Below, in pieces: positions 1-52,541 of a stretch of 52,541 bases of DNA; position 1 is the first letter of the stretch; every line of letters begins with the position of its first letter. The translations under genes were made by a program, and so were the position numbers. The stretch lies in the sequence record SRR22947727_2671, one strand, 5' to 3'. Under the pieces are notes generated by a model that was not told where the DNA came from, searched no databases, and was given only the letters and a program-made list of their open reading frames with translations.

Positions 1-57
1 TAGAGCAGTTGACTGTTAATCAATTGGTCGTTGGTTCGATCCCAACTTCGGGAGCCA
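1..57 (+). tRNA. tRNA-Asn(GTT), 5'-truncated by window edge
   Basis: D-arm end TAGAGC, anticodon stem-loop GTTGA-CTGTTAA-TCAAT with GTT, T-arm GTTGG-TTCGATC-CCAAC, encoded 3' CCA at 55-57. Confidence 0.95.
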
Positions 58-66
58 CTTAAGCTC

Positions 67-486
67 TTATTGTACATTCATGATCATAAATTTCTTGATC
101 AACTTATAAAGATTATCTCTTGTATTAGAAAAAGAAGTTTTTAGCTGTTTTTCTGAATAACTATCATTTGCAGGATCTTCATTCATCCAGTGAAGGCTTA
201 GTGCTTTGCTTGGCAATACTGGACAGACCTCTTCTGCGCATAAAGTAATTGCATAATCTAAATTATCTATAAAGTCTTTATCTAAATCATCTGTGGACTT
301 TGAATATTGATCACGAATGTCTATACCGATATCATCCATAGCAATTACTGCACTAGGATGAACTTCTCCTGAGGGTATTGAACCTGCGCTTTGTATATTG
401 TGCTCTTTTCCAAACATAGATTTTGCAAGACCCTCAGCCATCTGACTTCTAGCTGAATTTGCGACACATAAAAAAAGTATATTCAT
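67..486 (-). CDS. arsC: Thioredoxin-dependent arsenate reductase (LMW-PTP fold)
   Basis: P-loop [12 protein letters not shown], resolving pair [11 protein letters not shown]...DP motif. Confidence 0.85.
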
Positions 487-548
487 AATCTTAATTGAGG
501 AATAATTTAATAGAGAGTATCTTATAGTTAATAGGAGTAATCAATATT

Positions 549-1667
549 GTGAAAAAACAATTCGATGTTAATTCGATGCTTAAGGGCCTTCATGGCAAAT
601 TAGGTGATGAGGATTATATTGAACCATTAGAAATTCTCATTAATTCCCTCAATAAACACAATAAATTTAATCGATTTGGAACGATAGCTTTCAACCATCA
701 ATTAAAAAACAGGTTGAAAATGAGGAAGATGCTCAATGAACTTCATTTAAATAATAATTTTGATGAGCCAGCTGATCCAGTTTTTGTTATAGGCTTGCCA
801 AGATCTGGGACATCATTACTTTTTAATCTCTTATCTTTAGATGTGGCTCACAGATCACCGATGTATTGGGAAATTATGCATCTAATGCCTCTTACAAAAA
901 CTAAAGCAGCAAGACAAAGAAGAGAATTTAAAACCAATGCCGAACTTAAGCTAGCAAAAACTATTATTCCAAAATTAAGAGCAATTCATACTATAAGAGC
1001 TTCAACTCCTGAAGAATGCCAACAAATTGCAACCATGAATATAAGAAGCTTTGTATATATGTGTATGGCAGATGTACCAGAATATATTGAATATCTAAAA
1101 AATACTTCTTTTGATTCTGTCTTTAGATGGCACAAAAGGTTTTATCAGGCTTTGGAACTTAATGGCAAACCTACTCGTTGGTTGTTAAAAGATCCAAGTC
1201 ACATAAGCCATATACCTCAAATTCTAAAAGAGTATCCAAATGCAAAATTTATTCACATTCACAGAGATCCTGTTGAATCAGTTGGTTCTTTTTGCAGCCT
1301 AACTAAAAATGTAAGACTGGCTTTCTCAAAAAAGGTTGATACTCATAATATTGGCGAAACTGTAATTGATTTCTGGAATCATAATTTAACGAAAGGTATG
1401 TTGGATAGAAAATCTCTTGCTAATAATCAAATAGTTGATATTCAATATTCGGAATTTGTAAAAAACCCACTAGAACTGATTAAAAATACCTACATGCAAT
1501 TAAATTTTGATATGAACATAGAGACTGAAAATAAAATTCAAAACTACCTTTTAAAGGATAAAGAGGTTAAAAAATCTCAACACACATATTCTCTTGATGA
1601 ATATGGATTAAATGAATCCATTATTAAAAGCCAATTTAAGGACTACATGCTCAACTTCGATTTTTAA
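549..1667 (+). CDS. PAPS-dependent sulfotransferase family protein
   Basis: 5'-PSB motif PVFVIGLPRSGTS, WLLKDPSH, 3'-PB-like IHIHRDP; GTG start uncertain. Confidence 0.85.
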   Translation: MKKQFDVNSMLKGLHGKLGDEDYIEPLEILINSLNKHNKFNRFGTIAFNHQLKNRLKMRKMLNELHLNNNFDEPADPVFVIGLPRSGTSLLFNLLSLDVAHRSPMYWEIMHLMPLTKTKAARQRREFKTNAELKLAKTIIPKLRAIHTIRASTPEECQQIATMNIRSFVYMCMADVPEYIEYLKNTSFDSVFRWHKRFYQALELNGKPTRWLLKDPSHISHIPQILKEYPNAKFIHIHRDPVESVGSFCSLTKNVRLAFSKKVDTHNIGETVIDFWNHNLTKGMLDRKSLANNQIVDIQYSEFVKNPLELIKNTYMQLNFDMNIETENKIQNYLLKDKEVKKSQHTYSLDEYGLNESIIKSQFKDYMLNFDF

Positions 1668-1703
1668 TGATAAAATCAACTTTTTTAATTTAAAGCTAAA
1701 TCT

Positions 1704-2324
1704 GTGAAAAATTACAATATATTAAAAATAGCTATATATTCTCTAGCAATAGTATTTGTTCTTAATTCTTGTTCTAAAAAAAATGATGAAGCTGAAATGC
1801 CAATTATTGAGGAGACGAGCATGACACAAGTTACTATAAAAACTTCCCTTGGAGATATTCAATTAGAATTAGATGGTGAAAAAGCACCTATTACTGTTGA
1901 AAACTTTGTATCGATAGCTAATTCTGGTTATTACGCAGGTACTATATTTCATAGAGTTATTAATGGCTTTATGGTTCAAGGCGGCGGTTTAAATGCTGAT
2001 ATGAGCAACAAGTCTAGTGGTACAGCCCCTATTCAAAATGAAGCTAATAATGGCTTAGCTAATGATCGTGGAACAATTGCTATGGCAAGAACCATGGAAC
2101 CACATTCTGCAACAGGTCAATTCTTTATCAACCATAAAGATAATAGTTTTTTAAACCATACAGGTGAAAATCCTCAAGGCTGGGGTTATGCGGTGTTTGG
2201 TAAAGTTACAGAAGGTATGGATGTTGTAGATGCTATTGCTGATGTTGCAACTGGTTCCTCAGGCGGACATCAAGACGTACCTCTTGAAGTGATTACAATT
2301 GAATCGGTAACTGTTGCTGAATGA
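1704..2324 (+). CDS. ppiB: Cyclophilin-type peptidyl-prolyl cis-trans isomerase with N-terminal lipoprotein-like signal; alternative start at 1821
   Basis: [35 protein letters not shown]; coupled (ATGA overlap) to lpxH as in other gammaproteobacteria. Confidence 0.92.
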
Positions 2325-3034
2325 AGCCTCGCTTTATCTCAGATTTACACTTAAGCGATAAACACCCAGAACTTACTCAAGCCTTTTTTAAATTCTTAGA
2401 TGAATCAAAAGAGGCTTGCACTCATCTCTTTATTCTTGGAGATCTCTTTGAAACCTGGGTAGGAGATGACGATGATCTACCTCTTCATCTTAAAATCAAA
2501 GAAGCCCTAAAATCATTTACAACTAACGGACCTAAAACTTTCTTTATGCATGGCAATAGGGATTTTTTAGTCGGCGAATCCTTTGCCAAAGAGACTGGCA
2601 TTACTATATTGCCAGATCCCTACACTCTTGAAATTAACAACCAAAAAGTCATTCTTAGTCATGGTGACTTCTTGTGTACAGACGATAAGGAGTATATTAA
2701 TTTTAGAAACCAAGTACGGAATCAAGATTGGCAAAATAACTTTTTAAAGAAAACTTTAGACGAACGCAAACAAGTTGCCGCAGGCTTGAGGGAAGATAGC
2801 AAAGAAGCCACCTCAAAAAAATCAGATGCTATAACCGATGTTAATAATCAGTCAGTTGAAGACTTTATTAACGAACATCAACCTCACCTTTTTATTCACG
2901 GTCATACACATAGGCCAAATATTCATAATGTTGGATCTTCAAAAAGAATTGTTCTTGGAGATTGGGGAGATTATGGTTGGCTTCTCACTATCGATGAGCA
3001 AGAATTTAACTTAGAAAAATTTTCTATCGCCTAG
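2321..3034 (+). CDS. lpxH: UDP-2,3-diacylglucosamine diphosphatase
   Basis: [42 protein letters not shown]; downstream of ppiB. Confidence 0.93.
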
Positions 3035-3650
3035 TTATAGGTCTTATCAATAAACCAATAATTAAAAAAATGAGGCCAAGCAATAGTCTTGGGTCTCCTA
3101 AGTAAAGCTGGTTCTCTACAGGAAAGGCTATTGTTTTTTCTAATGCTGCAATCTTGTATTTATGTTTGCTGTTCATCTTTGGATGAGTCACTATCTCTAA
3201 AAAAGCTCGCCTGCTTTTATACCTAAATAATGCTGCTCTCTCCCAAACCTCTGCATTTTCTATACCGACTAAATCCATAGAATTATTAACCGCACTGCCC
3301 ATATAAACTGGATGCGATGCTCTTTTTAAAAGTTCACCATACATATGTTCCATATACTCATTCATAAGCACATCTGGCGATTCTTCTGACACCGTCCCGT
3401 CTGGAAAAGTTGGATTTTCAGACATATCAATCACATTAACCATTATGAATTGCTTGCCTGAATCTTCTTCCACAAATTTTTGAAGTAACTCTTTTATTTG
3501 AGGCTCTAAAACACGACCGTCTTTTAATGCATTGCTTTCAAATTTATTTGCATAATATTCAATCTCATCATCAGTTAGTTTGCCGCCTAGGTCTGTGTAC
3601 CAAATAAAAAAGGATGAATAAATAACTAGTAAAGAAATCCAAACCTTCAT
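3024..3650 (-). CDS. Membrane-anchored hypothetical protein, DUF1330-like alpha/beta domain
   Basis: N- and C-terminal hydrophobic helices; FIMVNVI and W....LFRYKSRRAFLEIV..P....H..K.AAL resemble DUF1330-type proteins. Confidence 0.5.
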   Translation of the reverse strand: MKVWISLLVIYSSFFIWYTDLGGKLTDDEIEYYANKFESNALKDGRVLEPQIKELLQKFVEEDSGKQFIMVNVIDMSENPTFPDGTVSEESPDVLMNEYMEHMYGELLKRASHPVYMGSAVNNSMDLVGIENAEVWERAALFRYKSRRAFLEIVTHPKMNSKHKYKIAALEKTIAFPVENQLYLGDPRLLLGLIFLIIGLLIRPITRR

Positions 3651-3652
3651 AA

Positions 3653-4132
3653 TTATTTATTTCTCTTATTTGCTACGGATAGTAAAAATACTATTGCTGT
3701 TATTCCAAAGGCTACTGGCGCCCCATCTATTCCAGGTGTGTTATCTATTGTATAAGTTCCTATCATCCCAACGTCAACTCTAATGAGAGGATAAACAAAT
3801 AATCTTATACCCCAATCAATAAGCCAAAATACATTCATTAAAGGGATAAGAGATTTATATTTAAAGACAACCACCCAACAGACAAGGCAAAAAAGAAGCT
3901 GTGATGCACCCCATAAAGAAAAAAATCTATAAATAACCGGCATAGGGTCTGGATCGCCAGTTAAAACTACAAAGTTTGCAATTCCATGTAGGCCCCAAGA
4001 TTCAAATAACATGTGAACTATAGATCGCCAAGTCATTAATGCTGTGAATAATATGAATGCCCATACAGCAATCTTTGGGCTATCAAGCTCGTTAGTAGCT
4101 GTCTTAGGTAAGATTTTAGAAAAATTAAACAT
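3653..4132 (-). CDS. Hypothetical integral membrane protein (~4 TM)
   Basis: 159 aa, several hydrophobic segments, 2 nt from next gene. Confidence 0.65.
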   Translation of the reverse strand: MFNFSKILPKTATNELDSPKIAVWAFILFTALMTWRSIVHMLFESWGLHGIANFVVLTGDPDPMPVIYRFFSLWGASQLLFCLVCWVVVFKYKSLIPLMNVFWLIDWGIRLFVYPLIRVDVGMIGTYTIDNTPGIDGAPVAFGITAIVFLLSVANKRNK

Positions 4133-4201
4133 ACTTCTATTTTACATAAATCATATATATAGAGTGTGGATAATTTTGCACATTAGCTGATAAAGAAAAT
4201 A

Positions 4202-4230
4202 TTGTCCTCTTTCAATTTATACTGTATATT
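4202..4230 (+). promoter_or_regulatory. Probable sigma-70 promoter of umuDC
   Basis: TTGTCC (4202-4207) - 17 nt - TATATT (4225-4230); -10 lies inside the SOS box. Confidence 0.6.
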
Positions 4231-4239
4231 TATACAGTA
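4220..4239. promoter_or_regulatory. LexA operator (SOS box)
   Basis: TACTGTATATTTATACAGTA, 19/20 match to E. coli-type consensus TACTGTATATATATACAGTA, 13 nt before the umuD ATG. Confidence 0.93.
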
Positions 4240-4252
4240 TTTAAAAATCCTT

Positions 4253-4681
4253 ATGAAAGTTAGCTATATCGGAAAAATTTCTGAAGAAAATCTGCCGGCA
4301 ATATTTGTCCCTTATTTTCTTGAGTCTGTGCATGCAGGGTTCCCCAGCCCTGCAAGCGACTATATTGAAAGTCCAATAGATTTAAATAAACATCTTATAA
4401 AAAATGGAGCAGCTACTTTTTTAGTTAGAGCCCAAGGCCAATCTATGCTTGGCTCTGGAATAACCGATCAGGCAGTATTGGTTGTTGATCGCAGTGTTAA
4501 ACCAGCGCATAACAGTATTGTTGTGGCATCTATTGATGGAGAGTTTGTATGCAAACGATTAAAGCTCAAGCCTAAAATGTGCTTGATGCCAGATAACCCC
4601 GATTACTCTCCTATCTTTATTAATCATGGTCAAGAATTAGAAATAGTAGGAACTGTTACAGCAGCTATTAATAAGTTCTAA
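4253..4681 (+). CDS. umuD: DNA polymerase V subunit UmuD (S24 autopeptidase)
   Basis: Cleavage site VHAGFPSPA, Ser motif GQSM, Lys motif VCKR; start moved from the track's TTG 4202 to ATG 4253, downstream of the operator. Confidence 0.92.
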   Translation: MKVSYIGKISEENLPAIFVPYFLESVHAGFPSPASDYIESPIDLNKHLIKNGAATFLVRAQGQSMLGSGITDQAVLVVDRSVKPAHNSIVVASIDGEFVCKRLKLKPKMCLMPDNPDYSPIFINHGQELEIVGTVTAAINKF

Positions 4682-5943
4682 TGGCACTTGCTTTGGTAGA
4701 TTGCGAAAGCTTTTATGCTTCATGCGAAAGGATCTTTCGTCCTGATTTAAAACATACGCCTATAGTTGTTCTTTCTAATAATGATGGTTGTGTGATTGCC
4801 AGAAGCAGCGAAGCAAAGAAGATGGGTGTTGGTATGGGAGTTCCATGGTTTAAAGTAAAAAATTCTTTTCTTTCCCAGGGCGGACAAGTCTTCTCATCAA
4901 ACTTTACATTTTATGGTGATATGTCAGCCAGAGTGATGAATATTCTAGAAGGCTTTGTTCCAGAGGTTGAGATTTATAGCATCGATGAAGCGTTCCTGGG
5001 ATTAGATTCTTTAGAAGAGCATTACAACTTATATGACTTTGGATGCCATATAAGAAGCCTAGTTAAACAATGGACAGGGGTTCCAGTCAGGATAGGGATA
5101 GCTCCAACAAAAACGCTGACTAAGATAGCTTTAAATGAAGCTAAAAGACTGAACGTACCAACCAAGGTTTATCAAATATCTACAACAAAAGAAATCAGAG
5201 AAGCCCTTCTTAATACTCCGGTCAATGATGTTTGGGGAGTTGGCAGAAGACTCACAGAACATCTTAATAAAGCCAAGATAACAAATGCACTGCAATTAGC
5301 AGACCTAGATCCAAATTATATTAAAAGAAAATTCAGTGTAGTCCTTGAGAGAACAGTGAGAGAACTTAGAGGCCAAAGATGTCTTAATATAGAAGAGAAC
5401 ATTTCAGCAAAAAAACAAATCGTAGTCAGTAGGAGTTTTGGCACAAGGGTTACAGACCTAAAAACCTTGAGGCCAATTGTTAGCAACTTCGCAGTAAGGG
5501 CTTCTGAAAAATTAAGGCATGAAAAACAAAAGTGCTCTCAAGTTTCAGTCTTCGTTAGAACGAGTCCTTTTAGTGATAATAAGCCTCAGCATACTGGATA
5601 TAAAACTATAGAGCTTTTTACCCCAACCAATGACACTAGAGATATTTTAGTAGCAGCTAAAAAAGCTCTCTTGCCTATTTTTAGATCTGGTTACGATTAT
5701 GCAAAAGCAGGTATTCTTTTGAGCAGATTTAGCAATGAAACTACAAAGCAATATTCTCTTTTTAAAGATCCAAATGAACCTAAAGAGAATTCAAAATTTA
5801 TGGAGTATATAGACCAACTCAATGCCTATGAGACTCAGATCTACTTTGCCTCACAAAATACAAAAAGATGGTCGCCTATGAAACAGAATATGACCTCACC
5901 CAAATACACAACTAGCTGGTATGAACTACCAATAGCAAACTAA
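4681..5943 (+). CDS. umuC: Y-family DNA polymerase V subunit UmuC
   Basis: ALVDCESFYASCE, VVLSNNDGCVIARS, YSIDEAF, C-terminal SP.YTT.W.ELP; TAATG coupling to umuD. Confidence 0.95.
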   Translation: MALALVDCESFYASCERIFRPDLKHTPIVVLSNNDGCVIARSSEAKKMGVGMGVPWFKVKNSFLSQGGQVFSSNFTFYGDMSARVMNILEGFVPEVEIYSIDEAFLGLDSLEEHYNLYDFGCHIRSLVKQWTGVPVRIGIAPTKTLTKIALNEAKRLNVPTKVYQISTTKEIREALLNTPVNDVWGVGRRLTEHLNKAKITNALQLADLDPNYIKRKFSVVLERTVRELRGQRCLNIEENISAKKQIVVSRSFGTRVTDLKTLRPIVSNFAVRASEKLRHEKQKCSQVSVFVRTSPFSDNKPQHTGYKTIELFTPTNDTRDILVAAKKALLPIFRSGYDYAKAGILLSRFSNETTKQYSLFKDPNEPKENSKFMEYIDQLNAYETQIYFASQNTKRWSPMKQNMTSPKYTTSWYELPIAN

Positions 5944-5973
5944 GTGCAAAAGCTTCTACTACAGCAAAAAAAT

Positions 5974-5989
5974 TGGCACAGATATTGCA
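5974..5989 (+). promoter_or_regulatory. Sigma-54 (RpoN) -24/-12 promoter
   Basis: TGGCAC-AGATA-TTGCA; GG (5975-76) and GC (5987-88) at the obligatory spacing; intergenic; followed by AGGAGG at 6005-6010. Confidence 0.8.
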
Positions 5990-6015
5990 ATAAATAAGGT
6001 ATTTAGGAGGTATTT

Positions 6016-6126
6016 ATGATTGATTATTGTTTAAGAGTCCATGAATTTTGCAGGCAAGAGCCTCTTTGGGCTGTAGCATTTTTCTTTTGTGGTTTTGTTA
6101 TAGGTGATACTTACTTCACTCTGTAA
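6016..6126 (+). CDS. Unannotated 36-aa small membrane protein MIDYCLRVHEFCRQEPLWAVAFFFCGFVIGDTYFTL
   Basis: AGGAGG 5 nt upstream of ATG 6016, TAA at 6124-6126; fills the gap exactly up to the convergent DUF2237 stop; one hydrophobic segment; below ORF-track cutoff. Confidence 0.75.
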   Translation: MIDYCLRVHEFCRQEPLWAVAFFFCGFVIGDTYFTL

Positions 6127-6129
6127 AAC

Positions 6130-6504
6130 TTAATTCATATCGATAGCAAATTCTTTTAGTATTTCAATATCGATTATAGAAGTAGTTTTTTTATTTGTTT
6201 TCTTTAAATATATTTTAGGAGCTCGGCCATGCTCGTATGCTTCTTTCCATCTCTCTGCACAAACACACCAAGAGTCTCCTGCTTTTAATCCTGGAAAATT
6301 AAACTCTGGCCTTGGAGTTGAAAGATCATTGCCTCTAGATTTTGAGAAATCTAGAAACTCATCTGTTATTAAAGAACATACGATATGAAGGCCTCTATCC
6401 ATTTGATCTGTGTGACAGAACCCGTCTCTAAAAAATCCAGTAATTGGATTTGAGCAACACTCGTCTATTAGTTCATTAAAAATATTTACTTGTTGAGTTT
6501 CCAT
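6130..6504 (-). CDS. DUF2237 family protein
   Basis: TGFFRDGFC.T, H.VC, FL.FSKSRGNDLSTPRPEF.FPGLK.GD.WCVCA.RW. Confidence 0.88.
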   Translation of the reverse strand: METQQVNIFNELIDECCSNPITGFFRDGFCHTDQMDRGLHIVCSLITDEFLDFSKSRGNDLSTPRPEFNFPGLKAGDSWCVCAERWKEAYEHGRAPKIYLKKTNKKTTSIIDIEILKEFAIDMN

Positions 6505-6566
6505 TGAAACAAATCTTATTATTTAAAAACAAAGATATCCAGCACCAATGTTGATAAAATAATTTT

Positions 6567-6893
6567 ATGGATAATAACGGCAAAGTTCTCTTCAATGAAA
6601 AATGTTCTATCTGCAATTTTGAGATTAAGCATTATAAAAAAAGATCACACTTAACTTTTGATGACTGCAGTCACATGGAAGATAAATATCTAAAAAAACT
6701 TCATGTAGTTTTCGATGACGAAAAAGAATTGGTTGGTGTTGATGCCTTTATTTATATCTGGAAAAGAACAAAAGGATATGGATGGTTGGGTAAATTTGTT
6801 GGCCTTCCGATTATCAAACAATGCGCTATTTTTGCTTATTCAATTTTGGCTTTTTTATTATTTTGGCGCTTTAAAATATTTAATCGTTCATGA
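6567..6893 (+). CDS. DCC1/DUF393-like thiol-disulfide oxidoreductase (short)
   Basis: N-terminal FNEKCSIC (DxxCxxC-like), LHV......GVDAF..IW, P.......AY. Confidence 0.7.
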   Translation: MDNNGKVLFNEKCSICNFEIKHYKKRSHLTFDDCSHMEDKYLKKLHVVFDDEKELVGVDAFIYIWKRTKGYGWLGKFVGLPIIKQCAIFAYSILAFLLFWRFKIFNRS

Positions 6894-6909
6894 GAATTCA
6901 TTCATGTAG

Positions 6910-6938
6910 ATGCGAATGATTATCAGAATGATTTGCAT
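6910..6938. promoter_or_regulatory. Probable Fur box upstream of ferritin-like gene
   Basis: TGCGAATGATTATCA (6911-6925) matches 12/14 of the 7-1-7 consensus TGATAATnATTATCA, within a longer imperfect palindrome ATGCGAATGATT-ATCAG-AATGATTTGCAT. Confidence 0.65.
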
Positions 6939-7034
6939 TAAAAAAATACCTTATATCAGTATTTTACAATATAATAAGATTGTTTTATAGTTATTCAGAT
7001 TCAATCAGTCTATACTGCTTAAAGGAGCGTTAAT

Positions 7035-7475
7035 ATGGCAATGAAACCACTTGATACAAAAGAAGCTTGCGGAATTTTAAATGAAATTATGGAGTACGAA
7101 TTAGCTGGTGTTGTTCGCTATACTCACTCAGCAATGATGATAACCGGACCCTATAGAATTCCTATTGTTGCCTTCTTAAAAGAGCAAGCAACTGAATCAC
7201 TTCTTCATGCTCAGGGAGCAGGTGAATTAATAGCGGGTCTTGACGGTCACCCTAGTCAAAGGATTGCAAAAATTGAAGAGACAGGAAAACATTCTATAAA
7301 AGATATTCTTGAAGAAAGTTTAGCTCATGAATTACATGCTGTGGGTTTGTATAAAAAACTTCTCGAAGAAGTTGAAGATAAATCAATCTATCTTGAAGAG
7401 TATGCTCGAGGAATGATCGGAGAAGAAGAACAACATTCTTTAGAACTTAAAAGAATGTTAAAAGATTACGGATAA
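7035..7475 (+). CDS. Bacterioferritin-like / ferritin-like domain protein
   Basis: Four-helix pattern E22, E54/H58, E99, E131xxH134; L.G.P loop; SD AAGGAG and -10 TATACT (7011-7016). Confidence 0.8.
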   Translation: MAMKPLDTKEACGILNEIMEYELAGVVRYTHSAMMITGPYRIPIVAFLKEQATESLLHAQGAGELIAGLDGHPSQRIAKIEETGKHSIKDILEESLAHELHAVGLYKKLLEEVEDKSIYLEEYARGMIGEEEQHSLELKRMLKDYG

Positions 7476-7483
7476 AAAAATAG

Positions 7484-7921
7484 TTAAACTTTTTTGAAAT
7501 ATCTTTGATGATGGGCTTCTGATAAATCTAAGAACTCTTTATTTACTTCATCTCTTATTGTCATCGGATCATAAATTTTAAGACTGGTAATACCAAACTG
7601 TTCAAGGTCCAAATTTTGTGACCCTGCTGCTCTTAATAAATCAAAAATCCAAGTTAATGGATCCATTGAATTATTATAGTTAATTGCATTCTCTTTAAGT
7701 TTGATGGCAAGCAAGTCAACATCATGAATCTTAAATCGCTCTTGAAGAATGAGTATTTTAAATTTTTCTAATCGATCATTAACTAATGCCCTCTCGTCTT
7801 GAGAGTATTTTGGCCAACTAATTATTTCATGAACAAATCTTTTACAGCCCTTGCACACATCATCTCCGTATGTTGTAGAGCAAATGCCTAGGCAAGGTGT
7901 TGTGGATCTGTTTTTTTGCAT
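7484..7921 (-). CDS. DUF1289 family Cys-rich (predicted Fe-S) protein
   Basis: TPCLGICSTTYGDDVCKGCKRF.HEII.W; divergent from acnB. Confidence 0.8.
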   Translation of the reverse strand: MQKNRSTTPCLGICSTTYGDDVCKGCKRFVHEIISWPKYSQDERALVNDRLEKFKILILQERFKIHDVDLLAIKLKENAINYNNSMDPLTWIFDLLRAAGSQNLDLEQFGITSLKIYDPMTIRDEVNKEFLDLSEAHHQRYFKKV

Positions 7922-8024
7922 AATTAATCGAAATAATAACTCATTTTTAAATAAAATCTTTGAATTAGTAGAAGCCTTTTAGCTATAGGAGTAAAATAAG
8001 CCATCGTAAACAAGGAAAAACCAT

Positions 8025-10607
8025 ATGTTAAACGAATACAAAGCTCACGTAGACGAAAGAAAAGCACAAAACATCCCTCCTCTTCCATTAGATGCAGATC
8101 AAACTTCTCAATTAGTAGATTTATTGAAATCTGAACATGAGGAGTCAGAATTACTACTTCATCTATTAAAAGAAAGAGTGCCAGCTGGAGTGGATCAATC
8201 TGCATACGTAAAAGCTGCTTTTCTTGCTGATATTACAACAGGTGAAACATCTAGCCCTTATGTAACTAAAACTGATGCTGTCAAAATTTTAGGGACTATG
8301 CTGGGTGGTTATAACATTCAACCATTAATAGAGTGCTTAAAAATAGATGAATTAGGCAATGAGGCTGCTGAAGCTCTAGGAAAGACATTGTTAATCTTTG
8401 ATGCTTTTAATGAAATATTTGAACTAGCTAAAACCAATGAGCATGCAAAGAAAGTTGTTAATGATTGGGCTGAGGGCAAATGGTTTACAGAAAAGTCAGA
8501 ACTGCCTGAGCGAATTAAATTAACTGTTTACAAAGTTCCAGGAGAAATTAATACCGATGATCTATCACCAGCAACAGATGCCTGGTCTAGACCGGATATC
8601 CCACTTCACGCTTTGGCCATGTTTAAAATGCCAAGAGAAGGTCTTGAGAGACCGCTTGAAACTATTGAAGAATTAAAAGAAAAAGGAAATCCTTTAGTCT
8701 TTGTTGGAGATGTGGTCGGAACAGGTTCATCAAGAAAATCTGCAACCAATTCTGTGCTATGGCATATGGGCGATGAAATCCCTTCAATCCCAAATAAAAA
8801 AGAAGGCGGTTTTTGTTTTGGTGGAAAAATTGCTCCTATCTTTTTTAATACCCTCGAAGATTCTGGTGCTTTTCCAATTGAACTAGATGTTTCAAAAATG
8901 GAAATGGGTCAAGAAATTATTCTTGAACCATTCAATGGCAAAGTTTTAGATGCTAACTCAAATGAAGTAATCTCAACCTTTGAATTAAAGACTCCAGTTC
9001 TTCTTGATGAGGTAAGAGCGAATGGAAGAATTCCATTAATCATAGGAAGACAACTAACCGATAAAACGAGAGATGCTTTGGATTTGGAGCCAACAGATAT
9101 CTTTACCAGACCTGATGCAGAAGATGCTTCAGATAAGGGATATACATTAGCTCAAAAAATGGTTGGAAAAGCATGCGGAGTTGAAGGCATAAGACCTGGA
9201 ACCTATTGCGAACCAAGAATGACTACGGTTGGCTCCCAGGATACAACCGGCCCTATGACTAGAGATGAATTAAAAGAACTTGCCTGTTTAGGTTTCTCAG
9301 CTGACTTAGTTATGCAATCCTTTTGCCATACCGCTGCTTATCCAAAACCAGTAGACATTGAAACTCAACACAACCTTCCAGACTTTATTATGAATCGTGG
9401 TGGTGTATCACTAAGACCAGGCGATGGAATTATTCATTCATGGTTAAACAGAATGTTGTTACCAGATGGAGTCGGTACTGGTGGAGACAGTCACACAAGA
9501 TTTCCAATAGGAATTAGTTTTCCAGCCGGATCAGGGCTTGTAGCTTTTGCTGCAACTTTGGGAGTGATGCCATTGGATATGCCTGAATCAGTTTTAGTAA
9601 GATTTAAAGGTGAAATGCAACCAGGCATAACACTTAGGGATCTTGTTAATGCTATTCCTTATGCAGCAATCCAAAAAGGATTACTGACTGTTGCTAAAGA
9701 AGGTAAGAAAAACGTTTTTTCTGGAAGATGTCTTGAAATCGAAGGACTGCCAGATATGAAAGTTGAACAAGCATTTGAATTATCAGATGCTTCAGCTGAG
9801 CGATCAGCCTCAGGTTGTACAGTTAGACTTAATAAGGAACCAATTATTGAATATTTAAAGTCTAATATTGTCATGCTCAGATGGATGATAGCTAGCGGTT
9901 ATGGAGATGCAAAAACATTAGAAAGAAGAGCTCAGGCGATGGAAGAATGGATAGAAAATCCAGAACTATTACAACCGGATGAAAATGCTGAATATGCTGA
10001 AATCATTGAGATAGATCTAAATGAAATAACCGAGCCATTATTAGCATGTCCTAATGATCCTGATGACATTAAACCTTTGTCTGAAGTAGCTAATACTGAA
10101 ATTCAAGAAGTGTTTATAGGCTCGTGTATGACTAATATTGGTCATTTCAGGGCAGCTGGAACATTATTACAAAAATATAATGGAACAAAAGCTAGGCTTT
10201 GGGTTGTACCGCCAACCAAGATGGATGAAAAGCAACTTATGGAAGAAGGTATTTATAATATCTTTGGAGTTTCAGGTGCAAGAACTGAGCTACCTGGATG
10301 TTCGTTATGTATGGGTAACCAAGCTAGAGTTTTAGCTAACTCCACTGTGGTTTCTACCTCTACAAGAAATTTCCCAAATAGACTTGGTGATGGCGCAAAT
10401 GTATTTTTAGCTTCTGCTGAATTGTCAGCAATAGCTTCAGTTATTGGAAGGCTTCCAACAGTTGAGGAATATCATAAGTACATGGATGACATTAACCCAC
10501 TCTCTGATGAGATATATAGATATCTAAACTTTAATGAAATAGATACCTACGTAGAGAGTGCAAATTCAGCAAACATACCTGCTATAAATATTGTTAATCC
10601 AAGCTAA
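8025..10607 (+). CDS. acnB: Aconitate hydratase B / 2-methylisocitrate dehydratase
   Basis: [62 protein letters not shown]. Confidence 0.97.
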
Positions 10608-12088
10608 GCTTTAGCTTTTTCTCGTTGAGCTTTAACTTCATCTTGTCGACTTATTTCTAAGTCTTCAAGATAGGTATCTCCAAGAGGAGTTATGTATTCA
10701 CCTGTAAAGATAGAGGTTTCAAACTCTTTGATATCAGGATTTCCAAATTGACAGGTTTCAATCAGATCTTCTAATGTTTGGTAAACAAGCCAATCAGCTC
10801 CAATTTCTCTTGCAACTTCTTCATCTGTTCTATTGGCAGCTATGAGCTCACTTGTTGCTGGCATATCTATGCCGTATAAATTTTGATATTTAATTGCTGG
10901 TGCTGCAGAGGCGAAATATACCTTTTTTGCCCCGGCCTCTTTTGCCATTTCAATAATTTTTTTACTAGTTGTTCCTCTAACTATTGAATCATCAACCAAA
11001 AGTACATTTTTACCTTCAAACTCCAGATCAAGAATATTAAGCTTTCTTCTTACAGATTTTCTTCGCTCTTCTTGATACGGCATAATAAATGTTCTTCCAA
11101 TATATCTGTTCTTCACAAAGCCTTCCCTGTAAGGGACATTTAAATCAACTGCTAGCTGCAAGGCTGCTGTAGTTGAGCTATCTGGAATAGGAATTACAAC
11201 ATCAATATCATGATCAGGATTATTCTTTTTAATAAGCTCTGCGAGTTTTGATCCCATTCTCATGCGAGCCTTATAAACAGATATTTCATCAATTTTTGAA
11301 TCAGGTCTTGAAAAATATACGTACTCAAAAATACAAGGTCTTTTTTTAGGTTCATCAGAGCACTGTTGAGAATGAAAAGTACCCTTTTTATCAATATAAA
11401 CTGCTTCGCCAGGCTCAACATCCCTTAATTTTTTAAACCCTTGAGATTCAAATAAAGCATCTTCAGATGCAATAATATATTCATCTCGAGTCTCACCTTT
11501 TCTAATACCAATGCTTAATGGTCTGATTGCATTATTGTCTCTAAATGCCAAAATGCCATGGCCTGTTATTAAAGCTAAAACTGCATAAGCACCATCACAT
11601 CTTCTATGTGTTTTTGCTACAGCTTTAAATATGTGTTCTGCGGACGGGTAAATCTCTCTTTGCTTACCTAGCTCGTGAGCGAAAATATTTAAAAGGACTT
11701 CTGAATCAGAGTCTGTATTAAGGTGTCTCATTTCAGCATGAAATAGTTGAACACCAAGCTCTTTTGAGTTAGTTAAATTACCATTGTGAACCATGCTAAT
11801 TCCATAGGGAGAATTAACATACATGGGTTGAGCAAACTCTTTACCTGTTCCACCTGCTGTAGGATATCTGACATGACCTATGCCATAGTTACCCATAAGC
11901 TTATTCATGTGACGCTGTTGAAAAACATCTCTTACATAACCCATGGATTTTCTACTATTGAGCTTGTCCTGAGCATCGCAAACCACCATGCCCGCTGCAT
12001 CCTGACCTCTGTGTTGAAGCATTAAAAGAGAGTCATATATCTCTGCAGCTACGTTAGTTTCAGCAGAAATTGCAACTATTCCACACAT
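10604..12088 (-). CDS. purF: Amidophosphoribosyltransferase
   Basis: N-terminal [24 protein letters not shown] loop [10 protein letters not shown]. Confidence 0.97.
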
Positions 12089-12672
12089 TAAGATTCCTCT
12101 TGAGTAGGATTAATATCTTCTGAAGCTGGAGCCAATTCCTCTTTGATTGGTTCTATGACTTCCATAGCTTCTTCGACTAGATTTCTATTATCTATTAAAT
12201 CTCTAAAATAAGCTTCAATTTGTGGAGCATATTTTTCAATTATTGGTGTTATTTTTGATTGGTTAATTAAATCAGTTGATTTTATGCTTGATGGTAACAA
12301 TAAAAATATAACAAAAAGAACTATTAAGCCTCTTGTAAGGCCAAATAAAACACCAAGAAATCTATCAAAACCTGAAGCACCAGACCATTTAATTAGTGTT
12401 CCTATGAACTTTATAACCATTCCTCCAAGAATGATACAAACCACAAAGACCACAATGTATGAAAGAATTTTAGATACCTCTTCATTGCCAATGTATTCAT
12501 TAATTTTAGGAGTTGCTAAATATTCAAGACTCACAGCAGCTATAAAAGCTACAACCCATAAGAATAATGATAAAAATTCTTTGGTAAATCCTCTGGCTAA
12601 AGATATCAAGCCAGATGCTGTCAAAACAACTAAAATAAACCAGTCAGTAATATTTAGACCTAGAGCTTCCAA
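12088..12672 (-). CDS. cvpA: CvpA family membrane protein
   Basis: RGF.KE..SL, DRFLG.LFG..RG; directly upstream of purF. Confidence 0.9.
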   Translation of the reverse strand: MEALGLNITDWFILVVLTASGLISLARGFTKEFLSLFLWVVAFIAAVSLEYLATPKINEYIGNEEVSKILSYIVVFVVCIILGGMVIKFIGTLIKWSGASGFDRFLGVLFGLTRGLIVLFVIFLLLPSSIKSTDLINQSKITPIIEKYAPQIEAYFRDLIDNRNLVEEAMEVIEPIKEELAPASEDINPTQEES

Positions 12673-13136
12673 CTAGATATCTCCCCTTTTCTTGATTCTG
12701 AAACCTTCTGTATTAATTCAATGTTAGATTCAATGTCATCTCTTTCTAAAAACGGTCCTACGTATACAGCATGAAGATTTTTTTTGGTTCCAAAAATTTC
12801 AGTGAAAGCAGGAAAGCCGCCTTGATTTATTTTTGTGACCATTTTATTTGCATTATCTTCAGAAGATAAAACATGAACCCTGAGAACGAAAAGATCAAAA
12901 TCAGACTTTTCAATACTAGCCACGTCTGAATTCATAATTGGGCTTTCTTTAAAAATTTCTTTTTCTTCAACCTCTGCCTCAATAAGATTTTCTTTTTCTA
13001 AAGATGTTTCATTAGTTATAGGGTTAGAAACCTTAAATTCTTGTTGGTAATCAATCTGAGGAGTTAAAACAACAAAGAGTAAAACTAGCAATATACCAAT
13101 GCTAAAAACTAGACCAACAATTCTCTCAATATTCAT
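12660..13136 (-). CDS. dedD: SPOR-domain cell division protein (DedD-like)
   Basis: N-terminal ERIVG + TM, C-terminal SPOR-like ..NA..........GFPAF.......VYVGPF; synteny accD-dedD-cvpA. Confidence 0.75.
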   Translation of the reverse strand: MNIERIVGLVFSIGILLVLLFVVLTPQIDYQQEFKVSNPITNETSLEKENLIEAEVEEKEIFKESPIMNSDVASIEKSDFDLFVLRVHVLSSEDNANKMVTKINQGGFPAFTEIFGTKKNLHAVYVGPFLERDDIESNIELIQKVSESRKGEISSWKL

Positions 13137-13981
13137 TAAGGTTTATATATTTTTTTAAGTAGTCCGTGAACTTTGCTTCTAATATTTTTTCTATGAACAA
13201 TCATATCAATTGCGCCGTTCTTTAACAAAAACTCTGACTTTTGAAAATCCTCTGGCAAATCTACTCTAACTGTTTGCTCGATAACCCTTCTTCCTGCAAA
13301 GCCTACGAGCGCATCAGGCTCAGCTATATTGATATCTCCAAGCATTGCTAAACTTGCTGAAACGCCTCCATAGATAGGATCTACCATGACTGAAATATAT
13401 GGAAGATTTTCTGCTTTAAGCTTCTGGAGTGCTGCAGAAGTCTTCGCCATTTGCATTAAAGAAATCATAGATTCCTGCATTCTTGCTCCACCACTTGTTG
13501 AAAAACATATAAACGGACATCTAGATTTAATAGCTTCATTAACACCCTGAACAAATTTTTCTCCAACAACTCCTCCCATTGAGCCACCCATAAATCTAAA
13601 TTCAAAAGCAGCAACAACTACATCGATTGCGTCTAAAGTACCTTTACCAATAATAATTGCTTCATTTTCACCTGTGGATGAGACAGCGTCTTTTACCCGA
13701 GACGTATATTGTTTGGTATCTTTAAATTTTAATGGGTCTTTAGTTTTGATATCTTTCGCAATTTCGTCAAAATAACCATTATCTAAAAAGATTTCTAATC
13801 TTTTTCTAGCGCCTATTCTTAAGTGGTGATCGCATTTAGAACATACAAATAAAGATTTCTCTAAATCGGGAGCATAAAGAACTGATTCGCATGAAGGACA
13901 AGAAGTCCAAAGCCCATCAGGCACCTTACTTTTAGACTTGGATGTCATCATTGAAGGTATAAGCCTTGTTAGCCAGTTCAT
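13136..13981 (-). CDS. accD: Acetyl-CoA carboxylase carboxyltransferase beta subunit
   Basis: Zn ribbon CPSC...CSKC, FMGGSMG, SGGARMQE, GFAGRRVIEQT. Confidence 0.96.
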   Translation of the reverse strand: MNWLTRLIPSMMTSKSKSKVPDGLWTSCPSCESVLYAPDLEKSLFVCSKCDHHLRIGARKRLEIFLDNGYFDEIAKDIKTKDPLKFKDTKQYTSRVKDAVSSTGENEAIIIGKGTLDAIDVVVAAFEFRFMGGSMGGVVGEKFVQGVNEAIKSRCPFICFSTSGGARMQESMISLMQMAKTSAALQKLKAENLPYISVMVDPIYGGVSASLAMLGDINIAEPDALVGFAGRRVIEQTVRVDLPEDFQKSEFLLKNGAIDMIVHRKNIRSKVHGLLKKIYKP

Positions 13982-14763
13982 GATATAGCTGTTTTCATCT
14001 CCCTAAGATATTTACTTATTCTACCAAATTCTTTTGTTGTTGACTCTTCATCTATCATTTCAACAATAGATGAACCTATAACAATGCCATCTGAACATGC
14101 TGCAAGAGTCTTTGCATCTTCAATCGACTTGATACCAAATCCTGCCATGGTGGGTAAATCTGTGTATTGTTGAATCCTTGCAATATTTTTTTGGATCTCA
14201 TCTATGTTTAGATTCGAAGAACCAGTAACTCCACGAAGATTAACGTAATAGATAAATCCGGTGCTATTTTTAGCTATAGACTCTACTCTGTCTTCTTTTG
14301 TAGTTGGTGAGATTAAAGAAATGGTATTTATATTTGGATTTGAGATTCCATAGGTTTCTAAATTAAGTTCACCAGGAACATCAACTACTAAAATAGAATC
14401 CACACTGTTGCTATCAGCAGACTTCACCAAATCAATATGTGAAATAAAGGTATTTAAATAGCCCATCAACACGATTGGCGTTTCTTGATCAACTGTTCTA
14501 AATTTTTTAACTAAATCTAGAATCATTTTTAATGATATATCATTTTTTAAAGCTCTATCATGTGCTCTTTGAATCGTAGGACCTTCTGCTATGGGGTCTG
14601 TAAATGGAACACCTATTTCGATAACATCAACTCCAGATTCAACAAATAAGTGCATAAGTTCAAGGGTTGTATCTAGATCTGGATCACCAGCTACCAAATA
14701 AGCAACCAAAGCTTTTTGATTACTATTCTTTAGCTCAACTAACTTTGAAGACAGTCTATTCAA
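13978..14763 (-). CDS. trpA: Tryptophan synthase alpha chain
   Basis: [38 protein letters not shown]. Confidence 0.95.
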
Positions 14764-15965
14764 AACTTAATTCCATCTATTTCTGCAACAGTGTTGATGT
14801 CCTTATCTCCTCGTCCTGATACATTAACAACAACATTTGCTGAAGAGTCTAATTCTTTCATTAAAGGTTCTAGATACGCAAAAGCATGAGCTGTTTCTAA
14901 AGCTGGCATAATGCCTTCAAGCTCAGTAACTTCATGAAATGCTTTTAATGCATCTTCATCACTAACAGCAACATATTCAGCTCTACCCACATCTTTTAAC
15001 CAAGAATGTTCTGGCCCAACACCGGGATAATCTAATCCTGCTGAAACTGATTTTGTATCTTTAACTTGTCCTGCCTCATCCTGCATGAGATAACTTCGAG
15101 CTCCATGCAGAACTCCCGGAGTGCCATCATTAAGAGGCGCTGCATGCTCACCTGTGGCTACACCCTTACCTCCTGCTTCAACACCGATAAGTCTTGTTTC
15201 TTTTATATCAATAAATGGATGAAAAATACCCATGGCATTGGAACCACCACCCACACAAGCCACAACAGCATCTGGCATTTTTCCAAATAAATCTTTTGAT
15301 TGTTCAATTACCTCTTTTCCTACAACAGAATTAAAGTCTCTAACTATCATTGGATACGGATGAGGGCCTGTAACGCTTCCAATAATATAATAGGTATCAT
15401 CGACATTAGTAACCCAATCTCTAAGGGCTTCATTAAGAGCATCTTTTAAAGTTGCTGAACCCGAATCAACAGGATGTACCTGAGCGCCCAATAATTTAAT
15501 TCTATATACATTCAATGACTGCCTTCTTACATCTTCAGCGCCCATATAAATATGGCATTCTAAACCTAGTCTTGCTGCAACAGTTGCTGTTGCAACTCCA
15601 TGTTGACCAGCTCCAGTCTCAGCAATAATTCTTTTCTTACCCATATGCTTAGCAAGCAAAATTTGACCAACTGTATTATTAATTTTATGAGCACCTGTAT
15701 GATTAAGATCTTCTCTCTTAAGCCAAATTGAGCCAGAACCATAATGATCTGTTAGTCTTTGAGCAAAATACAAAGGTGATGGTCTTCCAACAAAAGCAGA
15801 TAAATCTTTATAAAACTCATCTATAAAATCTTTATTATCTTTTAATTTGTTGTAGGTATTTTCTAGTTCTTCCAAAGCATACATCAGTGTCTCTGGAACA
15901 AACTTTCCTCCGTATTCACCAAAAAATCCTTCTTTGTCAGGAAAATTAAAATTATCAGATGCCAT
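14760..15965 (-). CDS. trpB: Tryptophan synthase beta chain
   Basis: [15 protein letters not shown] (PLP Lys), [34 protein letters not shown]. Confidence 0.97.
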
Positions 15966-16581
15966 AAGCTTTTATTGTTTTTAAAATATTTGTTACCAGT
16001 TCGATATTTTTGATGCCCTCTTGGGATTCAACTCCAGAGTTCAAATCCAAGCACCAAGAGTTTGTCTTTAATGCATTATCGACATTTTGAGAATTAATTC
16101 CACCAGAAAGAACAATATTTTGATCATCATTATCAATATCTTTTAATATTTGCCAATTAAAAGATTCGCCTGTGCCTCCGTAAGAACCTTCTTTATGATT
16201 TTCAAGAAGGATTGCTTGAGCTGAGCTGAAAAGAGAGCAGCTTTTTAAATCATCAGTATTCTTAACTCTTATTGCTTTCCAATAATCAAGACCAAAAGAT
16301 TCACAAAAATTATTTTCTTCATCACCGTGAAATTGCAGAATTGGATTATTAAAGTAAGAAGAGGTTTGATATACATAATCTTCATCAGGATTAACATAGA
16401 CACATACCGGTCTTGAGTCTTTAAAATCTATATCTTTAATAGATTCAAGAAAAGTGTTATTTGCAAACCTAGGGCTTTTTTCATAAAAAATAAAACCTAT
16501 AAAATCTATATTAAGATTTATTAAATCTTTTAGAATTTCAATATTAGAAATGCCACAAATTTTTACTTTTGGTGAGTTCAT
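15955..16581 (-). CDS. trpF: Phosphoribosylanthranilate isomerase
   Basis: [40 protein letters not shown]. Confidence 0.93.
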
Positions 16582-17363
16582 TTTTTAAACCTATCCATTA
16601 AATGTTCAATCGGACTAGCGATATTGAATTTTAAATCATATTTAGGTCCAAGAAAAAATAAACCCTTGGCAGAAAGAGTCTTTCCTGCAAAGCTCCTATC
16701 TTTTTTTGAAAGAATTTCCTCAACAGAAGAATTAATTTCTCCTTTAGCAATATCTAAAAGAGTTCCAACCATAATTCTCACCATATTGTGCAAAAATGCA
16801 TTTGCTTTAATGGTAATAAATATAAATTTATCATGAGTTTCGACATCAATCATATTGATGGTTTTTGTTGGATTCTTTGAATTACAACTAGAACTTCTAA
16901 AAGAAGTAAAATCATGAGTTCCTAAAAACATATTTGCTTGAAGTTTAAGTAGATTTTGGTCTATTTTATTGTTATCCCAGTGTGACATATTACCAAAAAA
17001 TAAAGGTTTACTTCTTGAGTTGTAGATTACGTATGTATAGCTTCTTTCTATAGCAGAATAGCGAGAATGAAAATCATCTGGAACCCTTGAGATGCTTGTA
17101 ACTGCAACAGAATCTGTAAGATTTGAATTAATTCCATCTATCCAGTTTTTGTTTGGTCTTTCAAGTTCTGTCGTGAAATCAAAAACCTGAGATAAAGCAT
17201 GGACGCCTGCATCAGTTCTGCCGGCATAATTAATAACTACTTTTTCTTGAGTGATCTTCTCTAATGCTTCTTCTATATTCTGCTGAACAGAGTCTGCATT
17301 TTTTTGTCTCTGAAATCCTGAAAAGATAGAGCCATCATACTCAGTTGTAAAAGCTAACTTCAC
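16578..17363 (-). CDS. truA: tRNA pseudouridine(38-40) synthase
   Basis: EYDGS.FSGFQRQ, AGRTDAGVHA, HDFTSFR, AFLHNMVR. Confidence 0.96.
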   Translation of the reverse strand: MKLAFTTEYDGSIFSGFQRQKNADSVQQNIEEALEKITQEKVVINYAGRTDAGVHALSQVFDFTTELERPNKNWIDGINSNLTDSVAVTSISRVPDDFHSRYSAIERSYTYVIYNSRSKPLFFGNMSHWDNNKIDQNLLKLQANMFLGTHDFTSFRSSSCNSKNPTKTINMIDVETHDKFIFITIKANAFLHNMVRIMVGTLLDIAKGEINSSVEEILSKKDRSFAGKTLSAKGLFFLGPKYDLKFNIASPIEHLMDRFKK

Positions 17364-18673
17364 TGTTCACTAATTTTATCTAGTAGACTTTGAGCAGTAT
17401 TTTTTAACGCATCGCTATCTGTTGATTTAATTAGATTTTCTAAAATAGTTTTCGCGTTTTTAAAATCGCCCATTTCATTGTAAGTAATTGCTAAATCAAG
17501 TTGCTGCTCATCTTGGTTGTTTTGAATGCTTAAGCCTTTTGGCAAGCCTTCAATAGATGATGGAGAATCTTCTGCTTCTTCAAAATCATATTCAATTTTC
17601 TTGGGTTGCCTTGATTTAAGTTGGATATAAATAAGGGCTATAAGAACTCCTGAGAGAATCGATACAAATGCTACAAAAAGAAGATCCATTAATCCAAACC
17701 CTTTGGCTTTTTCATTTTGAATTATTTCAGTTTCTTTAATAAGCTCTTCTGCAACCTTGCTTTCTATAGCCATCTCTAAAGTTTTTGTATTGTTTTCTAT
17801 AAAACTTTTTGGATCATTGAAATTTTCATTGGTAATATCAATTGATTCATTTACATCTTCTTCAATAACTTCTTTAGCTTTTGGTTCTGGTGATTCTTTT
17901 ATTTTTGGTGCAGTTAAAACCAATAATGACTTCATCGTGGGAACAAGAGATAAAGAGTATGAATCATTCATTGCTAATATTGAACTTCTTGCCTCACTAT
18001 CTGAAACATTAGCCATGCTTGAGAAAGATGGAATGATTAAGTCTTTGTCATTTCTTACAAGGTTTATATTCCCATCAATAAAAGCATCTTTATTTCCAAG
18101 ATATATTGACCACATAATTTGATATATCGAAGTATTGGTTGTCTCTTGCTTAATGCTTGAGGCCATGCTCCACATAGTACTAATATCACTTGCCTTGATT
18201 ACCTTTTGTTGCTCTAGAACATTTTCTATGATCTCTTGTTGAGCTGGTTCAGGTGTTCTGATATTAGTTTCAACAGGCGCAGGTTTGTAGACTGTCCTTT
18301 GAGATTCTATTTTTGGTGAGGTATTAATTTTTGAAGGTAGAAAAATAAAAATATCTTTAGCGAGTTCATTTTTAATAACAAGCTTAAAGTTAAAATAATT
18401 TCCTTCATATTCATCTTTTAAAACAATAGAAAAAGTTTTGTAGTTAGAGAAATTTTCTAAAAGGGTGTAGGAAATGTTTTCTTGGGATAGCAAGTCGTCT
18501 GATTTGTACTCTTTTAGAGTAATGTCTTTGTCGGAGATTCTTGAACTTTGAATTTTGAATTCAATAACTCTTTCGCCCTTGTTATTAAGACTTAGCTGTG
18601 GTGATGAGAGTAATGCATCAGCAATAATGTTTGACGGAAGTAAGAAGAAAGAAATTAAAAAGATTCTTAACAC
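17360..18673 (-). CDS. fimV: FimV/HubP-like polar landmark protein (compact)
   Basis: LysM-like TMWSMA...YQIM.SIY..N.DAFI.GNINL....L.IP, TM helix, C-terminal LDLA..Y.EMGD...AK..L; position between asd and truA. Confidence 0.75.
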   Translation of the reverse strand: MLRIFLISFFLLPSNIIADALLSSPQLSLNNKGERVIEFKIQSSRISDKDITLKEYKSDDLLSQENISYTLLENFSNYKTFSIVLKDEYEGNYFNFKLVIKNELAKDIFIFLPSKINTSPKIESQRTVYKPAPVETNIRTPEPAQQEIIENVLEQQKVIKASDISTMWSMASSIKQETTNTSIYQIMWSIYLGNKDAFIDGNINLVRNDKDLIIPSFSSMANVSDSEARSSILAMNDSYSLSLVPTMKSLLVLTAPKIKESPEPKAKEVIEEDVNESIDITNENFNDPKSFIENNTKTLEMAIESKVAEELIKETEIIQNEKAKGFGLMDLLFVAFVSILSGVLIALIYIQLKSRQPKKIEYDFEEAEDSPSSIEGLPKGLSIQNNQDEQQLDLAITYNEMGDFKNAKTILENLIKSTDSDALKNTAQSLLDKISEQ

Positions 18674-19686
18674 AATTTATTGTTAGCAATTAATTTTTGA
18701 AGGATTTGTACTGCATTTAAAGCAGCGCCCTTTCCATAAACATTATCAGCAACAATCCAAAGTGAGACCCATGTATCTCCTTGGATATTCTGAGATCTTA
18801 TTCTTCCTACATACACATCCTCAGAATCATTAGCTTGTTCATAGGGAGTTGGGTATTCTAAGGTTTCAGGATTGTCCATAACGCACACACCTTCATTTCC
18901 TTGGACTGTTTTAATAATGTCTTCTCTTGAAGCATCGTTAGACATTTTTAGAAAAACTGCTTCAGAATGACCGTTGAATACAGGTACTCTTGCGCAAGTT
19001 GCTTGAACATCAATATTTGGATCTAAAATTTTCTTAGTTTCCCATACTAATTTCATTTCCTCTTTAGTAAAGGCATTATCTAAGAAGATATCACATTGAG
19101 GTATTACATTGAAAGCAATAGGTTTTGGATACACTTTTGATTCAGGAGATTCACTCTCGTATGTTTGAGATCTTAGCTCTTCAACCGCCTCTTTACCTGT
19201 TCCAGAAACAGCTTGATAGGTAGCGATATTTAAGAACTCAATACCATACTTTTCATGGATAGGTTTCAAAACCATTAGCAGTTGAGATGTTGAACAATTT
19301 GGATTGGCTATCAATGTCGGCTCTTTTAAACTTTCAATAATATCTCCATTAATTTCTGGGATAATCAAAGGTATGACATCGTCGTATCTGAATTCAGATG
19401 ATAGATCAATAACGTAACTTCCAGCTTCAACAAATTTCTTTGCATACTTCTTTGCAACTGAGCCTCCGGCAGAAAAAATTGTGATATTTGCTGTTTTTGG
19501 ATCAAATGAATCTAAGTCCCCAATAATATATTCATGATTTTGAAAATTGATAGCTTGGCCAACAGTAGATTTTCCAAGAGGAAAAAGATTATCAATTTTA
19601 ATCTCTTTTTTTTCTAATAACTGAAGTATTTTTTGTCCAACAACACCAGATGCGCCTACTAGAGCCATGTTTAACGCTTTATCCAT
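18667..19686 (-). CDS. asd: Aspartate-semialdehyde dehydrogenase
   Basis: GASGVVG, ANPNCST, TYQAVSG, FT.EE.K, RVPVFNGHSE, KGAALNAVQI. Confidence 0.93.
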   Translation of the reverse strand: MDKALNMALVGASGVVGQKILQLLEKKEIKIDNLFPLGKSTVGQAINFQNHEYIIGDLDSFDPKTANITIFSAGGSVAKKYAKKFVEAGSYVIDLSSEFRYDDVIPLIIPEINGDIIESLKEPTLIANPNCSTSQLLMVLKPIHEKYGIEFLNIATYQAVSGTGKEAVEELRSQTYESESPESKVYPKPIAFNVIPQCDIFLDNAFTKEEMKLVWETKKILDPNIDVQATCARVPVFNGHSEAVFLKMSNDASREDIIKTVQGNEGVCVMDNPETLEYPTPYEQANDSEDVYVGRIRSQNIQGDTWVSLWIVADNVYGKGAALNAVQILQKLIANNKLC

Positions 19687-20755
19687 TTTTTAAAATTCCT
19701 ATTAAAATTGCAGCTACTTCAGAAGTTTTAACATATTCATCGTTAGTGCTAATGTCTTTTGTTCTATAACCTTGTGATATAAATTCTTTAATAGCTGCAT
19801 CAATCTTATTGGCTAATTCTTTTTGCTCTAAAGAATACTTAAGAGCCATACCAAGTGATGCAATCATTGCTATTGGATTAGCAATATTCATTCCAGCAAT
19901 ATCAGGAGCGCTACCATGACATGGTTCATACATACCTTGAGATGAGCTATTTATCGATGCTGATGGGAGCATTCCGATCGAACCTGATAATGTTGCAGCA
20001 ATATCAGATAAAATATCACCAAACAAATTACTAGAAACAATTACATCAAACTGGTTTGGATTAAGAACAAGTTGCATTGCAGTATTGTCAGCTAACTGGT
20101 GAGACAATTCGACATCAGGAAAATCTTTTGCCATATTGGTAACAATTGATCTCCAAAATTTTGAAACTTCTAAGACATTTGCTTTTTCTACGGAACACAA
20201 TTTTCCACCTCTTTTTTGAGCTGCTTCAAATGCTACTTTTGCTATTCGCTTTATCTCATCCTCGTTATAGATCATTGTATTAAATGCATAAGAAGGAGTC
20301 TCATCTTCAACAATTGCTCTTGGCTCACCAAAATATATACCGCCAGTAAGCTCTCTGACTATAAGAATGTCTAAGTTCTCAATAATATGATTCTTGATTG
20401 GCGATGCTGATGCTAATTCATTAAATAAAAATGCAGGTCTAAGATTTGCAAATAATTCTAATTCTTTCCTTAAAGATAAAAGTGCCTGCTCTGGTCTATC
20501 ATCCCACCCTAGGTTATCCCATTTTGGCCCACCGACAGCTCCAAACAAAATAGCATCAGATTTTTTTGCTTTTGCTAAGACATTATCCGGCAGAGGAGAT
20601 CCGTGTTTATCATAAGCAGTGCCACCTGCATCCATTTCAGTGATATTAAAATCTAGACTATATTCGGTGATTAAATAATCTAAAACTTCTTTTGCAGAAC
20701 TAGTCACCTCCTGCCCAATACCATCACCAGGTAGAATTAATATTTCTTTACTCAT
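19679..20755 (-). CDS. leuB: 3-isopropylmalate dehydrogenase
   Basis: LPGDGIG, RELTGGIYFG, NLFGDILSD, EPCHGSAPDIAG; start reassigned to MSKEILIL (20755). Confidence 0.96.
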   Translation of the reverse strand: MSKEILILPGDGIGQEVTSSAKEVLDYLITEYSLDFNITEMDAGGTAYDKHGSPLPDNVLAKAKKSDAILFGAVGGPKWDNLGWDDRPEQALLSLRKELELFANLRPAFLFNELASASPIKNHIIENLDILIVRELTGGIYFGEPRAIVEDETPSYAFNTMIYNEDEIKRIAKVAFEAAQKRGGKLCSVEKANVLEVSKFWRSIVTNMAKDFPDVELSHQLADNTAMQLVLNPNQFDVIVSSNLFGDILSDIAATLSGSIGMLPSASINSSSQGMYEPCHGSAPDIAGMNIANPIAMIASLGMALKYSLEQKELANKIDAAIKEFISQGYRTKDISTNDEYVKTSEVAAILIGILKNG

Positions 20756-21398
20756 TTGAAAATATCCATGGTTTTTCTTTTTTTCTAATTTGTTCAAAGC
20801 TCATTATTTTTTCTTTAAACTTAAGTGTCATATCAACGTCATCTAAGCCATAAATAATTCTTTCAAGAAGATTGTCTTCAACTTCAAAAGAATATAATTC
20901 TGTTTCATTTTGTGATATTTTTTTTGAATCTAAACTTACAGTTAATTCAGTAAATCCTTTATCAAAAGCCTTAAATAAGTTATCTATTTGATCTTTACTA
21001 AGTCTAATTGGTAAAACACCATTTTTAAAACAGTTGTTATAAAAAATATCTCCAAAAGAAGAGGCAATAACAGCTTTAATACCAAAATCTCTTAAAGCCC
21101 AAACAGCATGTTCTCTGGATGAGCCGCATCCAAAATTATCTCTTGTTAATAAAATTGTCGCTTTATCAAAAGGTACTTTATTGAGTATAAAGTCAGGATT
21201 CTGTTGCCTGTCACCCTTCAATACTCCCAACTTACCATCATCAAGATATCTCCATCCATCAAACAAGTAATCCTCAAACCCATATTTCTTTATAGATTTT
21301 AAATATTCTGTAGGAATAATCTGATCGGTATCAATATTATCTCTATCAATAGAGGCAACTACTCCGCTTATAATTAATTCATTACCTTCTATCTTCAT
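20748..21398 (-). CDS. leuD: 3-isopropylmalate dehydratase small subunit
   Basis: [33 protein letters not shown]. Confidence 0.96.
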
Positions 21399-22795
21399 GA
21401 CGGATCTACCACTCTTCCATTAACAGCTGTTAAAGCAGCCATTAAGGGGCTCATTAAATGTGTTCTTCCAAGATTGCCCTGTCTGCCTTCAAAATTTCTA
21501 TTTGATGTTGAGGCACATCTTTCATAAGGCTTTAATTGATCCGGATTCATACCCAAGCACATTGAGCATCCTGGATCTCTCCAAATAAAACCTGCTTTTT
21601 GAAAAATAATATCTAATCCTTCGGACTCTGCTTGCTCCTTTACCAAACCAGAACCCGGTACAACGATTGCTTCGATAATAGTATCCGAAACACTCTTACC
21701 ATCTACTGCCTTAGCGACCTCTCTCAGATCTTCGATTCTTGAATTTGTGCAAGACCCAATAAAAACTTTATCAAATTTAAGATCGGTTAATTTCTGATTT
21801 TCTTCAATACCCATATATTGTTTTGCCAACTCAATATTTCTTTTATTTTCTGCCTCTATATTATTTAAATCAGGAATATCTTCATCAAAGTCTATGACCA
21901 TTTCCGGAGAAGTTCCCCATGTAACTTGTGGCTTAATTAGTGAAACATCAATTTCTATTTCTTTATCGAATACTGCCTCAGTATCTGATATTAGCTTGCT
22001 CCAATGAATACAAGCAGAATCAAATTCTTCTTCAGATAATTGAGAATGATTCTTTACGTACTCGATCGTAGTTGCATCAGGAGCAATTAAACCAACTTTA
22101 GCACCTGCTTCAATGGACATATTGCATATGGTCATTCTAGCTTCCATGGATATACTTTCTATGTATGAACCAGAGAATTCTATTGCATGACCATTTCCAC
22201 CAGCGGTTCCAATTTTTCCAATGAGGTATAAAACAATATCTTTAGATGTTACACCGCTCTGTGGATTTCCATTAAATCGAACATTCATATTTTTCAATTT
22301 TGAAACCTTAAGCGTTTGGGTTGCAAGAACATGCTCTACTTCAGATGTCCCAATACCCATTGCTAAGCAGCCAAAAGCTCCATGAGTAGAAGTATGAGAG
22401 TCACCGCATACGATTGTCATTCCAGGCAAGGTATAACCCAATTCTGGGCCAATAACATGAACTATTCCCTGATTGACTGATGTTATATCAAATTGTTTGA
22501 TTCCGAACTTATTACAATTTTTATCGAGCTCAACAACTTGTATTTTTGATATTTCATCTAAAATATTCTCTGTTTGAAATGATTTGCCTCTCTCAGTAGG
22601 AACATTATGATCGGGTGTAGCAATATTTGCATTTAGCCTCCAAGGAGTTAAACCTTTTTTAGTTAGCCCTTCAAAGGCTTGAGGTGATGTAACTTCATGA
22701 AGGTATTGTCTATCAATATAAAGTAAAGATTCAGAAGATTGTAGGGTTGTTATATGGTGCTCTTCCCAAAGCTTGTCGTATAAAGTCTTTGGCAT
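21395..22795 (-). CDS. leuC: 3-isopropylmalate dehydratase large subunit
   Basis: [53 protein letters not shown]; start reassigned to MPKTLYDK (22795). Confidence 0.96.
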
Positions 22796-22796
22796 G

Positions 22797-23882
22797 TTAC
22801 TTGGTAAAGGGTAGTTTTTGTTCGACCTCACCGCATTGAGCACGGTTTCTTAATAGATGGTCCATGATTACTAGATTCACCATTGCTTCTGCTATAGGCA
22901 CTGCACGAATACCAACACATGGATCATGTCGACCAATAACTTCTATATCAACTTCATTACCATCTTTATCTACAGTTTTTCCTTTCTTTTTAATACTAGA
23001 AGTTGGTTTAATTAAAAAGTCTAGCTCTATATTATCTCCGTTAGAAATTCCGCCTAGAATACCTCCAGCATTATTTGAAGCGAAGCCATCTGATCTTATT
23101 TCATCACGTATTTCTGAACCTTTGAGATTTAATATGTTTTCTGCATTACCAATAGAAACAGATTTAACTGCATTAATACTCATGATTGCTTTAGCAAGGT
23201 CTGCATTAAGTTTATCAAAAACAGGCTCACCAAGGCCTACAGGGCAGTTTTCTACACAAACTCCGAGCTTTGCTCCAACAGAATTACCCTCAGCAATTAA
23301 TTCATCAAACATGGTATTTAGAGCTTCTATTTTAGACATGTCACCAAAAAAATATTTATTTTTATTAGCTGATTCTGGCGTAATAGACTCAGCCGAAATA
23401 TTGCCAATCTGAGAAACATAACCTGTTGTCTTTACACCATATTGAGAAAGATATTTTTTAGCTATTGCTCCGGCAGCAACTCTCATAGCAGTCTCTCTAG
23501 CACTTGATCGACCTCCACCCCTATAATCTCTGTGTCCGTATTTAGCCTGATAAGTTATATCAGCATGATTTGGTCTAAATGAATCTTTAATGTTTGAATA
23601 ATCTTTTGATTGCTGATCTTTATTAAAAATTAATAAACTTATGGGCGTGCCGAGTGTTTTTCCTTCAAAGACACCTGATAGAATTTGAACTGAATCGTCT
23701 TCTTTTCGCTGAGTTGTTACATCAGATTGCCCAGGTTTTCTTCTATTTAATTCAATTTGTATGTCTGATTCGTCAATCTCTAAATTAGGAGGACAGCCAT
23801 CAATAATGCAGCCTAAAGCATGCCCATGACTCTCACCAAAGGTAGTAATTTTAAAAATATTTCCAAACGTATTGCCTGACAT
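22797..23882 (-). CDS. aroC: Chorismate synthase
   Basis: [36 protein letters not shown]. Confidence 0.97.
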
Positions 23883-23951
23883 GGCAGTGATTATAGTCCA
23901 AAATTGATAAAACGCCTTATTTTAGGGGTTATTTAGGCTATTTTCAAATTA

Positions 23952-25412
23952 TTAGAAATTATTGCTTTCTACTGCAAATAGTTCCTGAAAGTCTATTACC
24001 GATGTGTTTTCTAATTTTTGTTGATTTGTACAAAGTGAATAAATTTCTTCACACTTATCTTGAGTATATGTAATTTGTAGATTATTCAAAAATTTCTTTT
24101 CTAGCACTGGGATTCCTTCTTCTCTTCTTCTTTTATGTCCAATTGGATATTCAACTTCTATTTCATCAGTAGAAGTTCCGTCATTAAAATGAATTTGAAT
24201 TTTATTTGCTATAGACCTTTTGTCTGCCTCATGATACTCAACAGAATATCTTTTATCTTCGTTTATGATCATTTTTTCTCTTAATGCATCAATTCTAGGA
24301 TCTGAAGCCACATCGTCTTCATAATCTTCTGCAACTAAGTTGCCTTTAATAAGACCAATAGCAACCATGTATTGAAGACAATGATCTCTATCAGCAGGAT
24401 TATTGAGCTCACCTACTTTAGAGATAATTCTTATAGCTGAATCATGAGTAGTAATTTCTACAGACTTTATTTCATCTAACTTATCTTTTATTTGAGGGTG
24501 AAGAATTACTGCTGCCTCAACTGCTGTTTGAGCATGAAATTCAGCAGGGAAACTAATTTTAAATAAGATATTCTCCATAACATACGAATTAAATGCTTGA
24601 GGAAGAGATAATTGCTCTCCTTTAAATAAAACATCCTCAAAACCCCAGACAGGTGCTGATAAAACACCCGGATATCCCATTTCGCCAGATAAAGTTATCA
24701 TAGCAAGTCTTACTGCTCTACTGGTAGCATCACCGGCAGCCCAACTTTTTCTTGAACCTGCATTTGGTGCATGCCTATATGTTCTGAGACTTTGGCCATC
24801 AACCCAAGCCTGACTAACCGCATCTTTAATTTGATCTGAGGTACCTCCCATGAGTTTTGTAACAATTGCTGTTGAAGCAACTTTAACTAAAACAACATGA
24901 TCAAGACCAACTTTATTAAAACTGTTTTTTAATGCAAGGACTCCTTGTATTTCATGAGCCATAATCATGGACTCTAAAACTTGCTTCATTTTTAAAGGCT
25001 CTTTTCCTTCTGATATATTTTTTTGTGAAATAAAATCAGCTACCGCCAATATTCCACCTAAGTTATCTGATGGATGACCCCATTCAGCAGCAAGCCATGT
25101 GTCGTTATAGTCTAGCCATCTAATGATACAACCAATATCAAATGCGCCTTTGATAGGGTCTAATTTAAAATTTGTTCCAGGAACTCTTACGCCGTAAGGG
25201 ACAGAAGTTCCTTCAACTACTGGTCCAAGCATTTTTGTGCAAGCAGGAAATTTTAATGCTAATAAACCACAACCGATAGTATCTATAAGACAATTTCTTG
25301 CAGTATCTAAAGCAAGATCAGATTCTATTTTGAAATTTGAAACGTAATATGCAATTTCAGAGATTACAGAATCATATCCAGGCCTAATGTTTAAATCGAC
25401 ATTTGAGGACAT
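23952..25412 (-). CDS. prpD: 2-methylcitrate dehydratase
   Basis: RWLDYNDTWLAAEWGHPSDN, YRHAPNAGSRKSWAAGDA, FKISFPAEFHAQTA. Confidence 0.95.
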   Translation of the reverse strand: MSSNVDLNIRPGYDSVISEIAYYVSNFKIESDLALDTARNCLIDTIGCGLLALKFPACTKMLGPVVEGTSVPYGVRVPGTNFKLDPIKGAFDIGCIIRWLDYNDTWLAAEWGHPSDNLGGILAVADFISQKNISEGKEPLKMKQVLESMIMAHEIQGVLALKNSFNKVGLDHVVLVKVASTAIVTKLMGGTSDQIKDAVSQAWVDGQSLRTYRHAPNAGSRKSWAAGDATSRAVRLAMITLSGEMGYPGVLSAPVWGFEDVLFKGEQLSLPQAFNSYVMENILFKISFPAEFHAQTAVEAAVILHPQIKDKLDEIKSVEITTHDSAIRIISKVGELNNPADRDHCLQYMVAIGLIKGNLVAEDYEDDVASDPRIDALREKMIINEDKRYSVEYHEADKRSIANKIQIHFNDGTSTDEIEVEYPIGHKRRREEGIPVLEKKFLNNLQITYTQDKCEEIYSLCTNQQKLENTSVIDFQELFAVESNNF

Positions 25413-25415
25413 GGT

Positions 25416-26537
25416 TTAGTCCCTATCTGCTATGTCAACCCACTCAGAACTTTCTACGCCTATATAATCTGCGCTTGGTCTGATAATTCTATTATTTGCC
25501 CTTTGCTCCATACAGTGTGCAGTCCATCCAGAAACTCTAGACATAACAAATATAGGAGTAAATAACTTAGTTGGAATGCCCATATAAAAGTATGCAGGTG
25601 CATGGAAAAAGTCTGCATTAGCAAACATTTTCTTTTCATCTGCCATTACTTTTTCAACCTCTTCAGCCACTTGATATAAATCATCGTTATCATGAAGTTT
25701 TGATAATTCTTTTGCATATTCCTTGATGACTGCATTTCTAGGATCACGAATCGAATATACAGCATGACCAAAGCCCATAATTTTTTCTTTGTTTGCTAGC
25801 ATGGATAAGATTTTTTCTTTAGCCTCTTCTCTTGATGTCCAGTTTTCAATTAATTCCATAGCCTTTTCATTTGCTCCACCATGTAATGGACCTCTTAATG
25901 AACCAATAGCAGCAACAACACATGAATGTATATCTGACATCGTTGAAGCACATACCCTTCCTGTAAAAGTAGATGCATTAAACTCATGTTCAGCATATAG
26001 AACTAAAGACACATCCATAACTTTTCTATGAAGATCGTTTGGTGTTTTTCCATGAAGAATATGAAGAAAATGTCCAGCCATTGAGTCTTCATCATTTACC
26101 AAGCTAATGTCCTCTCCATCATGAGAGTATTTATACCAGTAAGTAACAATTGAAGGCATTGTAGCTATCATTCTATTTATAGAATCTAGTTGATTGGTAA
26201 AGTCACCTTCAGGTTCAAGATTGCCAAGCATTGATGTTCCAGTTCTCATAACATCCATGGGATGAGCTGAAGCTGGTATCTTTTGAAGAACTTCTTTTAA
26301 AGATAGAGGAAGATCCCTTTGACTTTTTAATAATTCTTTATATTTTTTAAGTTCTGTTGTATTGGGTAATTTGTTGTATAGAAGTAGGTATGCAACTTCC
26401 TCGAAAGTAGCTTTCTCGGCAAGAGTTTCTATTTTATGTCCTCTATAAGCCAAGCCTTCTATTTGACCAACAGTTGAGAGAGATGTCTCTCCTGCTACCT
26501 GTCCTCTAAGTCCAGCACCTTCTAATTTTTTTACCAT
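25416..26537 (-). CDS. prpC: 2-methylcitrate synthase
   Basis: GLRGQVAG, HPMDVMRTG, AEHEFNASTF, GPLHGGANE, MGFGHAVY; between prpB and prpD. Confidence 0.95.
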   Translation of the reverse strand: MVKKLEGAGLRGQVAGETSLSTVGQIEGLAYRGHKIETLAEKATFEEVAYLLLYNKLPNTTELKKYKELLKSQRDLPLSLKEVLQKIPASAHPMDVMRTGTSMLGNLEPEGDFTNQLDSINRMIATMPSIVTYWYKYSHDGEDISLVNDEDSMAGHFLHILHGKTPNDLHRKVMDVSLVLYAEHEFNASTFTGRVCASTMSDIHSCVVAAIGSLRGPLHGGANEKAMELIENWTSREEAKEKILSMLANKEKIMGFGHAVYSIRDPRNAVIKEYAKELSKLHDNDDLYQVAEEVEKVMADEKKMFANADFFHAPAYFYMGIPTKLFTPIFVMSRVSGWTAHCMEQRANNRIIRPSADYIGVESSEWVDIADRD

Positions 26538-26558
26538 ATTATCCTCTTATTCTAATTC

Positions 26559-27425
26559 TTAATCTTTATATAATTCATCGAGTTTTTGTTCAAAACTATG
26601 ATAATTTAAGCGTTCGTATAATTCTTCCCGGGTCTGCATTATATCTAAGAGACCTTCTTGTGTCCTCTCTTTAGCAAGTGAAATGTAAACTTTTTCCGCA
26701 ATTTGGCTCATTGCTCTAAATGCTGTTAATGGATAAAGAACCATATCTACTCCAACATTAGCAAGTTCATCTTTTGAAAATAGTGGTGTTTTTCCAAATT
26801 CTGTAATATTAGCAAGTATAGGCACTTCAATTTTATCTTTAACTGCTGAATATTCTTCCAGACTAGTTGCTGCTTCAAGGAATATGCCATCTGCACCATC
26901 TTCAACATAGGCTGAAATTCTATCAACGGCTCCATTGATTCCCTCAGAAGCTATAGCATCAGTTCTAGCCATTATAAAAAAAGATTCATCCTGTCTTCCA
27001 TCGACAGCTGCTTTTATTCTATCCTGCATTTCTTCCTTAGTGACTAGTGATTTATTTGGCCTGTGTCCGCATCTCTTTTGAGAAACTTGATCTTCCATAT
27101 GAACAGCAGCACAGCCTGCATCAATCATGTTCTTAATTGTTCTTGATATATTGAAAGCTCCACCCCAGCCTGTATCAATATCTACAAGTAAAGGTAAAGA
27201 AGAAGCATTGGTGATTCTTTTAACATCTATTAAAACGTCTTCCATTGATGTAATTCCGAGGTCTGGGAGTCCATACGATGCGGCAGCGACACCTCCACCT
27301 GAGAGGTATATAGCTTTATGACCGGATTTTTCTGCCAATATCGCAGAATAAGCATTAATAGTACCTGGAATAATAAGAGGTTTATTATCTTTTAATGCGT
27401 TTCTAAATTTCTGGCCTGCTGACAT
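26559..27425 (-). CDS. prpB: 2-methylisocitrate lyase
   Basis: YLSGGGVAA.S.GLPDLG, VDIDTGWG, KRCGHRP; start reassigned to MSAGQKFR (27425). Confidence 0.95.
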   Translation of the reverse strand: MSAGQKFRNALKDNKPLIIPGTINAYSAILAEKSGHKAIYLSGGGVAAASYGLPDLGITSMEDVLIDVKRITNASSLPLLVDIDTGWGGAFNISRTIKNMIDAGCAAVHMEDQVSQKRCGHRPNKSLVTKEEMQDRIKAAVDGRQDESFFIMARTDAIASEGINGAVDRISAYVEDGADGIFLEAATSLEEYSAVKDKIEVPILANITEFGKTPLFSKDELANVGVDMVLYPLTAFRAMSQIAEKVYISLAKERTQEGLLDIMQTREELYERLNYHSFEQKLDELYKD

Positions 27426-27472
27426 GGTTGAAGAATTATAATGCACACGAGGCCTGTTTCCCAAATGCTAAA

Positions 27473-28135
27473 TTATCCGTAGAATTTTACACCCCGAATA
27501 ATTCTTTCTTTGTTATTTTTTCTTCTCCACCTATTTGTATCTCTTAAGCTATATACGCATCCGCAATATTCTTGTTGATAAAATTCTTCTCTCTTGGAGA
27601 TTTCAATCATTCTTGATGAGCCGCCTTGCTTCCTCCAATTAAAATCCCAATAAGTAACATCCTTATATCTTTCTGCAGCTTTGTGGCCAGAAGTATTAAT
27701 TTGATTCATATCTTTCCATCTAGATATACCCAAGGTTGTTGCATATACGCCAAAATTATTTTCATTTGCATATAATGCGGATCTTTCAAATCTCATATCA
27801 AAGCATTGAGTGCATCGTTTACCTCTTTCAGGCTCATCCTCAAGACCTTTAACTCTTTCAAACCAATTATCTTTATCATAGTCAGCATCTATACATTCAA
27901 AACCAAGTTTTTCACAAAACCTTCTATTTTCATTTTTGCGTATTTCATATTCTTCGTCTGGGTGAATATTTGGGTTATAGAAATATACAGTAGTCTTAAT
28001 ATCAGAAGCAGCTAATGCTTCCATGATCTCGCCAGCACATGGGGCGCAACAACTATGCAATAACAGATTAGTGCCTTCATCTGGCATTTGCAGTTTAGGC
28101 CTTTCGTAGTTATCTAATTTTAATTTGTCATTCAT
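27473..28135 (-). CDS. queH: Epoxyqueuosine reductase QueH (DUF208)
   Basis: [37 protein letters not shown]. Confidence 0.92.
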
Positions 28136-28740
28136 TTAACAAAATGTGAGTTATCTTTAATTGCATGTTCTAAATCATTGTAATTATGAAAAGAGGGGAT
28201 GTCAGGATAGCTTGATGAAATTTTCTCTGGCGCGTTCATAAAAAATCCTTTATCTGCAACCTCAAACATTTGGATATCATTATAGGAATCTCCTGCCGCT
28301 AGACACCTGTAACCAATTGATTGAAAAGCAGTAATTGCCTGTTTTTTGGCATGCTTATGACGCAATTTATATGAAATTATTTCATCATTCACTACTTCCA
28401 AGTTATGACATAAAAGCAAAGGATGTCCCATTTTATCCATTAAAGGTTTTGCAATTTCATGAAAGGTATCAGAAAGTATAACAACTTGAAAATTTTGTCT
28501 TATATTGTTTAAAAATTCTTCAGCTCCATCCAAAAGATCTAATTCACCTGATGCTTTTTGAATATCTGATAACTTTAAATTATTTTTTTTCATTACATCC
28601 AATCTAAAATCCATCAAGTCAGAATAGTCCGGGATATCTCGAGTAGTCTTATTAAATTCATCTATTCCAGTATTTGATGCTATCTGCTCCCAAATTTCTG
28701 GAGTGAGTGTTCCTTCCATGTCAAAACATACTATTTCCAT
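28132..28740 (-). CDS. thrH: Bifunctional phosphoserine phosphatase/homoserine phosphotransferase (HAD)
   Basis: [38 protein letters not shown]. Confidence 0.92.
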
Positions 28741-28751
28741 GATAAGTCCTT

Positions 28752-29651
28752 TTATTTATTTTTTATTCCATAGGGAACATGTCCCGATGCAGTAGTGTTA
28801 ATAGCTTCCATGATATGTTTTTTTTGGTCATCAAAAAAGATATCAGCTTCAAAAGATTTAAGAAAATGTTGTTTAGACATACCGCCTAAGAATAAAGATT
28901 CATCTATTCTTACGCCCCATTCTCTGAGAGTCTTTATAACTCGTTTATCTGATGGTGCAGATCTTGCAGTAACAAGTGCGGTTCTTATTGGGCACTCATT
29001 TATATCGAAATCATTTTGTATCTTGTTTAGTTCTACAAGAAAAGATTTAAAAGGTCCTTCTTTTAATGGCGATGTAGCCATGACTTCATTTTCAATGAAT
29101 GCATCTAATCCCTCTTCATGGAAAACTTTTTCAGAATCATCAGAGAAAATTACAGCATCTCCATCAAAGGCTATTTTTAATTGCTCATTATTAGACTGCG
29201 AATTACTTTCACCTTCTTTAGAAATAATAGTTGCTGCAGCTACATTACTTTCAATAGCTAATTTAACATCTTCAAAACTGCTTGATAAAAAGAGGTGTAC
29301 TCCAAAATCTTTAACGTATCTATGAGGACTTTCTCCGCCACAAAAGGCAGCTCTACTAATATCTAAGCCATGAGCCTCGATGGAATTTCTTATTCTCAAT
29401 CCAGTATCAGATGTATTTCTAGAAAGAAGAATTACTTCTATTCTTTGTCTATCTTTGTAAAGGGAATTAATACTAAGAATCTTCTTGACCAAGCTAAAAG
29501 CTTGACCTGGTTCAAGAGTTTTTTCCTCATTTGCAATTTGATAATCTCGATATGAATCTAAACCTTCTTTTTTATATATTTCATGGCTCTCATCGAGATT
29601 AAATAAAGCTCTTGAAGAAATACCTATAATTAATTTTGATTTATCATTCAT
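28752..29651 (-). CDS. 5'-nucleotidase (cN-I-like HAD family)
   Basis: ISSRALF, LLSRN, IAFDGDAVIFSD, LVTARSAP, FFDDQ. Confidence 0.9.
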   Translation of the reverse strand: MNDKSKLIIGISSRALFNLDESHEIYKKEGLDSYRDYQIANEEKTLEPGQAFSLVKKILSINSLYKDRQRIEVILLSRNTSDTGLRIRNSIEAHGLDISRAAFCGGESPHRYVKDFGVHLFLSSSFEDVKLAIESNVAAATIISKEGESNSQSNNEQLKIAFDGDAVIFSDDSEKVFHEEGLDAFIENEVMATSPLKEGPFKSFLVELNKIQNDFDINECPIRTALVTARSAPSDKRVIKTLREWGVRIDESLFLGGMSKQHFLKSFEADIFFDDQKKHIMEAINTTASGHVPYGIKNK

Positions 29652-29685
29652 TATTTATCTTGCTTTAATTTATATTTTTCAATTA

Positions 29686-29705
29686 TACTGTATAAATATA
29701 TAGTA
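29686..29705. promoter_or_regulatory. Degenerate LexA autoregulatory SOS box
   Basis: TACTGTATAAATATATAGTA (CTG-N10-TAG, one mismatch in the right half-site), 13 nt before the lexA ATG, overlapping TATACT and TATAAT hexamers. Confidence 0.7.
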
Positions 29706-29718
29706 TAATTTAAAGAAT

Positions 29719-30333
29719 ATGAAAGATATAACACCTCAACAACAAAAAGTACTTGATTGTATTCAAGTTTACATAAATAAAACAGGTTTTCCTCCTACTA
29801 GAGCAAATATATGTAGAGAATTAGGTTTCAAATCACCCAATTCAGCCGAAACGCATCTTCGAGCTTTAGAAAAAAAAGGTTTTATCTCTATTGAGAGTGG
29901 AGCGTCTAGAGGAATATCAATTATAAATCCAGAGATTACTAGCGAAGATAACGAATATCCTATTGTAGGTTTGGTTGCGGCAGGCTCTCCAACCCTAGCA
30001 AGTGAAAATGTTGAGAAAGTTTTGAATTGTCCTAAAGGGTTTTTTGGTTCAGATTTTGATTATTTTCTTAGGGTGCGTGGTTTAAGTATGAAAGATGCTG
30101 GAATCATGGAAGATGATCTTATTGCTGTTAAGAAAACACAAGAAATAAGAAATGGAGATATCGTTATTGCTCGAATTGAAGATGAGGTAACAGTTAAGTA
30201 TTTCCAAAGAAGTGCTCCAAATATTGTTCACTTAAAACCTGCAAATAATGATTTTAATGATATAGAAGTAAATCTTGAAGAAACAGAATTATTTATTGAA
30301 GGTAAAAGCGTAGGGTTAATTAGAGAAAATTAA
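29719..30333 (+). CDS. lexA: SOS repressor LexA
   Basis: wHTH GFPPTRA.I...LGFKSPNSAETHL.AL..KG, cleavage VAAG, GLSM, VTVK. Confidence 0.96.
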   Translation: MKDITPQQQKVLDCIQVYINKTGFPPTRANICRELGFKSPNSAETHLRALEKKGFISIESGASRGISIINPEITSEDNEYPIVGLVAAGSPTLASENVEKVLNCPKGFFGSDFDYFLRVRGLSMKDAGIMEDDLIAVKKTQEIRNGDIVIARIEDEVTVKYFQRSAPNIVHLKPANNDFNDIEVNLEETELFIEGKSVGLIREN

Positions 30334-30587
30334 TGCAGAATTACTGGTTTCTTTGAAAGTCTTTCTTTTTGGCTGTCAAAGAACTCATCAAAATCGCTAA
30401 CACTTCCACTAACGCTTTCAATTCCAGCTCTAATCATTTCCTTGGCAACTGCCAGTTCCTGACCCTGAAGAAATTCTTTAGATTCTGAAGAGAAATCTAT
30501 TTTTACAATAGGATTATCGTGATCGTCCGATCTTCTTAAAACTATACTTCCGTCAGGCAATTGAGCTAATTCTAGATAATTTGACAT
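30330..30587 (-). CDS. Conserved small hypothetical protein
   Basis: 85 aa, YLE..QLPDG.IVLRR.D....P.V.I.FS; SD GGAG upstream; typical of the lexA-topA neighbourhood in Pseudomonadales. Confidence 0.7.
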   Translation of the reverse strand: MSNYLELAQLPDGSIVLRRSDDHDNPIVKIDFSSESKEFLQGQELAVAKEMIRAGIESVSGSVSDFDEFFDSQKERLSKKPVILH

Positions 30588-30609
30588 TTTTTCTCCGTAT
30601 TTCTAAAGC

Positions 30610-31050
30610 TTAACATTCCTCAAGAGTTTTGCGAAGCAACAGCATAAACCTTTTATATTTATCTAATATCAAATTAATTTTTTTCAAGTTAATAGTGTCA
30701 TTTGAGGCAATAATTGTTGTATCTATTGGATTAAATAGCTTTTCTTTGGTTGATTTTATTAATAAAAATATTCCATCTGAATTATTAAACTCATTCTTTA
30801 TAATATTTTTTATTGCTGGCTCTTCAACAAGGCTGTCCCATTTTGATAAGTAATTTAATTTAGCGAAAGATTTGATATCCAAATTTAGTATTGAGCTAAC
30901 GTCTAAAGCTAGAAAGTCTAGACTTTGCTCAAGAGATGACAAAAATAGATATAAATTATTTTTATCTTGATTTGAGTTGTCAAAGATTAAGTTTTCTGAG
31001 ATATCTTCACAAATATCTAAATATAAATTTACTAATTCTTTTGGGTTCAC
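30610..31050 (-). CDS. Hypothetical protein (positional equivalent of the conserved gene downstream of topA)
   Basis: 146 aa; GTG start overlapping the topA stop; fills the gap. Confidence 0.6.
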   Translation of the reverse strand: MNPKELVNLYLDICEDISENLIFDNSNQDKNNLYLFLSSLEQSLDFLALDVSSILNLDIKSFAKLNYLSKWDSLVEEPAIKNIIKNEFNNSDGIFLLIKSTKEKLFNPIDTTIIASNDTINLKKINLILDKYKRFMLLLRKTLEEC

Positions 31051-33662
31051 TAAGTTTTAAGGTTCTGAGCCCATTCACCATTTTCATACACAGCAGTCCA
31101 CTTAGTTTTTTTACCATCCTTTTCTGATGCTAAGTAGTGAACATCTTCAGCTTTGTTATACCTTATGACATATGGATTGCCGTCTCTGTCCTTTTCAGGA
31201 GCACTCATAAGATATAAATGCTTGTTGATATTTGGTAGAAATCTGCAAGCCTCAGATATCTCTGAAGAAAGACTATTTATCTCTGAAACTTTAGGAGCTC
31301 TTGTTTCCCTGTTTTTAGGATACTTGCTAGCTGCTAAAAATAAACCTTTCATGCTATCTCTTAAAAGATAATGATCTTCGCATTTAAGGCAAGCTAAATC
31401 AGGCATAGATATTGGTTCCATCATGATTGGTTTTGGTTCACCATTTCTTTGCAAGGCTCTTGTTGCTCCACAATTATCATTGAGACATCCAAAGTACTTG
31501 CCAAACCTTCCAGTTTTTAATTGCATTTCAGCACCACACTTATGGCAATCTAATGTTGGGCCATCATAGCCTTTAATCTTGAATTGACCCTCTTCTATAA
31601 AATAACCGTCACAATCTGGATTTTTTCCACAAACATGTAATTTGCGCCCTTCATCAATAAGATAATTATCCATGCTGGTATCACATTTTTTACATCTTCT
31701 TTTAATTAATAAGTTTTCTGCCTCTTCTGTGTCATCAATACTTATAGCCTCGTCACCAGAAACCAAATTTAAGGTTTCTTTACACTTATCATCTCCTAAA
31801 TTTTGGTAGCCAGAGCATCCTAAAAAAACTCCATTAGAAGAATTTCTAATAACCATATTTGTTTTTCCGCATGGGCAAGAAATATTGGTAGAAGTTGGTT
31901 GATTGCCTCTCATGCCTTTTTCATCAGAAGCTGAGATTAAATCTTTTTGAAAAGCACTATAAAAATCATCTAGAACATTTTTCCAATCTAACTCACCCCT
32001 TGCAACACTATCAAGATTATTTTCTAAATTTGCAGTAAATTCATAATCCATGATGTCATCAAAACTTTCTAACAACCTTTCAGTAACAATATGACCAATT
32101 TTTTTTACAAAAAATCTTCTATTTTGAATTTCAACATATCCCCTGTCCTGTATAGTAGAAATAATATTTGCGTATGTAGAGGGTCTTCCTATTCCTTTTT
32201 TTTCCAACTCTTTCACAAGGGCTGCTTCAGAAAATCTTGCAGGTGGCTTTGTATATTTTTGTTCTAATTTTATTTCATTTAAATCAAGATTATCTCCCTC
32301 AGAAAGTGGAGGCAAAATATCATCATCATCTGATCTCATGGGTTGAGAAATTTTAGTGAAACCATCAAAAATGACCTCCCTTCCTTTTGCTGAGAAGGTA
32401 TATTCACCGATATTTATTTTTGCAGAAGTTGATAAATATTCAGCATCAGGCATTTGAGAAGCAATATATTGCTGCCAAATTAATTGATAAAGTCTTTTTT
32501 CTTCTTCGGTTTGATTTAACAAGTCATCACCTGTCATAAATGCATTAGTAGGTCTAATAGCCTCATGGGCTTCTTGAGCATTTTCTGTACTTGAGTATAT
32601 TCTTGGAGCATTAGTGAGATATTTCTCACCCACCCTTTCTGCAATAAAATTTCTAGCATCTTGAATGGATTCTTTACTTAAGCTTGGAGCATCTGTTCTC
32701 ATATAAGTAATATGCCCTGCTTCATATAATTTTTGTGCAACGCGCATTGTTCTCTTGACACCAAAGCTAAGCTTAGTACTTGCAGCCTGCTGAAGAGTAG
32801 ATGTTATAAAAGGAGCTCTAGGTTTAGCTTTGACGGGTTTTTTAACAATTTCATTTATAGAAAGATCTGAGTTACGAATACTACTTTCAATCTTTCTTGC
32901 TTCCTCTTCTTTAAGTAAAGGATCTGATTTTTTTCTATTTAAATTAAATGGAATAATCAAGTCATTCTTTTGAAGAGACATTGAAACTTCCCAAAACTCT
33001 TCAGGAATAAATTCTTGTATTAACCTTTCTCTTTCATCTAAAACTCTTAAAGCGACTGATTGAACTCTTCCAGCAGATAGTCCTCTGGCAATTTTTTTCC
33101 ATAACAATGGAGATAATTCAAAACCAATTACCTTATCTAAAAATCGTCTTGCTCTGTAGGCCTTAACTAAGTCTAAATCAATTTCTTTTGGATCAGCAAA
33201 GGAATCAATTATTGCAGGCTTAGTAATTTGATTAAATCTGACTCGAGAATATTCATATTTTTCAGGTCCCAAAGCTTCCTTTAAGTGCCATGCTATTGCC
33301 TCACCTTCTCTATCAAGGTCAGTTGCAAGATAAATATGATCAACCCCTTTTGCTGCTTTTCGAAGAGATTTAATTACCTTTTCTTTTTCAGGAATTATTT
33401 GCCAGTCTGCAGTCCATCCATTATCCGGATCTATACCCATCCTTCTAATCAATCTATTTCTATCATTAATTGCTTTAAGTCTTGCTTTTTCTTCTGGCGA
33501 TACATCTTTTGGTATAGATGATCTTTTAGAGTTTGGAGAAGCTTTTTTTGGTAAATCTCTTATATGACCAACACTAGACTCTACAATATATTCCTTACCT
33601 AAATACTTAGATATTGTTTTAGCTTTTGCCGGTGATTCAACGATTACTAATGATTTTGCCAT
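31050..33662 (-). CDS. topA: DNA topoisomerase I
   Basis: LVIVESPAKA, ATDLDREGEAI, SAGRVQS, ITYMRTD, GIGRPSTYA, C-terminal Zn ribbons. Confidence 0.97.
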   Translation of the reverse strand: MAKSLVIVESPAKAKTISKYLGKEYIVESSVGHIRDLPKKASPNSKRSSIPKDVSPEEKARLKAINDRNRLIRRMGIDPDNGWTADWQIIPEKEKVIKSLRKAAKGVDHIYLATDLDREGEAIAWHLKEALGPEKYEYSRVRFNQITKPAIIDSFADPKEIDLDLVKAYRARRFLDKVIGFELSPLLWKKIARGLSAGRVQSVALRVLDERERLIQEFIPEEFWEVSMSLQKNDLIIPFNLNRKKSDPLLKEEEARKIESSIRNSDLSINEIVKKPVKAKPRAPFITSTLQQAASTKLSFGVKRTMRVAQKLYEAGHITYMRTDAPSLSKESIQDARNFIAERVGEKYLTNAPRIYSSTENAQEAHEAIRPTNAFMTGDDLLNQTEEEKRLYQLIWQQYIASQMPDAEYLSTSAKINIGEYTFSAKGREVIFDGFTKISQPMRSDDDDILPPLSEGDNLDLNEIKLEQKYTKPPARFSEAALVKELEKKGIGRPSTYANIISTIQDRGYVEIQNRRFFVKKIGHIVTERLLESFDDIMDYEFTANLENNLDSVARGELDWKNVLDDFYSAFQKDLISASDEKGMRGNQPTSTNISCPCGKTNMVIRNSSNGVFLGCSGYQNLGDDKCKETLNLVSGDEAISIDDTEEAENLLIKRRCKKCDTSMDNYLIDEGRKLHVCGKNPDCDGYFIEEGQFKIKGYDGPTLDCHKCGAEMQLKTGRFGKYFGCLNDNCGATRALQRNGEPKPIMMEPISMPDLACLKCEDHYLLRDSMKGLFLAASKYPKNRETRAPKVSEINSLSSEISEACRFLPNINKHLYLMSAPEKDRDGNPYVIRYNKAEDVHYLASEKDGKKTKWTAVYENGEWAQNLKT

Positions 33663-33723
33663 AATTAAAACTGTGTTCCTTTTTTAGAAATACCACTAAA
33701 GGTGATGATTTGACAAGACTTTT

Positions 33724-34158
33724 TTAAAAATTTTTAAGCAGGTTATTAATTTTTATTAGCTCATCAAGCCCTTTACTTTCTTTCCAAATAAATGAAATAA
33801 ATGATTTAGAAAAGATTATCTCTTCAACAGATGGAGATAAGTTTTTTAACTCATTTTGTATCTCACTGTACTCATCTGAGTACTTTAACTTGAGAGGAGA
33901 ATACAAAATTAATTCATCTTTGTCTCTAAAAAAATGAGCTTCTTTTAACTTAGCTGTATTTTTGATCTGATAAATCATGCTATTAAAATCTTTGTTTTTG
34001 AACAAATTTTTACCAATAGATGCTGATGAAATCTTAAATCCAATCTTTGATGCCTCAATTCTTAAAACTGAGATTTTCCTTGATGACTTAGATGGTATAG
34101 CAAAACCTAAAGTACCAATTAGGAATGCTATAACTATAAAAATTACTGCATATTCCAT
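33724..34158 (-). CDS. Hypothetical protein with N-terminal TM anchor
   Basis: Hydrophobic N-terminus followed by PS...R....LR.EA...G. Confidence 0.65.
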   Translation of the reverse strand: MEYAVIFIVIAFLIGTLGFAIPSKSSRKISVLRIEASKIGFKISSASIGKNLFKNKDFNSMIYQIKNTAKLKEAHFFRDKDELILYSPLKLKYSDEYSEIQNELKNLSPSVEEIIFSKSFISFIWKESKGLDELIKINNLLKNF

Positions 34159-34165
34159 ATTTTAT

Positions 34166-35149
34166 TTATTTAAGGATGTCTTGAACAATTTTAGGTCCTT
34201 TAAATATAAAACCAGTATAAATTTGGACAAGTTCAGCACCTGCGTTTATTTTAATTTCAAAATCATCCTTGGACATGACTCCACCAACTCCAATAAGTGA
34301 GAGTTTGGGATATGCCTCCTTAATAGATTTAAGAATATTAGTTGATGGAATGAAAAGCGGCGCTCCTGAAAGTCCTCCTTCAGTATGACTATATCTATTA
34401 TCTGATAGATCTTTTCTATCTATTGTGGTGTTAGATATTATTAAGCCAGACATTGATGAATTTAAAACTATTTCAGCAAGTTTCTTTATGGAGCTAATAG
34501 ATTCATCAGGAGAAATCTTTACAAATATTGGCCCTTTGAAATTAGTAGCACTTGCCTCACTTTCAACAGCATTGATAAGATTTGTGATATTTTCTTGATT
34601 ATGCAATTCCCGAAGCCCTGGCGTGTTAGGAGAAGAGATATTTATTGTTAAATAATCACAAAGGTCAGCAACCTTTCTTAAGCAGACTATATAATCATTA
34701 ATCCTATCTTGACCAATAGAATTTTTATTTGCTCCAATATTTACACCTATGATTCCTTTATATTTTCTGGATTTTAAATTACAGACCAAATGATCGATGC
34801 CTTTGTTATTAAAACCTAGTCTATTTATTACAGCATAATCTCTGGGTATTCTAAAAACTCTTGGTTTAGGGTTTCCAGCTTGTGGCAGTGGTGTAACTGT
34901 TCCGACTTCAAGGAAACCAAAACCTAATGCACCCAGACAATCTATAAAATCTCCATTTTTATCTAAACCAGCAGCTGTTCCAAGCCTGCTAGTAAATTTC
35001 AGACCAAATACCTGAAGATCTTTTGTTTTACCTTTTGTAAAAAAGAAATTAAGGAGTTTAAATTTATGTAAAATTTTTAACGAATAAAGAGCCACAGAGT
35101 GAGCTGCTTCAGGTGGAAAAAGCTTTATAGTTTTTAGAATTAGATTCAA
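34166..35149 (-). CDS. pyrD: Dihydroorotate dehydrogenase (quinone), class 2
   Basis: AAGLDKNG, GNPKPRVFR, NRLGFNN, NISSPNTPGLR, GGLSG. Confidence 0.96.
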   Translation of the reverse strand: MNLILKTIKLFPPEAAHSVALYSLKILHKFKLLNFFFTKGKTKDLQVFGLKFTSRLGTAAGLDKNGDFIDCLGALGFGFLEVGTVTPLPQAGNPKPRVFRIPRDYAVINRLGFNNKGIDHLVCNLKSRKYKGIIGVNIGANKNSIGQDRINDYIVCLRKVADLCDYLTINISSPNTPGLRELHNQENITNLINAVESEASATNFKGPIFVKISPDESISSIKKLAEIVLNSSMSGLIISNTTIDRKDLSDNRYSHTEGGLSGAPLFIPSTNILKSIKEAYPKLSLIGVGGVMSKDDFEIKINAGAELVQIYTGFIFKGPKIVQDILK

Positions 35150-36009
35150 ATCTTTAATTGTTTTATATAATTTTTAATATCGTCTTTAATTTCATTGTCA
35201 CGAAGTGAGATTGAAATAGTAGCCTCAACATAACCTTGCTTACTTCCACAATCAAACTTCTCGCCTTTATATATACATGCTGAAATTTTTTCATCTTTTA
35301 ACATTAACTTAATTGCATCAGTCAACTGTATTTCATTAGACTTATCTGGTGAGGTTTCTTCTAAATAATTAAAGATAGAGCTATTTAAAATATATCTTCC
35401 ACAGACTGCTATATCTGATGGAGCCTCTTCTGGTTTTGGCTTTTCAACTATACTTTTAATTTCAATAAAACGATCATTGATGCTTCCAGGATCTATAACA
35501 CCATATTTATGAATATTTTTTGAATCAATTCTATTTACAGCTATCACTGAATTATTTGTCTCATGATAGATTTCAGATAACTGAGCAAGACAACTAGAGG
35601 AAAATAAATCATCTGGCAATAAGATAGCAAAGGGTTCATCTAAAATATAATCCTTGGCTAATAGGATTGCATGCCCCAGACCCTTTTGTTCATCTTGATT
35701 TATGTAAGTAAATTTTAAATCTTTAAAATTTTCTGGATTTGCTTTTTCTAAAAAATCTTTTTTGTTAGATTCTATTAATTTTTTCTCAATGGATTTAGAA
35801 AAGTCAAAGTGTTTTTTAATTGAGTATTTATGTGGACTTATTATAAAAATAATTTCTTCAATTCCTATTTCAATTGCTTCTTCTACAGCATATTGAACGA
35901 GCGGTTTATCAATTATAGGAAGCATTTCTTTAGGTGTAGCTTTTGACGCTGGTAGGAATCTAGTTCCGTGTCCTGCAACGGGTAATAAAGCTTTTCTTAT
36001 TTTATTCAT
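35146..36009 (-). CDS. galU: UTP--glucose-1-phosphate uridylyltransferase
   Basis: PVAG.GTRFLPASKA.PKEMLP, GLGHA, IVEKP, EIQLTDAI, DCGSK. Confidence 0.93.
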   Translation of the reverse strand: MNKIRKALLPVAGHGTRFLPASKATPKEMLPIIDKPLVQYAVEEAIEIGIEEIIFIISPHKYSIKKHFDFSKSIEKKLIESNKKDFLEKANPENFKDLKFTYINQDEQKGLGHAILLAKDYILDEPFAILLPDDLFSSSCLAQLSEIYHETNNSVIAVNRIDSKNIHKYGVIDPGSINDRFIEIKSIVEKPKPEEAPSDIAVCGRYILNSSIFNYLEETSPDKSNEIQLTDAIKLMLKDEKISACIYKGEKFDCGSKQGYVEATISISLRDNEIKDDIKNYIKQLKI

Positions 36010-36638
36010 GACAGACCTCTTTTAAAAATATATTTTGCAATGATGGCAAATATAATTCCCGATATTAACCCACCCAGGTGAGCAAAATTAGCAACATTTC
36101 CGAAGCCGAATAAGGTCAGTATGCCCATAAAGCCAAGCAATAACCAGATTATCATAAATAAATATATGGCTGGAGGTAAGCCATATCTATTAGATTTTGT
36201 TTCTAATTCAATTATCATGCAATAACCAAGCATTCCATATATAACTCCAGATAAACCTCCAAATAAAGATGGTCCTGAATAAAAATATTGTGTCATATTT
36301 GAGCATGCAGATGAAAAAATTACTAAATTTAAAAATGTAAAGTGTCCATCTAAAAATTCAATTTTTGATCCTAGGACATAAATCCAGAGACAATTAAAAG
36401 CTAAATGAGCAAATGAAAAATGAATAAGCATTGGAGTGATAAGTCTCCACCATTCATTATTAATATTGTATGTAGATTCTATTGAAAAAAAATTAATGTA
36501 CCCTCTTTCGATAGAATTTAAATCCATTTTTAAAAAAGTAAGTGGCTCAATAGCAGACACAAAGCTTCCGTAATTTGATATTAAAGCAATAATCACAGAT
36601 ACAATGATAATAGGTATGTGAAGATTTTTAATATTCAT
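36006..36638 (-). CDS. Rhomboid family intramembrane serine protease (GlpG-like, lacking the N-terminal cytoplasmic domain)
   Basis: WWRLITP...HF...HL.FN, GLSGVIYG, AN.AHLGGL. Confidence 0.92.
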   Translation of the reverse strand: MNIKNLHIPIIIVSVIIALISNYGSFVSAIEPLTFLKMDLNSIERGYINFFSIESTYNINNEWWRLITPMLIHFSFAHLAFNCLWIYVLGSKIEFLDGHFTFLNLVIFSSACSNMTQYFYSGPSLFGGLSGVIYGMLGYCMIIELETKSNRYGLPPAIYLFMIIWLLLGFMGILTLFGFGNVANFAHLGGLISGIIFAIIAKYIFKRGLS

Positions 36639-37508
36639 TCAAGAACTCTTCTTAGATATATCTAAACTCCATCCTAACTTTTCTCTGCAGGCTTCAAAAA
36701 AATCATTATTTATTGGGTGAACTAGCCTTAATTTATGTTCCATTTTTGAAATCTGTATATCTTCTAGATATGGTACTGGAATATCCTCCTGACCATCAGC
36801 ACAAATCTTTGCTATGTCTAAAGGTCCTCTTAATAGATTTACTTTAACTTTCTCATCCGAAGAAATAACAAAAGGACGGGATGAGATACTCTGAGGCAAC
36901 ATTGGAAGTATTGTCCAAACATCCAAGCCTGGATGGATGATAGGTCCGCCAGCTGAAAGAGCATAAGCGGTCGATCCAGTAGGTGTAGCTATAATTAGTC
37001 CATCTGAACGTTGCTCATAAACAACCTTATCATTTACAGATAATCTGTACCTCATTAGCTGGGTATATGCACCAGAGTGAATAACGATTTCATTAAGACC
37101 ATATGCTGTCGTATTATTAAAAGAGGCGCTGACAAGATTTCTTTCTTCTATTTTGCAATTTCCATCAATCACATCTTTTATAATTGACTCGAAATCTTCG
37201 GTTTTTACATCAGTTAAAAAACCAACCGTACCCATGTTTATACCAAGAATGGGAATATTATGTTCAAGATATTTTCTTGCAGATCTTAAAAGAGTTCCGT
37301 CGCCACCAAAAACAATAATTAAATCAACCTTAGATACAAATTCGCTATGTTTTATAGTTAGCAAAGAGTTGTTTTTATATTTAGAAGTATCTTCGATAAA
37401 AACTTTTGGAGTATGCTTTTTTAAATTATTAATTAAGACATCAAGGCCATGAGAGTCAATACCCTCGCCAGATTTTTCTTTAATATAAATTCCAATATTT
37501 TTAAACAT
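36639..37508 (-). CDS. nadK: NAD(+) kinase
   Basis: GGDGTLL, GINMG.VGFL, LNE, DGLIIATPTGSTAYALSAGGP. Confidence 0.95.
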   Translation of the reverse strand: MFKNIGIYIKEKSGEGIDSHGLDVLINNLKKHTPKVFIEDTSKYKNNSLLTIKHSEFVSKVDLIIVFGGDGTLLRSARKYLEHNIPILGINMGTVGFLTDVKTEDFESIIKDVIDGNCKIEERNLVSASFNNTTAYGLNEIVIHSGAYTQLMRYRLSVNDKVVYEQRSDGLIIATPTGSTAYALSAGGPIIHPGLDVWTILPMLPQSISSRPFVISSDEKVKVNLLRGPLDIAKICADGQEDIPVPYLEDIQISKMEHKLRLVHPINNDFFEACREKLGWSLDISKKSS

Positions 37509-37647
37509 GGAGGAATTATACTATTTCAATCAACTCTTACGTAAAGAATATAGATATCATTGATAAATATTGAACATTTTATTTCTTTTGAACAAGATAA
37601 ACTTTGATATAGAATGTTTTACAGTTCAAAAATATATATAAAAACAT

Positions 37648-38838
37648 ATGCAAAATTTAGAAGAATTCAGACAAGAGGTTAAGGAATGGCTCAACGATAA
37701 CTGTCCTAAGTCTATGAGAGCTGGTGCAAACCCTTCAATTCCTATTGATGAGGTCTGGGGTGGCAGGAAAGCTGAATATAAAAATCCTGAATCAAAGCTA
37801 TGGCTAGATCGAATGGGGGCTAAAGGATGGACGATGCCAACAGTTTCAAAAGAATATGGTGGAGGTGGATTGACCGCTGAAGAGGTGTCGATACTAAACC
37901 AAGAAATGTTTGCAATTGGTGCTAAAGGGCCTCTATTAAGTTTTGGTATTTGGATGCTTGCTCCAGTGCTCCTTGAATACGGAACAGAAGAACAGAAAAA
38001 AGAGCATCTTCCAAAAATTATCAAAGGTGAGATTAGATGGTGTCAGGGATATTCTGAACCAGGATCTGGGTCTGATTTAGCTAGTCTTGCTACAAAAGCT
38101 GAAGATAATGGAGATCATTTTATAGTGAATGGCCAAAAAGTATGGACATCATATGCGGATAAGGCTGATTGGATATTTGCTTTGGTAAGAACAGGTCCTA
38201 AAGAGCCAAAACATGATGGTATTAGTTTTTTACTAATTGACATGGAAACAGCGGGAGTCAGCACAAAACCAATTACTCTAATATCTGGAAAATCTCCTTT
38301 TTGCGAAACATTTTTTGATGACGTAAAAGTACCAAAAGAAAATCTTATAGGTCAACAAAATGCTGGATGGGCAATTGCAAAAGCATTGTTACAACATGAA
38401 AGAGCTTTTCTATCAAGCTTTGGTCTTGCCTCTAGTATGGGCAGTGGCAGAGATCTTGTTTCTATTGCTAAAAAACATATTGGGGAAGAAGATGGAAAAA
38501 TTAGTAATGGCTTTTATAGATCACAAATAACAGCTCATAAAATTAAAGAACATGCATTTGGATTGACATTAAAAAGAGCCAAAGATGAAGGCGGAAAAGC
38601 TAGCGCAACTGCTTCAATGTTTAAATTATATGGGTCTGAACATAACAAAAGACGTCATGAATTAATGATTGCTGCCACCGGTATAAATGGAGTTGCATGG
38701 GATGGGGATGAATTCGATAAAAAAGACAAAGATCTTACAAGAGCCTGGCTAAGAACAAAAGGAAATTCTATTGAAGGTGGAACTTCTGAAGTTCAATTAA
38801 ACGTTATATCAAAAAGAGTCTTGGGTCTTCCAAGTTAG
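37648..38838 (+). CDS. Acyl-CoA dehydrogenase (catalytic-type subunit of a probable heterotetramer)
   Basis: WCQGYSEPGSGSDLASL, NGQKVWTS, IEGGTSEVQ.NVI. Confidence 0.92.
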   Translation: MQNLEEFRQEVKEWLNDNCPKSMRAGANPSIPIDEVWGGRKAEYKNPESKLWLDRMGAKGWTMPTVSKEYGGGGLTAEEVSILNQEMFAIGAKGPLLSFGIWMLAPVLLEYGTEEQKKEHLPKIIKGEIRWCQGYSEPGSGSDLASLATKAEDNGDHFIVNGQKVWTSYADKADWIFALVRTGPKEPKHDGISFLLIDMETAGVSTKPITLISGKSPFCETFFDDVKVPKENLIGQQNAGWAIAKALLQHERAFLSSFGLASSMGSGRDLVSIAKKHIGEEDGKISNGFYRSQITAHKIKEHAFGLTLKRAKDEGGKASATASMFKLYGSEHNKRRHELMIAATGINGVAWDGDEFDKKDKDLTRAWLRTKGNSIEGGTSEVQLNVISKRVLGLPS

Positions 38839-38863
38839 AAATATTTAATCAGGATAAAAGAAA

Positions 38864-40003
38864 ATGAAATTAATACTAACAGAAGAACAAGAGTTTCTTA
38901 GGGATACTGCAAGAGATTTTGCTCGAGAAAGAACACCAGTTACTCATTTTAGATCTCTTAGAGACAATAAAGATGAAAACCTTTGGGATAAAGATATTTG
39001 GCAAGAAATGGTCAATTTAGGCTGGTCAGGTATTCTCATACCTGAGGAATTTGGTGGTTCTGATTTTGGTGTTGCAGGTATAAGTGTTATTTTGCAAGAA
39101 TGTGGTAAGACTCTCACACCTTCTCCTCTTTTTTCAACAGGTGTTTTGGGTGCATATGCTATTTCTAATTTTGGCACAAAAGAACAAAAAGAAAAATATC
39201 TTCCAAAGATAGTTAGTGGAGAAATTACAACCGCCCTTGCTGTAGATGAATCTAGTCACCACGATCCTAGTAAAACACTATTCAAAGCAGAACAGAAAGC
39301 TAGCAATTTCTTGTTAAATGGTAAAAAAACTTTTGTAATTGATGGTGCTAGTGCTGATATTTTTATCGTACTTGCAAGAACATCTGGTAATTCAGGTGAT
39401 TTAGCTGGTTTAACTTTATTTGTTGTTGAATCAAGTGTTGATGGTATTAAAAAAATAAAACTCGATATGGCTGATTCAAGAAATTATGCCAATATTGAGT
39501 TTAATAATGTTGAATGCTCTAACGAAGATATACTTGGAGCTTTGGAATCTGGTGGAGAGACAGTTGAAAGAATTCTAGATATTGGAAGAATTGCGATGTC
39601 TGCTGAGATGCTTGGTAATGCAGAATCAGCCTTTGAGACAACCATAGAATACCTTAAGCAAAGAAAACAATTTGGTGTAGTGATAGGTACATTCCAAGCG
39701 CTTCAACATAGAGCTGCAGAAATGTTTTGTGAAATTGAGCTAACAAAGTCAGCAGTTATGGCGGCTATTCATGGTGCTGACGAAAATTCAAATGAACTTC
39801 AGAGATTATCTAGTCTTGCAAAAACAATTGCAGGTGAAACTCTTAATTTAATTTCTAATGAAGCAATTCAAATGCATGGCGGCATTGGGGTAACTGATGA
39901 GTATGATCTTGGATTTTTTATAAAAAGGTCTAGAGTTGCAGAGCAAATTTTTGGGAGTTCAACATATCATACTGAAAGATATGCTAATCTAAGCGGGTTC
40001 TAA
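38864..40003 (+). CDS. Acyl-CoA dehydrogenase (partner subunit)
   Basis: RKQFG..IG.FQALQH, IQMHGGIG.T.E; lacks the SEP/GSD motif of the first subunit. Confidence 0.9.
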   Translation: MKLILTEEQEFLRDTARDFARERTPVTHFRSLRDNKDENLWDKDIWQEMVNLGWSGILIPEEFGGSDFGVAGISVILQECGKTLTPSPLFSTGVLGAYAISNFGTKEQKEKYLPKIVSGEITTALAVDESSHHDPSKTLFKAEQKASNFLLNGKKTFVIDGASADIFIVLARTSGNSGDLAGLTLFVVESSVDGIKKIKLDMADSRNYANIEFNNVECSNEDILGALESGGETVERILDIGRIAMSAEMLGNAESAFETTIEYLKQRKQFGVVIGTFQALQHRAAEMFCEIELTKSAVMAAIHGADENSNELQRLSSLAKTIAGETLNLISNEAIQMHGGIGVTDEYDLGFFIKRSRVAEQIFGSSTYHTERYANLSGF

Positions 40004-40018
40004 ATTTGAAAGTTTGAT

Positions 40019-40903
40019 ATGTATTACATAAAGTCCAACATAATAGGCTTTTTTACTTTTATATTAATCGTTATCGAATTAATAATTGGCTTTGGAACGT
40101 TAACAATAGTTAATATTCCAAGAGCAATATTTCCACTTAAATCTCTTAAAATCAAATTAAGCAAAATTTCAAATACTATTGGTGAATATACTGTCTATGG
40201 ATTGAAGATTATTATGAAAATAATGCATAGAGATTCTATGCAAATATTTGATGATAATGAGTTTAATAAAAATCAATGGTACATGGCTGTTTCTAATCAC
40301 CAATCGTGGGCTGACATTTTTATTCTTTTGGTAGCAGCTCATAAAAGAATTCCTCTTCTTAAATTTTTTATGAAAAAAGAATTGGCTTGGATACCTTTTA
40401 TATTTCTTGCAAATAAAACCTTGAACATGCCTTTTGTAAATAGGCATTCAAAAAAACAATTAGAAAAAAATCCTAATCTAAGGTTCAAAGATTATGAAAA
40501 TACTTTAATGGCCTGTAAAAGATTTCAAAGATCACCTTCAACTATTTTTAGTTATGCGGAGGGTACAAGAAATAACCTTAAAAAGCATAAAGCTCAGAAT
40601 TCACCATACAAAAATCTTTTGATACCAAGAGTTGGTGGTATTGCAACCGCTCTGTCTGCTATGCCAAATATTGATGTTTTGGTTGACTATTCGGTTGTAT
40701 ATAAATCAGACAAAAGAGGAGCATGGGCTTTTTTAAAAGGCGATATGCGAGACGTAAAAGTTTCAGTTAAAAAATATACCATTCCAGAGAATCTTAAAAA
40801 CAAAAACTATTCTACTGATGAAGAATATAGAAATAATTTTAAAATTTGGATTGAAACAATTTGGGAAGAGAAAGATAAAGAGATTGAAAGATTAAAGTTC
40901 TAG
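40019..40903 (+). CDS. PlsC-family acyltransferase (YihG-like)
   Basis: SNHQSWADI, KFFMKKEL.WIP, MPFV.R, EGTR, LL.PR.GG. Confidence 0.88.
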   Translation: MYYIKSNIIGFFTFILIVIELIIGFGTLTIVNIPRAIFPLKSLKIKLSKISNTIGEYTVYGLKIIMKIMHRDSMQIFDDNEFNKNQWYMAVSNHQSWADIFILLVAAHKRIPLLKFFMKKELAWIPFIFLANKTLNMPFVNRHSKKQLEKNPNLRFKDYENTLMACKRFQRSPSTIFSYAEGTRNNLKKHKAQNSPYKNLLIPRVGGIATALSAMPNIDVLVDYSVVYKSDKRGAWAFLKGDMRDVKVSVKKYTIPENLKNKNYSTDEEYRNNFKIWIETIWEEKDKEIERLKF

Positions 40904-41386
40904 TTTTTTTCTACTAACAACCCACCCATTAGTATCAACGTAAATCCAATCCCCAGAACTTATTGAAACAGATCCAATATTAATATTTTTATCTTTGGTT
41001 CCAACTCCAACAGACTTATCTGTTTTCATTGGATATGCATTTTTTGCATTAACACCAATTGAAATATTCTTGATGACTTCTACATCACGAATATAACCAT
41101 TTACAAAAATTCCTCTCCAGTTATTTTCAAATGCTTTTTGAGCAATTTGATCACCAACCATTGAACATAATTTATCACCAGCATGGTTTATGACCAGAAC
41201 CTTACCTTCACCATTTTCTTCAACCATTTCTTTTACAACACTATTACTATGTGGACAATTTGCTGTTCTAATCTCACCACAAAACTTATCAATACCTCCA
41301 TAAGAATTAAGAAAAACATCACCTATTAATATCTCATTAAAAAAAGCATCGCATATATCAGGAACTGTAAAATTATATTTTTGCAT
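40892..41386 (-). CDS. rraA: RraA-like protein / HMG-aldolase family
   Basis: PDICD, FCGEI.T, GKVLV, GDQIA..A..N.W.G....G.IRDV, GD.IY.D.NG. Confidence 0.8.
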   Translation of the reverse strand: MQKYNFTVPDICDAFFNEILIGDVFLNSYGGIDKFCGEIRTANCPHSNSVVKEMVEENGEGKVLVINHAGDKLCSMVGDQIAQKAFENNWRGIFVNGYIRDVEVIKNISIGVNAKNAYPMKTDKSVGVGTKDKNINIGSVSISSGDWIYVDTNGWVVSRKKLEL

Positions 41387-41458
41387 TAGAAGAAAATTTT
41401 AAATTTATCTCATAATTATAATAGAATTAAAAATATATATAAAAATGAAGAGTAAATT

Positions 41459-42616
41459 ATGAAATCACCTATTTGTGAAATGTTTGATATTGAATTTCCA
41501 CTTGTGGCATTTAGTCATTGTAGAGATGTTGTTGCAGCTGTCTCAAAAGCTGGAGGCATGGGTGTCTTGGGCGCTGTTGGACATACTCCAGAAATGTTGG
41601 AACAAGACCTTAAATGGATAGATGAGCATATTGATGGCAAACCCTATGGGGTAGATATCTTAGTACCGACCACTTTTGAGGGCAAAGGATCCTCTGTTTC
41701 ATCAGAAGACCTTATAAACATGATTCCGCAAGAGTACAGAGATTTTAGGGCTGATGTTCTTAAACAGCATGATGTTGATGGTGAATCATTAAGAAATTCT
41801 TCAGATTCAAAGAAAATTGAAATGGATTCAGATTCTAGATTTGGAAAAAATCTTAAAGAAGAAGGAGCAAAAAAATTATTAGAAGTTGCTTTTTCTCATC
41901 CAATTAAACTTATTGCAAATGCATTAGGAGTTCCTCCTCATTGGATGCTGGAAATGGGAAAAGAAAATAATGTAAAAGTTGCCGCACTATTGGGAGCTAA
42001 AGAACATGCAATTAAACAAGTCCAAGCTGGTGTTGATGTCTTAGTGGTCTCCGGTACTGAAGGTGGCGGCCACTGTGGAAGTGTTTCAACTATGGTACTA
42101 ATTCCAGAAGTAAAAAGAGCTATTAAGGATTTAGGTGATGTTCCTATTTTAGCAGCTGGGGGCATTGCAACTGGTGAGCAAATGGCTGGGATAATGACTA
42201 TGGGCGCAGATGGTGTATGGTGCGCATCAGTTTTTCTGCCAACTACTGAAGCTGAAACTTCTGAAAATATAAAAGAAAAGATGATTCAGGCAACATCAAG
42301 TCAAACAGTAAGATCAAAAAGTAGAACAGGTAAACATTCTAGGCAACTACAATCAGCTTGGACAGACGCATGGGAGTCAAAAGACGCACCTGAGCCCCTG
42401 CCAATGCCATTGCAGACAATTGTTGGAGAGCCTGCATTAGCAATTGTCTCTAAACAAGCAACTCTTGGTCATGAAGGAGCAAAAAAACTTGATACATATT
42501 GGGTTGGCCAAGGCATAGGGTTGGTAAATGAAACTATATCTGCTGGGCAGACTGTTCAAAAATTCAAAGAAGAATTTATTGAGGCATATGAACGAATTAC
42601 TGGCTTGATAGAATAA
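41459..42616 (+). CDS. Nitronate monooxygenase-family flavoprotein
   Basis: AFSHCRDVVAAVS.AGG.GVLG, GTEGGGHCG, AAGGI, WVGQG.GL. Confidence 0.85.
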   Translation: MKSPICEMFDIEFPLVAFSHCRDVVAAVSKAGGMGVLGAVGHTPEMLEQDLKWIDEHIDGKPYGVDILVPTTFEGKGSSVSSEDLINMIPQEYRDFRADVLKQHDVDGESLRNSSDSKKIEMDSDSRFGKNLKEEGAKKLLEVAFSHPIKLIANALGVPPHWMLEMGKENNVKVAALLGAKEHAIKQVQAGVDVLVVSGTEGGGHCGSVSTMVLIPEVKRAIKDLGDVPILAAGGIATGEQMAGIMTMGADGVWCASVFLPTTEAETSENIKEKMIQATSSQTVRSKSRTGKHSRQLQSAWTDAWESKDAPEPLPMPLQTIVGEPALAIVSKQATLGHEGAKKLDTYWVGQGIGLVNETISAGQTVQKFKEEFIEAYERITGLIE

Positions 42617-42621
42617 GATTA

Positions 42622-43881
42622 TTAAGAATTTTTAATATCTTCTCTAGCAACAAACTCTAGCACTGTTGCATTAATACAATATCTTGGCATTCCATTTGGG
42701 CCATCATCAAACACATGTCCGAGATGAATATTACTTGATATTGATTTAACCTCAGTTCTTTTCATTCCATATGAATTATCTGGTAATTCATATGTTGCAT
42801 TAGGTACTGGTGCTGTAAAAGAAAGCCAACCACTTCGTGAAACAAATCTGTCTCTAGTATCAAACAAAGGTGCGCCACTTAATTTATCAATAAAAACACC
42901 ATCAGGAGTATTCTTAAAGATTTGATATTCTTTACAAAATCTTGAATCAGTTCCTTGGTTAAATGCTACGTCGTATGCTTCTGAATTACCTAATTTAAAT
43001 TTTCCTAGGGCTTTATAAAATAACTCAGGCTCCATATATCCTTGATATGAAAATAGTTCAGCACCATTCTCTAAGAAAACAATAGTAGGCGTTGCCCAAG
43101 TTGGAGCTTGAATACTCAAGCCATCTAATTCAATTGCTGTTCTGTAAACCATTGGAATGCTTCCTTGATAATTATTTGCCACATCATTTTTGAACTTCTC
43201 ACAATAAGGACAATAATCTTGAGAATCAATTACAAGAACATACTTACCCGATAAAAGTAATGAGTTATCAATTTTTGGTATTTCAATCTTGTTAAAGGCA
43301 ACTCCAGTAGAATGATCTGGACAATAGCCGTTAGGATTTTTTTGAATATAGTCCTGATGATATTCTTCAGCATCATAAAACTTATCAAGAGATTTAATTA
43401 AAGTCTGAATTTCTCCGTACCCTTCGTCGTTTAATAGTTTTTGAAATTCGTCTGTTGTCTCATCTATTACTTTTTTTTGTGATGCTTTTGTATACAAAAT
43501 AGTAGATCTGTATTGCGTACCAATGTCATTACCTTGTCTATTAAGCTGGGTTGGATCATGCGATTCGTAGTAATGCTCAAGTAGAGACCTTAAGCTTATT
43601 ATCTCCTTGTTAAAAGTGACTTTAACAACTTCAGCAAAATTATTTCTTTTATATTTATTTGCATATTTTGTTATCTCTCTATAAGTTGGTTTTATACCAT
43701 ACCCATCAGCATATCCTGATACCGCATCTTCAACGCCTTCAAGAGCTTCATAGCCCTTTTCAGCCCCCCAGAAACATCCAGACCCTAAAACAATAGTCTC
43801 TAAATGTGAAGTACGATTTTCATTAGAGACTAAGCTTAAACACAAAGCTATTAAAGGAATAAATGTAAAAAATTTTTTCAT
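42622..43881 (-). CDS. msrAB: Exported methionine sulfoxide reductase fusion MsrA-thioredoxin-like-MsrB
   Basis: Signal peptide; GCFWG, HDPTQ.NRQGND.GTQYRS, AEEYHQDY; central CPYC...ATP; SGW.SF, HLGHVF.DGP, RYCIN. Confidence 0.9.
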   Translation of the reverse strand: MKKFFTFIPLIALCLSLVSNENRTSHLETIVLGSGCFWGAEKGYEALEGVEDAVSGYADGYGIKPTYREITKYANKYKRNNFAEVVKVTFNKEIISLRSLLEHYYESHDPTQLNRQGNDIGTQYRSTILYTKASQKKVIDETTDEFQKLLNDEGYGEIQTLIKSLDKFYDAEEYHQDYIQKNPNGYCPDHSTGVAFNKIEIPKIDNSLLLSGKYVLVIDSQDYCPYCEKFKNDVANNYQGSIPMVYRTAIELDGLSIQAPTWATPTIVFLENGAELFSYQGYMEPELFYKALGKFKLGNSEAYDVAFNQGTDSRFCKEYQIFKNTPDGVFIDKLSGAPLFDTRDRFVSRSGWLSFTAPVPNATYELPDNSYGMKRTEVKSISSNIHLGHVFDDGPNGMPRYCINATVLEFVAREDIKNS

Positions 43882-43886
43882 TAAGG

Positions 43887-44501
43887 TTATTCTTCGTGTT
43901 TATAGTTTTTACTTCTTAAAAAAGCATCTCTTTCAAAAAGCATTGATGACCATCTACTTATATTTGGTTTCAAAGCTTCTTTAATACCAAGTACGCTTGC
44001 TAGATTAATAGCGTAACTCACGCAAATGTCAGCAATCGTAAATCTATTTGAGCAAAGATAAGTTTTATTTTCCAATTCTGATTCAAGTAGCTTCAGACGA
44101 GAAACAAACCATCTGCTATATCCTTCAATTGCCGCATCAGCAACTCCAGGCTCTTGATATTTATACCTTAAAACCACTGTCTGAGGAAAAGTTAATGTCG
44201 CATCTGCATGATGAAGCCAATTTAAATAATTTGGATAATCCTTTTCATCAGGCATTACTCTTAGATCTGTTGGACCATATTTTTCAACTAAATACTGAGC
44301 CATTGCAACAGACTCTGTCATTTTTATGTCTTCATCAGTCAAATATGGGACTGTTCCAAGCATATTTATTTCTAAATATTCTTTATGAAAAACTCTTGGT
44401 GGAAAAGGCATCATTATAAGCTCGTATTCGAGACCCATCTCTTCAGCAGTCCAGATCGGCCTCATAGCTCTTGAATTTTGTGTTCCGTATATTTTTAACA
44501 T
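43887..44501 (-). CDS. Glutathione S-transferase family protein
   Basis: SRA.R..W..EE.G, IN.LG.VP, TES.A..QYL, F.IADI. Confidence 0.9.
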   Translation of the reverse strand: MLKIYGTQNSRAMRPIWTAEEMGLEYELIMMPFPPRVFHKEYLEINMLGTVPYLTDEDIKMTESVAMAQYLVEKYGPTDLRVMPDEKDYPNYLNWLHHADATLTFPQTVVLRYKYQEPGVADAAIEGYSRWFVSRLKLLESELENKTYLCSNRFTIADICVSYAINLASVLGIKEALKPNISRWSSMLFERDAFLRSKNYKHEE

Positions 44502-44597
44502 AAAAGTTTTTTGTATTACTTAATGATACATCTTAATATTGGTAATATTAATGCTATTATATTACCATAATAAAACATTATTAATTTATTAATACCT

Positions 44598-46259
44598 ATG
44601 AAGACAGAAAATATTGCTCCTATATTCAAATCAAATTTAGATACTAAATCTGAACAATATCTACAAAATAAGAAAATGATGCTTGAGAAATTAGTATTTC
44701 TTGATGAGTTATTAGATCTTGCTGAGTTAGGAGGTGGGGAAAGACATCATGAAAGACTGTCTAAAAGAGGGAAAATGCCTGTTCGTGAAAGAATTATGAA
44801 TGTTCTAGATCCAGATAGTCCATTTTTAGAAATACAACCTTATGCTGGCTATGGAACAAATAATTATAATGTTGGAGGTGGATGTGTTTCTGGAATAGGA
44901 ATTATTTCGGGTGTTGAATGCGTAATATTTGCTAATGATCCAACAGTCAAGGCTGGTGCAATGACGGTATATGTAGGTGAAAAATGGAACCGGGCTATGG
45001 AGATATCTCGTGAAAACCAAATACCTTTTATAAGTTTTGTTGAATCAGCAGGAGGAGATTTGAGTGTTTCTGGTTCAGGTGGTGGTGAAAACCCTCCAGA
45101 AGCTCCCTCCCTTCATCAAAATCATTTTGCCTCAACTGGAAGATTCTTTTATGACATGACAGAGCTTTCAAAATTAAGAATACCTGTGATTTCAGTCGTG
45201 TTTGGTTCCTCAACTGCAGGAGGTGCATATCAACCGGGGATGTCAGATTACAATATTTTTATCAAAGGACAATCAAAAGCTTTTCTAGCTGGGCCACCTT
45301 TGGTAAAAATGGCTACCGGTGAGGAATCTGATGATGAAACTTTAGGGGGTGCCAAAATGCATTCTGAGCAATCTGGATTATCAGATTATTTAGCTGAAGA
45401 TGAGATGGATGCATTGAGAATATGTAGAGAAATTGTTTCTCATTTAAATTGGACTAAAAAAGGGCTAAGTCCACAAAAAATTAGTACTAATCCAATATAT
45501 GATTCAGAAGAACTTCTAGGAATAATAAGTCAGGACCTAAAGTCTGCTGTTGATATCAGGGAAATCATTGCAAGATTTTCTGATGGCTCAAAGTTTGAAG
45601 AATTTAAACCATTATATGGTCCAACGATGGTATGTGGATGGACATCAGTGCATGGATATCAGATTGGCATTCTAGGGAATAATGGTCCAATTTATCCTGA
45701 AAGTGCAGAAAAGGCAGCTACCTTTATTCAGTTGTGTAATAAGAGAGATATCCCATTAATATTTCTTCATAACGTCACTGGTTTTTTAGTAGGAAAAGAT
45801 TTTGAAAGTCAGGGAATTATTAAAAAAGGATCTCAGTTAATAAATGCTGTATCAAACTCTACCGTGCCTCACATAACATTTATAGTTGGTGCATCTTATG
45901 GTGCTGGAACTTATGCCATGTCTGGTAAAGCTTTTAACAATAGGTTTACGTTCTTATGGCCAACAGCAAAAATTGCTGTCATGGGGCCTGAACAAATGGC
46001 TGGAGTAATGTCAATTGTAAGAAAAGCTAAAGCATTACGAGATGGAAAAGATTTTGATGAAAAAGCTGATGAGGAATTAAAAACGATGGTAATTGATTAT
46101 TTAGAGAAATTATCAAAAGGACTTGTTGCAAGCAGCATGGTTACTGATGATGGAATAATAGACCCAAGAGATACTAGGGACATCATTGGTTTTTGTTTAT
46201 CAATAATTAATAACATTCCAATTGAGGGTGCAAGAGAATATGGAGTATTTAGACTATGA
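44598..46259 (+). CDS. Acyl-CoA carboxylase carboxyltransferase subunit (geranyl-CoA carboxylase AtuC / AccD2-like)
   Basis: GK...RER, FVESAGGDL, GSSTAGGAY.PGMSD, GASYGAG.YAM, DDGIIDPRDTR, GVFR. Confidence 0.88.
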   Translation: MKTENIAPIFKSNLDTKSEQYLQNKKMMLEKLVFLDELLDLAELGGGERHHERLSKRGKMPVRERIMNVLDPDSPFLEIQPYAGYGTNNYNVGGGCVSGIGIISGVECVIFANDPTVKAGAMTVYVGEKWNRAMEISRENQIPFISFVESAGGDLSVSGSGGGENPPEAPSLHQNHFASTGRFFYDMTELSKLRIPVISVVFGSSTAGGAYQPGMSDYNIFIKGQSKAFLAGPPLVKMATGEESDDETLGGAKMHSEQSGLSDYLAEDEMDALRICREIVSHLNWTKKGLSPQKISTNPIYDSEELLGIISQDLKSAVDIREIIARFSDGSKFEEFKPLYGPTMVCGWTSVHGYQIGILGNNGPIYPESAEKAATFIQLCNKRDIPLIFLHNVTGFLVGKDFESQGIIKKGSQLINAVSNSTVPHITFIVGASYGAGTYAMSGKAFNNRFTFLWPTAKIAVMGPEQMAGVMSIVRKAKALRDGKDFDEKADEELKTMVIDYLEKLSKGLVASSMVTDDGIIDPRDTRDIIGFCLSIINNIPIEGAREYGVFRL

Positions 46260-48184
46260 TTTATGATTCCTTATTAATTGCTAATAGAGGTGAGATAGCC
46301 TGTAGGATTATCCAAACTGCTCAAGAAATGGGTATTAGATGCATTGCGGTATATGTTGATGCTGACAAAAATGAACCTTTCGTACATATGTCTGATCAAT
46401 CAATTAGATTAACTAATGGAGGTTATCTAGATAGCAAAGAAATTATAAAAGCTGCTAAAGAATCAGGTGCTCATGCAATTCATCCAGGATATGGCTTCTT
46501 GTCTGAGAATGCTTCTTTTGCAAGAAAAGTAATTAAAGAAGGTTTGATATGGGTTGGTCCATCCCCGCATGTAATTTCTGTTATGGGAGATAAATTAAAA
46601 GCAAAGGAGCTGGCTGAAAAAGCTGGAGTCCCAACACTTCCAATGACGTCGAATATTAAAAATGCAAAAAATATCGGGTTTCCTCTTCTAATAAAAGCTG
46701 CTGCAGGTGGTGGCGGAAAAGGAATGAGAATAGTTACTAAAGAAAAGGATTTAAAAGAATCTATTAAAAGCGCACAAAGAGAAGCACAGTCTGGATTTGG
46801 AGATGACAGAGTTTTTATAGAAAGATACGTTCAAAAATCTAGACATATAGAAATTCAAATACTCGGTGATGCTCATGGAAATGTTGTTCATTTAGGAGAA
46901 AGAGAGTGCTCTATTCAAAGAAGACATCAAAAAATTATTGAAGAGTCGCCCTCTCCTAGAGTCTCTGAAAATGTGAGGACTGCAATGGGTAATGCGGCAA
47001 TCAAACTCGCAAAGAAAATTAAATACAAGTCAGCTGGGACTGTCGAATTTTTATTTGATGATAAAACAGAAGAGTTCTGGTTTTTAGAAGTTAATACAAG
47101 ATTGCAAGTTGAGCACCCTATTACAGAGGAAGTCACTGGGATAGATCTGGTTGCAGAACAATTAAGAATTGCGAGAGAAGAAGAATTAGGATATGCCCAA
47201 GATGATATTACCTTTATGGGTCATTCTATTGAAGCAAGACTTTATGCTGAAAATCCAGACAATGACTTTCTGCCAGAAACTGGAGAAATAATTGCCTTTG
47301 AGGGAGGTCCTAAAAATGAATCAAGATGGGACTCGGGCATTAGTATTGGCTCAAAGATAGGAACTAATTTTGATCCCATGCTGGCAAAAATAATTTCTTT
47401 TGCAGATACAAGAAATGATGCAATTTTAAAATTAATTCGCACTTTAGAATCTGCTCATATTGGAGGCGTAATTACTAATAGAGAATTTCTAATTGAGTGT
47501 CTTAAGGCAAGAGAGTTTTTTGATGGAAATACCACTACAGATTTTATAAACCAAGTTCAACCTAATAGAAAACATAAACTTACTCCAACTGAAATTGAGC
47601 ATGTTGCTTCTATAGCGGCGCTTTGGATTCAAAGAGAAAATAGAATAAAGACAGGTATTGCTGGTTTTATGCCATCAGGATGGACCAATGGAAGACTGCC
47701 TAAACAAAAAATTGATTTTGTTATTAATGATAATGAACATAACGTCTCATATAGATATGAAAAAAATAAAGGATTTGTATTTGATTGGGGGAAAATTGGA
47801 ATAATTCATTCAGAAGATGATTTTGGTCTTGATATTGAATTTAATGGAAAAAGGCATTATTCCAGAATAACTCTAAAAAATGACAATATTCTGGTGCATA
47901 TGCCTTTTGGTGACGTAATGCTAAAGATTAAGCCAAGATTTGTTTTGCCCGGGATTGAGATTCAAGCTGGAAGTTTAACAGCACCTATGCCTGGAAAAGT
48001 TATAGCATTAAATGTTAAAAAGGGTTCAAAAGTAAAAACAGGAGATGTTTTAGTAATACTAGAGGCAATGAAAATGGAACATTCAATAAAGGCTTCTCAT
48101 AACGGAGTAGTATCAAAAGTACTTATTACTAAAGATGACCAGGTAGAAAATGGAGCTCCTCTAATGATAGTTGATAAAAAATAA
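46256..48184 (+). CDS. Biotin carboxylase/biotin carrier subunit (AtuF / AccA2-like)
   Basis: IANRGEIA, HPGYGFLSEN, GGGGKGMR, RECSIQRRHQK, EVNTRLQVEHP, biotinylation EAMKME. Confidence 0.93.
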   Translation: MIYDSLLIANRGEIACRIIQTAQEMGIRCIAVYVDADKNEPFVHMSDQSIRLTNGGYLDSKEIIKAAKESGAHAIHPGYGFLSENASFARKVIKEGLIWVGPSPHVISVMGDKLKAKELAEKAGVPTLPMTSNIKNAKNIGFPLLIKAAAGGGGKGMRIVTKEKDLKESIKSAQREAQSGFGDDRVFIERYVQKSRHIEIQILGDAHGNVVHLGERECSIQRRHQKIIEESPSPRVSENVRTAMGNAAIKLAKKIKYKSAGTVEFLFDDKTEEFWFLEVNTRLQVEHPITEEVTGIDLVAEQLRIAREEELGYAQDDITFMGHSIEARLYAENPDNDFLPETGEIIAFEGGPKNESRWDSGISIGSKIGTNFDPMLAKIISFADTRNDAILKLIRTLESAHIGGVITNREFLIECLKAREFFDGNTTTDFINQVQPNRKHKLTPTEIEHVASIAALWIQRENRIKTGIAGFMPSGWTNGRLPKQKIDFVINDNEHNVSYRYEKNKGFVFDWGKIGIIHSEDDFGLDIEFNGKRHYSRITLKNDNILVHMPFGDVMLKIKPRFVLPGIEIQAGSLTAPMPGKVIALNVKKGSKVKTGDVLVILEAMKMEHSIKASHNGVVSKVLITKDDQVENGAPLMIVDKK

Positions 48185-48795
48185 TGCAGTATTCACATAG
48201 TATTCATAGCTCAAGATTAGAACCACTAAAACCTTTGACTAAAAAACATAAAGAGATAATTAGCACTCTTGAGAAGATGCTTGAAAAAGGCATTCCCGAA
48301 TTAACTATGTCAGAGCTTGCAGCAAAGTTAAAAATATCTCTAAGAACTTTATATGAAATTGCTCCTAGTAAAGATCAATTAATCACAATGACCGTGGATA
48401 ATATTTTAAAAAAATTAGGTAAAAGTGCGTTAGAACGAGTTTCTAAAATTGAATCACCCATAGATAAACTTGATACATATTTAGGCATTGTAAATCAGGC
48501 TGTTGGTCCAAAGTTTGATGCCTATATCAAAGGCCTGGGGAAAATAAATGGCTCGTCTGAGATGATTGATTATCATGAAGATTTTATTACAAAGTACACT
48601 GAAAAACTCTTACTTGAGGCTATGAGTGCTAATGAAATACAAAAAATAGATCCTAAGGCATTTGCAATTTTACTTGGAGGCATTGGAAGAGAATTTGCAA
48701 AAAGTAAAAATAGATCATCAATAAATGAATCCCCTGAAATGTCAGCTAATTCAGTAACAAAAGTTATATTAAAAGGAATTAGGTTGGAGAATTAA
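48184..48795 (+). CDS. TetR/AcrR family transcriptional regulator
   Basis: N-terminal HTH LTMSELAAKLKISLRTLY...PSKDQL; ~200 aa. Confidence 0.82.
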   Translation: MQYSHSIHSSRLEPLKPLTKKHKEIISTLEKMLEKGIPELTMSELAAKLKISLRTLYEIAPSKDQLITMTVDNILKKLGKSALERVSKIESPIDKLDTYLGIVNQAVGPKFDAYIKGLGKINGSSEMIDYHEDFITKYTEKLLLEAMSANEIQKIDPKAFAILLGGIGREFAKSKNRSSINESPEMSANSVTKVILKGIRLEN

Positions 48796-48796
48796 T

Positions 48797-50581
48797 TTGG
48801 ATAAAGATGTTATAAAAATAGCTAACTGTAGCGGATACTACGGCGACAAGCTTTCTGCTGCAAAAGAAATGGTAGAAGGCGGTCCTATTGATGTTCTTAC
48901 AGGTGATTATCTTGCTGAACTAACTATGACTATTCTTTACAGTCAAAAAATATCAAGAGGCGAGGATAAAGGATATGTTGGGACCTTTCTCAAGCAAATA
49001 AAAGAAGTTGCTGAAGATTGTAAAACTAAAAATATAAAAATTGTCACTAACGCAGGTGGTTTGAATCCAAAATCAATGGCAACTGAAATTGAAAAAATTT
49101 TGAAAGACATGTCTATTGACTTGAAGGTTGCTTATATAGAAGGTGATGACCTGATACCAAGAATTGATGAACTATCTCAACAAGGTGAGAATTTTATCAA
49201 TATAGACAAAGATAAGGCTTTGAAAGATTCTGGATTTAATCCCTTAACTGCAAATGTATATTTTGGTGCATGGGGTATTAAAGAAGCTCTTGATAAAGGT
49301 GCTGATATTGTGGTGTGTCCAAGAGTTACTGATGCTGCGGTTGTGATTGGCCCTGCTGCATGGAAATTCAATTGGAGTAGAAATAATTACGACGCTTTAG
49401 CAGGAGCATTAGCAGCAGGACATATTATTGAATGTGGATGTCAGGCAACTGGAGGAAATTATGCTTTTTTCAAAGAAGTTCCAAGTTTTGACAATGTAGG
49501 CTACCCAATTGCAGAAATTGAAGAGAATGGTAATTTTATAATTACCAAGCACCCTAATACCGGAGGACTGGTATCTGTTGGAACAGTAACTGCTCAACTT
49601 TTATATGAAATTAGTTCTCCTTCATACATCAACCCTGATGTAATTGCTCATTTTGATACATTAAAGATTGAAGAGATTGCAAAAGATAGAGTCTATGTAT
49701 CTGGATGCAGAGGTAGCTCACCCCCGCCATCTCATAAAGTTTGCATTAATCTTGCTGGTGGATATAGAAATGGGATGGAAATTATTCTCACCGGGCTCGA
49801 TATTGAAGAAAAGGCTAAAGCATTTACAGATACCTTGTTTAATTCTGTGGGTGGCATGGATCAGTTTGATGAAGTGTCTATTGATTTACACCAAACTCAA
49901 AAAAATAATCCCAAAACAAATGAAGAAGCAATGGCTTCCCTTAATATATCTGTAAAGTCAATGAATCCTGACTTAGTCGGAAGGCTTTTCACTGCAAAAA
50001 TTGTTGAGCTATCTTTATCAAACTTCCCTGGTTTTTTTGCACGAGGCTCTGCTAAGCCGAATGGCCCAGTAATAGTCTATTGGCCTGCTTTGGTGGACAG
50101 TAAATATATAAAAGAAACAGTTAATGTTAACGAAGAAAAAATTGAAATAATTCCAACAAGTCAACTTCATTTTGAAGACATTTACTATCAAAAAGAACCA
50201 ATTAAAATTCCTGAGATCAAAGAAGAAGAAATGTCACAAATTTATTTTGGAGAAATATATGGTACTAGATCAGGTGATAAAGGCGGATGTGCAAATTTAG
50301 GTGTTTGGGCAAAGGATTTACCTTCTTATGCATTTCTGTATAAATTTTTAACAGTTCAAAAACTTAAAGAACTTTTACCTGATTTAAAAAAATACAAAAT
50401 AGATAGGTATGAACTAGCTAATATTCATTCTCTGAACTTTTATATTCATGCCATTCTTCAAGATGGGGTTTCTTCAAATAATAAAATAGATAGTCAAGCC
50501 AAATCTCTTGGTGAATATTTAAGGGCTAAAACGATACAAGTGCCCTCTTCAATATTAAAAGGGAAAAACTATGAGCAATGA
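48797..50581 (+). CDS. atuA: Acyclic terpene utilization AtuA family protein (DUF1446)
   Basis: IANCSGYYGD, DYLAELTM, NAGG.NP, RVTDA, GH.IECG.Q.TGGN, QLLYEI, RSGDKGG.AN.G, D.QAK.LGE. Confidence 0.88.
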   Translation: MDKDVIKIANCSGYYGDKLSAAKEMVEGGPIDVLTGDYLAELTMTILYSQKISRGEDKGYVGTFLKQIKEVAEDCKTKNIKIVTNAGGLNPKSMATEIEKILKDMSIDLKVAYIEGDDLIPRIDELSQQGENFINIDKDKALKDSGFNPLTANVYFGAWGIKEALDKGADIVVCPRVTDAAVVIGPAAWKFNWSRNNYDALAGALAAGHIIECGCQATGGNYAFFKEVPSFDNVGYPIAEIEENGNFIITKHPNTGGLVSVGTVTAQLLYEISSPSYINPDVIAHFDTLKIEEIAKDRVYVSGCRGSSPPPSHKVCINLAGGYRNGMEIILTGLDIEEKAKAFTDTLFNSVGGMDQFDEVSIDLHQTQKNNPKTNEEAMASLNISVKSMNPDLVGRLFTAKIVELSLSNFPGFFARGSAKPNGPVIVYWPALVDSKYIKETVNVNEEKIEIIPTSQLHFEDIYYQKEPIKIPEIKEEEMSQIYFGEIYGTRSGDKGGCANLGVWAKDLPSYAFLYKFLTVQKLKELLPDLKKYKIDRYELANIHSLNFYIHAILQDGVSSNNKIDSQAKSLGEYLRAKTIQVPSSILKGKNYEQ

Positions 50582-51362
50582 GAAACTTTCTTTAGATGGT
50601 CTTATTTTTGAAGCAACTAACGTTGCTATAAAAGATTATATTTTAACGATTACCTTAAACAGGCCTGATAAGAAAAATGCAATAAACAGTGTAATGATGA
50701 ATGAGGTTAATTATGCTTTAGCGTATGCAAAACAAGAGAGAAAAATTAGAGTCGTAATAATAGATGCTGAAGGAGATATTTTTTGTGCTGGAGCAGATTT
50801 AAGTAATTCAAAGTCTAAATCCAATATTCCAAAATTAGCAAACTATGATGATTTAAGCCTATCGATTAGGCATTTGTATAAACCTGTAATATGTAAGATT
50901 CAAGGATCTGTTCTAGCAGGAGCTCTTTTAATGGTTACAAATGCTACTCATGCAATTGCAGTGAAAGATACAAAATTTTCAGCACCTGAGATCAAGAGAG
51001 GGTTGTGGCCATTTATGGTTATGGCCGGACTATTTAGAGTTATGCCAAAAAGAGCTGGTTTAGATTTTATTATGAGGGGTAATTATATAGATGCTCCTAC
51101 GGCTGAGGCGTGGGGATTGATTAATAAATCAGTCGAAAGGAATCAACTTGATGGGTATGTTGATAATTTAGCTAAAGAGCTTTCTAGTCTTGCTCCTGGA
51201 ACTATGCAGATAGGACTAAAAGCATATGCAGATCAAGATAATATGAATTTTGATGAAGCTTTGCCCTACCTGCAAGAACAAATTGCTGAATGTTTTAAAA
51301 GTGATGATGCTAAAGAAGGCATTTCTGCCTTTTTAGAAAAAAGAGATCCTAAATGGGACTAA
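50571..51362 (+). CDS. Enoyl-CoA hydratase/isomerase (crotonase) family
   Basis: LNRPDKKNA, FCAGADL, PEI.RGL, EGI.AFLEKR.P.W. Confidence 0.9.
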   Translation: MSNEKLSLDGLIFEATNVAIKDYILTITLNRPDKKNAINSVMMNEVNYALAYAKQERKIRVVIIDAEGDIFCAGADLSNSKSKSNIPKLANYDDLSLSIRHLYKPVICKIQGSVLAGALLMVTNATHAIAVKDTKFSAPEIKRGLWPFMVMAGLFRVMPKRAGLDFIMRGNYIDAPTAEAWGLINKSVERNQLDGYVDNLAKELSSLAPGTMQIGLKAYADQDNMNFDEALPYLQEQIAECFKSDDAKEGISAFLEKRDPKWD

Positions 51363-51382
51363 ATAATCTATGAGAATAAAAC

Positions 51383-52541
51383 ATGAATCTTAATTACGGG
51401 CCTGAGTATAAAAATTTTAAGAAAGAAGTTATTACCTTTTGTAAAAAATGGGAAGGTGTTCACTTTATCGATGAAGCAAAACTCCCATTGACTCCAATTA
51501 CTAAAGTTGGTGGGAAAAAAATTACTAGAACTGAATGGCAATCAATTTTAATTAATGAGGGTTACTTTGCACGCTCTATCCCCAAAGAATATGGTGGCTA
51601 TGGTGGCGAAAGCGACGTTATTAAAAATAGAATTATTGCCTCTGAATTTTCTAATCATAAAATACCCTCTCCAATGAGTGGTCAAGGCATAGACATGCTT
51701 GTTCCAACTCTTCTTGAACTTGGAACTGAAGAACAAAAAAAACAATATATTGAAAAAACATTACTGGGTGAAATTATATGGTGTCAAGGATACTCTGAAC
51801 CTAATGCCGGAAGTGACTTAGCTAGTCTTCAAACAAAAGGAGAATTAGTAGATGGCAATTGGGTTATAAACGGTCAAAAAATATGGACTAGCACTGCACA
51901 ATATTCTCAAATGATGTTTTGTCTAGTAAGAACAGAACCAGAAGCAAAAAAGCATGCTGGTATAAGTTATCTATTAATTCCAATAAAAACGCCTGGTATA
52001 GATATCAGGCCATTAGTCGATATGACGCTAAAAGCTGGCTTTAACGAAGTTTTTTTTACAGACGTAATAATTCCTGAAACAAATATTGTTGGGAAAAGAG
52101 GTGAAGGCTGGGCTGTAGCTAACGCAACACTTACTCATGAAAGAGGTTCATTAACTGATCCTAATGGAACCATGAATAGGGTTAATTCTCTTATTGATAG
52201 GATGAAAAAAGAGACTATTAACGGCAAAAAATTAATTGATATTCCTGTCTACAGAGATAAATTAATGGCTTTACAAGCAAGAGTCATGGCCTTTCAGTCA
52301 AACTCATTGAGAGTATTATCTGCAAAAGTTAACTCCGGACAAGATGTCAAAATGGCTGGAATGATTCAAAAGTATTATGGAACTGAGCTCAGACATGAAT
52401 TAGAAGGTTTTGCTGTTGATGTTATGGGTGAGATTGGAACTTTGTATGAAGATAGCCCTCACCTAAGAGACAAAGGCTCATGGCAATTTTTATATATGTA
52501 CTACCTAGGTCTAATAATTGGAGGAGGTACAAGTCAAATTC
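51383..52541 (+). CDS. Acyl-CoA dehydrogenase, 3'-truncated by window edge (not in ORF track)
   Basis: ATG 51383 MNLNYGPEY...; WCQGYSEPNAGSDLASL, NGQKIWTS, FNEVFFTDV, ends ...IIGGGTSQI at the edge. Confidence 0.9.
   Translation, partial: MNLNYGPEYKNFKKEVITFCKKWEGVHFIDEAKLPLTPITKVGGKKITRTEWQSILINEGYFARSIPKEYGGYGGESDVIKNRIIASEFSNHKIPSPMSGQGIDMLVPTLLELGTEEQKKQYIEKTLLGEIIWCQGYSEPNAGSDLASLQTKGELVDGNWVINGQKIWTSTAQYSQMMFCLVRTEPEAKKHAGISYLLIPIKTPGIDIRPLVDMTLKAGFNEVFFTDVIIPETNIVGKRGEGWAVANATLTHERGSLTDPNGTMNRVNSLIDRMKKETINGKKLIDIPVYRDKLMALQARVMAFQSNSLRVLSAKVNSGQDVKMAGMIQKYYGTELRHELEGFAVDVMGEIGTLYEDSPHLRDKGSWQFLYMYYLGLIIGGGTSQI

Follow-up and report, generated by a model that had tools for sequence, protein, structure and literature searches.

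Several small inner-membrane proteins of enterobacteria, among them AcrZ, KdpF, MgtS, MgtR and CydX, bind larger membrane proteins, and tiny hydrophobic peptides of a single helix are also known among the type I toxins (TisB, Hok, Ibs), which are kept under tight control. In the archaeon Methanosarcina mazei, the nitrogen-limitation small protein sP36 (61 aa) modulates ammonium transport at the membrane; it is a soluble protein that goes to the membrane after a nitrogen upshift and binds AmtB1 and GlnK1 (PMC10714827). The gene described here encodes a peptide of 36 aa and lies in a stretch of SAR86 DNA of 52,541 nucleotides (sequence record SRR22947727_2671), called the window in the following. 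The finding belongs to a known kind, the regulon-controlled bacterial microproteins, with an unusually instructive promoter history.

With the enterobacterial proteins, the SAR86 peptide shares the size class (30–50 aa), one transmembrane helix, a tiny stand-alone gene, control within one stress regulon and a helix with a conserved face that suits packing. It differs from them in having no similarity to any curated family and in its restriction to the SAR86 order; moreover its promoter is of the sigma-54 type, whereas the enterobacterial set relies on sigma-70 with a two-component activator, and its partner is only hypothetical. Like sP36, it is a candidate nitrogen-limitation small membrane protein, and binding to Amt, which is a guess, may be a further likeness; in contrast to the archaeal, 61-aa and soluble sP36, it is bacterial, of 36 aa and predicted to be transmembrane, and the two are not known to be similar in sequence. 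The likeness to ElaB/YqjD (DUF883) suggested in the preliminary description comes down to a C-terminal hydrophobic anchor: the peptide lacks the long cytoplasmic domain of these proteins, has about one third of their length, and gave neither a Pfam match at E up to 1 nor an NCBIfam family. Taken together, the data are in agreement with a SAR86-only cassette, switched by sigma-54 and NtrC, for a single-helix membrane protein that would tune a larger partner, a reading which we favour and hold to be reasonably probable.

The gap between umuC (4681..5943, + strand; Pfam IMS, IMS_C and DUF4113) and the convergent DUF2237 gene (6130..6504, − strand; 124 aa; Pfam DUF2237, E 2e-49) is 186 nt long and is filled by the whole cassette of promoter, leader and micro-ORF (5944..6129, +). 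The -24/-12 element, TGGCACAGATATTGCA, an exact TGGCAC-N5-TTGCA, occupies positions 5974–5989 (+) and is followed by the predicted transcription start at 6000 (+), placed by standard numbering 12 nt beyond the C in the -12 GC, by the Shine-Dalgarno sequence AGGAGG at 6005..6010 (+), which stands 5 nt ahead of the ATG at 6016, and by the 36-codon frame at 6016..6126 (+), with its TAA stop at 6124–6126. The stop codon of the DUF2237 gene begins 3 nt past that of the micro-ORF. The positions of the motif, the AGGAGG and the ORF and the length of the gap, as first reported, were all recovered when the sequence was read again. The ORF upstream of umuC matches Pfam Peptidase_S24. On the other side, many small Cys-rich or redox-type proteins are encoded in the neighbourhood (6567–6893, +; 7035–7475, +; 7484–7921, −), namely a DCC1-like thiol-disulfide oxidoreductase, a ferritin-like protein and a DUF1289 protein, besides DUF2237; no link of these to the micro-ORF is shown. 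The nearest genome, G001 (1.3 Mb, 94% complete), is 99% identical to the window across 5600–6600 and serves below as a proxy for the window's genome, not being the window's own assembly.

Judged from sequence comparison, the 36-codon frame is a real, conserved protein gene found in the SAR86 order only. The tblastn search of relatives proposed in the preliminary description recovered intact 36-aa frames at 13 of 30 DUF2237 loci, with 55–97% identity. By profile search, a homologue was detected in 39 of the 139 genomes of the window's family (5 of 10 genera) and, at a length of 34–38 aa, in 72 of the 266 genomes of the SAR86 order, distributed over three of four families and nine of 22 genera. 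In a sample of Gammaproteobacteria of which 400 genomes were scored and one further genome was left unscored, three of the four SAR86-order genomes matched and none of the 396 others did. Among 1.84 billion representative proteins, the profile search with its limit at E 1e-3 retrieved 26 clusters, and what matches in each of them is a tiny protein or, where the call has been extended too far, its C-terminal end; the ESM Atlas holds only unnamed clusters of 36–37 aa, and the source annotation of the homologues, where they are named at all, is 'hypothetical protein'. In one case (P0026), the 90% cluster also files an unrelated protein of 1105 aa (P0034) with members of 40–44 aa, which is probably a clustering artefact. 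Neither the peptide nor its divergent members hit any Pfam or NCBIfam family, apart from one match at chance level (E 0.05), and this small-protein family, having no model in either collection, is newly recognised. The gene is not described in the accessible parts of the literature on SAR86 sigma-54, on NtrC-linked small membrane proteins and on leaderless sigma54 promoters.

The selection check gave the result expected for a translated frame. The pooled pN/pS was 0.32 in the annotated frame and 1.22 and 1.45 in the other two, so that the purifying selection looked for is seen in the annotated frame only; as these values come from 33 distinct 34-codon sequences that are kin to one another, they are descriptive and do not amount to a formal test. 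The number of variable sites at the first, second and third codon positions was 21, 19 and 32 of 34, respectively, and in many pairs the synonymous sites are saturated while the protein is retained. The distribution of the micro-ORF is patchy, since it occurs in 27% of the order's genomes and is missing from half of the window's own genus; the gene is therefore dispensable.

The pattern TGGCAC-N5-TTGCW has one exact match in the 52.5-kb window, and when up to one mismatch is allowed, six matches are found against 1.41 expected, a number reached by one of 100 shuffles. The AGGAGG hexamer, put forward at first as one of the strongest Shine-Dalgarno sequences of the window, is indeed present 5 nt before the ATG, but it is not rare there, with 14 occurrences found against 15.7 expected. 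What makes the arrangement significant is that relatives conserve the promoter, the spacing and the frame; the window's single sequence does not. In the window's family, [TC]GG[CT]A[CT]-N5-TTGC[ATC] stands upstream of 35 out of 35 distinct promoter-plus-ORF sequences, in which the T that precedes the GG and the A/T pair that precedes the TTGC are conserved too. Together with the pN/pS in the frame, this bears out the suggestion that promoter and ORF have been kept together in relatives.

Two layouts were distinguished among the 35 sequences. In the leadered one (23 sequences), the distance from TTGCW to the ATG is 25–32 nt and a Shine-Dalgarno sequence is generally present: AGGAGG in 13 copies, all distinct copies of the window's genus in which it is held at the same spacing, and a GGAG or AAGGA-type sequence in most others, with none visible in L092. 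In the tight layout (12 sequences), the ATG follows TTGCW by exactly 11 nt (n = 11) or 12 nt (n = 1) and no Shine-Dalgarno sequence is found. By standard numbering, a sigma-54 promoter sets the start of transcription about 12 nt downstream of the C in its -12 GC. Since such a start falls at the ATG, the 12 tight-layout copies imply a putative leaderless mRNA, which would begin at the A of the ATG or 1 base before it, and this rigid spacing gives independent support for both the promoter and the start codon. For the window, we infer a start near 6000, for which the fixed 11–12 nt spacing of the 12 leaderless-type relatives would be indirect support. The accessible parts of the literature searched, including PMC3616915, describe no case of a leaderless sigma54 mRNA, which is not proof of absence. 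Contigs of four metatranscriptome runs cover the region at a depth similar to that of the flanking genes, showing that RNA libraries contain the stretch. Contig breaks near 6003–6039 were considered as a mark of the transcription start and rejected, as they fall together with variants between strains at 5996 and 6040.

Across the SAR86 families, the -24/-12 motif, as read from the upstream regions, covaries with the sigma factor. When rpoN was counted by a PF04552 (Sigma54_DBD) match and the peptide by profile A4, the window's family (f1) had rpoN in 118 of 139 genomes and the peptide in 39 of 139; family f241 had rpoN in 39 of 47 and the peptide in 0 of 47; family f2 had rpoN in 0 of 30 and the peptide in 8 of 30; and family f3 had rpoN in 12 of 50, all of them weak matches, and the peptide in 25 of 50. 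The f3 matches that were inspected (G389 and G563) are frames of 84–91 aa covering the last 60 profile positions. The rpoN gene of G001 is a 427-aa frame (E 3e-43), so that the sigma factor required by the promoter first predicted does occur in the nearest genome, as in the bulk of the family. The motif was found at none of the 13 homologous loci of f2 and f3 scanned over 120 nt upstream, and no enhancer-binding protein was found in f2. Its loss in lineages without full-length rpoN would be indirect support for a dependence of transcription on rpoN where the motif is kept. The homologues persist without sigma-54 in both f2 and f3, which argues that the function of the peptide is not tied to the sigma-54 regulon.

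The f2 loci carry an upstream region of their own. At L132, L133, L136, L139, L142 and L143, two conserved hairpins and no -24/-12 element lie about 70 nt before the micro-ORF, the first hairpin with a C/U-rich loop and the second with a GC stem, a loop of TTCG and a run of T ending 3–5 nt before the ATG; no Shine-Dalgarno sequence is seen, and a sigma-70-like promoter stands upstream. L133 and L143, read by eye, have the same f2-type element. It has no Rfam match; it may function as an attenuator or a riboswitch-like leader, or be the gene of a small RNA. Directly 3' of the f2 homologue is a second micro-ORF of 28–33 aa with one hydrophobic helix (L132:2610-2708, L133:2605-2688, L142:2607-2696, L143:2607-2699), present in 29 of the 30 genomes of the genus and followed by a lipoprotein-type glutathione peroxidase-like gene (read by eye). 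As a shared partner of the peptide, this second micro-ORF was rejected, having only borderline matches (E 1e-4 to 1e-2) in the window's family; outside its genus, all its matches are at chance level. In f3, three genomes (G389, G563 and G573) keep an NtrC-like enhancer-binding protein of 432–465 aa (E 1e-69); in these, no full-length rpoN was found, only C-terminal Sigma54 DNA-binding-domain frames of 84–91 aa, or nothing. Either rpoN is too diverged or split in f3, or NtrC works there without sigma-54.

For sigma-54 to open DNA, an enhancer-binding ATPase is indispensable. Only one Sigma54_activat match is strong in G001, two weak ones lying within a single 750-aa frame, and five other near-complete genomes of the family likewise have one strong match each (6/6 in total). 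The strong match combines the domains Response_reg, Sigma54_activat and HTH_8, and in G001 it is NtrC according to the TIGR01818 ntrC equivalog model (644 bits against a cut-off of 558.6); its neighbour is NR(II) (250.6 against a cut-off of 240), the gene order being glnA-like, ntrB, ntrC. The listing of enhancer-binding proteins called for in the preliminary description thus comes down to a single strong one, NtrC, in each of the six genomes. The GlnII-like glutamine synthetase gene of that operon is preceded by a -24/-12 site and by two GCAY-N7-RTGC palindromes.

A loose -24/-12 pattern gave 21 matches in G001 against two for the reversed control, with a rough background of 6–14 matches in five genomes without full-length rpoN. 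Seven of the G001 matches are intergenic and correctly oriented. They precede the GlnII-like glutamine synthetase (glnA-like/ntrB/ntrC), a TonB-dependent receptor, the 36-aa micro-ORF, a 92-aa secreted protein (L100) without Pfam family, a Gcw_chp porin followed by glnK and amt1, amt2, and a 134-aa protein with a GTG start (L111:1554-1955), also without Pfam family. By the identity of the genes behind these sites, the set is a nitrogen regulon, of which the 92-aa and 134-aa genes are likely further SAR86 members. Since NtrC is the only enhancer-binding protein in the genomes examined, we infer, by elimination alone, that the micro-ORF is probably under the control of NtrC and of nitrogen limitation. 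The nitrogen link raised earlier is thereby plausible, with NtrC as sole activator and the same type of promoter before glnA and amt. The promoter of the micro-ORF resembles the NtrC/sigma-54 promoter of glnA in its GG and GC elements and their canonical spacing, and differs from it in lacking upstream NtrC palindromes and in the leaderless mRNA that its 12 relatives imply. The co-occurrence with amt is uninformative, as amt is carried by G001, G002 and G005, which have the peptide, and by G022 and G043, which do not; G005 has amt1 only.

The first alternative to be weighed keeps the sigma-54-type promoter and replaces the nitrogen signal, the gene responding to extreme NtrC levels or distant sites, to an undetected activator, or to another stress through a second overlapping promoter. 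No NtrC-type palindrome (GCAC-N7-GTGC type) lies within several kb of the window's promoter, and the single match in the 35 loci of the family is at background level. In the same direction point the homologues of rpoN-less lineages, which use other signals, and the neighbouring genes, which are related to redox or DNA damage. Against it, the six family genomes examined have one enhancer-binding protein each, and clear palindromes are found in G001 at the glnA site only and at no other of the seven intergenic sites, so that their absence here is not distinctive. We regard this alternative as having a small but real chance of being correct.

The product is predicted to be a small membrane protein with one transmembrane helix. 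In the AlphaFold2 model (alignment of 29 sequences; pLDDT 81), a helix of residues 2–14 is followed by a break at Pro16 and a helix of residues 16–35. Residues 1–16 (6016..6063, +), which comprise the N-terminal helix up to the invariant Pro16, are presumed to be cytoplasmic, and residues 17–36 (6064..6123, +) form the predicted single transmembrane helix, assigned from its hydrophobicity and its one-sided conservation, with a GxxxG face. The mean Kyte-Doolittle value is 1.63 for residues 17–36 of the window's peptide and 1.55 for residues 17–34 of the 29 sequences (range 1.26–1.88). Because all Lys and Arg lie within residues 1–16, the model points to an insertion in the inner membrane with the N-terminus inside. 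The amphipathic segment announced in the preliminary description is weak in residues 2–15, its hydrophobic moment being matched by 20% of shuffles.

In the family alignment, Y4, F11, C12 and P16 are invariant, and the transmembrane helix has a conserved face made of W18, F22, C25/G26, I29/G30 and Y33/F34 (GxxxG), with a conservation moment of 2.39 against 0.90 in shuffles, a value reached by 0.04% of 5000 shuffles. The three cysteines pointed out earlier (positions 5, 12 and 25) are present in the peptide, but as a conserved feature they stand only in part, Cys12 being invariant, Cys25 nearly so and Cys5 not. In the wider family, F11, P16 and G26 are invariant, and C12, W18, F22, F23 and G30 nearly so; on this pattern, the core of the protein consists of an aromatic residue, the kink at the proline and the GxxxG helix, and the cysteines are replaceable. 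A conserved face on one side of a helix is what helix-helix packing in membranes looks like, and the conserved GxxxG face of the model suggests that the peptide packs against a membrane partner, though it may instead pack against itself. No conserved neighbour gene was found beside the micro-ORF across the contexts examined.

The favoured reading, that of an NtrC-switched single-helix membrane protein, would then proceed as follows. Sigma-54 RNA polymerase would start near 6000 and give a 16-nt leader with a strong Shine-Dalgarno sequence. NtrC would switch the micro-ORF on together with glnA, glnK-amt1 and amt2 when nitrogen is scarce, a co-induction expected because sigma-54 needs an enhancer ATPase and NtrC is the only one present. 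The product would enter the inner membrane with its N-terminus inside, its short cytoplasmic helix being joined through a proline kink to the one transmembrane helix. In the most speculative step, the GxxxG/aromatic face would pack on a transmembrane helix of a larger protein and tune or stabilise it during nitrogen starvation, much as AcrZ, KdpF or MgtS do in enterobacteria; the most obvious candidate for this partner would be an ammonium transporter. A bolder version, which we hold to be doubtful, is that a microprotein made only under NtrC/sigma-54 control would plug, by its GxxxG helix, into an inner-membrane protein of nitrogen uptake, on the Amt side or on the TonB energising side, and retune uptake during starvation as a bacterial counterpart of sP36, with leadered and leaderless variants and a rewiring after the loss of sigma-54.

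The same structural features would also suit a membrane-perturbing, self-assembling peptide akin to type I toxins or holins, whose GxxxG oligomers would lower the membrane potential and slow growth at severe nitrogen starvation. Like TisB, Hok and Ibs, the SAR86 peptide is tiny, with one hydrophobic helix (here with a GxxxG motif) under tight control; a promoter silent without its activator, a stand-alone gene and a patchy distribution are equally in agreement with such a role. Unlike these toxins, it has a strong Shine-Dalgarno sequence that is exposed in the predicted fold, it is under order-wide purifying selection in streamlined genomes of 1.0–1.5 Mb, and no antisense RNA or antitoxin is evident, with no Rfam match and no sigma-70-like promoter on the opposite strand of the cassette. 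The lack of basic residues after residue 17 also speaks against a toxin. None of these points is decisive, and we consider the toxin-like role unlikely.

A further explanation makes the RNA the main product and the ORF secondary, the transcript acting by antisense or transcriptional interference on the convergent gene or as a dual-function sRNA. It could draw on the terminator scan, which found no intrinsic terminator between the ORF and the convergent gene, and on the convergent next gene abutting or overlapping the 3' end of the ORF in four of six context types. The next gene is convergent in the window's genus, g4, g5, g2 and f3, but which gene this is depends on the lineage (DUF2237, a metallo-beta-lactamase-like gene, panD, or other unnamed ORFs in f3), and g9 and f2 have a co-directional next gene, which in g9 varies between loci. 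When the predicted transcript and its 3' part were folded, the z-scores were -1.0 and -1.7, which is not significant, and a search of 5500–6700 with Rfam models (E up to 1) brought up nothing but two weak matches to microRNA families inside umuC, taken as chance. The synonymous sites are nearly saturated with the protein kept and are free to vary. The dual-function sRNA offered in the preliminary description is not supported, with no Rfam match and folding no better than that of shuffles, and RNA as the main product seems to us very improbable. A leader peptide was ruled out, the next gene being mostly convergent and different between contexts. Lastly, a 36-codon ORF and an 11-base motif could arise by chance in a single AT-rich gap, but a chance ORF beside a chance motif is refuted by the comparative data and deserves next to no credence, since frame, start, promoter and spacing are kept across genera despite the synonymous saturation, and the motif, expected within 135 nt at roughly 4e-4 per locus (a rough estimate), occurs at every one of the 35 loci.

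The cassette itself is of interest as a unit. In six peptide-less relatives (L013, L018, L020, L023, L029 and L033), the stops of umuC and DUF2237 lie side by side or overlap; because the two stops adjoin when the peptide is missing, the approximately 180 nt behave as a single insertable or deletable unit. The linkage between the micro-ORF and DUF2237 is kept in two genera only, and the two are far apart in g5, g2 and g9. Within the window's family, the cassette was found after umuC, after unrelated DNA, after tRNA-Arg(ACG) and after an ORF of 494–500 aa (a putative transporter gene), and the flanks are otherwise unalignable between contexts. The micro-ORF stands alone in every context seen, as the monocistronic unit proposed from the window would have it. 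In genera g5 and g2, the cassette begins 20–30 nt past tRNA-Arg(ACG) (L080, L088, L091, L117 and others), and runs at its 3' end up to or into a convergent gene, either a metallo-beta-lactamase-like one or panD. At L036 (genome G104), an 83-nt direct repeat (125–207 and 1468–1550, 83% identical) includes the 3' half of the micro-ORF and flanks a 1343-nt segment with DUF2237 and two small genes, which hints that the end of the cassette may be a recombination or insertion site.

In the surface ocean, few uncultured heterotrophs are as abundant as SAR86 bacteria. To our knowledge, they have never been grown in pure culture and their regulation is known from sequence only. As one of about seven sigma-54 targets in a 1.3-Mb genome, the micro-ORF would belong to the core response that a scarcity of nitrogen calls forth in these bacteria. 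Its family also offers a natural experiment in promoter evolution, in which the same 36 codons are found behind a leadered or leaderless sigma-54 promoter or behind a non-sigma-54 one, according to the retention of rpoN, and the gene may serve as a short and specific metatranscriptome marker for testing nitrogen stress in SAR86.
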